DNA from: Bigelowiella natans CCMP2755 | Lineage: Eukaryota > Protista > Cercozoa | Reading direction: 5' to 3' | Length of the DNA: 64,000 nucleotides | NCBI GenBank assembly: GCA_000320545.1 | Contig: ADNK01002961.1 | Coordinates: 9,262 to 73,261 of the forward strand | Part shown: positions 1 to 64,000 of the stretch, piece after piece | Numbering within the stretch: the stretch's first letter is position 1 | How the letters are laid out: each line of letters starts with the position of its first letter | The notes under the pieces: model-generated | What the model was told of the DNA's origin: nothing | The model's database searches: none | Seen by the model: only the letters and a program-made list of their open reading frames with translations | Translations under genes and position numbers: made by a program

Positions 1-100
1 TTTTAATTCGTCGAGCGAATATCTATGAACCACCATAATATCCAGATGATGACGATCTGGTCTGTTGTTGCTGATGTGCGTTGCCTCCTCCCTTTGTCAG

Positions 101-1709
101 ACGGATGGAAATATTGACGTGGCAAGACTCACGTATCCGATAAGCATGACACTCTCTCGGGACGGAACCCAACTATACTTTTCAGAGGGCAGAGAGTCAT
201 CTCTTGGCGTTTCTTATGTACTTCTTTTCAAATTTGCGACCCAATTTTTTTTAGTGTGTGTGTATGTGTGTGTGTGTGTGTGTGCGCGCGCAGTTTACTT
301 CCACATAATATGAAGCATGTTTTTCCCGACAAACTTTCAGATGTATTGAGGTTAGACTTTGGGAAATACAGAAATACTTGTCTGTGGCATGACTAGTGCT
401 ATGCCGTGGGGGGAAATAAAAACCAAAATCCTCGTCATTACGTCGTAGAAACTTAATAGAAATATCAACGAAAGCATTCTTATACGAAGTTCCAGCTCAC
501 CTTCATCTTGATCCGTCTACTGAGCCTTATTTGCCTAATCCGATGTTATCTCAGCCCCGCGTGCGTGTAGTAGACATGGAGAAGAAAAGTTTACGTTCAA
601 TTGCTGGCAGCGACAATACAATCGTGATAGATGGGTGGGGATGGGACGCTGCATTTCAGGTTCGCTAATTTGCTTACAATGAGGGTTAGGGTTTTAAGGT
701 TAAGGTTTGAGGTTAAGAGTAACTCTGTATGCAACGTGAAACTGCTGAGGTTCTGACCATGTTTTTCCCGTGATGATCTACGGTAGCTTACTTAATTATG
801 TCTTGGTTTCTACTGTCAGACCCCAAGATCTTTAGTGCTTGATGAAGACGCCATCGCACCAACGGTAACGTTACGTACCTGATCGGATGACCCACCATAC
901 ACGCCGCCTTCCACGTTTTTTGCTCATTAAAACACACACGTAGCAAAGTAATGCTGAACTCAAGGGGTAGCTTGGGAAGGGCATTAGTACATATTTTGTA
1001 TCCATCCCGGATGTACTCTCTTGAATAACGACCGCATTTTCTCAGCATGGCCATTTTATATTTTTTCTTGACGTGAAGCATGATCCTATGGCGAATTATG
1101 ATCAAACCTTATGCTTCCCACACTTGCAGCTGTACGTGGGGGATAAGAGCAACTTGCGGAAAATCGAGTCAAACGGAGGAACTGTCAACGTAGAGGCTCG
1201 CTCCGCATAAAACTGCAAGAGAGGCGGGGAGGGTTGGGGTGGAGGAGGGCTTTGCTTGAATGATAAGTAAATATCTACTGTTGTGGTAACTGTTAGCTCT
1301 TACACATCGTTTTAGACATGGGGAGACGTACGTTACGAGGGAGGGCCGAATAACGAAACCGCGCGAGCATCCAGTGTCGTGCAGATCGAAGCTTCTACCG
1401 AAGCGATAGCTGCACTGACTAAAGGTAAGAGCTGATAGAGATGAAGTACAGATATTTTGTTTCTCTGCAACCTTCCGGAGCTTTGCTTGCTCCCATTCCT
1501 CTTCTCCACCTTTATCCCCATCCTTCCTCAAATTTGTTCTGTCAAGCAGCTTCATCTCATCAAAACGTTGTCTTTTCTGCACAGACGGGGAAGTAAAGGC
1601 CTGGGGCAACGTGCTATACGGAGGCCTCGAATTCCCCAACGCATCCCACGCCCTCAAAGTTGTGTCGAGCTATGGTAGGTAGCGTAGTGGGTCTTTAATT
1701 TGCACCATC

Positions 1710-1750
<41 letters not shown>

Positions 1751-4700
1751 TAATCAAGCAGGGCTTACCTCCAACGAATTCCGTACTCAGATAAGACACG
1801 ATCCTGAATAACTTTCGTAGGTGCATACGCGGCTCTGAAGAAAGACGGTAAGGTGGTAACTTGGGGGGATCCTGGATACGGGGGCGACTCTTCTACGGTA
1901 AAGCACTTGCTGACCGGGAGGATCATTGACATCAAATCGAGTAAGTACGGCTTCCTGATGTTGAAAGACGACTACACCGCAGTTTGCTTGGGCCCTACTC
2001 AAACTATATATAGCTGCAGCATGGATAAGCTGAATTACACCGAGTTGAGGCAGGGCCGAGAGAAAGGATTTGCACCACCCAAAGTGGTCGCAGCAGATGG
2101 ACGATATGGCGGATATGCGGCGCTGGACGGTGAGGGCCGAATTTACGCACTCGGGGGGGCGGGACAAGTATCGGCATTCAATCAACTCAACAGTGAAGAG
2201 CGAAATGCTAATTATAGCGACATCTTTGGCTCGGGGAGCTCCTTCTTTGCCATCCCAAGAGGAAAGGGACCCCCTACCACATGGAGCATCGGATTTAGCA
2301 CCCCTCCCACCACAGGATTTACTGCAGCGAAGGAGAAGATGCGTCACCTCGACATTCGTAGCGTTAAGTCAAATGGTGCTTATTCTTTTTATGAGGCCTT
2401 TCTCGCTCTTTCGGAAGATGGGATGGTCGTCACATGGGGCTATTCTTCTTATGGAGGAGACGCCAGTACTGTACAGGCGCTCATTGATGAAGTAAAAGTG
2501 AAGGATGTGTTCACTTTGAGAGTATCCCTTGACAGCGCGAAAAAGACGCCCATATTTTGGTGCCTTCTTGCTACTCATGCGCAACTATAGCTTGATCTAT
2601 CTTGGAGGAGGAATTTACAGACCACCCCTAGATGTGCAGGGAAAAATCGTTCAAATTCGATTCCAACCTGTCGTGGCGGCCTCTGCGAAGTCTTTCTTTG
2701 CACTTACGATGGATGGGAACATCGAATGCATCGGTTATAAATATGAAGCCGTGAATTCTAAATGCCCCAGAAATCTAGGGCCTGTTGTACAGGTGGTGGC
2801 AACTCTTCAGGCCGCTGCTGCTTTGTTTGCCAACGGCTCAGTCATTACATGGGGAAGTTCTTCTTACGCAACAGTGACATCCGAGGTTGCCAATCTATTA
2901 AAATCTGATGTGTTGTCCTTGTACGCTACGAACAAAAACTTCGCCGCATTAAGGTCAGATGGAAGAATGGTGCAATGGGGTTACGACCAGCTCCCGAACG
3001 TCATCGAAAAGATTGAGAAAGTATTTCCACTGTGGGGGGGAGATCATTTCGCAGCCTCCTGCACGAACGGCGACACCTACTTTGGTGTGAATGAACCTTC
3101 CTTCAAGGCACCAGTGGCACGCTTATTTCGAGACGAGAAGGGTTTCATTGCCGTAGACGTTAAGTCAAACGTGTACTTCTGGGGGAGGTTTTACGACGCT
3201 GGGACATTCACAGCATTGGCAGATGTTCGGAAGAAATTCGCTGAACTACCCGTGATTGATGCGCAGCAGTCACCATCAGGCAAAGGCTATGGCGCAATTT
3301 TCTCTGACGGAACTGTAGGATTCTGGGGCTACAACTTCCAAAAATACACATTAAAGTCGGATTTCAGTGAAGTGGGAATAAAGCAATTAGTTGCTGGAGG
3401 TTCGGATGTCGGTTCGGGTTTCAGCGATCACTTAATGGCGATTAACCGTCTTGGCCAGTTTGCTAGTCCACGCTTTTCGTGGTATATCTACGATAGGGAA
3501 GTCGAAGAAGTACAATGTACAGGATTTTATTATTCTGTCTTATGCGCAGCTAAGCTATTAAATGATACGCTCACTCTACGGTTGCACTCTACCTCTACCT
3601 CTACATATTATAATCAATATTTGGTAAAGCCCAACGAAACATACCTGGCAACGACAAAAGTAAAAAGTCTCGCTCACACCAGAAATGCGTTCGCGGCTTT
3701 GATGGCTGACGGTACCTTGCATACTTGGGGTCGCACTACCAGCGAAGCCAAAATGCCTGATGATGTAAAGAGTCGAATCGAGTGGCTTGTTTCGAAAGGC
3801 GTAAATATAAAAGGTGTTTATGCTACCGAAGCCAGCTTTGCAGCCCACATGTCAGACAAAACGCTCATCACCTGGGGTAGGACATACTTGCGGGACGCGA
3901 ACAAAGCTGAACGATGGAAAGGAATTGGAACCCTGCGAAGTTCATCTCGATTCTTTTTCGCCACATCTGATAAGAATCTCAATGTCTTCGGCTCCTGTTA
4001 TCACCGTTCGTTTAATTACAAGGGTGCAAACCCTATCAGCACCGTGATTGGAGTGGACACCGCACTGGCAAATGACGATTATGATGTTCTCTTGTTTCAG
4101 AATGGATGGTTGGCTTTCAAAGTATATGATAGGATTAGTAAAAACGATTGGATGTTTCGACCTAGATGGGGTATCCTGCGAGCTGTTTCTTCAAAAAAGG
4201 CGATAGCCACTATCACAACACCTTTTAAGGTTTGTTACAGAGTAGAGCAGTTTTCATGCGAAAACTTTGTATTTTTCATCAAATTCTCTTCCACCAACCT
4301 GGTATATGGAGAGAATAGCTAACATGCGTATGAATGGATGAATGTATTTTTTTTGAAACTCTCGATTTCGAGGACGACATCGTTATTCTCGAACATCATA
4401 TCTCGATATATTTCGATGCGAAGCCGTACGCGCTTTTATTGTTTCGCTCTTGTTATGTTCATATACCAGCCTGTAACAAAGAGCCCTACAACGAAGATCC
4501 TGACGACCACGTCTCCAGCTACAAACTCCCCGTCGACGCTTGCCCCTTCGTTCAGCCCTTCCACTTGCAGCCCTTCCACAAATGCTCCAATGGTCATCGA
4601 AGCAAGGCTCTCGGATACGCTGCAGTACATAATACTCACCTTCCACAGGCCAACGAACACGCCTACGGAGGACTGTGCGGTGCTCTTATCTTCTGCAACG

Positions 4701-5021
4701 CTGGGAAAGCTTGGTAGTATCTGTTTATAGTTATGCCTTTTACAAACAGCGATTAACTGTTCCATTCAAAGGCAATTTGTCTCTACGAACTTGATTTGAG
4801 AAATAGTGTTATTCATCTGTAATCACACCCCTCTTGAAAACGCTATATGATAGTATTTGTTTGTTTCGATGTGAGAGAGGTGTGATGACGTCGTTGTTAT
4901 TTTTGGCATTGCCTCGTCTTTAGGGTCAAGCCCGACTTGCATCTGGGCTACTCCGAGTGTCTTATGGGTGTATTTTAGTAGAGGTTTCACCATTCGCCTT
5001 GGTAATATTACGTTGGTGCTA

Positions 5022-5080
<59 letters not shown>

Positions 5081-8000
5081 AATGCAATAGCTCAGCCAAG
5101 TATGACTACCACGCCATGTAGATCTTACACAATATGACCCCATGTGTACGCTGTGCATTACAGGTGATATGGTAGTATTTCGTGAAGAAGTAGTAACGCT
5201 TGATAGAGGAGGAATGGCCAACTTCCAAAGTCAACAGCCGCTCTTACGTCCAAGAACATTGTCGCCTGACCCCGCACCAACGCTGATCGCTCCCCAGACC
5301 GTTGGTGCCTGTGACGAAATCGACATCGATGCATCTACCTCCACAGGGGCTTTCGGCTTGCCTCTGACCTTTGAATGGAGGTACTTTGGCCCTGCTTCCT
5401 CGTCGCTGCGGGCGTTTGTGCAGATGCAGGACAGGTCGAGATTTAGTTTGCTAGGCTCCAACCTCACCGTGGGTGCGCACACATTCAGTGTACGCTATAC
5501 AAACTGGCTGAACGACAGCTACAGCGCCGAAACGGTCGTGGTGCGCACACCGATGGATGTGCCTATCGTGACAACGTTTTTCCCTGACTACGTCCAGATA
5601 AAAACCTCCCGGGATAACGTTCTCCGCACCGAAATCGATGCCTCTTCATGTTCTGTCTCTAAGAGTTCGGCCGTGAATCGAGTCAGTTGGTCATTCTTGG
5701 GGCCAAATTCGACGTACCTCCATCCCTCTGTCGATCGATACCGCAAGCACATCACGCCGTTGACAACAGAGACCACACCGAGCCTACCAAACCCTAATTC
5801 GGTGTTTCTGAGCATCCCACGTCACACGCTTACGATGGGGTCTATCTATGCGTTGCAGCTCCGTGTCGAAACGTTCGTCGCAGATGTGAAGCAAATTGGC
5901 ATAAACTACACATTCATTATGAAGGCTGTGGACGAGCGCGTTGTGGCGAAGATCGGAGATGGGAGCTTAGCGAGAACCGTCTACGTCCCAAATTTGATTG
6001 GCTCGGATGACGATTTTGACGAGGGTTTGAGGCTAGACGCATCAAAGTCTCATGACCCGGGCTCCCAATATCCTATATCACAATACCATTGGATTATCCA
6101 ACGCACTGACGACTTCAGCAATGTCCTCCCTTCTACAGGGAACATCTCCATTATTAGCAACGAATCGATCGCTTATGTGAATCGAAGCACATTGGTGTAC
6201 GGCAGGTATCGCGTAACTTTGACAGTCTCATGCCTCCCCGCCTCGGGCCGTTCGTCATCGGCCAGCGACAACAACGCAGTTGCAAATTATGGCAGCGGCA
6301 ACAACACTAATTGGAGGACTTCAACAGCTATTCAATACATACGAATTGTGTCGGTAATGGTACCGAAAGTAACCATAATCCGCAGCACAGTGCCTAAACG
6401 CCTTGCTGACGTAGAAAAAGTTACTCCTGGAATGAAGCTATCGTTTAGCGCTAATGTTTCTCTCTCTTCAGACTCGCTATACACTTATGCGTGGAGCAGT
6501 AACGCCATGCTGAACGACCAGACTTTGTTGACCAAGGACACAAACTGCACGTTGTTAGTACTACGGCCGCACACTCTGACGAGTGGGAAGAGCTATCAAT
6601 TTCGCTTGATGGTTAGGGATGTGACGAGTGGAACTTATGCAGAATCCGTTGCGAACGTAGTTGTAAATGCTCCTCCCACTCTTGGCACCTGTTCCGTATC
6701 ACCAAGTCGCGGGGTGAGCATGCACACCAAGTTTCGTTTCGGCTGCTCCGAGTGGGCGGACGAAGACGTTCCTTTGCTATTTGAGTTTCGCGACGCGAGC
6801 CGATACCCATCCTTCCCTTTGAATAGATTCCAGCAGAAATCATACTTTTCGACGCTGCTCTTCGCTCCCAATGAGGATTCGAGGCGGTTCATCGTAGTTG
6901 CTCTTGTACAGGACGCGTTAGGCGCTGCTGTGACCTACAATGACTCTGCCCTTCACCCGTTAGTTAATGGTCAAGACGGGAGTGTTGGAAATACCCACAG
7001 CAATGTTACAGCCTTCCTGAGCGAGATGGAGGCGGCAAGGGCCATGGGAAACATGATCCGTTTCGGTTTGTACTTCCGCGCAACTCTGGCTTCGGTCGAC
7101 AAAAGCTCGACGATAGATACGTCTGTGAGAGATAATCTATTTAGTTTTGCAGCGGATATAGCTGATGATCCGTCATTGCCCGTAGCTGACGGCTCGAATT
7201 TCGCGTTAGAGTTGCTGAGCGAGATTACCGACTTTCCACCGGAAAAGCCTGAGGTTCTATCCTCCAACCTCCGCAAGAACATACTTGGACTCCTAGATAG
7301 GATGGTTGTAGAAATGGGCAGAAAGGGGGACGGGAGGTCTTCGGCTCTTGCTCTTGTGGTGGTAACTGCTTCTCGAGTGGCCGACTCAGTAGGAGATATC
7401 CGAAAACTTTCCGCCCCGATATCAGCCGCCCGGCTTCCAAGCAATGTTTCTGACACAGAGCGCATCGCTGTGGCGGAGAAGGTCGAGCAAATGCTGGTGA
7501 ACGCCACGCATGTCTTGTCTACTACGGTGAGCGTCGGTGAGCTTGCAGCTAAGCTGTATACACCAAAGGCAGTTCTGTTGGCGCAGAAGTTTGCAGCGGA
7601 GAATGCTGCCGGCGCAACTATTGTAGAGTCATTGGATGATGAAGCAGGTGACGAGGGGCAGTTGCAATCTATTTCTCAAGAGCAAAAACTATCGATTTCA
7701 CTGCCTGAGAGCTTCTCTCTCGATGACAATTCTGCCATCCTCGGGGCATCGGTCGTGTGGCTTAAATCGAGGCCTTATCCTTCCACAGGGTCCTTATCAT
7801 CTTCGCCGGGAGAAGAAAGCCTGCGTTTGCATTCTCAGCTGACTATTGAGCTGCAGCAAAATGGCCAAGACTTGGAAGTCAACAATACACAAGATCCAAT
7901 TGCTCTGAAAATACCATTAGGTGCTGCAGAGGGATTTGACTACAGATCTTCTTTTAATCCCGTCGCAGGGGGGGGGTTTACTTGCGAGTATTGGTCTGTG

Positions 8001-10307
8001 AGCGCCAGGCGCTGGCAAACAGATGGAGTGTTCTTAGCTAATATGACGAATGAAACGCGGCCGTGGGAGGGTAGAGCTGAGTGCCATTCCCGTCATCTAA
8101 CAACGTTCAGAGTAAGCATAAATACGTTCAGTGGAGATACCTTGAGGAACCAGGAAGCGTACTCGCTCTCAAACCCCCTCACGCTCTTCCTTGTCTGTCT
8201 CATCGGCATTTTTACTGTGGGCATTCTATGTGCGTTCTACTACGACCGCTGGTTGTACCTCAAAGGGAGCGCGAAGGCATCTCGCGATTATTGGCGCAAA
8301 TACAATTGGATGACAGAAGTTCGTCTAGTCAACGATCGATCTTGGAAGAGCTATAAAACTAGCTTGCAGTGGGCCTTTGAGAAGAAGCACACGTGGACGG
8401 CGGTTCTGCTACGCCACAGCGGGGACTACTTGACCTCCACAAAGCGAACGATAATCCTTCTGGTTCTTCTGGTCAACTCGATGACCGTGCTCGCCCTTCT
8501 TCTCGAGCAGGAAGCAAAAGTGTTATTCCTCTCCTCTCGTTCGTCTCTCGCTATTGTCGCCATGATGATGTCCTTTCCTGTACCGATGCTGATGATATAT
8601 ATTCTGCACCGACCTGTGCCTCAAACGTTCATGGTGACTCATGACATTGCCTCAGCTTCGGCTGGTTGGTTATCCTGGGCATTTTTTGGCCTTCTTCTTC
8701 TCCTCGGAGACTTGCAGGTCAATATGGAGATGGGGGGAGACGGGGAGATCGATGGCGGTGAGGATGAGGAGATTGAAATAGAGGATGATGAGGGTGATGC
8801 GGAGGCGGGGAGGAATGAAGAGCAAGATGACGACGATGACGACGACGATAATGCAAATAAAGAAGTTGAAGATCAAGCCAATCGGCTTCGATTGATGGCT
8901 CTTCACGGGTCCCAGCTATCCTTAAATCCTGAGGGCGCGGTCATTGGAGCAGGAATTATTGCAACTCAAGGTGAAAGTATCATTAATAAAAAGAACCAAA
9001 GGGAGAAGAGAATGGATAAGAAGAACACTCATCAGGCAAGTCTGCAGTCATCCTTTCGTGGAATTGGCATGATCAAGCAGAAGTCTCTTCCAGGAATGGT
9101 CACGCACAACTCTTCTAGTTTGGGTAGTCCTAAGAAATCGGAGGAGAAGAGCATCCAACTAGAAAAGGAGCTAAGGATGGCTAATAGGCGGCATTCTCTT
9201 AAGCGGATGCGTCAGTTTGAACAATACCGATCTGCGAACATGTCTTCGCTGGCTATGGATAGCAACATCATCACAGTGCGTGCCTTACGAGATATTGGCG
9301 ACAGCAACAGCAATGTCAGTGATCATAGGGAAGGTGAAAAGGACGGCCTCATTTGTTGGAGGAAAAACGTGTGCAAGGATGCGGACCCCAGTCTGGAAAA
9401 TACGCACATCTGGATTCGAAACGATTGTGTCGCTGTTTTAATCGCATGCCTAGCGGTGCTTGGATGTAGTTTCATCCTCGTCAACCTCAGTTATGAGTTG
9501 AAAGAAAAGAATAAAGACTGGGTTGCTGATACGTTGTGGATGTTCTTCGTCGATATTGTCTTTAGATCATTTTCCATAGTATTCCTAGAATTTCTTCTTC
9601 TTGGGCCTCTCTGCGGCGCGGCTTACTTCATTGCAAACGACGAGAAAAATGTCAAAAATAGGAAGCGGATATACGAGAGATGGAACACTATCGTCAAATC
9701 GAAGTATTCACAGGAGAACGGTGCTCAGCGTGTAGTGTTGGCGTTCGCATCCGGTGACACGATCGGGTTTAAATTCCATAAGTGTCGCGTTGTCGATGTA
9801 GAGACTGACTCGCAATCACAAAAGCATGGCGTACATAAAGGATGGAGAATACTTCGAATAAGCGACCAACCGGTTCTAAACGATAGTGAGTTAAGAAAAA
9901 TACTATTTCGTGCGCACCGTTTACATTCCATGTTCGATGTCGAATTCGTGCACTTTCCAACCACAAAGCTGCGAGTGCGTGAGGATAAAAGCAACAATAG
10001 GAACAGCAACAGCAACAGTAATGTTTCAGCGAGCTTGAATCCATCTTCCGTTGTGGAGGACAGTGAGATGACCTGGCTCTCTGATGGCGAATTCAAAGCG
10101 CTGCAGCAGAGCGGATCAAAGTGGCAGAGTTTTGTGAAAGATGAGGTTAAATGGGCAGAGAGCAGGGCAAACTTAATGAAAGAAGCAAGAGGGCGTGCTT
10201 TACGAGATTTTCTTCATCTTACGAACAGCGAAGTTGACGATTTCGGTGATGGTGATTCGGCGTCGGAGCTTAGCTCTGAGCCTGGGGAAATCAGCGTGTC
10301 TTGTTAA
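101..10307 (+). CDS. Giant polycystin-1 (PKD1)-like adhesion receptor, multi-exon, probably 5'-incomplete: NHL-like repeats, RCC1-like repeats, Pro/Thr stalk, REJ, GAIN/GPS, TM helices, C-terminal PDZ-like domain
   Basis: Spliced exons read DGNIDVARLTYP (101-), IAGSDNTIVIDGWGWDAAF (555-659), LYVGDKSNLRKI, then repeated AxAALxxDGxVxTWG (1315-4229) and an SPT stalk (4470-). ORF 5142-10307 has REJ-like NAPPTLGTCSVSPSRG...FRFGCSEWADED.PL, a GPS (CEYW...WQTDGV...CHSRHL|TTF), hydrophobic helices and PDZ-like GFKFHKCRVVDV...GVHKGWRILRI. Confidence 0.8.
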
Positions 10308-11005
10308 TGGCATGGGTGCATGTGAACAATTGACATGTGACATCTAGGAATGCATGCATGCAGCTTCGTGCTCCGCACATTCATTTGCGTTTTCATCTTT
10401 TGAAGTTTTTCCAAAGCCACGTAGAGCGTGCCGCTGCAGCTGTCGCATCGTGATTCTTCATGTTTTTGGTCGCTCACTGTGGATGGAAATGAGAGTGCAC
10501 AATTCCACATGCTTTCTGCCGACCAGACATGGCTGCATGTGCATCACAGGAAATCTGAGTCATGTAGCGTGCGCACGATGAGAGCTAGCGAGCAATGCAT
10601 TGCACGCGACACAATGCAATGTGTGACGCATGTGATGAATCAAATCAAATTCATCAAATTGATCAATGCATTTCAATGGTACACGTGGCAAAGATGAGTT
10701 GCAAGCCTTGCTGCGTTCACGTGTTCTTTCAATTGTGCGTTTTCCACAAGCTAGCAAGGTCATGCGTGCTGGCAGCACGTTCAAAATCATTCGAATTCAA
10801 AGATGCGTTGTTGAAGATTTGCAACGTTTCAAGCGTCATTGTTGTCAGGAGTGGCAGAAACGTCAGGCTGGCAGGGCCCAGAGTGGACACACCGTGCACC
10901 TGCACCTCAACCGAACGATTTTCGAGGGCATCGCATCTTCCTTTGACGTGTTCGTGTGCGAATGCAGGGTCGGGAGCACGCAGAGAACGACACAAACGTC
11001 GCAGG

Positions 11006-11585
11006 CTAGCAGGATGAATGTGCGCGGTGCCCTTTGTGAAAGTATTTCCTGTTGTGTGTCGAGATGTTGTTCACGGCGCCTTTCCGGGTGTCCGTCTCGA
11101 GGACATCAGAGTTTTTTTCGCACAGCGACCAGTGCGACACGGCGTGCAGACACCAATTGGAGGGCACCCTCTTCCTGCGGGTTTTGCTGCTGCCCGCGAC
11201 GTGACCTTCTCGCGCGTGCGTTTCACCTGTCTCACCCCACTCCCTTGCGCTCCACACGTTGAGGCAAACCAGGTCTTTCTCAACGATGGGGGTTGTCGGT
11301 GCTACCTTTCGGTTGTTGCGTTTGGTCTCAGCAAGAGTTGAAATTGTTGAAAGCACTTCGGGTTCACAGCCCATTCTACGACAATTTCACCCAAAAAAAT
11401 CCAGATTTGGCGCCTTTTCGAAACGTATACAGAAACATCATGGTAAAAATACCCAAAAATATAGCGGAAAGCGGAAAGCCTTCCATGAGTTCGTGAGACA
11501 GGAGAAACTTTAACTTCTTACACACGAACATTTTTTTTAAGAAAATTTGGGCAATTTCTGGTTGTCGCAACGAAAAAACGCTCAT
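11006..11585 (-). CDS. Possible small hypothetical gene
   Basis: Two adjacent minus ORFs (11376-11585, 11006-11374), no recognisable motif. Position fits the alternating gene order. Confidence 0.25.
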
Positions 11586-11617
11586 GGTTTCACTCCGTTT
11601 TCGGAAGAGTCGAATCG

Positions 11618-12416
11618 ATGGCGACCGCCCCCCCCACTGCGGATGGTAGGAACTGCTCAGACGATGTAGCTTTCAATTGACACGAATTCGTGCCGATTTA
11701 TCCTGTGCGCTTGTTTTGGTTGAATCAGAAGCTAAAGGGCGGTGTCGTGGTCCGGGTTCACCACAGCAGCATGATACTACTAGCGGAGATAGCGGGAAAA
11801 ACAAAGGGGGGAAGGCCAAAAAGGCCATGCAGCACTTCGCTCAGGCACTTCAAAGTTCGAATGACAAGCCCTAACTCCCCTTTTTTTTCAAGATATAAAT
11901 GCGTGTTTCTTCGGCCGCTGATTTGTTCAATGCTTGGGGTAGGAAAGGTAATGAGAAGGCGCATCAAAGCTCTGATTGCCAGCAAGAAGACGAATGGAGC
12001 AAAGGTAAGAGGAGCACTTGTTTGGACAAATCGTAATCATAATAAGAAAAGAAGTTGAAACCACAGTGGCACTTCCTTCTGATAACGTCGCGCAACACGC
12101 AGAGTGGTAGCAAGGAACAAAGAGTTGATGGGGATGGCGACGACGAGGAGGCATCTTCTCATTTATTTAGGTGGTAGTAAAAGAAGCAGCATAGCCGACT
12201 TTCCTCGCACGCACAATACATTAAACATTGGTGTATCATGCCCGCTGATAGCTGCACAGCAAGGGGATGAAATAGGCTTGAAAAATGAAAACAGACGATT
12301 TCGCTGTCGTCAAATGTTCCAATTACAAGCCCAACTACATAGCGGTTGACACGAGTATGCAACTTGCAGACAGTTCTTAGAATTTTCCCAAGTGCCTATC
12401 TCTGGTGTTCGATAAT

Positions 12417-12455
<39 letters not shown>

Positions 12456-12741
12456 CTGTACCCTGCTCGCAGGAGCCATCGTCGCTCGACCAACTCCGAT
12501 TCAGCACACGAACCAACATCATACCACAACACGCTTAGATCACCGTATGTGCCTACCTGTCGGGCGGCGGTTGAGGAGTTTCTGAAAATCGCTCATGTAA
12601 TACAGATGCATATAACCAGAAGCGGTGATTTTGGATGTGGGAGTAGAGAGAACCGATAACAGCGGAAAGAAACAGCACTACTATACCACCCTAGCAGGAG
12701 ATGAAGCATCGAAAGCCCATTCCGTGTTCTTTAAACTGTTC

Positions 12742-12782
<41 letters not shown>

Positions 12783-13074
12783 TACACGTGTGTGTATGTG
12801 TGTGTATGTGTGTGTGTGGTGTGTGATGCTGATAATGTATATTTGAATAGGTCGGAGAAAATGACGTTGTATGCGACATAGGTACCGGAGAGAAACAACA
12901 GTTAAAATTTATTATTGAATATTACAAGGACGATGATTTCAAACCACGTTAGATTCATTATTGAACATTACAAAGACGATGATTTCTTTCCCCATCTCAT
13001 TTTTATCCCCCCCCTCCTTCCCACCTCCTCTCCTCCGGCCTCCCTTCCATCTTCTTTCTCTCTCTCTCCCTCTC

Positions 13075-13112
<38 letters not shown>

Positions 13113-13283
13113 GCTCTCTCTCTCTCTTTCTCGTTCATCCTTTCTTGTGTGCGCGAAGGATGCGGGGATGGACGGGTGCTTGCAATGGCCGCGGAGTTAG
13201 GAGCAAAAGGCATCGGTTTTGAGGTGAGTACTGAGTCAGATTGATAGATGCAAAACACATACACACACATATTACACACACAA

Positions 13284-13325
<42 letters not shown>

Positions 13326-13452
13326 ATATATGCAGATTGATCAGGAGCTGCATGAACGTGCGACGAAGATGCTGGCGAAAGAGAAGAAAGCATTGCGGGT
13401 CAGTGTTAGCTTTTTCACTGACATTGTACGTCTACATATTAACCAAAAAAGG

Positions 13453-13486
<34 letters not shown>

Positions 13487-13579
13487 CTGTGTGTGTATAT
13501 GGATGGGTGGGTGTTTTACCGTACTAGGAACGAGTAGTGATATATAATCAGCCTGCAGAAGGTAAATCCACACACACAT

Positions 13580-13611
<32 letters not shown>

Positions 13612-13695
13612 GAAGAAAAACACATCTTTTACCTACGTTACACCATACAGATATTCTTGTTAAGTACGAATGGAAAATGCAAATGGGGAGAGAGG

Positions 13696-13741
<46 letters not shown>

Positions 13742-13936
13742 TGAAAAGTGAAAGAAAACGAAGTTCGTGTAGCTCTGCACATGAAAAAGTGGGAAACGAC
13801 TGCTTTAATCATGGTTTTTCACTCATTCTGGTGATGTGTTAGGAGCTCGACTCATTGAGGCATTGCAGCAAACGACGGTGTTGTTTCTATTCCTCCTGCC
13901 AAGTAATGGTTTCTCACGCCAATATGCACGCGATTG

Positions 13937-13974
<38 letters not shown>

Positions 13975-14453
13975 TAATTATTTCGAGTACAATATCGACA
14001 TGGATTTGTTTCTGATCTCCACAAACCAACCACAGAGGCCATCCGCAGCTTGGAGCCTATCATACTAGCGCACATGCAGCCGAAGACGCGTATAGTCACG
14101 TACACGTTTCGATTCGGAGACTCTCTCGTCCCCGTGAAATCTATAAACTACAGGTATTTCCACGCCGCCAAGCGGCACCGATGGTGATGAGGGGGGAGAT
14201 GTTCAAAGTTTTGGTTTTGTGAGTCTGAATCAAACGTCCTCAGTAGCCGCGCAACATCGGATGGGATGAGGGAGGGATTGTGGATTGTGAATTTTCCGTT
14301 GTTCTTCCAATATTTTGGGGCTGAAAAGCGCCAACGATAGCCTGTCCTGCAAGCCTCTGTCTCAGGGCATATGGCGCCTTTGATGAACAAATTTCATTGA
14401 CTTCATCTTCCTACCCCTTCGTGCTTGTTAGCTTGGAAGAATTTTCTGTCTAA
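11618..14453 (+). CDS. Class I SAM-dependent methyltransferase, FAM173 (ANTKMT/ATPSCKMT)-like, multi-exon
   Basis: Exons splice to SPYVPTCRAAVEEFLKIAH|VGENDVVCDIG|CGDGRVLAMAAELGAKGIGFE|IDQELHERA...TVLFLFLLP...RIVTYTFRF, giving motif I DIGCGDGR and the PYVPT pre-motif. First and last exons are tentative. Confidence 0.75.
12420..13970. repeat. Representative cluster of intronic microsatellites (AC)n, (AT)n, (CT)n, (AG)n; similar clusters at 20100-21500, 28140-28300 and 58570-63010
   Basis: Dinucleotide runs directly visible inside introns. Confidence 0.95.
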
Positions 14454-15420
14454 GACGGCGTTGCCGATTGTTTCAATGCTGCGGTGGTTTTGGTAAAACA
14501 GGAGTAGCGTTACGCCCTTGCGCATGTACGAGGTGCCGTCAAGGCAGAAACGCTCATAACAATGATGGTAAAAGTAGAAGCTGTAAAGGTAACAATGAGA
14601 CGGATGTAATGAACTGATTAAATCTTTCCAATGGTCATCCTGATGTAGCTGTGCAAAGCTGCGGCTACAGCGCTAATGGTGACAATGGCAATGGCAAATG
14701 GAGCGAGGTGGGAGCGAGCGTCGATCATGCATGTGCAGCAACAGCAACTAGACCATAACGACAATGGCATGCAAAAATTCTAGAATTGATCACGTACGTA
14801 GGTGACTCAACTAGTCATCGCTGAGCGTCTTCCGAGTCATCTGTTGCGCGCACAAGGCGATGTGCACAGAAAAATGATACAGCTTGCAATGATAGACATG
14901 CAATACACAATGTGTATAATACGTATAGTGTATTACTATGATAGACATGCAATACGCAATATGTATAACATACATAGTGTATTGCTGTGTCCATTATTGC
15001 ACAACATTGGCATGGATGCATGCAATGTGTGCATGTACATGACACTTCAGCACAACATCTCACACACACACATGAACATTGAATGAAAACCATTGAAGAA
15101 AAAGAGGAGAAAAAGTGCACGTGGCTGTTGGAATGACGAGATAGACATCTGACAATCATCGTGTTGGCATGCTGCATGGCCAACATGTAAGCTCAGCATG
15201 TGGTGCGACGTCCATCCGGCAATCTAGCAGCAATGCAAAATAAAGCTGCTCCATGTCTACACGATGCTGCGTTGCCTGTCGCTATTTGATTTTTAGCAAA
15301 GTTGAATTCTATGATCCACATCTATACCATACAGCAACATGTCGTTTGATGCACTGAACAAAATTATGCTGCATCTCTATCTGACCATTATATTCATTGA
15401 TAATGACGTAGCTTAAATGT

Positions 15421-16809
15421 CTAGATGTTGTACTCAGTTTCAAGGTTGCCATAGATTATGTAGTTCCATGTTGGTCTATTTTCGTTCTGCAGCTCTACAA
15501 ACAGTATGGAACACACCATTCCAGCGAAAAACGATAATGAATATATAACAGCCTGCTTGAAACGCAGCACAGATTTCATAAGCCGCTCCTGCGCAAATAG
15601 TTTCGGCTTTACGATTCTTTTGTTATATTCTGGTTTGTCGAAATCACCGATGCATTCGTATTTACAATCTTTGTCGAAAGGGCTCAGAAGAAGAATAGGA
15701 AGTAAAGGAGTTGTTCGGTAGTATGCTTGTCCCATTACCACCCTTGATACCCTATCAGTGATAAACATCAGCACCGAGACAGCCATTATCGTAAACAAAA
15801 TGTTCCACATGAGATCTCGCCCAGGGACCACGAAGAGGAAGATAAGAGTATTAAAAAAAATGCACAAACACATTAGAATCCAAAAGTACGGGCGATGTAG
15901 TACAGGGGCGGAAATTCTTCCCGTTCGAAAGTTTTGCTTCGTAAGGGTATCGAGACGCTCTAGTTTCGTATTGTGGTTGTAAAAGAGATCTTTTCGAAGT
16001 GTCTCGAAGTCCGAGTGCTCCTCGTTATCTATGCTCCATCTGCAACCGCCGTGCGATCGATTAACCCGTTTATATGAACGATTCTCAGAGAGAACAACGA
16101 AGGGTCCAGAAATGTCGTTTTTTATGTTAGCATTCTCAAGTTCTTGTTTGATCTCCTGCTTGCGCTTCTTCAACTCCGTTTCTGTTAAGGTGTCAGCCTT
16201 TGAAACAATAACTTCGACGTTAGAGAAATTGTTCAGTTCTTTGATAAAAACCTTGTCACAGGGCCTAAAGCGTCCTGGATTGGTGAAGTATAAAACACAG
16301 TGTATTCTAGGATCCATAGTCATATCCTGGTAATACAGGTGTTGCAGCATTCGGTCCTTTATCACCTGGATGGGTTCTTGCATGGTTTTGTTAATATCAG
16401 TATGTTCACCGAAGCCTACTGTATCGAAGACACGAAAAAGAATCTCGACTTTTTTTTTGCCTTTTTCTTTTACTTCTATTCTCTGCCGCCACTCAATAAC
16501 GTGCTCAGTCTTCACCTGTTCCTGTCGCTTAATGATCTTCCCATTTTGCTCGTTCGCGAGGCTTCGAAGAAGACTGTCTATGAAGGTTGATTTCCCAGAG
16601 CCACTAGGTCCAATCACCATGTAATTCACTACTCTTTTCTTGTCTTTTTGGAGTTCGTAGGGTACATCAGATGCGGTATCTTCCTTAGATTCAGTATCTT
16701 CCTTAGATTCGGTCTCTTCCTCAGCTCTCTTTCCGCTGCCTTGCATGCCAGACATCATCCCACCCGGAGGGAAGGGTTGTGACTCAGAAGGCGTGGTGTG
16801 AGAGCTCAT
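15421..16809 (-). CDS. Septin GTPase with C-terminal transmembrane segments, intronless
   Basis: G1 GPSGSGKST, G3 DTVG, G4 SKAD, septin motifs DPRIHCVLYF and NEEHSDFETLR, and three hydrophobic stretches after residue ~310. Confidence 0.9.
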   Translation of the reverse strand: MSSHTTPSESQPFPPGGMMSGMQGSGKRAEEETESKEDTESKEDTASDVPYELQKDKKRVVNYMVIGPSGSGKSTFIDSLLRSLANEQNGKIIKRQEQVKTEHVIEWRQRIEVKEKGKKKVEILFRVFDTVGFGEHTDINKTMQEPIQVIKDRMLQHLYYQDMTMDPRIHCVLYFTNPGRFRPCDKVFIKELNNFSNVEVIVSKADTLTETELKKRKQEIKQELENANIKNDISGPFVVLSENRSYKRVNRSHGGCRWSIDNEEHSDFETLRKDLFYNHNTKLERLDTLTKQNFRTGRISAPVLHRPYFWILMCLCIFFNTLIFLFVVPGRDLMWNILFTIMAVSVLMFITDRVSRVVMGQAYYRTTPLLPILLLSPFDKDCKYECIGDFDKPEYNKRIVKPKLFAQERLMKSVLRFKQAVIYSLSFFAGMVCSILFVELQNENRPTWNYIIYGNLETEYNI

Positions 16810-17199
16810 TTTGGAATTTGTGAGCTTTGTGCTGAAAAGTGTTTGGATGACGCCGGTAGTTTTAAGACATTACTACACGCGCATCAGCAAGTAGCGGCAC
16901 GACGTTCCGTCCCTACGCCTTCAACAACATGAGATAAATGACTCAAATCCCCTGTAGTTATTGCCAGATCGGCGTACGTTTTCGCTTGGTTAGATTGGAC
17001 GAAACTTATTGGATGTTTCCGTCTCAGTTCCAATAATGTTCCAATGCGGCCAAGGCGTCGTAGGAGGGCACTCCGCCCTTACCCCCTTACGACTTGAATA
17101 GTCTGAAATAATTGAGATAAACCGCCTGCAATTATTGGGAGATCGGTGCGCTTTCTAGCGCGTAGAGTCTGAAAAACACGATGGACGCTTCAGAGAGTC

Positions 17200-18738
17200 A
17201 TGCATGACACCCATGCCGGTGTGCAGTGTGCAACAACTTTTCGCCGCTTTGCCGATGTGCAGTGTGCAACAACTTTTAGACGCTTTCCGTGCGATTGCTG
17301 TCATTTGGCTGCAGCATTCTCCATTAGTGCACAACAAATATTTCGCCTTCGACACAAAAGTCAACAGTCCATGCGCCCGGACGCCACCTCCCATCCGAAC
17401 GGCAAAGGAAGCCCTACACGGAAAAGGAAGATGGCTGCTGAGAGGAAGCAGAAAGATGTTCAAGGTCCACCACAGCGAACACGAATTAGCGCAAAAAAAT
17501 TAAAACGTCGACATCTGAGCAAACGCCGTGTGCATTCAGAGGGAAATAGAAATGTCGAAGGATCGGACAAGGATCCTGAAGAATCTCAAGTGATGCCTAA
17601 CAAAACGGGGATAGGCAAAAGGAAAGAGGTGCTAAGAGAAGAGGAAATCGACCCCCTCGCGCAACAACAGGAGGAGGACACAAAAGAGGGAATTGAGTCC
17701 AGTTCACAACAACAACAGGAGGATGGCAATAGAGAGGAGGCGATAACCTACGAGGAAATCCAGTCCAGTGCAGAACAACATGAACAAAAGCAAAATAGAA
17801 ATGTGCCATGCGATAAAATGAAAAAAAACGGGACTTCACCTGAAGAGAAAATCATAATTTTAAAGATTAATCCAAAACGTGCTAATTGGATTATTATTGT
17901 TGTTGGCCTTCTTGCGGTCATTTACCTAGTTTTTTCTTGGACATACAGTGGTCAACATAACGGAAATCCACACAAAATCAAAATCAATCACGAAAAGATA
18001 ATCGATGATTTAAATTTAAAGATAGGAAGGCTAGAAAATCATATTCGAGAATTGGACCGAAACAATAAAGAGTTGGTAAAGGAAAAGCAGAAGTTAAATT
18101 TAAAGATAGAAAGGTTAGAAAATAATATTCGAGAATTGGACCGAAACAATAAAGAGTTGGTAAATGAAAATGACGAACTAAAGTCCAAAATCAGTGGGAA
18201 GAATTTCGCAAACAATCATGAAGGCGGGAAAGTACTGGCTGCAAGCCCAACAAGGAAAAATCCAATTAAACGTGGAGGCTACATAGGATTCATTGTTAAT
18301 ATGGTAATTCCTTCTACCGAAAATCAAGGCCCCGAGTTAGCATTAAGTGAAAGCTTACATCCAGGGCAAAACTGGGCAATGCAGGGTAATCAAGGACACC
18401 TACTCATTGAACTCAGCACCACAATAAAACCAAAGCGCATCACCGTCGAACATGCTAAACATAAGGATCCATCGCTCTATGCATCCGCCCCAAAGAACTT
18501 CGAAATATATGCCGCAAATGATCGCGCCTCCATCCAGTTACAAGAGGGGGCAATTCGTTATGGCGAAATATTTGGGAGAGAGACGAACTTCAATCCAGCT
18601 GAAGGTGAAAGAAGTTTTGAAAACACTACACATAAAAGTGTGAAATACGTTCTATTGAAAATTAATGAAAACCGTGGAAACCCAAACTTCACCTCCATAT
18701 ATGGAGTCAGAGTCTACGGGAAACCCATCGAAGATTAG
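17200..18738 (+). CDS. SUN (Sad1/UNC-84) domain protein, intronless; the real start may be a downstream ATG such as 17431
   Basis: Basic/acidic N-terminus, TM WIIIVVGLLAVIYLVFSW, coiled coil, then a C-terminal SUN domain (NFA...GGKVL, PGQNWAMQG, ITVEH, SAPKNFEIY, FTSIYGVRVYG). Confidence 0.9.
   Translation: MHDTHAGVQCATTFRRFADVQCATTFRRFPCDCCHLAAAFSISAQQIFRLRHKSQQSMRPDATSHPNGKGSPTRKRKMAAERKQKDVQGPPQRTRISAKKLKRRHLSKRRVHSEGNRNVEGSDKDPEESQVMPNKTGIGKRKEVLREEEIDPLAQQQEEDTKEGIESSSQQQQEDGNREEAITYEEIQSSAEQHEQKQNRNVPCDKMKKNGTSPEEKIIILKINPKRANWIIIVVGLLAVIYLVFSWTYSGQHNGNPHKIKINHEKIIDDLNLKIGRLENHIRELDRNNKELVKEKQKLNLKIERLENNIRELDRNNKELVNENDELKSKISGKNFANNHEGGKVLAASPTRKNPIKRGGYIGFIVNMVIPSTENQGPELALSESLHPGQNWAMQGNQGHLLIELSTTIKPKRITVEHAKHKDPSLYASAPKNFEIYAANDRASIQLQEGAIRYGEIFGRETNFNPAEGERSFENTTHKSVKYVLLKINENRGNPNFTSIYGVRVYGKPIED
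18009..18162 (+). repeat. 84-bp tandem duplication encoding the SUN coiled coil
   Basis: LNLKIGRLENHIRELDRNNKELV / LNLKIERLENNIRELDRNNKELV with near-identical DNA. Confidence 0.85.
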
Positions 18739-19734
18739 TGTTGATTTAAAAAGGGTTTATTCCAGACGGAGTGAGTTTGGTTTGAATGGTCAAATTGTGA
18801 TTTCGCTAATGTCGCTGCACACATCACTTTGATCTAGTGATGCTTTTTGCCGAGTTACCAATTTGTAAAAATGCATATGTGATGCATGCGTTTTGACTGC
18901 TAATGCATGCTAGCATGGCTGCCCCATTCCGGGTAATTCACCGGGCATTTTTCGCAGCAGATAGAAGCAGACAGCATGTAAGCATGGCATTGCATGTTTG
19001 CACCATTTTAGCATGCCTCATAGCAACAAATCGCAAAGTGAGTGTGGAGTGCTGTCATTTTTGGATGTTTGCAATGCGGACAATTGCTTGTTCTCACCGT
19101 AAACGGAATGACCTTGTTGTTTTTCTAGCAGACTACTATCACTGAGGATCAAAGATGTGCGATGGCATCCTTTTTTTCCTGAACGACGTGCCGACTACAC
19201 ACTCATGCTAGCACGCATGTGTGGACAGTTCCAGAGTTGGTCGCATGAGAATTTGCAGTGATGTGAATAAGCTAGGAAGGGAAGATTGATTTGTCATTCC
19301 AGGCAATCTAACAATGCATCATTGACATCCCATTTGCCGTTGTTCATTTGAAACCTTCGCACACTGCTGGCATGCTACAGCCTCATGCGCTAGAATGTCA
19401 TCAGCTCTTGCTAGCCTGTCGCGCAATCTAACAATCTCAACGGTGACAAGATTCATGCGCTACAATGTACACATACGCATGGCGATCTGCAAGGCTTTCT
19501 TTGACTTTTGGTAATTTATTAAATAATCAAAATAATGTGTAATAACATTCTAGCAATCGCAAAATCGCAAATGAGAATTAAACGCAATTCTCTATAGGTG
19601 GCAATCGGCAGTTCTATGCCGGTCGGTAAAACGACAAAAAAACGGATTAACTTTTAATTAATGACAACAGTACAGAGAGCTGGCTGTTGTTCGGACTAAT
19701 AGCTTGGCAGGTAGGTACTCGATGATCCAAAGAA

Positions 19735-20134
19735 TCAATCAGAACTATTTCCATCTTTTGCTGTAAGCTGGTCTTTCAAACTCGAGTATGTGCTTTCCTG
19801 CTTGTTTTTCGAGGCCGTTGAGGCTGAACTGCTGTCCCCATCACCGAGCTTCCTTTCCTTTGCATCCGTTGTCGCCACAGAAACGCTTTGATCGCTTGGC
19901 CGGATTGTGTCTGTCATGGTCTTCTCTCGAATGGACATGAGAGCCGCGTATGTGTTTACCTGGTCGAGGCTCCATATCGCGCATGATATAGGGAATACAA
20001 TCTTGAACCTGCGTGGAGGCAGAAAGACGGGTAGTTAGGAGAAAGGGAAGGCAACTTGCTATCGTGGAGATTTGCTCGAAGTAGTGTCATTCTTGCTTTC
20101 TGAATGTGTGATGTATGTTGTAGATATTATTACA

Positions 20135-20171
<37 letters not shown>

Positions 20172-20178
20172 ATGCATA

Positions 20179-20213
<35 letters not shown>

Positions 20214-20451
20214 ATTATATATAAAATCTATACACAACTATGTATGCGTATGTGTGTGTTTGTGTGTATGTGTGTTGTTTATTACAAACACTTATTTCTG
20301 TGCTCAATACGCATAACGCTCAATTCTCGATGTCGTTTACCAGGTATTCATACGATTGAAGTTATATCCGTAGACAGTTAAAGACACAGCCATGCGGATC
20401 ATATTCGCAATCATATACCTGGTACACCCACCCATACATCGACATATGCAC

Positions 20452-20482
<31 letters not shown>

Positions 20483-20687
20483 AACACGCACACACAAACA
20501 CGCACACACAAACACACACATTAAACGGGTGTACAAATTGCAGAGAGTTGGTAAAGCGAGAGAGAAAGAGAGACTTACAAGTAAGCTGCTATGAGGAGGA
20601 GTAGTGATTTAAGATTTGGATCTTCTCCGAAGTAGTAATATACAAGGATGAAACCAATAGGAAACGTCCCCAGGCAGGTGACCTGTG

Positions 20688-20746
<59 letters not shown>

Positions 20747-21336
20747 CATATGCACGTAATTACACCCATTTATTCATCTATTTATTTAACTATACATTCA
20801 GGTCAGGAGCATATGCGTGAGTGTGTGTGTGTGAGGGGGGGGGGGAGGGGGGGTTCTGCTCCTTGTGTGCCCCGACCCACCACCTCCAAAGCCCCCACTC
20901 CCTTTCCAGAAAGAATTTTTTTGCTGTGTTGAAACGTCACCGTGACGAAGGGAGGCAGCACTTGATAGTCGTACACGTTCAGGCCTCCATAGGCCGCGGG
21001 AATGAGTAGCGAGCAATAGGTTAGATGATGAAGGTGCTGCACGATGGTGTTGCGCACTTCCCTCGTATTCCCCGAGAGGCGGATTGGGTATAGAATCATA
21101 TCGTAGACGAAGAAGGCGAATAGCAGCATGTATGAGATCTAGCGGCGGGTGGGGGGAAGAGGAGGGAAGGGGGAAGAAGGGCAAGGCGGGGCAATTGTAA
21201 GACTGAGTTGTACCGCAATAGGAATGGGTTTTATACTCACGAACACCACACACACACACACGCGCACACGGAGAGTGAGAGAGAGAGAGAGAGGGAGAGA
21301 GAGAAAGAGGGAGAGAGAATTACATATATTTGAAAA

Positions 21337-21381
<45 letters not shown>

Positions 21382-21447
21382 TATATGCAATTATATGGGA
21401 GAAAAAGAGCGAGGCCCATTCATCAATCAATCATCACCAGTATACGA

Positions 21448-21495
<48 letters not shown>

Positions 21496-23445
21496 TATAT
21501 GCAATTATATGGGAGAAAAAGAGCGAGGCCCATTCATCAATCAATCATCACCAGTATACGACCTCCACGATTAGGAAGGTGGGGAAAAAAGAAAAGAAAA
21601 GGTCGCTCTACTGTATATCTTCTAAGATCACCTCTGAATGCTCGAGCATGCGGATGTGATCTTCGCTGAGATCCTTATACATCATCTCCCTGACTACCGA
21701 AATCGCCGCCGGGAAGACAAATGGAATTGCGATCTACAAAAGCATCATCATCAGCAGCAGCACCAACGATTGCTCCTCCAACCACCGAATTCCAAAGCTA
21801 GCAAGAAAAGAATCTCAAAGGGAAAAGGCAAAGCGCGGACTAGTATGATTGCTCGAGAGAGAGAGTCGGCCCTCTGCGTGCGTGGAGCATACACGCACAA
21901 CAACTCGCCATTGGCGGCATTGCTCGCTCGCGTGTGGTTATTTCGTCTCGTTGTTCTTCTTCGCAGTACCAAATAAACAAGCCCCTTGAGGATGTTTGTG
22001 TAGCCCTTGTCTTGTTTGTGAGACGCCAGCTTATTCATGAACGTGGCAAAGATCGCGCTTGATGAACTGTTTCAGGAGTAATAGTAGTCGCGGTAGTAGT
22101 AGTAGTAGTAGGAGAAGGAGGAGGAGGAGGAGGAGGAGGAGGAAGAGGGGGGAGATGAGTTGATGTACGCGAAAAATAACAGTACAACAAGATGCTGGAT
22201 ACGCAACAGTGATGACGTCTACAACACAATTCGGAAGCGCCATAAAAAAACAACTGCGCTTCCAAAAACATCTAGTGCTCATTTATCATCACTACAACAC
22301 AACCCTAACCCTCCATGCCACCCGCCCACCCCCTCCCGCTCCGCTACCGTTGTTCCAAAATGGATGTTCTTTCGAGCAATGATCGCGCCAGGGGCAGGGC
22401 CAGCAACGTACAAAACAGCGTCACCCAGGCCGCTCTCGTGATCGTTAGAGTCTTATCAATGCTACTCGACTCTTCCGCCGCCAAAGGGGAAGAGGAGGAG
22501 GAGAGAGAGAGGTAGGAAAGAACATGCTGAATCTTGGGTCCTGCCTTTTCCCAGGCCAGGCTAAATACGTCGCTGCTCTTTGCTGAAAGATGGAAAAGCA
22601 GGGAGACGGGGGGAGGGGGGGGGGGGTGGATATTGGGGAATTTTAAGAATTTTAAGCGTATGGGCAGGAAGGAAGGGAGGTGCGACAAAATGATAGCATG
22701 CAGACTTTTGCTGCATACGTATTTATATTTTCATGTTTGAGCTAGAAGAACCGTCATTGCGTTGCTTCGTAAGCGATGTTGGTGTGGGACTGCTAGAGTG
22801 TTTGCTTGGATTCGCGACGATACCTGAACCCTCTCCCTCGGCTGCTCCAGCTGGCTTTGCAACACCCGCATTTGACTTCGAGTTTAAAACAACCCCATTT
22901 TTCACTACTTCAGTGACGCTGGCGCCTTTGCCTGTTTTTGTGCTGGTGTTGGGATGTACATGTGATAAGATGATGCTCTCCCATCCATCTTCTTCGTCGC
23001 TTTCGTATTCGGCGTCGTCGTCACCATCTTCCGGTGCCTCTAAGGGCTTAGCATTGTCAGTGTTGGTGGTGGTGGTGGTGGCGCTGCTGCTGCTGCTGCT
23101 GCTGCTGCTATTTCTGCTACTGTCGCCGCTTTCGGATAATATAGACGAGTTGCCACCAATGCTGTTGGTAAGTAACCCCTTATTTCCAGTCTCGATGGGT
23201 TTTGAATTATTCGCTCCTACCAAAGACGTTACCACTGATTTCAGATCGCCGGACTCTGTTGGTGGCTCATCTACTGCTGATGATGGTGAGGATGGTGAGG
23301 AGGACGAGGGGTACTCCGATGTGGAGGGCGCTATCGAAAGCGGATCGGACAATTGCAAATCGACGGTCTCCGATGAGTAATGCTGCAGCGCGGATGCGTT
23401 TGGGAACGCATTCAAAAGGAAGAGCAGAAGCACTTGCGCAACCAT
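19735..23445 (-). CDS. Signal peptide + Ser-rich ectodomain + ~7-TM membrane protein, TLC (TRAM/LAG1/CLN8)-like, multi-exon
   Basis: Signal MVAQVLLLFLLNAFPNASA. Spliced TM region contains FFVYDMIL followed by QHLHHL, resembling the TLC Y-D and HH motifs. Last exon ends GNSSD*. Confidence 0.6.
21340..21561. repeat. ~110-bp perfect tandem duplication including an (AT)n tract, intronic
   Basis: (AT)n-aatatatacacatatatgcaattatatgggagaaaaagagcgaggcccattcatcaatcaatcatcaccagtatacgacc occurs twice back to back. Confidence 0.85.
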
Positions 23446-24776
23446 TGTTGAATGTTTGGTTCTAGATCTTGCGGGTTGGGCAGAGAGTGTTTGTCTGATC
23501 TTGGAGTTCAGGCCTTCTTCTCTGATGCTGTAAGTCTGCAACCTGGCTAACAAACCATCGTCCCCGTTCTTCGTAAATAAGTGAAAATACGCTTCCTGGA
23601 TTCGATCCTATTGCAGTTTTATTTCTGCCCGAAGCAAAATGCGTCTGGGTAAGTCCCTGTGAGGTAGTTCAGATACATGGGTGTGAGCATTGCCTAGAAT
23701 CATTAGATCTTAAACAAATCATCATTTGCCGTGAAGAATATCGCCCCTCAATCCCTCCCCATTGTTCTATCCTTCGGAATCATACAACCTTGTCTTCACG
23801 CCAGGGGCTACTTCGATTTCTTTCTTCCCTGCAGAGAGTCAGCGGGGGTGGGGAAGAGTACAGAATTTGTAAGAGTTTCAGTTTTATTCAACGAGAAAAA
23901 TGTGCTCGCAAATAGCTGTTTTCATAGTATTTTGTGATAAAATTATTGTCGTTATTTTAAATTACTATCTAGTTTATGTCTATCCGAAACAGATTAGGGC
24001 TGTCTTAATTTGACGTTTAGACTGGGATCGTGCGAAGATACTCACCGAGTCTGCGCTCCATTTAGATGTTTCTAGGGCAAAATTCTGCCTGGCTTAAGTT
24101 CCCATGATTTTACTCCGTTTTGGATACTCTTGGAATGTCGTTATATGTAAATTGCACTGCGTTTTGGGGAATTTTAGCTCGACAACACGATCTCCAGCGC
24201 TCGAAAGAGGTTGTGAACGGAGGATCAGTCGTAAAGGAATTGCCTTCGGTCTTTATTGTAGTCTATTTCCTTCTCGGCAGTTTGCGATGAGAATGTGCAG
24301 AGAAAACCGCATTTCTGTCGATGGAAAAGCGAATTTCTAAGATTCTTGAAAGCTCGCAACGGTCTGTTGTTTTTTCCGGATAAGACAACGACATGGAAGG
24401 GTTTTACTATTAAAACGGCCTAATAAAACTGAAACACGCATTTTGTTCGAAAATTAATTTCGCGCATGGCGACAATATTTTTCCAGACAACATATCATGC
24501 GACACATTTCCTGAACTCTCTCTCGTTATTTATTACGAAAGGCCTAAATCATCATCCTCTCAGGTTTCTTCAGTTCTTTTTTTAGATCATTTTTTTAGGT
24601 AGTTTTCCGCTGATTAGCAAGTCTTACTGCGGAACAGCTAGCAACACCACTTCTCAAGCTCCCCCCTCCCAAGCCTACGATCGGAGGAGAAGAGGCAAAA
24701 CTTTTGTAGAGGTGAAGAAGGCCAGGGCTCACATCGCCAACGTTACTGACCTCCCTGAGAAGGGCTCGAAGGAAAA

Positions 24777-25689
24777 ATGCAAGATCATGAACCTACCTGC
24801 CCGAGATGCAAAACCAACGCCTACGTCCGCTTGAAGGACCGCGCCGGAGAGTAAGAATGGCCTCCTCGCTGCTGCTAACCCAGCATAAAGACGAAATTGA
24901 GAAAATACATTCCGTACAGGTACACCTGCAAGAAATGCGCAACTGTTGTACAAAGAGGCATTATCAGCGAGGATGCTGAATGGAGGTGATGAGCCAAGCG
25001 AGTTTCGTATTAGATAGCGCCCCGACCCATAATGCGGTGTTTCGCGGTACTTTTTTTTTGGTTCGTCGCACAAAATTAAGGGAATTCAAAGATTCTGACC
25101 GACGGGGTGGTGACCCCAATCGAGTTGGTCAAAAGGAAGACGAGGGGGCCATATTATCCACCAGGGTTGGAAGAACAGACATCGGTACGGAAGTCTATCG
25201 TCTACACATTTCGTACGACAAATGATGACGACAACGATAACGATGGCCCCCGCGACTAAAATTCCCAGGCATGAATCTATCAACACGGGGAGTTTACAGC
25301 GCCGAAGAGAGGAAAGCAGAACGGCTGCTGAGAGCTAACGTTGAGATCCGGGATCTTGCCAGGAAATTACACCTAAAGCAGCGCCACGCACAATTTGTAA
25401 GAACCATGTCCCTCTATGCGTGAGATGCGTTAGGTAAATCATCTTCTACTTATTTGCCATAGGTCATTGAAATGTACAAGAGGGTTTTTGACGTGAGGGA
25501 AGCTACTGGTACGATGAATGCAGTGGCTGCCGCCGTGCTGCCGGCATTTTGTGTTTCTTCTCATTGGCGTTCGTTTGCTTATGCACCGTAGATGTGAAGG
25601 AGGGTAACGAAGTCAAGATGAGGAAAGACTTCATTGGACCCAGTGTGGAGGTACATGACCTATCTCTCCAGCTCTCTTTTTCTCTCTCC

Positions 25690-25728
<39 letters not shown>

Positions 25729-26660
25729 GAACAATAGTGAAATCATAAAACAACATCTTTCTCCCAGGCACTTATAGGCGCTTGCTTCTACTGGGCTGCT
25801 AAGAAGACCCAAGTGGCGCGATCGATAAAGGACATATCAGCAAAGTTGACAAATATCACGCACCGGGAACTCAAAACTGCAATCAAACGAATTCTCAAGC
25901 ACAAACACTAGTGAGATGACAAAACTCCATCCTTGCTTCTTCCATTCCACCTGCTGATCTTCCGCGCCTCGCCATTGCAGCGTTTTAGGCCCGATGAAGG
26001 TGGCGTTTAAAGTTACCCAGCCGAGCCAAGTATCTCTATGTTCTTCGTTACTTTAACCAAAATTCCCATCATGATTCGTATTATTGAATGAATTCATTAG
26101 ATCGTGAAGCGGAAAGCTCACCAGCTCAAACTGAGCGACAACATAGGGCACGAGGCGGCAAAGATCGCTGAGGCGGTCGGATCCACCATCACCGTTTCAC
26201 CTCACATACACTGCAATCTGACGTGAAAACATGCTGTACAGGTGATGCTCACGGGCTGCATGGAGGGGAAACCACCAGATACGATTGCCGGTTTGAACGC
26301 ACCTCGGAACGAGAGCATTTTGCGTTTAACATACGGAGTGTGTGTGTGTGTGTGTGCTAAGCAGAATTAATGGTAGCGAATTTTTGTGTGCAAATGTCTT
26401 GTAGGTGCGTGCTTGCTGATTGCCCTGGAAGGGCATGAAGGCGTGAAAATCAACAGCGAGCTTCTGCAAGCAGCCTTCGACGCGAAAAGGAAAACGCTGG
26501 AGGGCAGAGCGCGGGAGATCAAGGCATCTGGTTAGCGCGAAACAAGTTTGATGGCAAATCGCCCATATCACTGACGATGACTTGTTTTTGGTTCTGAACA
26601 GGCATCTCAGACTACAGGGCAGCGTTGAAGATATTAGCATCCAAACCGAAGAAGAAGTAG
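24777..26660 (+). CDS. TFIIB: Transcription initiation factor IIB (TFIIB) family protein, ~11 exons
   Basis: Zn ribbon CPRC...CKKC, B-reader EWREF...DPNRVG, two cyclin-fold repeats (ALIGACFYWAAKKTQVARSIKDI; EGKPPDTIAGACLLIA). An in-frame stop lies just upstream of ATG 24777. Ends KPKKK*. Confidence 0.85.
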
Positions 26661-27761
26661 TGCGTGTCGGCATTCATCCCCTCTTCAATTTGCACGGCAA
26701 CAGCATTAGTCACACTACAGCGCATTGTGCGCACGGCGCGCGGCCATAGCAGCGCGTGCAATAGATGCTTTGCATTACATGCTACAGTGTGCGACGGATG
26801 TAGTGAAATAATTACCTTTTTTTTAAATTGTAAATCTACCAAATACTACAGTGTGTGCCCCAACAAGGTTCTCCTCGATGCACTTGCGCAGCTGCATTAG
26901 CAAGTGTCCCCAAAGTCTAGAAAGTGTGCAGCATGACGAAGCCGGGTATAACAGAACACAGACGTGTTCAATTGATCTCTGTAGTTCATGTGCATGTTGT
27001 ACGTTTGTGTTGGTCATGCACGTGCGCTACTATAAGCAGCCCACATGCACATTGTATTGCTGCGATCGCGTGGGAGACGCACGTTTAGCTACATAAGACC
27101 TGTGCGCATGCACGCAAGTGCATTTAATTTTCCGCCGCGCATGAAAATGCGTCGTCAGCATTCACATGTCATTAACACAAGCTGCAACAGGCAGTAGCAC
27201 TGTTATTGTGGCGACTGGCTGCATGCTAGCATGGAGTGAGCAAGGTGCAGCAGCTCACAGCAGCAATGCGAACACTAAAATTTGTGCAGTCCTCTAGCTA
27301 AGTCGAAACTGAACGTGTATGTGCTGAATTGAAACAAAGCTCACATTTGTAGCAGACGCATAGTACGTACTGCATGATGCATGCATGGTGGTGCACACGT
27401 AGTCACCACGCCAGCCACAAGATTGCTCAACTCACATGCTGCATGCCTGCTAAATTAACACTACGTACAGTGTCATTGATGTGAACAGCAGCAGCATATA
27501 GGCATGTTATTATTGCCATCACGGCATCATTGCTGTGTACACGCACACATGTGCTAGCATGTCTAGATGTGTTACATTAGTGCCAACTGTGTGCTAGGAC
27601 GTTCATATGACCACGGAGGACTGCGCGTGGGGAGGCAGCGTGCTCAATCACCATCAAAATGTTCCGATCTGATGCGCTTATACGCAACCTCTCCGACACT
27701 GGTTTGTGTGTGCTGCTGTCTGACTCAACACCACGGAGACAGCACATCCCCAACCACTGGG

Positions 27762-28137
27762 TCATGCGAGTACTTGAATCTGGAACTCTGGACAACTCGG
27801 ATCTGGCGAGCCCCCCCCCCCCGGGAAATCGATGGCGGTGGCGCGGTACTGATCGAGCCGTGCCGAGAGTCGCTGGACAACGTCCTGGTGAGCTGCCGAG
27901 CACTCGTCTTTCTCGATGGGGTCGTCCACGACGTTGAAGAGCTGAACAGTTTGGTTTTCGCTGCTCCGTCCTCCTGGCAGCTTCGATGTGGCATTCGAAT
28001 ACATGTATGGATACCCTCCAAACCCTTGAATGAGCTTCCAGTCTCCTTGGCGAATGGCATCGTCGTAGGGTTTCCAAGCCTGGTAATGCGCGAGGACATT
28101 GAAGCAATGAGCACAGCGCGGTCAAATACAGCCATAA

Positions 28138-28175
<38 letters not shown>

Positions 28176-28209
28176 CACACTTGTATATTAAAAAAATAGA
28201 TACATATTA

Positions 28210-28251
<42 letters not shown>

Positions 28252-28265
28252 AATTATATGCATGT

Positions 28266-28305
<40 letters not shown>

Positions 28306-29810
28306 AGAACACATGTGTGTATATGTTCTTAGAACACATCACTCGCTGAGGACACCGACAACGCACGCATAGAAATCAAACTCAATGCACCTCCGGATAA
28401 TCGTCATGCCTGCCGTATACAAGCTCGCCCCGGGGTAGGGGAGCGGTTTCTTGCCCCGGGGTCTTGTAGAAATATGGCCAATGAGAAACCCCATCTAGGT
28501 CAAGATCTAACGCCTTGGCGACTTCAGTGGAATTTGTAGCTTCGATCAGCGTAGGCACCCAGTCGGCAGCGTGCATCAGGTTTGAGTAAGTCGCGCTCGG
28601 GGCCGGAGGTTTGCGCTTCGAGCTCCAAAACACAGCCGTACCGCGAGTACCCCCCTCCCAGATCGAGTGCTTTCCTCCCTTGAGCGGGTAGTTGGACGCC
28701 CCGATGGCATCCCCAGTGAATATGGGGCCTTTGCGGGGGAAAAGGGGTGAGTTTGAGAGTTAGGAGGTTTGAATAATGTCGTGTTTTAGAGCCAAGCCTA
28801 CCCCCATTATCCGTGGTAAAGATCACCAGAAGATCATCGGAGAGGCCGCGACTCTTCAGTGCCGCGGTGACGTTTCCAAGACCCTCGTCCATGCACGAAA
28901 GCATGCCGGCGAAGGTCCTCCGCTTCATATCTGGAATGGTGGCGTTGTACCTGAGCGAGATATTTTCAAAACTTAACTCCTTTCTTCAAAGAAAAATGTG
29001 TGGGGAAGGTGGGGAGGGGGGGGGGGGGGGGGGGGATAGGACTAGGGGAGCGGGGGCTTGATTTTTTAATGATGAAAAACTTATTTTTTTTGGAATTTAA
29101 ACGCACCTGTCACGGTAGGACGCCGGGACCTGTGCGGGAGAATGAACTGCCTGGTAGGCAAGATAGAGAAAGAGAGGGCGAGAGGCGTTATGGTTCTCGA
29201 TAACCTTTACCGCTTGCTCACTGAATACTTTCGTAGAGTATCGTCCTTGGGCCTCAACCGCAACACGCGAGCAGCCATTCCCGCAGTTAGGCCCAGCGTC
29301 GTGATGCATATCATAGCCGCCGGCGCTCGTATGCTCGAAGTAGTCCTCCCCGCCGCTGTAAAACCCGTAGAAGGAGTCGAAGCCACGAAACGTCGGCGTG
29401 TGCTTCCATTTGTAGAAACCGAGGTGCCACTTCCCGACGGCGTGCGTCGCGTAGCCGCTTTGCTTGAGGACTTCGGGCAGCAAGGTCTCGTTCAGAGGCA
29501 GAGCGGAGGCTTTTTTCACTTGGATCCAGTCATTGACGGTGTTGTGTAGCGGATACCTGCCCGTCAGGAAGGCCGCGCGGGAGGGGCTGCAAACGGACTG
29601 GACATAGTACTGCGTGAGCTCCAAGCCCCCCTCTCGCAGCGCATCAACGTTCGGGGTAAGAATTTCGTGCGACCTGAACCCGACATCGTGCCACCCCAGG
29701 TCGTCCACAACCACCCAAAGCACGTTGGGCTGAGTAGGGATGGAGGCCGGGCTCGCAGCGGGCAAAGCGCTGGCTAGGAGGAGCGAAAGGAGGGCGTTCA
29801 TGTTGGCCAT
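27762..29810 (-). CDS. Secreted arylsulfatase (S1 formylglycine-dependent, arylsulfatase B/I/J-like), multi-exon
   Basis: Signal peptide, VVDDLGWHD, catalytic CSPSR...LTGRY, GKWHLG, YQAVHSP, IFTTDNGG, NYPLKGGK, HAADWVPTL. Confidence 0.92.
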
Positions 29811-30464
29811 CCCCGCTCGAATCTACTGTTTTACTGTGCTTAGGAGTGTACCCACCAACAGACACCGATGTTGTATGTCGCCTTGTCAATCGGTGTTTGT
29901 CTCGGTGTTTTCGGCGGTTTCTACTCGTATTATATTATTGGCATAGTACATGTAGATCAACGTTACATGTCCATTTCCATTGATTTCCTGATTTCCTGGA
30001 TTTCCTGGATTTCCTTCATGTCGGACGAACGCCAAGCAGTCTTCGGCCTGGCTGGCGGCGGAGCAATTTTGAGCGAGCTAGACCCTAGGGCCATGTCGCA
30101 GAAGAGAAACGGCAAGCGATTCTGATATCCCACGCTATTTTCAAAAGACCCGGCACAAAATCCGATGTCTCTCGCTGGAAAGGAACGGCGAATTCCGGGA
30201 ATTCGACTTTGGATTTTATGAAGTTATGCCAAGTCGACTTTGGTCCAAATCGTCAGTAAAATGGGGTGAATTAGCATGTCGCACGTGGAAAATTCCCATT
30301 GTTTCTTTCCACATTTTTTGGCCCTTTCCATCGTAGATCTCTACACGCCTTCATCTCATCCTGCAAACAACATTTCAACAAGGAAAAGCTGCCGCTGAGA
30401 TCGTTCCAGGGCGCTGAAGGCACTGCTTCTTAGCTTCGTTTATTGTGCGGTCTTAGTGCCCTGG

Positions 30465-33070
30465 ATGGAGGAAGATCTGAAGGCGTTCTGGAAATCAGCT
30501 GAGATCAGCAATACATGGCAAAATGGAGGTTCGGTTAGAAGTAAGTTCTCAATTGGCTCTAGTTTGCATCCCCAACAGGTTTTCGTAACAGTGTTGTCCT
30601 TTGTTACTTTTACACTTATTACCCACCTTGATTCCGGCATGATAGTGTTCTCGTTTTATACACTATAGGAAACTAGGCCTAGGCAAGGCCGTGAATGGGA
30701 AGCTATACCAGTCCGATTTTTCAATAACCCAACCCAAAAACACGCCTTTCTTTGTCTATACCTACAAAGCGATAATTCCAAGTTAAGGTTTAGCTCCGAA
30801 AATGCGAGGGAAAAAACTTTATTTCGCGCAGCGAAGTGTTCCAAAAAATCCACTAGGAAAACAGTTTTGGAAACTACCATCGAAATGTTCTGCAATGAAA
30901 ATAGTGCAATCAAGGCTATAGTTACTGTGTCATCTAGAGAAAATTCTAAGGGTAGTGAAAATACGATCCAAGTGCAAGCTTCCGAGGGAAAATCAGACAC
31001 GTTGCATTCAGACCAAAGATCAACTGGAAGAGCCCGTTTCGCCGCTGTATACCTCCACGGATGGATTAATGTTAAAGTGAAGATATCATCGAGCAGTTCC
31101 TTCGATTTCAAAAATTACAGAATCGCTGATGTGAGAATAGAAGATCAAGATGGCTGCTCCTATGGAAAGGTGTAAATTTAGAAACATTGCATGTTGTCGC
31201 AGGATACCTTTCAATGCTTATCTCATGATTACATTATTTGGTTTGTGGCGATTATTTAAGTTCGCTCTCAGTTGCATAATATATGATATAAGACCCTCAA
31301 CCTAAATCTTTAGTTTGCTTGTATTAATTTTCAAATGCACAGGATTCTGTCCCAATCGACAGCAGAAAGCGTGAAAGAGAGGTCCAAGCAAACGATAGAC
31401 CAAAGGGAAATATTGTAATAACATTTGAAGCCTCAATTCCAGAGGATCAGCATCATCTCTTAGTCAAGCGCTGCTCCCAAGGAGGAAATCCTGAAGATCG
31501 TATAAAGTTCAAAATAAGCACCGACTTTACAAACACGCTGCGAAACGATGGACACATAGTCGATGTTGTTGAGGTAAGTTCTTTGGGAGAAGGATCAGCC
31601 AGTAGCCATAGTGAAGATACTATTGTCTCGAATGTGGTTGAAAAGATATGGATAGTCTGTTTTAGATTCGATAAGGCTTACCATGATGAGAATGGGTTGT
31701 CTTCTGCAGACGTCAAAAAATGTACAGATGCTTGCATTATAGCACATCAAAAACTTTTTAATTCGCAACCTAAGAATGTCGCAACGAAAAGCGGAAGTAT
31801 CATTGTAAGTTTTAAGATTACAAACGATCAAGTGCTTTCTTTTATTCAAAAACGGCTGGCCTTTCGAGATTTCTTCATCAAAAGTAGCCGCATTAAGAAT
31901 GGCGACGGTACAACTTATTCGTAATATCTTCATTTGACTAGAGTAAAAACTATCTTTATACACAGGTGAAGCATACGACAAGGGCATGGTGCCTACAATG
32001 AGCATCTGGAATCAAAGCACTGCACGTCTGCAAACAAAAGGGGGCTTTCCAAAAAGGGTTCAGATTCAGCTTGCTTGTCCAGATCAAAAGACAGCGAGGA
32101 GTATCATCAGAGACATCAAGGAGAAGGAAGGAGTGTGGAGTAGATTTTCTATCAATGTAACTTTTTAACTTATCAATGTAACTTATGAGCTAATTTTTTC
32201 ATGAAATTCTGGAGGGTTGTTACAGATGATATCATGTGCTTTTGTTTCCTGACTTTTGCATAGGCCATTTTCATTGACGGGGAAAGGCTCATCATCTACA
32301 ACCCAATGGAAGTGGAGGAGGAAGAAAAAGTATGCTAGGGATAATTATGTTAGATGAAAAGAGATCACGTGAATACATATATGTACATGTATTTAAATAA
32401 AAATGTATTGACTAAAACAAGCAATAATATACATATCGTGTTTGCGTTTGGTTGTATACAATGGGGAAGGAGAGGGCCGAAAGAGAGGAAACTGTCATGG
32501 AAAAGAAGGAGGAGGATTGCAAGGCAAATGTAAATCATTTTCCCTTTTCAAAATAAATACCTTTCCCTTTGTAAACAGAGGCCCGTTTCGAACACGAGCC
32601 AATACTACATCAAATACCTACTTAACCTCGCTTTATTTGGAAATCATAATTACATCGTCTGAAACTTTATGGTAGGGGGGGGGGGGAATGGGGTTAATAT
32701 TGTTTGATATTTGTGACAACACTTTGGTTTTGCAGCTTCTACATATTGCGGCTAAATTCGGAAAGGTCGGTGAAATACGTTCTCTGATTGAAAACAATGC
32801 TGACGTCGAGGCCAGAGAATATAGAGGGTGGACACCGCTGCACCATGCTGCTAAAGAGGGTCGAGTAAATGCCGTTAGGTTTCTCGTTGAAGAGGCCAAA
32901 GCCAGTATCGGGGCTCAATGTAAATCGGGAAGAACACCTTACGATGTCGCAACCGACAAAACCATCATGAAGTATCTGGTAAAACATTATAATACGATTG
33001 GTTCGGTACAGATTCGGAGCTTTGACATGAATACATTTATGTATTTTATATATTTATATTATATATTTAT

Positions 33071-33135
<65 letters not shown>

Positions 33136-33754
33136 TGAGGGGGACAAAATATAATGCGCGTCTACACATATAATTGGAATTAATGGACAGATATTTATAT
33201 ATTTACTAATAGTATTTCTGGCCATGGCGGCTATATAGATGTCACAGCCGTCTCCGCAGACTAGTGATGGGAAAAACGCCTTGAGCGTTGCCAGGCACTC
33301 CTGCAATTCTGAGCGTGTGGAATCTCTAGAATCAAGCAAAATTCCAAAAGATAATGTGTCAGGATCTGGGTCATTTTGGAAGAGATATGGGCTCGGTGCG
33401 ATTTGGGTGACAGCAGCACCAATTGTATATACAACAACAGTGGTGGCGGCAGGGGTAACTACAGCGGCAGGGGTTACTACAGGGGCGACGATAGCCGCTC
33501 CAGCTGCTGCATTGGGGGCTAGCGCATATTGTGTAGTTAAGGGAGTCAAAGAGATATGGAAAGCGTACGTAGCGCCGAGGGAGAAGCAGTCCCTTGAAAA
33601 TGAAAAGCTCACAGCTCAAGATGAGAAACAAAAAAGCAAAGGTGATCATTATGGCGTAGCTGCGAATCTAGGGAATACGGCACGCAAAAATTCTGAGAGC
33701 AGGATGAACTCCTCGCTTTGTCATGCAATGCCTGGTTGTCCAAATGCTGAATGA
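30465..33754 (+). CDS. Multi-exon ankyrin-repeat protein with an unrecognised N-terminal region and a C-terminal small-residue hydrophobic segment
   Basis: LHIAAKFG...GWTPLHHAAKEG...GRTPYDVA at 32735-33006. Upstream exons (30465-32330) and last exon 33239-33754 can be joined through GT-AG sites, but the linkage is not certain. Confidence 0.6.
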
Positions 33755-34703
33755 ACTTTGGAATGGGTCAGCATTGGAGCGAATTTCAACGCACAATGTG
33801 TCAGGACCTGGCTAGCTGGGTCGTTTTCGAAGAGACATGGAGTCAATGCCTCGATCGCGGAGCGCCGAAGAAGAATCAGTCTCTTGAAAATTGAAGCTCG
33901 GAGTTCAAGACGAGAAACTAAAATGAATATGAACCGCTGCATGCACAGTTGTCATAGCAGACGTGCAGAATGCAACATTGCATGGCGCCGTCGTGTCTAT
34001 TGCGTTTCGTCGTTTCAATGGCTGTGGACAAAGTGCACACCCTCGCGTCATTTGTCAGTATCAGTTGTAGTATGATGAAATGACAAATGCGTGCAGCTGA
34101 GTTCACATTAAACAGCAATCGCCGTGCTAGCAACGTGTCCAATCAGCTGCTGTTCCTTTGCGCATGCGCATACGAGTTTGCGCATTTTCTGTTATTGTTC
34201 AAGCAGCATGCATTGAAAACATGTTGCAAACAAGTGAGAAGTGATTTTTGCATTTTCTGTGTTCACATGGTAACTACAACATGCACGTAACGTCTAGTCA
34301 AACAGAATCAGGCGCACAATTGCATGGCCACGTTCTCCTTGTCTTTTCCCCTCATTGGTCTGATTGCATTTCTCACAAGCACATGCATGTGAACATGAAC
34401 CAATGAATAGCTGAGCGATCAATGCCAAATTCCATGTGATGCACATGTCATTCGTAACGCTTTCATGGAAGGCCAGATCAAAATGTTCTTGAGAGCACAA
34501 CATGATAAAAAGGCCTCTTTCTGCGGCGAAATGATTGCTATTCCAGCGGCCTACAGCGCCGCACATTTGCATGACCACAAATCATGTGACGGAATGCTGT
34601 CAGCAGTGAGTGGCGCTCAATGCAACTTGACGATCATTCTAGCATTGTTTTACAGGTTTTGTTACTTTCAAGGTGTTTGTAGTAGACCCTTTCAGTGCTC
34701 TCT

Positions 34704-35481
34704 TCAAACGACCATGCTGTCCCTGCTAGGAGCTACGGAGCCTCTGTGATCCATGTCCGATCCCAACACAACCCCATTCTCCTCCATCTAGAACCATCAA
34801 AGAGGAAGATTATTTGCTTGTGGATGTAATGTTCGGAGATTTGTGTGCAGAGTTTTATTGCAGTCCAACATAAGGGGGGGGGGGGAGGTACACCTGCACG
34901 GCTGCAGCAATGCGCCTCTGGCTGAAGATGTACACATCCGCATCCTTTCTTTTTTGCTTGTTCCTTCGTCGAATACAAGCCAGAAGCTGATGATTGCCAA
35001 GGTGTGCGTGTGTTAACGATGCGTCCAATGATCGATCGTTAGAATTAGAGGAATGAAATGCTTACAATGCAACAACAGCAGCAGAGCAGAAGGAGGACAC
35101 CAGCACAAACTAAGATGAGAAGTAGCACCTGAATGAACACGGATCATGAGCTCATATCATCATATCAAGCACATCGGGCAGATTGTAAATTGCGTTTTTC
35201 AGACGCGAAAAGTGGGAAATGAGATCCACTCCAGGTCGACCACTCCATAGACTCTCTCAAATAATAAAATATTGAATGGCACATAAAGATTATTGTCACC
35301 GTGAGCCCCCCTCCTCCACCGCCATTTGAATCTGCGTCCAAGAGCGTGGTATTAGTGCTGTTTGCTGTCGTCGGGCTCAGCGTGGGCGCCTAAGTGTTTG
35401 GTTGTATGTATGCGTAAATTCGGACCGAAATAACGGTGGAGTTCTAGATATGTACAGAGACAGAATCATATAATATATATT

Positions 35482-35520
<39 letters not shown>

Positions 35521-35598
35521 CTATATATCAAATGTATACTAACATATATAATATTGATTCTCAAAGCTACGTCCAGAATATATAATTTTATATAAAAT

Positions 35599-35638
<40 letters not shown>

Positions 35639-36779
35639 TATTTATTCACACTATACATATTATTTATAGACGTTTGATTCTCAAAGCTGCGCTTTGCTTC
35701 AAAAAGAGGACTTACCGCAATTGTAGGCGAACTTGATAAGAATGCAGCGGATGGTGCTTGGGTGTGATTGTATGTCATAGACGTCGGCGCCTGTGAGAAT
35801 ATTGGCGAAGTGGAAGGATACAGTGTGGGATTCACTGTTGGGACGCGTGATGGAGAGGATGATGGATCGATCGATGGCGCCATTGTTGGGCCGAATGATG
35901 GCGACGCTGTAGGTACCATCGAGGGATTAATTGTCGGACTAATTGATGGAGAGGATGAAGGACTTAAAGATGGTGCCGTTGTTGGCCCGAATGATGGCGA
36001 CGCTGTGGGAGTCATTGAAGGGTTAGATGTTGGATTAATTGACGGAGAGGATGAGGGACTTATAGATGGCGCCGTTGTTGGCCCGAATGATGGCGACGCT
36101 GTGGGAGTCATTGAAGGGTTAGATGTTGGATTAATTGACGGAGAGGATGAGGGACTTATAGATGGCGCCGTTGTTGGCCCGAATGATGGCGACGCTGTAG
36201 GAATCATCGAGGGATTTGTTGTCGGACTAATTGATGGAGAAGATGAAGAATAGACAGCGACTGTTGGACTGGAAGATGGTGAGGCTGTAGGAAATACCGA
36301 AGGGTTACTTGTTGGGTTAAGAGACGGCGAGGATGAGGGACTTATAGATGGCGCCGTTGTTGGCCCGAATGATGGCGACGCTGTGGGAGTCATTGAAGGG
36401 TTACTTGTTGGGTTAAGAGATGGAGAGGATGAAGGACTTATAGATGGCGCCATTGTTGGGCCGAATGATGGCGACGCTGTAGGAATCATCGAGGGATTAA
36501 TTGTCGGACTAATTGATGGAGAAGATGAAGGACTTAAAGATGGTGCCATTGTTGGCGATGCTGATGGGTTCGCCGTAGCACAAGGATCTGTCCCAAACCT
36601 CGGAAGCTGCGAAGATATGAGGGCGCTAGAAGTGGAGAAGTCGTTGTAACTTTGAACACTACCAACGCACCAGCCACTGAGATCCTATATTCGTGTACAC
36701 GATGAAATCATAAACGCTTATTTTTGGCAAGACAAAGACAATGCGAGCGTGAAACTAAATAGAGAGAGAAATAGAGAGA

Positions 36780-36822
<43 letters not shown>

Positions 36823-37564
36823 TAGGATAAAAACTATTATATTCTTCTACAGCGAGAGGGCCAAGTGCTCTCCTAGCTTGCAGGGACCCTTTCCCCTCTG
36901 CAAACACAGTGGGACTCTAGGTTTGCAGTACCTGACTAAATACGGATGCTCCGTTGAACGTGTGCGCCATGCTCGAGACCGACTGAACGTTCCAACTAGT
37001 AACACTTTGATTGAACGCCGAAGCTTGGTAAAACATGCTTTCCATCGTCGTGACTGCACTCACATCCCAGCTACCAATGGCCCCATTAAATGCGGAGGCC
37101 TGGTAGAACATCTTGTCCATCATTGCGACCTTGCTAGTGTTCCAAGTGGCGACGTTGCCATTGAACGAAGCTGCGTTATCGAACATCTGCGTCATGGTTG
37201 TGACTTTGGAGGTGTCCCAGCCGCTGAGGTCTCGGTTGAACGAGCTGGCACCGCGAAACGTTTGGTACATGTTGGTAACACTAGATACATCCCATCCCGA
37301 AATGTCTTCGTTGAAGGAGCTCCTCCCGTTGAACAGGCCATTCAATGAAGTGACATCACCGGTGTACCAATTGACAATGGGGCCGTACTGCGCCTCGGCG
37401 CCGACTTTGTACCCGAACCAGTAGCTCACTGCTGCAGTTATGGTGCCATCGGTTATGGGGTCGCAGTCCACATTGCCCGTGTTCGTGGTTGTGCATGCAG
37501 CACTAGACAGGAGGCAAAGGCTTGTTGTGAGAGCCTGTAGCACTGGACGACTCTGCCGGGGCAT
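34704..37564 (-). CDS. Type I surface protein: signal peptide, DUF285/BspA-like repeats (WDVSxVTxM), Ser/Pro/Thr stalk, TM with Cys cluster, short tail
   Basis: Repeats FNxDxSGWD(V/T)SxVTxMxxxF, long SPSxxPT array, exon [21 protein letters not shown] then [14 protein letters not shown]. Confidence 0.85.
35850..36560 (-). repeat. 96-bp (32-aa) coding tandem repeat, mucin-like stalk
   Basis: [32 protein letters not shown] units, with gatgg(c/t)gcc anchors spaced 96 bp apart. Confidence 0.9.
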
Positions 37565-38277
37565 CGAGAGGCCCCCTTTCAATTGTAGAGCACCGTGGTT
37601 ACCGGACGTTTACGCAAAACCGATTGCCTTGTCGCAGGATCAGGACCTGCGCGAATCCTCCGCGTTTTGCTCGTGCGCATTTCCCTCCGCGCGTGCCTTT
37701 CTGGCTCTGGCTTCTCACGAGGCAAAATTTAGCATATTTTACGTAATTATGTCCTCGAGGCCTTGAGCATGGACGAGCCTGGACAGTGCGTTTCGTTTCT
37801 GTTTCTTGAATCTTAAAAAGACGACAAGGCTCCGAGCGCTTTTTTTTTTCCTTATTTTGTCGAGTTACCCAATACAGATGGAGATTTTGAACAGCGACAA
37901 CGATTACGACAGCATTTTGCACTTCGTAGTTGCTCCGACACGATCTGCATTCCAAGAAGTCGTGACGACAAAGAAAGTCGGGTTGTCGTACCTAATTTTT
38001 GCGGCTTTATCTTTTCCAGAAAAACTGCGCTTGACCGAAGCGCGTGGGGTTCGAAGTGTTCGGAGAATGTGTTCTGCATAATTTGGCGGTGATTCTAGAC
38101 TGCGACAATGAATGTAGTTTGTCGTAGTATAAAAACATGATATTTTTCTTCCTTCCTCTGGTAGTCATCATCATAACCCATCCGCCCCTCCTCCGTTCGC
38201 ACCATTCGTACTACCTCGAGAAGAGCAAACTAGTCTTAGATTCGAGAGGCATTCTCCTGTTTCCGTAAAAGTAATCA

Positions 38278-39285
38278 TTGGATCGTCAATCTCCTTCGTC
38301 AGGAGGTCGTTTCAGGTCTCTCCTCCCAAGGAATCCCCATTTGCTTTTCCATGATCATATCCATTCTCAGCGTGTGAAGAACCGCACTCGGCAGTATAAG
38401 CGACGCCTTAGTCTTCGAGCAAAGAGGCGATTTTCTGCTCAGCGGTATGTTCCATCGGACCAGTGGTACCGCAAACCGAACACTCGGCATGACAGCTACA
38501 AGTGAGTCAGCTGCCCTTCCCCAAGTTCCAGCGATCACCATCGCTTGTCGCGGTTTCGATGCGCAGCGGGGAAAAAACTTCCTTGAAACGGCATGCATGC
38601 TCACTTGTTTCCATCGTTGGTGTGTGCTTTCGGTTGAAAGGTTTCCTGCAGATGTAATCGAGGCTTTGCGCCAAGAGCAGCAATGTGATCGAAAAATGCT
38701 ACAGAGAGGGGAAGACAACAGAAATTTATCGAAGACTGTCTTAAAGCCGCCTTCAAGTAGCGTCAATAACGAGTGTCGTTTGAAGCGAATCTCCCGCCGA
38801 CACCGAGCAAGACGCCCTGATAGACCAACAAAGCGCGGCTCTCTTCTACCTCTTTCACTCCAGGTAGCTCATACGCATTCAAACAGATCACATGTGTGTG
38901 TGTGTGTGTGTGCGTGTGTGGTTGTGTGTCTTTGTGTGCGCTGTGGTATGATGGAAGAGATACACAGTTGACAAGGCCAAAAAAACGTATGAATGGCATT
39001 ACATCGACAAAGATAACACACGCGCACAAACGCACTACATGTACAATACTTAAGAGGAGACCTTAGCGAGTTTGCGAATTAACTTACACTTTGAATACAG
39101 ACTCTCAGTGTAGTAGGAGATGGAAAGGAAACTAGACCGCCCCCCCCTCCTGCAGCTCCGTGGACACCCAGTAATCCAAGCTCGACGTTGATCTCAAGTA
39201 GATTTTCATCATATCGAGCACATCTTCTTTAGAAAGAACATGCCTTTGACTAGATCCATACAACACACACACACACACACACACA

Positions 39286-39326
<41 letters not shown>

Positions 39327-39853
39327 CACAGAACAATATATAGCCGATATAGAGTCTCTCATAGACTAGAAGCCTTTCGAGCTGTGCCCCCACATCTCTT
39401 TTCACTAACCGTGTGTCGCACTGCCGCTGCCTGTTGGCACGCGTGTTGATAGCATATAGTCGGCACGATACTAAACACGGGGCCGATTATCGGAGAAGAA
39501 ACAGCGGCAGAGGCTTTCCCAGAAACCATACTTATGGCACCAACGAACTCAACGGTTTCGATCAGAACGCACAGGGGGCCGAAGGTCCTCGTGGAGATGA
39601 CAACGTTTTCTCGAAAACCCCGCAAGCCAGCGACTCCGCATCCGTGATGTCGCAGGTAAAGAATTTGTGGATTGGTGCAAGTGCGGAACCCATGAGTTAC
39701 AGCGACAGCCCCCCCCCTCCTCGAAAGACAAACACTCAGATTCGACCAATGATGTTGTGCACGCGAAGGCACACGAATGAACATACGCACGCATTTGCAT
39801 TGTCCCATCAACAAACAGAGATATCTTGTATGTATTTATTAATATTAAATATG

Positions 39854-39892
<39 letters not shown>

Positions 39893-40395
39893 TTGTACAG
39901 ATTCGAATACACAGTTGATGTCGTTGTTATGACACTGAAACGACCCCCTCCTCGATCCTCGCGCAACAACAGGCTCATGCCCAAGCCCATTCGCATCTCA
40001 GCATTCCACAGCTGCGCCAACGAAGAGAGGCTGCCTCTGGCTTTTTCTCAGACACAACCGTGGGCAGAGTGCAATCCGAAGTCTCCCAACCAGCGGAAAC
40101 GCGTTGGGACAATGATGACGAGGCTCAAATTAACAGGAGCGAGGCACTGCTGCGCAGTAGGAGACCCTCTAGCATCACTCCAAGCTCGCCGCGCTCATTA
40201 TCTCCCGACACTCACATCTTTTCAAGGTCGAAGAATGACTTGATTTCACCACTCCCGCACCGCCGCAGCAGCGTCCCACAGGATGATGCACTCCGCGAAG
40301 AGAGAGCTGGGAGGCGTCTGAGTCGGCCCATCGGAAAGATTCTACCTTTGAACATTAGACGACGAAGATGGAGGCACTGCTTTCATTGCGCATAG
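38278..40395 (+). CDS. Hypothetical multi-exon protein
   Basis: Coding-like segments separated by microsatellite-bearing introns; no recognisable domain; boundaries uncertain. Confidence 0.35.
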
Positions 40396-41184
40396 ACGTG
40401 ATGCGAAGACGGTACTCGCATGTACATCTTGGCAGCTACCGGTGCGCATGCCTTGGTGGAATGCCGCGTCTAGCTCTTGAGCGCTGGCGCTGTGACTCCT
40501 TCTAGCCTTCTCTTGATGCACTGTAAGGGTAGCATTGCAAATCATGAGCTTTTCAAACAACGAACAGGTGTGCATGTCATGATGTGGTGCAAGCCAGCAT
40601 GCATCTCCACAATTGCGCTGCATCGAGACACCATGCGCATGCAAACAAGAAGCATGCCCATTGCACAGCTGCACAGTGACAACGACAACATCCATGAGCT
40701 AGTGATTGTTTGGTGATGTCTAGATGTTCTTGCCATGCGAGCTAACTAGCAAGCGGTACGATGCTCTAGCTAGCTAGTGCTTGCAAATGCACAAAAATCT
40801 AGACATGCGAAGAAATTGCACGACATGTGTGCTGAGAGTGTGACGCAATGATCTGCAAGTCCGATTTCAGCAGCAGCAACTCCATCGCAGCGTCAAATTG
40901 TGATGATCGAATGAGTGTGTGATGCCACATTTCACAACATCACAACATTTGAGAATTCCACGTGACTGGATCACACATGAATTCTTTGACAATCTGCAAT
41001 TTCCACATGCATGGCCAAGTTGCAGTTGGTTTTCTCAGGCACAAACCAGCAAAGTGATGGGCTTCCGTCGGAACAAGTGACCACATTTGATGCAGATTTG
41101 AAGCGGTCACATTCAGATTTACTGAAACGAATTTTGAGACAAAAAAACACATCATGCTCGCAACCAATCATCATGTCAACGTGA

Positions 41185-42516
41185 TTAGACTCCGGTAGAA
41201 CCTGCAGTGGATCCTTCGTTGAACTGAGCAGAAGATGTGTCGTGCAAAGGGGAGGGGCCTGAGCGAGCCTTGTCAACCACACTTGGCTTCAAGCAGAACT
41301 TGTAGACACATGCGAACACAATAGCGCAGAAAACAATGGCGACTGCAATCGAGATTCCGGCCATAGCTCCTGCACTCATTTGGTCGTCATCATCATCCCC
41401 GCCGCTGCTTGCAGGAAGGAATGGCGCGTTCTTCTCCGCGTCGCAATTCACAACATAAGTCCTATTGAATTCGATGTTGCAGCCCCCGAGGCAGATGTCC
41501 TCAAAAACATGGAATCCAGTTTCAATCACCTCCGGAATGTCAGCGTCGCAGCAAGAATCGTGGTGCGCGACAACAGCGTTCCAAGCCGCCTCACAGGCCG
41601 CTGATTGGCAGTTGTCAAGGCTGCAACCGTTGGAGGCTTCGTTGAGAAAGTTCCATTGGTCCAACACCGCTGCCTGGTTCTCGCAGTCAACTACGCCGCA
41701 AGACACGAGCCCGGGGGTTTGGTACGGAGCAATGTAACAGTGCTGGCAGAAGGGCTCAAAGTCATGAATGCCTTCCTCAATGTTCTGAGGAATGGCATTC
41801 GCGTTGCAGCCGGAGTGGTATGATTCGACAATGAAGTACGCGTCCTGGCAAACGGGGTTGTCGTAACAGTTGCAGCCCACATTGCACTCATTCTCCACCA
41901 AGAGGTTGAAGTTGGTAACAACGCGGTCCATGTCCCTGCAGTTGACCAGGCCCGCTACGGTGCACTCGCAATCCGGATTAGACTCTGGGATCTCGTCGCA
42001 AGTGTTATCGTGCCCATGACCGTGACCCTCTTCCCCATCCTCTGTAAGAGTAGCGAAAAACTCAATATCTCCATTGTCCGCGTCGATCAGGAAGTGAGCG
42101 TCGCGCTCAAATTCTGTCGGAACATGCGCCGTGTAAAGCCCATAAGGCCCTGCAGTGATAATCGTGAAGGGGTAAAGGCTGTCGAGTGCGCTTTGGTCGA
42201 AGACAAGAGTGACCCCAGTGTCCAACGGAAACATTTGGCCTGCAGTAACCATTTGAGTAGGTGCTTGGATTAGACTCTCCGCGTTGGAGGAGGCAGCCGT
42301 GAGAGCAGCTGCAGAGGTGTTTGTCAACGAAATCAGTGCAATGGCCATTTCGGGATCGGCGTAGGCTGCTTCCAAGAGAGGGCAACCCACCTTTTGGAAT
42401 CGGAGAGAGTAGCTTCCCACCGGAAGCTCAACGGAGCCCGCCCATTCGAACTCCGCTGAGGCTAGGGGGGGGGCCAAGGCGGCGGCCAGCAGGAAAGAGA
42501 AAAAGCGACTGTGCAT
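41185..42516 (-). CDS. Intronless type I membrane protein: signal peptide, FEWAG/YADP domain, GHGHGH tract, two Cys/His-rich repeats, C-terminal TM; putative metal-binding surface protein
   Basis: Signal MHSRFFSFLLAAALAPPLASA (ATG 42516), EEGHGHGHD, repeats C..A...V..(Y/H)H..C...IP..IE.G.H.FE..C, TM AMAGISIAVAIVFCAIVFACVY. Confidence 0.8.
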   Translation of the reverse strand: MHSRFFSFLLAAALAPPLASAEFEWAGSVELPVGSYSLRFQKVGCPLLEAAYADPEMAIALISLTNTSAAALTAASSNAESLIQAPTQMVTAGQMFPLDTGVTLVFDQSALDSLYPFTIITAGPYGLYTAHVPTEFERDAHFLIDADNGDIEFFATLTEDGEEGHGHGHDNTCDEIPESNPDCECTVAGLVNCRDMDRVVTNFNLLVENECNVGCNCYDNPVCQDAYFIVESYHSGCNANAIPQNIEEGIHDFEPFCQHCYIAPYQTPGLVSCGVVDCENQAAVLDQWNFLNEASNGCSLDNCQSAACEAAWNAVVAHHDSCCDADIPEVIETGFHVFEDICLGGCNIEFNRTYVVNCDAEKNAPFLPASSGGDDDDDQMSAGAMAGISIAVAIVFCAIVFACVYKFCLKPSVVDKARSGPSPLHDTSSAQFNEGSTAGSTGV

Positions 42517-43060
42517 ATTCGAGGTAGAGGCCTTTCGAGTTGTGACAGCTCGGGCAAGATTTGATGGGAAGCGACCTCGCATTCTGCGAATCCGAAACCG
42601 GCGCCCAGCCTGGCTGCGGCGAAATTTGCTGCACGGGTGCGAATAGCCCGTTGTGGGAGATGGGTATCCCCCGATTTCCGGAGAGAATTCGAAAAATTTT
42701 CATGTCGCGCATAAAAAATAGCATTAAAATTGGAAATTTCTTCTTGTAATTGGAGTACTCTTATTTCCCTCCTCTCTGTGCTGCAGCGAGCGCGGCGTAC
42801 TCGTGCCTTGCCTACGCGCAACGCAGGGCGTTTTTCGCTCTGGAGGGACGGAGGGGGGCCCGTCGGAGCGCTCGTTAGGGACTGGCGGAGATTGCTCGTT
42901 TCACAAAATGCCACAGAGTGCGACTGCGAAAGGAAGTGGTTCTGGAAAGTGAGGGGGATTTGCCCGAGCCGAGCTCCAAAAACGCTGCGTTTTCGAAAGC
43001 GCCTGAAATCGTCGAGAATGCCAATGAGCCATCGTCATCGAACTGGGAGGGCGCGTACTC

Positions 43061-44170
43061 ATGGCACGTAAAGCCTCGGAGAGCAGATGCGTGTGGCATT
43101 CTGGTGTTCTCACTGCAGTCATTGTAGCTGTTCTCGCCATCACTGGGGGAGCCGTAGGGGAATCTTTAGCCAACGTGCCCGTTCCTCGAAAAGGAAAGCT
43201 AATCTCAATGCGAAAATATGCTATTGATGTTGACCGATTACTCCTCTCGCGTGATCACTGGCCAGATGTTGATGAAAATGTGCACGTAGCAGCCTCGAAA
43301 CTCGCAGCCACTTTCATCTCCTCCAAACTCGACGCAACCTTGGCGGCGTTCCTCGAGGCGTCAGCTGCTGCAACTGCTAGTAGGTGGGGGCAGGTCGTAG
43401 CATACGCCAAGCAGCATGCATTCTGGTCGTTGCAGCGATACCTCGGATGGAGTTGGACTGACGCATCTGCTTTCATGGAAATGGCGAAGCTTCATGTTGC
43501 GTCAGAGGAGCAATTGCGACGATTATTACTTGGACATGAGATCGCAGCCGGAAGTGTCGAAGCAAATCCCGTAAGGTTGCTAGACATTGGTGCTGGCGCA
43601 GGGTTAGTCACAGATTCCCTCGCAGCTTCGTTAAATATAACCGATAGGACAAATGTCGTATGTGTTGAAAACTCAGGCGCTTTGAGGACAATTCTTAAAA
43701 AAAGAGGCTATAAAGTGGTTGCCCCTGACGAGTTTTATGGCGGCAGATTATCGTCGGAAAAGTTCGCTGCAGTTGCGCTTTTGAATCTCCTCGATCGTTG
43801 CGATGAGCCTGTTGCGCTCCTGAACAAAGCTCTAGGCATGCTGGCACCAGGAGGGCTATTGTTCATAGCAACGGTGCTGCCATTCAATGCGATCGTTCAT
43901 GAGGGGCAGTTAGGTTCGAAGTGGGGGAAGTCATCCTGGCGTCTGCCTCGCTCGCCGATTACTTTCAGAAGTATACTTATTAGATCGAAAAAAAGCGCAT
44001 TTGAAATCAAATTAGCGATCTTCTTGGAGGCCATTCACCGGCACCACCCACATCTGGATTTAATGAGCTGGACTAGACTTCCATATGTATCGTCAGGGGA
44101 TACCGTGAGAACACATTTTGCCCTTGACTCCGCGCTAATGGTATTTCGCCAGCCGTACTCTGACTGGTGA
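43061..44170 (+). CDS. METTL9: METTL9/DREV-family protein-histidine N-methyltransferase, intronless, with N-terminal signal/anchor
   Basis: LLDIGAGAGLVT, LLNLLDRCDEPVALL, VLPF and WTRLPYVSSGD...FALDSALMVF match the METTL9 pattern as I recall it (LLDLGAGDGEVT, LNLLDRCDQP, WTRLPYLCEGD...YVLDDAVFVL). Confidence 0.85.
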   Translation: MARKASESRCVWHSGVLTAVIVAVLAITGGAVGESLANVPVPRKGKLISMRKYAIDVDRLLLSRDHWPDVDENVHVAASKLAATFISSKLDATLAAFLEASAAATASRWGQVVAYAKQHAFWSLQRYLGWSWTDASAFMEMAKLHVASEEQLRRLLLGHEIAAGSVEANPVRLLDIGAGAGLVTDSLAASLNITDRTNVVCVENSGALRTILKKRGYKVVAPDEFYGGRLSSEKFAAVALLNLLDRCDEPVALLNKALGMLAPGGLLFIATVLPFNAIVHEGQLGSKWGKSSWRLPRSPITFRSILIRSKKSAFEIKLAIFLEAIHRHHPHLDLMSWTRLPYVSSGDTVRTHFALDSALMVFRQPYSDW

Positions 44171-45199
44171 ATCTAAGAGACATTTTGATATTTCTTTTGT
44201 AAGCTTGCTGCGCCTGTCAGAAACTGCAGCAGCTGAAACGATTAAATCTTTGACGCTCGTGCTGCATGCTCTAAAAACATGCGAAACTTTTATAACGGCA
44301 ACTCCATCGATCTACTTAACGATTCATCACATAGATACGAACACAATGTTTTCGTCATTAGATCAATGGTTACAACACCATGCAATATCACAATGAGAGA
44401 CTAGCTAGCTAGCACACTTTCACGCAGCTCTAGAGCTTTGCTTGTAGAATGTAGGCTAGCTAGCTAGCTTTTATTGTGATGTAATGTCAATCTAGCAATG
44501 TCTGCTAGTCTAGTAGTCTAGCTAGAATTACAACAACACTAGAAACACAGCGAAGTGCCAACAGCCACTAATTAGCTAGATGAAGCCGTGAAATGCACAC
44601 CTAGCAAGTAAGTTCTAGAGCTTGCTAGACATCTGTTATGCCTAGATGCAGAGCTAGTGAGCTAGTGGAGATGCTAGTGGTTTTCAGGTTTGTGCGCGCC
44701 AACATACGACTAAATGAATGTTCTCAATTCTAGACTGCAATTTTGCCCTACACCATTGATCGTGATGAATCGCTCAGCATTTGCATGCATGTAGCAACAC
44801 ATCAATGACGTGATAGCTAGGTTAGCTTTTGCAACAAATGAGGCACAGCTTAGGCTTGCTATCGGGAGATAAAAAAAAAAACAAATTAAAAATCAACTAA
44901 TTCAAATTGGTCTCGCATCCTCTTTGGAAGAGAGACATGTCAACATTGACATAGAGAGTTTTCTGTTCATTGTTCTTCTCATTTTAGTTGTGAGTTAACC
45001 CAAAACTCAGAATGGATACTAGATGTTGTCTTCGCTCTGACGAAAAAAAAACAAGGTTTCAATTTTGAAATAATGTGCCATGACAATGTGTATCCAGCAC
45101 GTCTAGATGTGAAGTACAAGCACGGTTAACAACTGTGTACCAAAGCTTCATCCACAGTTGATCTACAACCATAACACATTCGAATGTGTCCTACTCTTG

Positions 45200-47866
45200 G
45201 GCGGCCTATTTGTAAATAGGTAACTTATGTGGACTCATAGGAAAGAACTTTTATGATATATCTGCATTAAGTAAATCGATTTTGTAACTCCTATATTTCA
45301 TTCCACACCACTGATTGGCATGAGATCCGATCCGACTTTTAATGTGCAGTTGTTACAAAATATTCCTATATACATTTGTACTAATAGCAGAAATTACAAC
45401 ATAGAAGTTGATCAATTTGATACTTACGTCCACATATTCGACAGTGATGCCTCCGAAAGAATAGTGAGAACGTTCTTAGACAAATCTTAGGTATTCATCA
45501 AAGTTATTTTTAAAATATAATACCAGTGATCTAGATTACATGGCACTCAAGAACGTGATCATTCTTTTCCCAGTGCATCCTAGTCTGTGCAAGCTTTGTA
45601 AATAGCTTCCTCAGGTCTTCTAGCTGAAATTAAGTTCATTGTAATTGATAACGATTATAGAACGGAAAATATATATTTGTCTAACCTGCAGTGACTTTTG
45701 CATTGGCGTGACTCTAATATCCAACTCGTTGCGATGCCCGATTTCTATTCTATTGATCAATCTTTTCTCACTGGACTTTTTCCTAAGAGCAAACAGCCAA
45801 AAACATATATAATAATGTGTACAGATAATTATGTTTTACTTATTATCAAACCGTTCATCATCAAGGCTCCTAAGTTGCAGTTTGCTTGATTTGAGATTTG
45901 TAGGTGCAGAGACCACACTATGAATTTTTATATAGTTTTTTGCTTAAAATTAATTATATATTTATTCATTATGAACTATCATACTAAACCTGGTTGAATC
46001 CTGTCCTACTTTGCATACTTTTTGTTCTGATTCATTCAGAGTCGATCTCGGCATTGTCTTATTTTCCATATCGGGTGAGGCGGAAGTTCTTAACTATTTA
46101 ATGTAGACTAATTAATACCTTGAAAAGACAACTTTAGCCATATATAATTACATCGACGTTCAAAAGATTATGGATAATGAAGTTTTGTTTCTTTCATAGC
46201 GTATATTCTTTCTTTGCAAATACATATATGAATTTTGCATACCGCCAGGTGTTGAAGATCCCTAACCTAAACATGAGAGTAAAATAAATGATTGTAAACA
46301 AGATATTAAAATAGTAGCTTAGAAAATCATAACCGTCATTCTACTTCTTCGCGACATGCTCAATTCGCTGCAAGATAATTTCAAAGATCAGATTTTCCCT
46401 AAGATTTAAATATTAACTTACTGGGGAATAGGTTGGCTCTCCCGTGATCTTGACGGCGACTCTGGTCTTATACTATTATTTCTGCCCCCATTAGGTTAGG
46501 GAATGGATATTCTATACAGGCTTCGTTTAAACTAGGTTACCTTTCATGACGAATGTAGTAATCCAGTGGAAGAATAACAGATTCGCTTACACTTTCTCTA
46601 ACAGGCACCGTTCTGAATAGTTACACTTAAATGTAATATGCAACTCTTATTAACTTATTGATGAAGTTATGTTTGTAGACTCTTAAAAATATGAAAAATG
46701 ATATTGGGTTGATACTTATCGATGTGTTCAGGAATCACTGTCGGAATTTTTGCATGGGGAAGCTGTTTATGGCACAGATGACTTAGCTCTTTCTTAAATG
46801 AAATTCAAGTTTAAATGTATACCTGAGCATCGGATGACACTCGCGCTGGTTCAACTGAAAACTTGCTATGCTCATAGTCTATAGTAACCAAAACATTAGC
46901 TTTCACATAAGGAAAATTATGGTTCATATGTGGCGCTCCACCGTTTTCATAAGCATAATTTTCAGCATCATCGCTTTCACTACTCCTTGCCAATGAAACA
47001 GACTGTAACGGTAATACTGCATTAACCGAAAGAAATTTGAGTTTATGATGTATAATACCGTCTCCATTGTTTGAGCAGAAAAAAATCCATGCTTTTTCAC
47101 CCTAATCACAACGCTGTTATGCATATGTTTTAACTGTACAAAATCCTTACTTGAAGAGATCTTTAATATTTTTGCTTTTATGCTGATGATGCTTTGACTT
47201 GCTAGAACTACTAAATCTATTAAAGCTCGCCAGCATCTCAGCTCTTAGTGGAACCTCCCCACGTATCTTTTGTAATTCCTCCCTTTAATTAAAGTATTCA
47301 AAAGCAATTAAAACCCACATGGATAATACTGATAATCTAATAATACTTATTTTACCAGAGGCGCGTAGCTTCATTAATAGCATTTTGAGCTATTCTTTTC
47401 ATTTCCTTTCGTCATTGGTCCAGCATATTATAAAACTTCATACAACAAGTTATAAGAGAGTTCTGAGTACCAGATAATCCGACTTTGCAACAAGCTCGGC
47501 ATTAAGGGATCCCGATGCACTGCATGATCTTAACATCTTACGATTTTTCCCTCGCATGCTTTAGAACATATAATTTAGCATCGGTAAAATCAAACTCATA
47601 TGCCTCAGATAATCATTTTACCTGCACCGATGACAATACACATGACCACATGTTTTACAACATGTTCCTTCTCTGCCGTTTGTGATTGCCGTGTAGCAGG
47701 AAGAACAACGGTCAGGCGTACTCATTAATAGAGGCGGTATTACTTTGGAAACTGTTAGAATACAATGGTGCATACCTCATGCGCATATCAAAACCTACAA
47801 GCAAATCTCTTCGTTACCATTCCGTTTTTCCTCTCTTGCCCCGTAGCGTAGACCGTTGGACTCCAT
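45200..47866 (-). CDS. Hypothetical protein with many short exons and an N-terminal Cys cluster
   Basis: Regular ~50-nt GT-AG introns. Exons read MESNG|FDMRM|..., CCKTCGHVYCHRC, EMKRIAQNAINEATRL|WEELQKIRGE. 3' end not resolved. Confidence 0.5.
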
Positions 47867-48297
47867 ACGCGTGTTTTGTTCATCCAATTGTAGGTCGATT
47901 ATGATGCGCGACACACAAAAAGCATACCAAATCAACTTGCTTTCGCTCCCGAAATCGACGCGAAAAAATAAAAAAGGGGAGGGCGACAAGGAATGCTGGG
48001 AAAAAACACGACGAACGTTTTGCTGTTGGAGTTCATCGGAATCGTGCCTCGAGAGTAAAGTAAAATCAGTGCGCAAACAGTTTCGCGACAGCGACAGAAT
48101 GCACGTTTTGGGGATTAATCGCCTCCGTTCTTACATTCTCAATACAACAATGGCGCTTATGCAGGTTTTTTTGTTTGTTGCATGGTGGAATGTCCTGTGG
48201 AGTATAGACAGGAATAGCTTAGGCATTGTGCTTTCGTACTGTTTGTTGTAAGCGGATGCTGGGTTTCTGGATTAGATAATGTTTTTCCTTGAATAAA

Positions 48298-49867
48298 ATG
48301 AGACCGTTAATGTCTATCTATAAGGCCAGGGCTGACTTCGCGTTCAAAGATGATGATGTAAAATTACCCTAATTCTTTATTGGAACAATATATTTAGATT
48401 AACTCTAAATTGTTAGGATCAAGATGGCATTCTCGAAATGCAGATTGGAGACATCATCACAGTAATTTTACATTTTTTTGATTTTCTACTTTTCGACTTA
48501 ACCCGCTTTCTACATATGTGCAGATTATCGAAGAGGGCGATGAAGGAGGTTCATGATTTCTAACCCTTCAACTCCTTCGTGACAAGCAATAATGTGCGCT
48601 GTTCTGATAGGATGGTGGAGAGGAAAGTTAAATGGAGTAGAAGGTAAGCTTTCGTACAACTATACAATGCAATCTCAGTTATGTGTTATGTGTATATTAG
48701 GATTTTTCCCCATCACCTACTGCACCATTCTAAGGGGTATTTAAAATAACAGTAGCATTAACCAAATTTGTGTTGGCATACTATGTTCTCAATATCCAAA
48801 TAATCAAAAACTATATATCAGATGAGGAAGTGGTATCACGCGAACGAGTTGAGGTACTGAATCGATTGGGCAGTTTAAAGTCAGTCACTTTAATCATTTC
48901 ACATACTCATTGGTTATCGCCAGAGTACTTCTATAGCTGCTGTATCGATCGTATCTCCAAGAGATGCATCCGGATTGGGCTCTTTTGGTGAAAGCTCAAG
49001 AGGTATTTATTTTGTCGACTCTTTGTAGGTTGAACTCCAAACATAAACAAAAGATCCTACCATCCCAGACATTAAAAGTTCTCTGCTCGCCAAAGAAAGG
49101 TAGTTATGCATTTATATTATCAACTATATCTGAAAAACGTTTTCATTTTATAACCACAGGAAGGATGGGCCACCTCCTTTGCCTGCTTTCCATAAACATA
49201 AAATCTCGGTCGGTGAATAAATAAAAGGGATTCCATATTAAGTTGTGCCGTGAACAAAATATTATTCCGGCATCGTTGAGATATACTTACATTCAAGTCT
49301 TTTAATTACATATTCAATTTGCATTCATAAGGTCTTGACTGATATGAGCTCGTTGATATCCCGCTCAAGAGCTAACTCAAGAAACTTGGAGATCAAAAAG
49401 TGATCATCTTGCAAATATATCAGTTCACATGTGATAGATCACGCTTTTCCATATGATTTGTTATGATTCTCAGCAAGCCTGCAGTTTACAGTACAAGGAG
49501 GTAATCATTAACTTTTACTTCAATGAAAATGACCATTAGTCTATAAGAATTGATGATCATACTCCAGCGCATCCAATAGCCAAACACGCATGTATGGAGG
49601 AGGTCCGAAGACCAAAAAGTAACATCGTATTAATGAGTTGCAATAGAAACTACAAATGTTTAAGAGATACTTCACTAGGATGGGAATCTTAGGCCTCGAT
49701 ACAAGAGTCAAAGTTCCGACTCAATTCAACGTTTGGGGTTTGAAATATAAAATCACTGAATAAAACCTAAATTTCTGAATAAAGTGTAAGCCATGCTTTA
49801 AGGGTTACGTTTATCACATTAGCAAAAAATATGGCGATTATCAGTTCACTATATTGCATTATTCTCG

Positions 49868-49906
<39 letters not shown>

Positions 49907-52900
49907 TATAACTGTACAATATCGTTAATAAGTACATGTTAATCTTATAGATTTTGTGCGCTAATATGGGGAGGTGTCGAAGAAAGGTTTGCCTGTTGGT
50001 TTTGCAATTAAGCACACCTGAAAACTCGTATTTCAATTGCAGATTTGGCCTTACTTATGGCATTGTGGGATCGTACACAATCATGCTTGGTTCTGCAATC
50101 AAATTATGATAATGATTTATGAGTCTTTCATTAGTTTGATGCGATTTTTCTGGCAGGAGTATATATTTATCTTTTCGAGAAGGTACTGTTTACGACACGC
50201 AGCCCAAGGTAGCATCCACATAATTTCAGTTGAACAAGCGTAAAATATATTCTTCAGTGCTATACCTTACCGAGGGCTAATGTATTTTATCGTTGGATTT
50301 CCACTATTCATCGCTTATCCAACAATAATAGCTGGGGTAATCTTTGAAACCATTTTTGTCTCAAAAAATATAATCGTTACACGTCTTAGGTTTGTGTATA
50401 CATTACTGGATTTGTTCAATGTGTATCTGCATTCTATGAAGAATCGGTGCAAACTTAACATACACGGTAATTTTGTGTGAAGATAGTGAATAAATGCGTA
50501 TGCTAGGTAAAGCCAAAGAAACGGAAGACAATGGCTAAAGCTGCTCCAGTAAAACCTACTGGCGACGCAACAGATTCTAAATCCCGTAAATATACAAATC
50601 TAACGGTTGTATTCGCTTATTTTGACTTTTTGTTTTTTGGCGGTAAGCTGTTACAGCTAGTAAGATGAAAATACTTGCCAGTAATGGAGGAGTGGATCTT
50701 GTGGAACAAGATAGTAGCACTTGGTGTGAGGTTCTATTCACAAATTATGTTCTATATGTATTGAATTTAAAAGTTAAATTAACTTAAAGAGCTTGAAAGC
50801 ATGGTTAATTTACTTGCAAAATACGAACAAACTTGGAACTAAGGTTATTACGCTTTCATGCTGCATAAGAATGTTATCGAGTACGTGACTGGAAATACCA
50901 CCATTTACTTCTTAGTTGTTTATTCTTACCTACATCATCGGGAATATCATAATCTTCATCTTTGCTGTAAGATAATTTAGATGCTTTTGGATTGTTCTGA
51001 GTGGTCGTTTTAATTTCGTCAGTTACAACTTTGGTTCATGATCAATGACGAACTTGACGTAACAGAATCAAATAGAACCAAATCCTTTGTAAACAATACC
51101 TACATGTAATGTATGAAAAATAAACTAACACCAGGAAGAAGATAGGATTAGTGGGGCTGGACCTTTTGCAAAGGGGTACCTTTTTTGACGGTTCCAACCT
51201 ACATTCGTTAAAATCTTGAATGGTAGGTTTGGATGGACACTAGACTTCAACTGCGCGATGATTCTTGTAATCCGTTGAGAAATATAAATATATAAATGCG
51301 ATGTTAGCTTGGAAATGATGGAACTTGTTTTTAACTTTAAGGTTCCAGTGTGCCGGAATCTCTTGTCCATTATTTACGATTTTTCCAACTCAGGGGTTGT
51401 CTGATTCAATAATACATATCACAAATGTGCTAAGCAATATTTTCCAATAATTGTAGTATTGCCTCGGAAAATGCTTGGCTCCTATCGTAAACTTAAAACC
51501 TGCCAATGTTTTGAGCCTGTGGAAGTTCAATGTTATACTTCAGGTGACATTCATTCCTGTGGATAAAAACATTGCTTTCCATAAATTCATCGCTTATATT
51601 ATGGCAGGGTAACTCATTAAGTTTATAAGTTCTATGCTGTTTAAGAATTGATATTGATTTATATTTTATTACCATGAATAGGTGTGCCGCTGGACATATG
51701 TTTTTCCATTTTGTAAGATCTGATGGTAAAATTTCGTTAAATGAAGCTAAGAGTTTCTTAAATTCAGATAAACTACATTTTGAGACCGGACCAGACAATA
51801 AGTCTTTTCGGGGTTGCATTTACAATTTCATATCTCATTAGGAATTTAAACATTATCTGACTTTACTTAAGATTGTACCATGGTATACCGGAGGACTTAT
51901 TGTTGTGTGCATCTTTGTCATATTTTCTGGAGGGCAAAGTATGTGAATTGGCCAAAATTATTTTGGTTAAAAGGAATAAGATTTTAAATATGCTTAGGAA
52001 AGGTTCGGAGGAAACAGTTCGAAATATTTTGGTAAAATTGGTAAAGTTCTATTCGATCTCCCCTTAAATACAATAATACAGGTACACACACATATTTGTA
52101 TTTCCTCTTTTCTTCATTCTACTTCTGATTCATGGAAAAGGAGGTATTCCAAATACATCTGCATCGAGGCAATTGCTGTGTAATTTGATGCATTATTTAA
52201 ACTAGGATGGAATCCGAATTTCTGGAAGTGGTACGGTATTCCAGTGAAACTCAGTTTACTTTGATTTACTTTGATGATAATATATAAGGTTCATAGTACC
52301 TGCTGTAATGTATGCAGCTGAGCGTATTGTAACTATTCGAAGAACACGGAAACCGGTTGTTCCTCCTTAATCAAGTTTTGTTGACAACTTGTTTTAATTT
52401 TTAGTCTAAGATTTATTTATCTAAAATATAGGTTACGTTACTGTCAGTGACATCAATGAAGCCAAATGTATTTTCGTTGGAGATTGAAAAGGTGTATCTC
52501 TGGTTTAATACGTGTATTTCACTTATTCTAGTTTTATATTTTAAGTCTGGTCCGTTCGAAATGAAAACAAATGGCCGGGAACCTTACTTTGAAGGTATCA
52601 GAGTTGTTAGTTGCGGCAATGAAATTATATTATTTTGGTCATTGCGAAGGTCAATACTGTTTTATCAATTGCCCGCATTTGTCCCAGTTCCAGTGGCATC
52701 CCTTCACGTAATCCTATTTCATGTGTGCACTGATTTGATTCTGATGCAGATTGCTTTTCTTTTAGCATTTCATCTGCTCCCTCCGACAAAACTATTACAT
52801 TCCATATTCGTAAATCGATTCCAGGGTAAAATTAACCATGAGAATAATAAGTGAAATGATTATTTTACGTAATTAATTTTGCAGATCATGGACTGATGAG

Positions 52901-54477
52901 CTTCATGAGTATGTTGCAAACGGGATTGAATACTGACTTAACATTTAAAACAAGTAAATATATTTCACAGCTATCTTCTATCTCTTGGAAACTCTAAGAG
53001 CGGAAGAGTAACATTCTCAAGGAATAATGGAGCACAAAGGGTAATAATATTTCGGTTAGGTTTAGTCATTATCATGTGTTATCTTCTATTGGTTATGAAG
53101 GTTTCTGGCAAAATCATTGGTCCAGACGGATTGCCCCTGCTTAAAATTGATGGCCCGCATTCAGCCCCGACCCAGCACATATCGAAATATAAGAATGTCA
53201 TGGTGATTGGAGCAGGTATTTTTTCTTTTTATCGGTTAATGAATAGCATATATACTTAATTCGTTTATAGGTATAGGAGTCACTCCGGTTGCTTCCGCTT
53301 CCAAAAGTGTGGTGTGTAAGTTTGGACAACATTTTATTCTTGCGTCATTTAATTCAGAGTCTTAATCAGGTTTTCCATAAGTGGCGTACTGCAGTGGGAG
53401 AAGTATTCCCAAATAATGGTCGCTTCATTTTCAGTAATATGCTTTCGCTACTTAAAGTTTTTTTTTAAATTATTCGTTAGGCTATTTCTACTGGGTTGTG
53501 AGCCACAGAGATGTGGATTCGTTCAGATGGTAGTATTCATCTGAATGAAAAATGCCAGTTACTGAAATTCTTAAATGTGTATAGGTTAATTCGTTTGATA
53601 AAAGATTGTCAAGATGAAGTAGATTTCAATTATCAATGTGGTCTTCAAAAATACATGAATCAAATTAACGATAGGTCAGCCATCAGAGATCAAAGGCGGC
53701 TTCAGTTTATGTAAGCATTTTATTAAGAAAAGGTTTTTTGCTCATCGCCATTTGTTCTAATATCTTAGCAACACAAGTTCGAATTCCATATATTCGTAAC
53801 CTCGGCAAAAAATCCAAAGCCAGTCAAGTTGCACATTGCCAAAGAGGATGTATGGATATATTCATATAAACTCTTAGGCAACAAATTAAGTATAATCTGC
53901 CTATAGGAATTATCTTTCTGGGGGGCTAGAACAGAGGAAGGGGGTATTGCAAAGGCTAAAGGACCCTTTGATGAGTCGACACTATATTCTGCTCTTAAGT
54001 GTCCTATTTTTGGAGAGGTGTCCAGATTCTTAGTATATAAAATTTCTGATTGACATGTAGACCGATGTAGGTGAAACAACTTGGTAATGTTTACGTCCAC
54101 AATGGTCGGCCGAATTGGAGGGCTGAATTTGCTCGTGTAAAGGTATCATTTGAACTTATGTTCACTTTTAAGCTTCTTTAATATCCTTATATCGCTTCAG
54201 GCATACCATCCTGAAAGCACAGTTGGCGTGGCATTCTGCGGAAACGAGCACATTGCGAAAGATTTGAAGCGGTAGTGCTATCTATCAATTTTATTGAAAT
54301 CAAATTATAAAGAGCGTTTAGTTGTTTTGAACTGTTCCAAAAGTATGTCAAACACCATGGCATCATTAGTTATAAAATATCCAGAAATAATTATCTTCCT
54401 TTCTTTGCAGACAATCGGCCGCTTTTAGTAATGTGGAACAGAACAGCTTGTTTAGACTCCACCTTGAAAACTTCTAA
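48298..54477 (+). CDS. NADPH oxidase (gp91phox/NOX2-like) with N-terminal SH3 and p22phox-like domains, dozens of short exons
   Basis: SH3: YKARADF...LEMQIGDIIT|IIEEGDEG|GWWRGKLNGVE|GFFPITYC. NOX: FNCAMIL|VPVCRNLL, DKNIAFHK, GHMFFH, FW|YTH, IHG, QWHPFT|ISSAP, DGPHSAP, IGAG|IGVTP, YFYWV, GRPNW, FCG, HLENF*. Confidence 0.9.
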
Positions 54478-55444
54478 GTCACATATCAGATGATGCAGTT
54501 TCATTCCTACGTTTATTATGTTGTGATCATCATAAATTAGTTCGCATTATCAAGTTTTTCAACCAATTACAATTTGCGCATTGGTGTCACCTCTTTCACC
54601 TTTCATTTCGGTCAGTACAACATGCAAGCTGTCATCATGATGTGTCACAACATCGACGTGTCAGCGTAATGCACAGAATGATTCGAATCATCACAACATG
54701 CCAAATCAAATGATTGGAACCCCTGTGTGTCAAACTCATCTGCGCAAGCAAGTGAGCGCCAACGCGCGCAGTCGTTGATTGCATCGGTGCAATGCTGTGT
54801 GCATGTCACTTTTGCCATGCTAGCTTGTCACAGCGACTTGTGCAACCTAGCTAGCCCCCGCCACTAGCCCATCTCGTTGAATGTTGCAATACAAAAATGA
54901 GAGTAATTTTGGTACCTTCCAATTTGCTATAGCAAGCTAGTTTGCATTGGAGTGAAGCGCTGCACACAGCTCTAGAGTGCCGCTTCTTTGCTAGTTTGGC
55001 TTCGCTTGTTCGTTCTAGCGCTTGCGATGCGGCTGCATGTATGCTAGCATGCCACATTGCATCCTTCTAGTTAGCTAGGCTAGTAGGCTTGTTAATGCTA
55101 GCTTGGCTAGCTTGCTCTAACAAGAGCTAGTGGGTCTAGCGGATGTCAGAATTGGAGGGGAAGTGCTAGAAGAGGCAAGCTAGCAAAGGATGGACTAGTG
55201 CAGGGGCATGAGAACCAGGCTAATCGGTGTGAGAAACTGAGGAGTACGATGAGGATGATGAGGGAGGAAGAGGAGTGACGGCACTAGGGCACACACATCA
55301 AGACATGCAAGTGCCAACACCATGCTAGCTAGCGGTTGTGAGTCATGTCTAGATGTGGTTGCTAGGGGTAACGTGCCGCCAGTCTAGTGGGGGGGGGGGC
55401 GTGGAGGCGGTGGAGAGAATGGCTGCGTTTTAGTGGGGGGGGCA

Positions 55445-56060
55445 TTAGGAGGGTCGCCAGACAATTCTCTCCCATGATGCCATTGCACTGGAAGAACTAT
55501 CCACATGGTCAATGTGGAGGACGATGGAAAATGGGTCTTTGTAGAGTATTTCACTTAACGGCTGTTCTTTCTTCCAGGTAATTTGATATTTCCGTACGCC
55601 GTTGCATTTTACAAACATATGATTTGTAATAATAAATTTCTCTTCAACGCTTAGTTGGCACTCCTTTTTTAAGCTATTAACAAGATCTGCACACATCCGT
55701 AAATCCTGTCAGAACTTTACCGATAACTTCATGTTTTTCATGTTTTTCTCATTTTTTTCTCCGAATGTTGAGGATTGGACTTACCACCGAAGTTACCCGT
55801 AGATTTTAATTTTATGACTCCTGCTTTCCTATTGTAAAAACGGGGGCAGATCTATTGAGGAATGGGTCAGTTAAGCATTGCAAAAAATCATCATCGTTTT
55901 GGCATATCGGCGCAGAGAACAAGCAGGTACGAGCATACCAAACAGGACGGGTATCGCGCTTCGAACGATCCGTGGGCTTTCTCTTTCCTACGATAAATAC
56001 ATTGCCAGTGATGTCCTCCGCGGTTGACATCCCCACCCGTGCTACTGCTGAGGAAAATGG
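55445..56060 (-). CDS. Possible small hypothetical gene
   Basis: Two minus ORFs (55812-56036, 55445-55696), no motif recognised. Confidence 0.2.
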
Positions 56061-56507
56061 ATCTTAATTTCGGGTAGAAAAGACATCTAAGTTAAAACCG
56101 CATGTGATTCTACACGGCGACATCCAACACATGTGCGCCGCAGCCGCATTTGCACTTGTTCGAGAGATCACTGCTGTGCGTTTCTTTTGGGTACCGAGTG
56201 TTCGAGTAAAGTCTGCTCGGGAGAAGCGCCTAAGATCATGAAATCTAGAAAATCCAGCGGGAATAATTATGTCGCAACCTAAGTTCCTTCTGGCCGATTA
56301 CCGGTGCGACATGCCCCCACGCATACCAGCATTCTGATTGTCGCAAGAGCAGGACTCACCGCGTTTCATCTGATTTCCTTTTCTCAGGAATTATCTTTGG
56401 CGTTTTTACCTAATTGTAGTTCGGGATCGTCGGACTCGCATCCTCGGTGTTGATCCGGAGGGAAGCCACAAACCAAGCGAACCTGCAAGCCAAAGGGCTC
56501 GGCCAGC

Positions 56508-56900
56508 ATGGAGGTCCCCCCCGGACCACCGAGGTGGCCTGCTTGGAGGCCACGTAGACTGAATGGTGCGGATTACGACTCCTTCGTTGACGACGTGTTC
56601 AATGACGACGGTTCGGAAGCTGAGAATGATGACGAGATCTTGGATAGGAGCTCAACGGCAGATGCTAAATCCCCGCTATCGGATCCACCCCACCCCGCCA
56701 AAGTTCAAAACGATCTCGGTAGTCGCGATTGCAAGGACGAATGCAAATCCCCGAGCAAGCTTCCGTACGCTGAAACTTGCAAAACCCCGCCCTCCCGACA
56801 GCAGCCATTCATTGACAACAATAACAAGCCTCTTCAGAAGGCAAGCTACAGATGGAACAATGAGATCAAGCAAAGGACGGACTCGAAAAAGGGACTGTGA
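56508..56900 (+). CDS. Hypothetical protein or first exon
   Basis: 130-aa ATG ORF with protein-like composition downstream of a CpG-rich spacer. Confidence 0.35.
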   Translation: MEVPPGPPRWPAWRPRRLNGADYDSFVDDVFNDDGSEAENDDEILDRSSTADAKSPLSDPPHPAKVQNDLGSRDCKDECKSPSKLPYAETCKTPPSRQQPFIDNNNKPLQKASYRWNNEIKQRTDSKKGL

Positions 56901-58575
56901 AGAAAGTAATACCCTTTTACAACAAGGACCGAGTTGTTAATCGCGCTCCAAGGGAGCTTTTTAAAGGAAAACGTACTCGCCTGAAGAAGCAATCACATAA
57001 ATGAGTGAGTTGAAATTTCAGATTCTCGTTTCCCGTTATTATTATATATCCTCCTACCTCACCCCCGTTGCCGCGCTATTTTTTCACTTACTCCAGCATG
57101 GCACATTTCTGGCGTGCTTGTGCGAGAAAAAGCTTGACAATCCGTTGTATATTTGACTTTTTACCAAAGGACTTGGCGGATGTATGCGCCCAACTGGCTG
57201 CCTGGAACCCATGCGCTGGGAAGCTCGGGGCATGATCATAAATCACCTACCAATTTTGCAAACTTGGTAGCGGATCCAGAGGGAGGCCATTCGATTGGAG
57301 TACAAAGCCAGGCAGTCACAAATCAATATTTTATTGTTTGCTAGGCAAAAGCATGATGCACGAGTTATTAAAGGCGATCTTGCCGTTTACTCGGGCTGAC
57401 AACGTACAAACTCACTTTAATCGAGTCGCAGCGTTGTGCAAAAAGGATTTCCAATGAAATTCAATACGCACATCATCAAATACACATAAGTTAGAATAAA
57501 ATATACATTGTATTACTATACATGTCCATCATTAGACCCGACAAGCTCTAGAGCTGTGGGCAGATGCAGCAGCATTTCTAGGCTATGTAGTTAGCATCCT
57601 TCAAATTGCACAGTGTTGATCAGTAGATATGCATGCATGTGGTCGTTCGAATGCTGCATGCACTAGCGCATGATGACGATGTCGCAATGATCGATGTATT
57701 AGTGCGACTAGCACTACATCGTATCATGCTAATTGACGCATATTATAGACTGTGTCTATTATGCATGATAATTAATGACAAGTTAGCTAGCGCATGCCTC
57801 AGTGCCCGTTGGATCGAAGACATGATTGTTCTCTAGCTACTACTGTCAAATCCAAATGGTAACAATGCAGTGCATCACACACGTCGCGCATACAATGCGC
57901 AGGCTAGCAGGGTTGAATTTATCATTCACAACTGTTATGTCTAACGCTAGCAAGGCGTATACGCGCAGTCTAGACAGCAGCACGCTACGGCGCACTTGCA
58001 TGCATCAATTAGTTTGCTTGCTCCAGTGCTAGCTCCGATAGCTGCGCGCTGATGATGACTGCCACGCGAAGTGGCAGTGGATGTACTAGTGTAGCACAAC
58101 ATGTGCTTTATATAGCTATTTAGATACATTCTAGACATTGTCTACATCTGCCAGACATGCAAAACGTGCACATCACGACTTTTAAACTAAAGCGCTGTCA
58201 TAGAGCCGACGTGTGATTTTGAGTTTCAAATAATCGCCGCCGCATAAGTCCAGACAGCGTCACCTCGGACGTTCTCTAACTCTCATGGCTCTAGAGCTAT
58301 AAAGCTGCTCGTTACACACAAGCTACCGCTACGGTATCGTTCTTAGACAGTTCCTGGAATAAATCACAAGCAGCATCGGTTATACCCATGCAGCGGTGCA
58401 GTCACCACGCGCCATGACTTAAACCGCAACAAAGCACACGCCACCGCCGGCGAGCTTCCGAGCGTACATTCCACATCTCGCACTCGTATGATCAAAACGC
58501 AGGAGGAAACGAATAGATGTGTCGAAGCAATTTGGGGGGGGGGGGGGGGGGGATTGGCGAAACCGCCCGGCACGT

Positions 58576-58613
<38 letters not shown>

Positions 58614-58708
58614 TGCAGGGATGCAAATCATCAGCGTCCCCAACGCAACTGCGCGCAGAGAGCACGAATCATTGCACGCGAGCGCTCTCTTTCTCGCTAC
58701 TTCTGACA

Positions 58709-59012
58709 TTACAGTGCGTTCTTCTTGAGATATCGCTTAACGGGGGGGAAGTCCACGAGAAGCCTGATGGGGAGTGACGATGAGAATGGACGATGGCGAT
58801 GCGATGATGATGAGGAGGAGGATGATGACCCCGACGATGGTGATGATGATGGTCCCGCCCCTCAAGTTTGAACAAAGATAACTCTCACGTAAATACGAAA
58901 AGGCCATAAATCCACAACGCAAGCACACTCGCGAAATACAACTACCCAGGTGGATGCATTGGAATTTCACACCATATCCTACCCCCTCCCCCTTTCTCTC
59001 TCTCCCCCTTTT

Positions 59013-59067
<55 letters not shown>

Positions 59068-59130
59068 GTAACCTGGCCTTTTCGACATACATGACCGTTC
59101 CTTCCTTGCCTGTTTTCATATCTACGATGG

Positions 59131-59171
<41 letters not shown>

Positions 59172-59861
59172 TATTATATCCATTTAATGTGAAACGCATT
59201 ATCACCACGCTACACACACATACACGCACACACATTCGCATTCACATGATCATATTACATAAATACATATTTAGCAATAACTTTATAATATCTATATGTA
59301 TATAATATAATATAGGCAATAAGAATAGATTATCAGTGTGTTCGTGCATATGCCAGCGTGTGCGTGTGTGTTTATGTGTGTGTAGATATGCCTCCCCCAT
59401 CACGTTCAAACACTCCCCCCCCTCCCTCTCCTTACCCTACTACCACAATCAGCTACCTAGCACTCTCGAGTTTGGAGGATATCCCCATTTCTTCGCAAGG
59501 TCAGGACGCTGAACAGCCTTTCTCTTACCGCTCTGGGTCTGTGATGATGACGAGGTCGCCTCGCTGTTCTCGCTCGCGCCAAATCGTGAGCTCGCCGCCT
59601 GGAGACGAGGGGGTGGGGGGGCGGGGTACAGTCAATCAGCCGCGGCGGAGGGGAGAGGACGCCTCGTCTTGAGGCGGTGTGCGATCCCCCATGTGCTGTT
59701 TGCTTTCTGTCGTGTGTGCGTGCGTGTAGCGGTGGCGGTCGTTTATCTCACACGCTCTCGCACAGATCAGATCGACGCGAAGTAGCGACTTCAGTAGGTT
59801 CAGATATGTACTGTACATATACACAGTATATGTGTGCATTATTAATATTATAAATTATATA

Positions 59862-59897
<36 letters not shown>

Positions 59898-60192
59898 ACG
59901 ATTTCAAGCGCGTGTGTGCGCGATTTGGGGAGAGGAGAAGGCCATTCATCATCGCCATAAGGCCGCCAACCTGCTGCATGGCGATCTCATTCTCGAAGAG
60001 CGTGTAGACGATGCAGAGAAGACGGTGCGCCATTGCAGAGTCACGGTTGGCTAGTTTTCGTCGTATATACGATGTGTTTCAGTGATGGTTAGGTTAGATG
60101 AAGAACACTGGGCTAACGAGTATGTGTGTGTGTGCGCGCGCGCGCGCCTGTGTGTGTGTATGCGTGCGTGTGTGTGCTGTTGCTTTCTCTGG

Positions 60193-60232
<40 letters not shown>

Positions 60233-62218
60233 TATATATTCATATATTTGATATGCACGCAAGCCCACTCACTGAGCTTCAAGGCGTCCTCTTTGAAGGA
60301 AATTGACATGAAGTCTCGGGCCGACATTCGTGCGAACAGAACCGCCTTCCAAATTAGGGAAAGAGCAGCATCATCATCAACAGCAGCAGCAATAGCAGCA
60401 GCATCAAGAAAAAACACATTATCAGCAGCCAAAACACGCTTTATTCCAATCATAGGCCCACCGTCACACGCAACCACAAAATACCAATCAACCACAGAAT
60501 CAATCATCCCGATGATCACCACCTGCTGCAAATGGCCAAGCCCATACTGGGAAAGGAGCTGCGCCAGCGCCTCGCAGCTGCTGCGTGAGTTGAACCAGGC
60601 CGGTAGCGCGATCTAATATGGTTTCAAGGACGGTTCAGAGAGAGGGAGAGAGAGAGAGAGAGTGAGTGAGAGAAAGGCCTTCCCCGTTTGTCATCATCAT
60701 CATCCTTGTCCTCGTCATCATCACCATCATCATCGCCATCATCACCATCCCCATTATCATCCTCATCATCATCATCCTCATCATCATCATGATCGCCACG
60801 CATCGTCATCGTCGTACGAGGGAGGCCACCACCGCCATCGCCATCACCATCGCCAACGCCAACACCGCCAACACTACCGCCCACCCCGCCCTGCCCACCT
60901 TTTGCAGCGGAGGCTCGAAATCGTCCTTGTGAATACGATACAGCTCTTTCGCACGGCCCTCCTGCGCAATTTCAAGAACGGCACTTCCAAACGGGGGGGG
61001 GGCGGCGTTGGCGTTGGCGTTGGCATTGGCATTGGTGTTTGCGGCTGCTGCTAGGGAGGCAGCCCCTCCCCCCCTCGCAGTACTGTGGGCGGAGAACATC
61101 GACGAGGACGGGGTGGAGGAGGTGGAGGAGGAGGAGGAGGGCTCAGAAGTCATAGGATGCAAAGACTGCTGCTGCTGCTGCTGCTGATAATGGTTGTTGT
61201 TAAAGTATTGCTGCTGAGGTGGAGGTGCCGAGTTCTGATCAAGAGTAAGGGATGGGGGGGGGGGAGGGGGAGGGGGAAGTATCGAGTATGGATTTTGAGT
61301 CTGTGCGGCGAAAACCGACTCTCCTGCGGTGCACCGACATGGCGTGCAAATTCGGCATTTTTAAATCCCAGACACATGGTGATGATGATGATGATGATGA
61401 TGATGACGATGATAATGACGAAGACGACGATGATGGGGATGATGATGACGACGATGATGCATGGATGTTCCGAGAGGAAAGTGAGTTAATATAATAGCCG
61501 AAAAGAAAAATGAGAGATTGGTCTCCGTCAAAAATACGAAGAAGCACCAGAACTATCTATTATGTAGCAAGCATCCTCCTCACTCCTTCATCGGGTTATG
61601 TTCATTATCTCTCTCTCGACGTATATTATATGCACTGACCTGCTGCTGCTGCTGCTGCTGGCGATTTGCCGCCATCACTGGCTGCATCGCTGCCTGAGAG
61701 AAAAACAGAGATCGAAGCTGCGTGTGCTTTTATGTACTTTTGTGTGTATGTGTGTGTGTTTGTGTGTGTGTGTGTGTTTGTGTGTGTTTATGTGTGTGTT
61801 GGCACAAACACGCTATACACATACCCATTTCGACACACACACACACACACACACACACAAGCACACACACACAGACACGTACTACTGCAGCATCATGAGA
61901 AACCGACCGCATACACTGCTGCAGCAGCGTTGTTATTCCCATGGTTGTTCGCTCCAGCGAGAGAGCGAGAGACGCTCTGCAAGAGCTGCTGCTGCTGCTG
62001 CTGCTGCTGCTGCAGTATTTGCTGCTGGTGATAACCGGTGAAAGAGTGGGGAGTTAATGGATTTTGGCGCTGATGAAGCTGCTGCTGCTGCATTGCTGTG
62101 CCAGCCATCGTTGCACCTGTGTTTGTATTTGCCGCTGTTTCGTGGGGGACTAACAAGGAGGTGGATGGAAGATGAACGTGGGTGTGGTTGAAGAGAGGTA
62201 GATGGGGAATGGCTTGTA

Positions 62219-62268
<50 letters not shown>

Positions 62269-62328
62269 CTCTTTCTGTATGACCCTCTCACAAACATGCA
62301 CGCACATGCACACTCGCACAGAGAATAA

Positions 62329-62372
<44 letters not shown>

Positions 62373-62373
62373 A

Positions 62374-62431
<58 letters not shown>

Positions 62432-62976
62432 TGTAAGGAATCACAAACGCGTATATAACATCTACCACTTCCCTTAAGAACAGACAAATACATATACATC
62501 TTCTCCTTCTCCCACGCATCACCCAACCAGGCCTTCTCCCCCCCCATTCACCTTGTCCTACACGCTGCTGCTGCTGCTGCTGCTGCAGCTGCTGGTGAGA
62601 CCTCGAGGCCACACCGGAGGGAGCACTCATAGCGATAGAAGGCGCAGAGGCAGCAGTAGAAGAGACAGCCATTGCATTGGTCGCACTGCTACTACTACTA
62701 CTGCTACTACTACTAGGAGCGGCAGCGGAGTTATAATGCATAGCGTTTGCCGCACGCTGCTGCTGCTGTTGGTGCTGTCCCATCGCATCTGTTTGGAAGG
62801 GGGGGGGGGAGAGATCGGGTGTGTCGACGATGAGAAATGAGTCTTACTCCCAACCGCAATACAACCCAGCTTGGGCGCGCGGAGAACAAGGGAGATCCGG
62901 TTTGGGACTTGCCCTATTCTGTTCGCGTCTCTCCAGGCGATGGGAGCATTTACCCATTCAGTAATTATATATATTA

Positions 62977-63013
<37 letters not shown>

Positions 63014-63700
63014 TAAATATATATTTAAATATACATTGTCGCTGCTTCAACTCCATCATCGCATATATTCGCTTCTGCTCCGCCTCGTAACTGCGTCTCT
63101 CTTGCTCTTCACGTCGCATTCTTTCTTGGTGGATCCTATGTGTATTTTTGCATACCGGCGGGGGGGGGAGGGAGGAGGAGGATGAGGAGGAGGAGGAGGA
63201 GGAGAAGAGAAAGTCATAAATAAAAGAGAACCGTAGCACAATTCTCTACACAAGATAAAGCTGCCTTACTCACGGAGATATATAGCCAAAATTAAAAAAA
63301 AAAGCGGGGGGAAGTTGGTAATGAGTACGTTAAAAGAAAAGAAGGGAGAAGAGAGGAAAAGAGAAAGTTTAGATTAAACCATTTTTCTCTATCCCCCTCC
63401 ATCATCATCATTTTCATCCCGCACTCTTCTTACCGCATTGCCTGCTCCTGCAAGCTATTTGCGCTGCTCCTAGCGCTGCTGTTTCCGGCCGCCATTCCCC
63501 GTTGTGAAGGAAACATGCGGCGGTTTTGGGGGATCGGGGGAGGCGGATACTGGTGGTTTGCTGGTACGACTTGCAGTGTGTTTTCATCGAGCCATTGTGT
63601 GCCATCACCGCTTAAAACCAAACGCCTAAGAGCACAAATGGGTTTGAATTTTTGGGGGGGGGGGTGGGAGGGGAAGGTCAGTTTTCACCATCACGGCATC
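58709..63700 (-). CDS. Large low-complexity multi-exon protein (poly-Q/S/D) with a small C-terminal beta-barrel-like segment; 5' end unresolved
   Basis: Exons with poly-Q, poly-S and poly-D tracts, LAQLLSQYGLGHLQQ, and a terminal NSRVL|DMKTGKEGTVMYVEKAR|LLVDFPPVKRYLKKNAL*. Confidence 0.5.
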
Positions 63701-64000
63701 TTCGATCATCATTACGCATTACTGCGCCAAACACGCCGCGCGATTTCAAAAGGCGATCATCCTTGACCGCTCCTTCGATTCGACAAGTGTTCTCTTCTGC
63801 TAACGCTACAACCGTGTGACGACGGTAGTGCCTGCTGAAGCCGAGCACGTAGATTGAATCCTCTGTACTTTTGGCCCATTTACCCGTACGATGGTCGCTA
63901 GGATCCCAGGCCCAATTTCCTGCCCAATGGAAGGCTGCTGGTCTGGGAAGAGAAGAGAGATGGCCGCCGGGTTATGTGGTTTTGCCTAAATTTATAATAT

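Follow-up and report, generated by a model that had tools for sequence, protein, structure and literature searches.

A divergent p22phox-like membrane module fused to an EF-hand-free NOX in Bigelowiella natans

The window analysed here is a stretch of 64,000 nucleotides from Bigelowiella natans CCMP2755 (contig ADNK01002961.1), and all positions refer to it. A gene of roughly 55 exons spans 48150 to 54477 on the forward strand and is expressed, as seen from the RNA contigs X1 and X3. The encoded protein runs from an N-terminal SH3 domain through a disordered linker with a PxxP motif to a p22phox-like helical bundle, a six-helix two-heme domain and the FAD and NADPH domains (Table 1).

Table 1 Features of the fused gene, in window coordinates
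Feature	Position	Strand	Exons and support
Exon 1, start codon (MALMQ), spliced to 48325	48150–48164	+	Loose end of RNA contig X1 at 48323 reads 48147–48164
SH3 domain, five exons	48325–48736	+	48325–48357, 48417–48461, 48524–48548, 48611–48643, 48701–48736
Cytosolic linker exons	48822–49208	+	48822–48853, 48924–49002, 49069–49099, 49160 to ~49208
Linker exons, unresolved	49209–49678	+	Several open GT..AG paths from PPPLP exon to module; X1 covers region
p22phox-like four-helix membrane module	49679–50446	+	Seven AG/GT-bounded exons: 49679–49737, 49823–49868, 49951–49986, 50043–50089, 50157–50208, 50258–50336, 50390–50446; ortholog tblastn; profile and fold homology of family
Basic cytosolic linker, module helix 4 to NOX TM1	50507–50730	+	50507–50585, 50648–50730
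NOX ferric-reductase membrane domain, 15 short exons	50790–52355	+	Mapping of ORF P0129; RNA joints
FAD-binding domain exons	52432–53040	+	PF08022 six-frame match at 52634–52708; P0129 mapping
Intron, 62 nt (GTATGT..CACAG), retained in some transcripts	52909–52970	+	X1 continuous across 52884–53039
NADPH-binding domain exons, stop TAA at 54475–54477	53101–54477	+	P0129 mapping

The intron that follows exon 1 (48165–48324) has GT..AG ends. The SH3 exons give a continuous SH3-like translation, colinear by tblastn with residues 2–59 of P0002, the NCBI gene model from Amorphochlora amoebiformis. In orthologs the Pfam families SH3_1, SH3_2 and SH3_9 score above cut-off (43–44 bits for P0002 residues 5–56), and Pfam finds the domain in 13–15 of 25 family members. 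Within the linker, both X1 and X3 contain the joints 49002/49069 and 49099/49160, and the last of its placed exons carries a Pro-rich GPPPLP that aligns with GPPALP of P0002. Enumeration of GT..AG paths over 49209–49678 returned many frame-preserving chains and fixed no single exon set.

A membrane module hidden in short exons had been predicted at this locus from the letters alone. Splicing of the seven exons, which show AG/GT at every boundary and are separated by introns of 49–85 nt, reproduces the predicted peptide exactly, from QFNVW to AFYEES. Each exon is colinear with P0002 at 60–70% identity (tblastn), and with the family profile, which contains this close ortholog, the spliced module obtains 131 bits. 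RNA contigs show part of this splicing. Exon 50258–50336 is found with spliced sequence on either side (X1 record 1, X3 record 14), and the loose end of X3 at 50448 carries module exon 7 in frame into the next exon at 50507; with 15 of the 51 RNA joints listed, the remaining five module junctions are supported by orthology and splice signals only. The database and folding work described below used the proteins of orthologs, transcript loci and the single exon 53101–53214, and not the spliced window sequence.

Downstream of the module, the basic linker is supported by the same loose end of X3, by record 2 of X1, which joins 50585 to 50648, and by the MMETSP ORF P0129, which maps onto the window with 5 mismatches. 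At least 11 RNA joints are listed within the NOX membrane domain, whose His pairs lie in exons 51544–51608 with 51682–51712, and in exon 52082–52143. The HPFT motif of the FAD domain is encoded in exon 52650–52707. Exon 53101–53214, used as a query, retrieved P0001 at 100% and P0002 at 89% identity. The 62-nt intron is spliced out in P0129, while a second MMETSP ORF, P0127, ends inside a retained copy, so that retention leads to a premature stop. In-frame stops in 52884–53040 had suggested a variant genetic code, which was ruled out because the retained intron lies there.

The C-terminal part is a canonical NOX. Its best PDB matches are NOX2 chains, by sequence (E 5e-95) and by Foldseek (E 6e-23), and in orthologs PF01794, PF08022 and PF08030 all exceed their cut-offs. 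The conserved elements comprise four histidines, HPFT and GAGIGVTP; in alignment A1 the residues H436/H450/H507/H521, H565-P566-T568 and G658-I659-G660-T662 are invariant, and all are present in the window product. The hallmarks expected of a NOX are satisfied in this way: two His pairs in TM3 and TM5, the FAD motif HPFT, the NADPH motif G.GIG.TP and a C-terminal aromatic residue. No Pfam EF-hand family matched any of the 25 members. Electrons would be expected to move from NADPH onto FAD and then across the two hemes to O2, oxidase activity itself being inferred.

The module and the NOX form one continuous coding sequence, with no stop between them in the spliced frame. The layout is common to P0002 and to P0143, another chlorarachniophyte transcript with a complete 998-aa ORF. 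In the B. natans genome itself, two nearly intronless paralogs on contig C1058 encode module and NOX in a single ORF; module helices 2–4 and NOX stand in one uninterrupted 695-aa ORF in an own-genome paralog (L014:1599–3686, minus strand). We nevertheless considered whether the two might be separate genes or proteins, an internal start giving a stand-alone NOX that associates in trans with an SH3–p22-like protein. P0129 does begin at an internal Met of exon 50507–50585, after the module, and a NOX-only isoform or a partial transcript is thus not excluded; X3 moreover holds unspliced pieces (records 12, 13 and 18), so that the RNA data are a mixture. We give this arrangement very little credence, however, given the in-frame joint from 50446 to 50507 in X3, the continuous ORFs of P0143, P0002 and over 25 further cluster representatives, and the C1058 paralog, in which no intron separates the two parts.

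p22phox (CYBA) is the four-helix membrane partner of NOX1–4 in the superoxide-generating NADPH oxidase, of which NOX is the catalytic subunit, and its C-terminal cytosolic Pro-rich region docks the SH3 domains of p47phox and NOXO1. The original prediction had aligned the module colinearly with p22phox, and profile searches bear this out. A profile built from 25 full-length members matched human p22phox (8gz3_A, 7u8g_B) with E=1e-9 and 40.7 bits, profile positions 123–245 covering residues 3–137 of the p22phox chain and thus the whole membrane part. When a module-only profile of six sequences was run against the PDB (177,635 sequences), p22phox chains alone were retrieved (E 6.3e-6 and 2.1e-5), the next match lying at E 3.5.

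In the module-profile alignment, WA.N corresponds to W9-A10-N11, G.Y to G39/Y41, E..G.R to E53/G57/K58-R59, R....Y.LLS.P to R90/H94/S98/P100 and the terminal E to E129. The residues that match human Glu53, Arg90 and Glu129 are retained and vary little or not at all across the family. At the position of His94, 90% or more of the 25 members have Tyr. Retention of the key Glu and Arg and the His-to-Tyr change had both been anticipated. Mutations at E53 and R90 of the human protein occur in chronic granulomatous disease. The Pro-rich region typical of the p22phox C-terminus is absent; the basic linker runs into NOX TM1 in its place, again as foreseen, and about half of the members have PxxP motifs on the N-terminal side of the module.

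The Pfam family matched by most module sequences is PF05038 (Cytochrom_B558a), in 3 of 6 and 3 of 25 (E 0.004–0.04), and no single member reaches its gathering score of 25 bits, the best standing at 17.1 bits (E 0.004); a match under the cut-off marks the module as a divergent relative. A six-frame search of the whole genome with PF05038 found no match in the window and only two low-complexity poly-Pro/RE matches elsewhere (L001, L002), a null that is uninformative because the exons are so short. Single-sequence phmmer of the partial module of the own-genome paralog against the PDB retrieved no p22phox, and a protein homology search with one module (L003:486–899) returned no matches. A search with a six-module alignment recovered only two fragments of fused genes, and one with P0002 region 157–285 only P0002 and P0143; none of these module searches yielded a stand-alone p22-like protein or a bridge to CYBA sequences.

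Structural comparison with p22phox had been proposed as a check. A template-free AF2 model of a family module alone (pLDDT 81) shows four helices. In Foldseek its three best matches are p22phox chains (E 1.4e-3, probability 1.00, TM 0.70–0.72), followed by a match at E 0.49 and TM 0.45. VIA-align against 48,161 chains likewise ranks p22phox first (Z 12.2, rmsd 2.6 Å over 109 residues, 23% identity), with runners-up at Z 10.2 and 3–4% identity, a modest margin over generic bundles. VIA-align itself warns that a Z below roughly 13 may reflect no more than a helical bundle in general, and four-helix bundles give middling Z values to many unrelated chains.

The four helices could be read as no more than additional, generic membrane helices of a protist NOX, much as ferric reductases of plants and protists have extra helices; the resemblance to p22phox would then be convergent or compositional. 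Such a reading can draw on the sub-threshold Pfam scores of single sequences, on weak matches to Sdh_cyt, TMD0_ABC, Cg6151-P and COPI_assoc (E 0.02–1), on the Z of 8–10 reached by generic helical bundles and on the N-terminal extra helices described in ppFRE proteins (Zhang 2013, PMC3591440). It is, however, quite improbable in view of the full-length colinear profile match (E=1e-9) and of the module-only profile, for which no other membrane protein in the PDB sequence set does better than E 3.5. Two structure methods also place p22phox first, at 18–24% identity against 3–8% for other bundles, and the conserved positions of the family coincide with human E53, R90 and E129.

We therefore consider it very probable that the seven exons encode a divergent p22phox (CYBA) homolog, covalently joined through a basic linker to the N-terminus of a canonical NOX without EF-hands. 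Since p22phox has both termini in the cytosol and NOX has its N-terminus there as well, topology permits such a fusion; the linker from module to NOX N-terminus measures about 60–70 residues. By analogy with p22phox, which acts in trans, the bundle may pack on the NOX membrane domain in cis and stabilise the heme-bearing core; packing and stabilisation are both inferred. The SH3 domain and Pro-rich segment would replace the docking logic of the p22phox tail and the p47phox SH3 domains, a function likewise deduced rather than observed; they may act as a latch within the molecule or else offer partners a place to dock.

Human flavocytochrome b558, formed by p22phox and NOX2 (PDB 8GZ3, 7U8G, 8KEI), is among the closest known systems. 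Both combine a p22 bundle of four helices, in which the motifs agree (WA.N, G.Y, E..G.R, R...x.LLS.P and the terminal E), with a two-heme NOX of six helices that has no EF-hands, and with an SH3/Pro-rich logic; NOX2 is the best match of the fused NOX in both sequence and structure. The B. natans protein is a single polypeptide, whereas the human complex has two subunits. In the module the loop between helices 2 and 3 (~28 residues in p22phox) is much shorter, His94 is replaced by Tyr, and the C-terminal Pro-rich tail is missing, while SH3 and often PxxP lie N-terminal to it. The His-pair spacings are 14 and 14 in the fused NOX and 14 and 13 in NOX2 (NOX2 positions from PMC3591440).

Among microbial systems, fungal NoxD/Pro41 with NoxA and Dictyostelium CybA with NoxA/B also pair a divergent p22phox homolog with NOX enzymes of the Ca-independent kind; unlike the fused module, these homologs are encoded by separate genes and occur in Amorphea. 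Fungal NoxD, too, is not known to carry a C-terminal Pro-rich tail of the animal type. NOX5, Rboh and DUOX likewise carry an N-terminally fused regulator on the catalytic core within one chain, consisting of EF-hands (with a peroxidase-like domain in DUOX) and not of a membrane partner. The NOX of Naegleria gruberi similarly has an SH3 domain built into a Ca-independent-type protist enzyme, but there it is inserted in the C-terminal NADPH-binding domain, and the account of that enzyme mentions no module of the p22 type (Zhang et al. 2013, PMC3591440).

The module is joined to NOX in more than 25 clusters (50% identity). The complete layout of SH3, Pro-rich linker, four-helix module and NOX also occurs in P0002, P0143, Cercozoa sp., Paulinella, Mucochytrium and Cafeteria. 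A bearing on the origin of the p22–NOX partnership had been claimed in case the genome proved non-amorphean, which follows by inference from the nearest named ortholog, that of the chlorarachniophyte Amorphochlora. It is possible, although we hold this only tentatively and without a phylogeny, that the p22phox–NOX partnership and its SH3/Pro-rich handle predate the split of Amorphea and SAR; the single chain could then be ancestral and the separate p22phox a product of fission.

Alternatively, SAR protists might have acquired a true p22phox homolog horizontally from an amorphean donor, and the module would then be silent on any ancient origin of the partnership. The named members are patchily distributed over Rhizaria and two stramenopile groups, and a stand-alone p22phox was not found in the B. 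natans genome, as such a transfer would allow. We regard it as unlikely all the same, with identity to human p22phox of merely 18–24% and no fused layout found for amorpheans in the literature searched. The family is also deep, its members being 30–39% identical to one another, so any transfer would be old.

Earlier surveys have restricted p22phox, p47phox and p67phox to opisthokonts, where Ca-independent, partner-dependent NOX is held to have arisen (Massari et al. 2022, PMC9421330), or have traced p22phox to choanoflagellates at most, with an uncertain homolog in Dictyostelium (Kawahara & Lambeth 2007, PMC2121648). Our literature search found no paper describing a p22phox–NOX fusion. With the present finding, p22phox has a relative beyond animals, fungi and amoebae, in a range for which the 2022 survey reported none. 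That this relative is fused, in Rhizaria and in stramenopiles, to a NOX lacking EF-hands alters the earlier view, and phylogeny can now be used to test how old the partnership is. With its own SH3 and PxxP elements, the protein points to a simpler version of the p47phox–p22phox docking switch. In a single chain the 1:1 stoichiometry is fixed and co-expression is not needed; such a natural single-chain cytochrome b558 could be of use in structural and biochemical studies of the support that p22phox gives to NOX maturation.

A single expressed gene in Bigelowiella natans encodes an SH3 domain, a PxxP linker, a p22phox (CYBA)-like four-helix bundle and a NOX that lacks EF-hands and has every cofactor motif. 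The gene lies on the + strand of the window, from 48150 to 54477, in a 91.4 Mb eukaryotic assembly. Its exons are very short (24-115 nt) and its introns range from 49 to 160 nt, nearly all being 49-85 nt. Local translation of the seven module exons gave a peptide identical to that of the original prediction; the linker exons between 49209 and 49678 remain unresolved in the gene model. Module exons 2 and 3 are separated by an intron (49869-49950) consisting largely of a (TA)n microsatellite, ~40 nt long; 49860-49916 was left out of RNA read placement as a repeat. G+C content over the gene is ~35-38%, versus 45-52% around it. The low-G+C stretch (35-38%) spans 44000-54500, covering the gene and its upstream neighbour, with the rest of the window at 45-52%; inside it, upstream and on the minus strand (46500-47900), there appears to be another multi-exon gene. 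A stretch rich in GCTAGC/CTAG-containing words follows 3' of the stop codon (54780-55200).

Exons of the p22phox-like module in the window, and the paralogous gene pair on contig C1058 (locus L014) of the same genome
Feature	Coordinates	Strand	Remarks
Module exon 1	49679-49737	+	AG/GT borders
Module exon 2	49823-49868	+	AG/GT borders
Module exon 3	49951-49986	+	AG/GT borders
Module exon 4	50043-50089	+	AG/GT borders
Module exon 5	50157-50208	+	AG/GT borders
Module exon 6	50258-50336	+	AG/GT borders
Module exon 7	50390-50446	+	AG/GT borders
Paralog 1	L014:1599-4189	minus	one or two introns
Paralog 2	L014:7638-9382 and beyond	plus	one or two introns

Transcripts of the gene occur in the MMETSP and JGI collections, and spliced contigs are present in the RNA sets X1 and X3, the latter also containing unspliced pieces; another RNA set, X17, consists of raw reads. 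At least 15 GT..AG RNA joints fall in the gene, chiefly in its NOX-coding part (15 of 51 joints are listed); for five module junctions the evidence is orthology and splice signals alone. Module exon 6 forms the middle of a 138-nt contig (X1 record 1) and is therefore spliced at both ends. The last module exon is joined in frame to exon 50507-50585, as seen in X3 record 14 and in an X3 loose end at 50448 carrying the letters of 50509-50523. An X1 loose end at 48323 identifies 48150-48164 as the first exon, with the start codon. A 62-nt intron (52909-52970) is retained in an X1 contig and in the MMETSP ORF P0127, which cuts the protein off after the GSWTDELH motif of the FAD domain; this may be regulated intron retention or merely unprocessed RNA.

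The window's joined exons were translated in local scripts only; database and fold searches used a single exon or relatives. Exon 53101-53214, searched against 1.84 billion representatives, matched the partial MMETSP ORF P0001 (100% identity), P0002 (NCBI, 859 aa; 89% on the exon) from the chlorarachniophyte Amorphochlora amoebiformis, and many proteins of 750-1100 aa. In P0002 an SH3 domain is followed by a disordered linker containing GPPALP, then by the same module of four helices, a basic linker and finally a complete NOX. The 998-aa P0143, a complete transcript ORF of a different chlorarachniophyte, shares this layout. With P0002 as tblastn query, the SH3 exons, a PPPLP exon, each module exon (individually 60-70% identity) and the NOX exons were recovered in order. 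P0129, a 628-aa MMETSP ORF nearly identical to the window, maps onto 34 exons, the first beginning at 50507 and the last ending with the stop at 54475-54477, and shows five mismatches in all; because it starts at an internal Met, a NOX-only isoform is possible. The nearest named ortholog being chlorarachniophyte (Amorphochlora), the genome is inferred to be non-amorphean, a placement in keeping with its size and its tiny exons.

The original prediction had read the module as p22phox-like from sequence alone. A profile of 25 full-length family members (A1) was searched against all PDB sequences: its C-terminal part matches NOX2, NOX5 and DUOX, its N-terminal part matches SH3 domains, and positions 123-245 match human p22phox (8gz3_A, 7u8g_B; E=1e-9) over residues 3-137, the whole membrane part. 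With a profile of six modules alone, taken from transcript loci (A2), p22phox chains were the sole PDB matches (E 6.3e-6 and 2.1e-5; next E 3.5). The alignment with the human protein is colinear, pairing WA.N with W9-A10-N11, G.Y with G39/Y41, E..G.R with E53/G57/K58-R59, R....Y.LLS.P with R90/H94/S98/P100, and the terminal Glu with E129. Between helices 2 and 3, human p22phox is longer by ~28 residues. Against PF05038, single module sequences get no better than E 0.004-0.04, which falls short of the Pfam cut-off; PF05038 is nevertheless the Pfam family that the largest number of members match (3 of 6 and 3 of 25).

Modelled by AF2 without templates, one module forms four helices (pLDDT 81). 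Foldseek placed three p22phox chains on top (E 1.4e-3, probability 1.00, TM 0.70; next match E 0.49, TM 0.45), and exhaustive VIA-align comparison with 48,161 chains ranked p22phox first (Z 12.2, 2.6 Å, 109 residues, 23% identity), ahead of runners-up at Z 10.2 with 3-4% identity. Since helical bundles easily attain Z scores of this size, the structural evidence carries weight only in combination with the sequence evidence. In the full-length P0002 model, the module has pLDDT values around 90-97 and the catalytic part is closest to NOX2. Taken together, the two profile searches and the top rank in both structural comparisons bear out the predicted likeness and support the module being a diverged homolog of p22phox in fusion with NOX, in the absence of a CYBA/NoxD/CybA phylogeny or a profile-profile comparison with competing 4-TM families.

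The fusion does not depend on the window gene alone. Two further SH3, p22-like and NOX copies, divergent (head to head) and almost intron-free, occur on contig C1058; intron density is thus sharply unequal between paralogs, the window gene having ~55 exons. In one copy, a single 695-aa ORF (L014:1599-3686, minus strand) takes in helices 2-4 of the module along with the entire NOX, the SH3 domain and helix 1 being encoded by the exon immediately before it; the covalent fusion is therefore evident in the genome without splice prediction. The plus-strand copy has a frame change near L014:8156-8240, which may be a small intron.

Among representatives of 50%-identity clusters, 25 or more (A1) have the module immediately upstream of NOX; the named members are Amorphochlora, Cercozoa sp. 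M6MM and Paulinella micropora among Rhizaria, and Mucochytrium quahogii and Cafeteria among stramenopiles. An SH3 domain occurs in 13-15 of the 25, PxxP-type motifs precede the module in about half, and no EF-hand family match was found in any of the 25. Directly C-terminal to module helix 4, most A1 members carry the short motif E-x-[YFW]-x-P-x-x-[KR] followed by basic residues, similar to human p22phox 129-EQWTPIEPKPRER and possibly a juxtamembrane element that is conserved across the family.

Packing in cis is topologically allowed, since p22phox has both of its ends, and NOX its N-terminus, on the cytosolic side. By inference from what is established for NOX1-4 and p22phox, the p22-like bundle would pack in cis on the NOX membrane domain and support heme loading and stability, while the SH3 domain and PxxP motif could form a latch or docking site, replacing the pair of p22phox tail and p47phox SH3.

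p22phox, p47phox and p67phox have been stated to be opisthokont-restricted (Massari et al. 2022, PMC9421330); p22phox was traced to a choanoflagellate, the Dictyostelium gene being held uncertain (Kawahara & Lambeth 2007, PMC2121648). A Naegleria NOX contains an internal SH3 domain, with no p22 fusion described (Zhang et al. 2013, PMC3591440). We found no description of a p22phox-NOX fusion in the literature on p22phox in Rhizaria, stramenopiles and Bigelowiella; subscription journals were mostly outside the search, and a prior description is not excluded. The module-NOX fusion adds a variant to a known system and has direct relevance to the age of the p22-NOX partnership.
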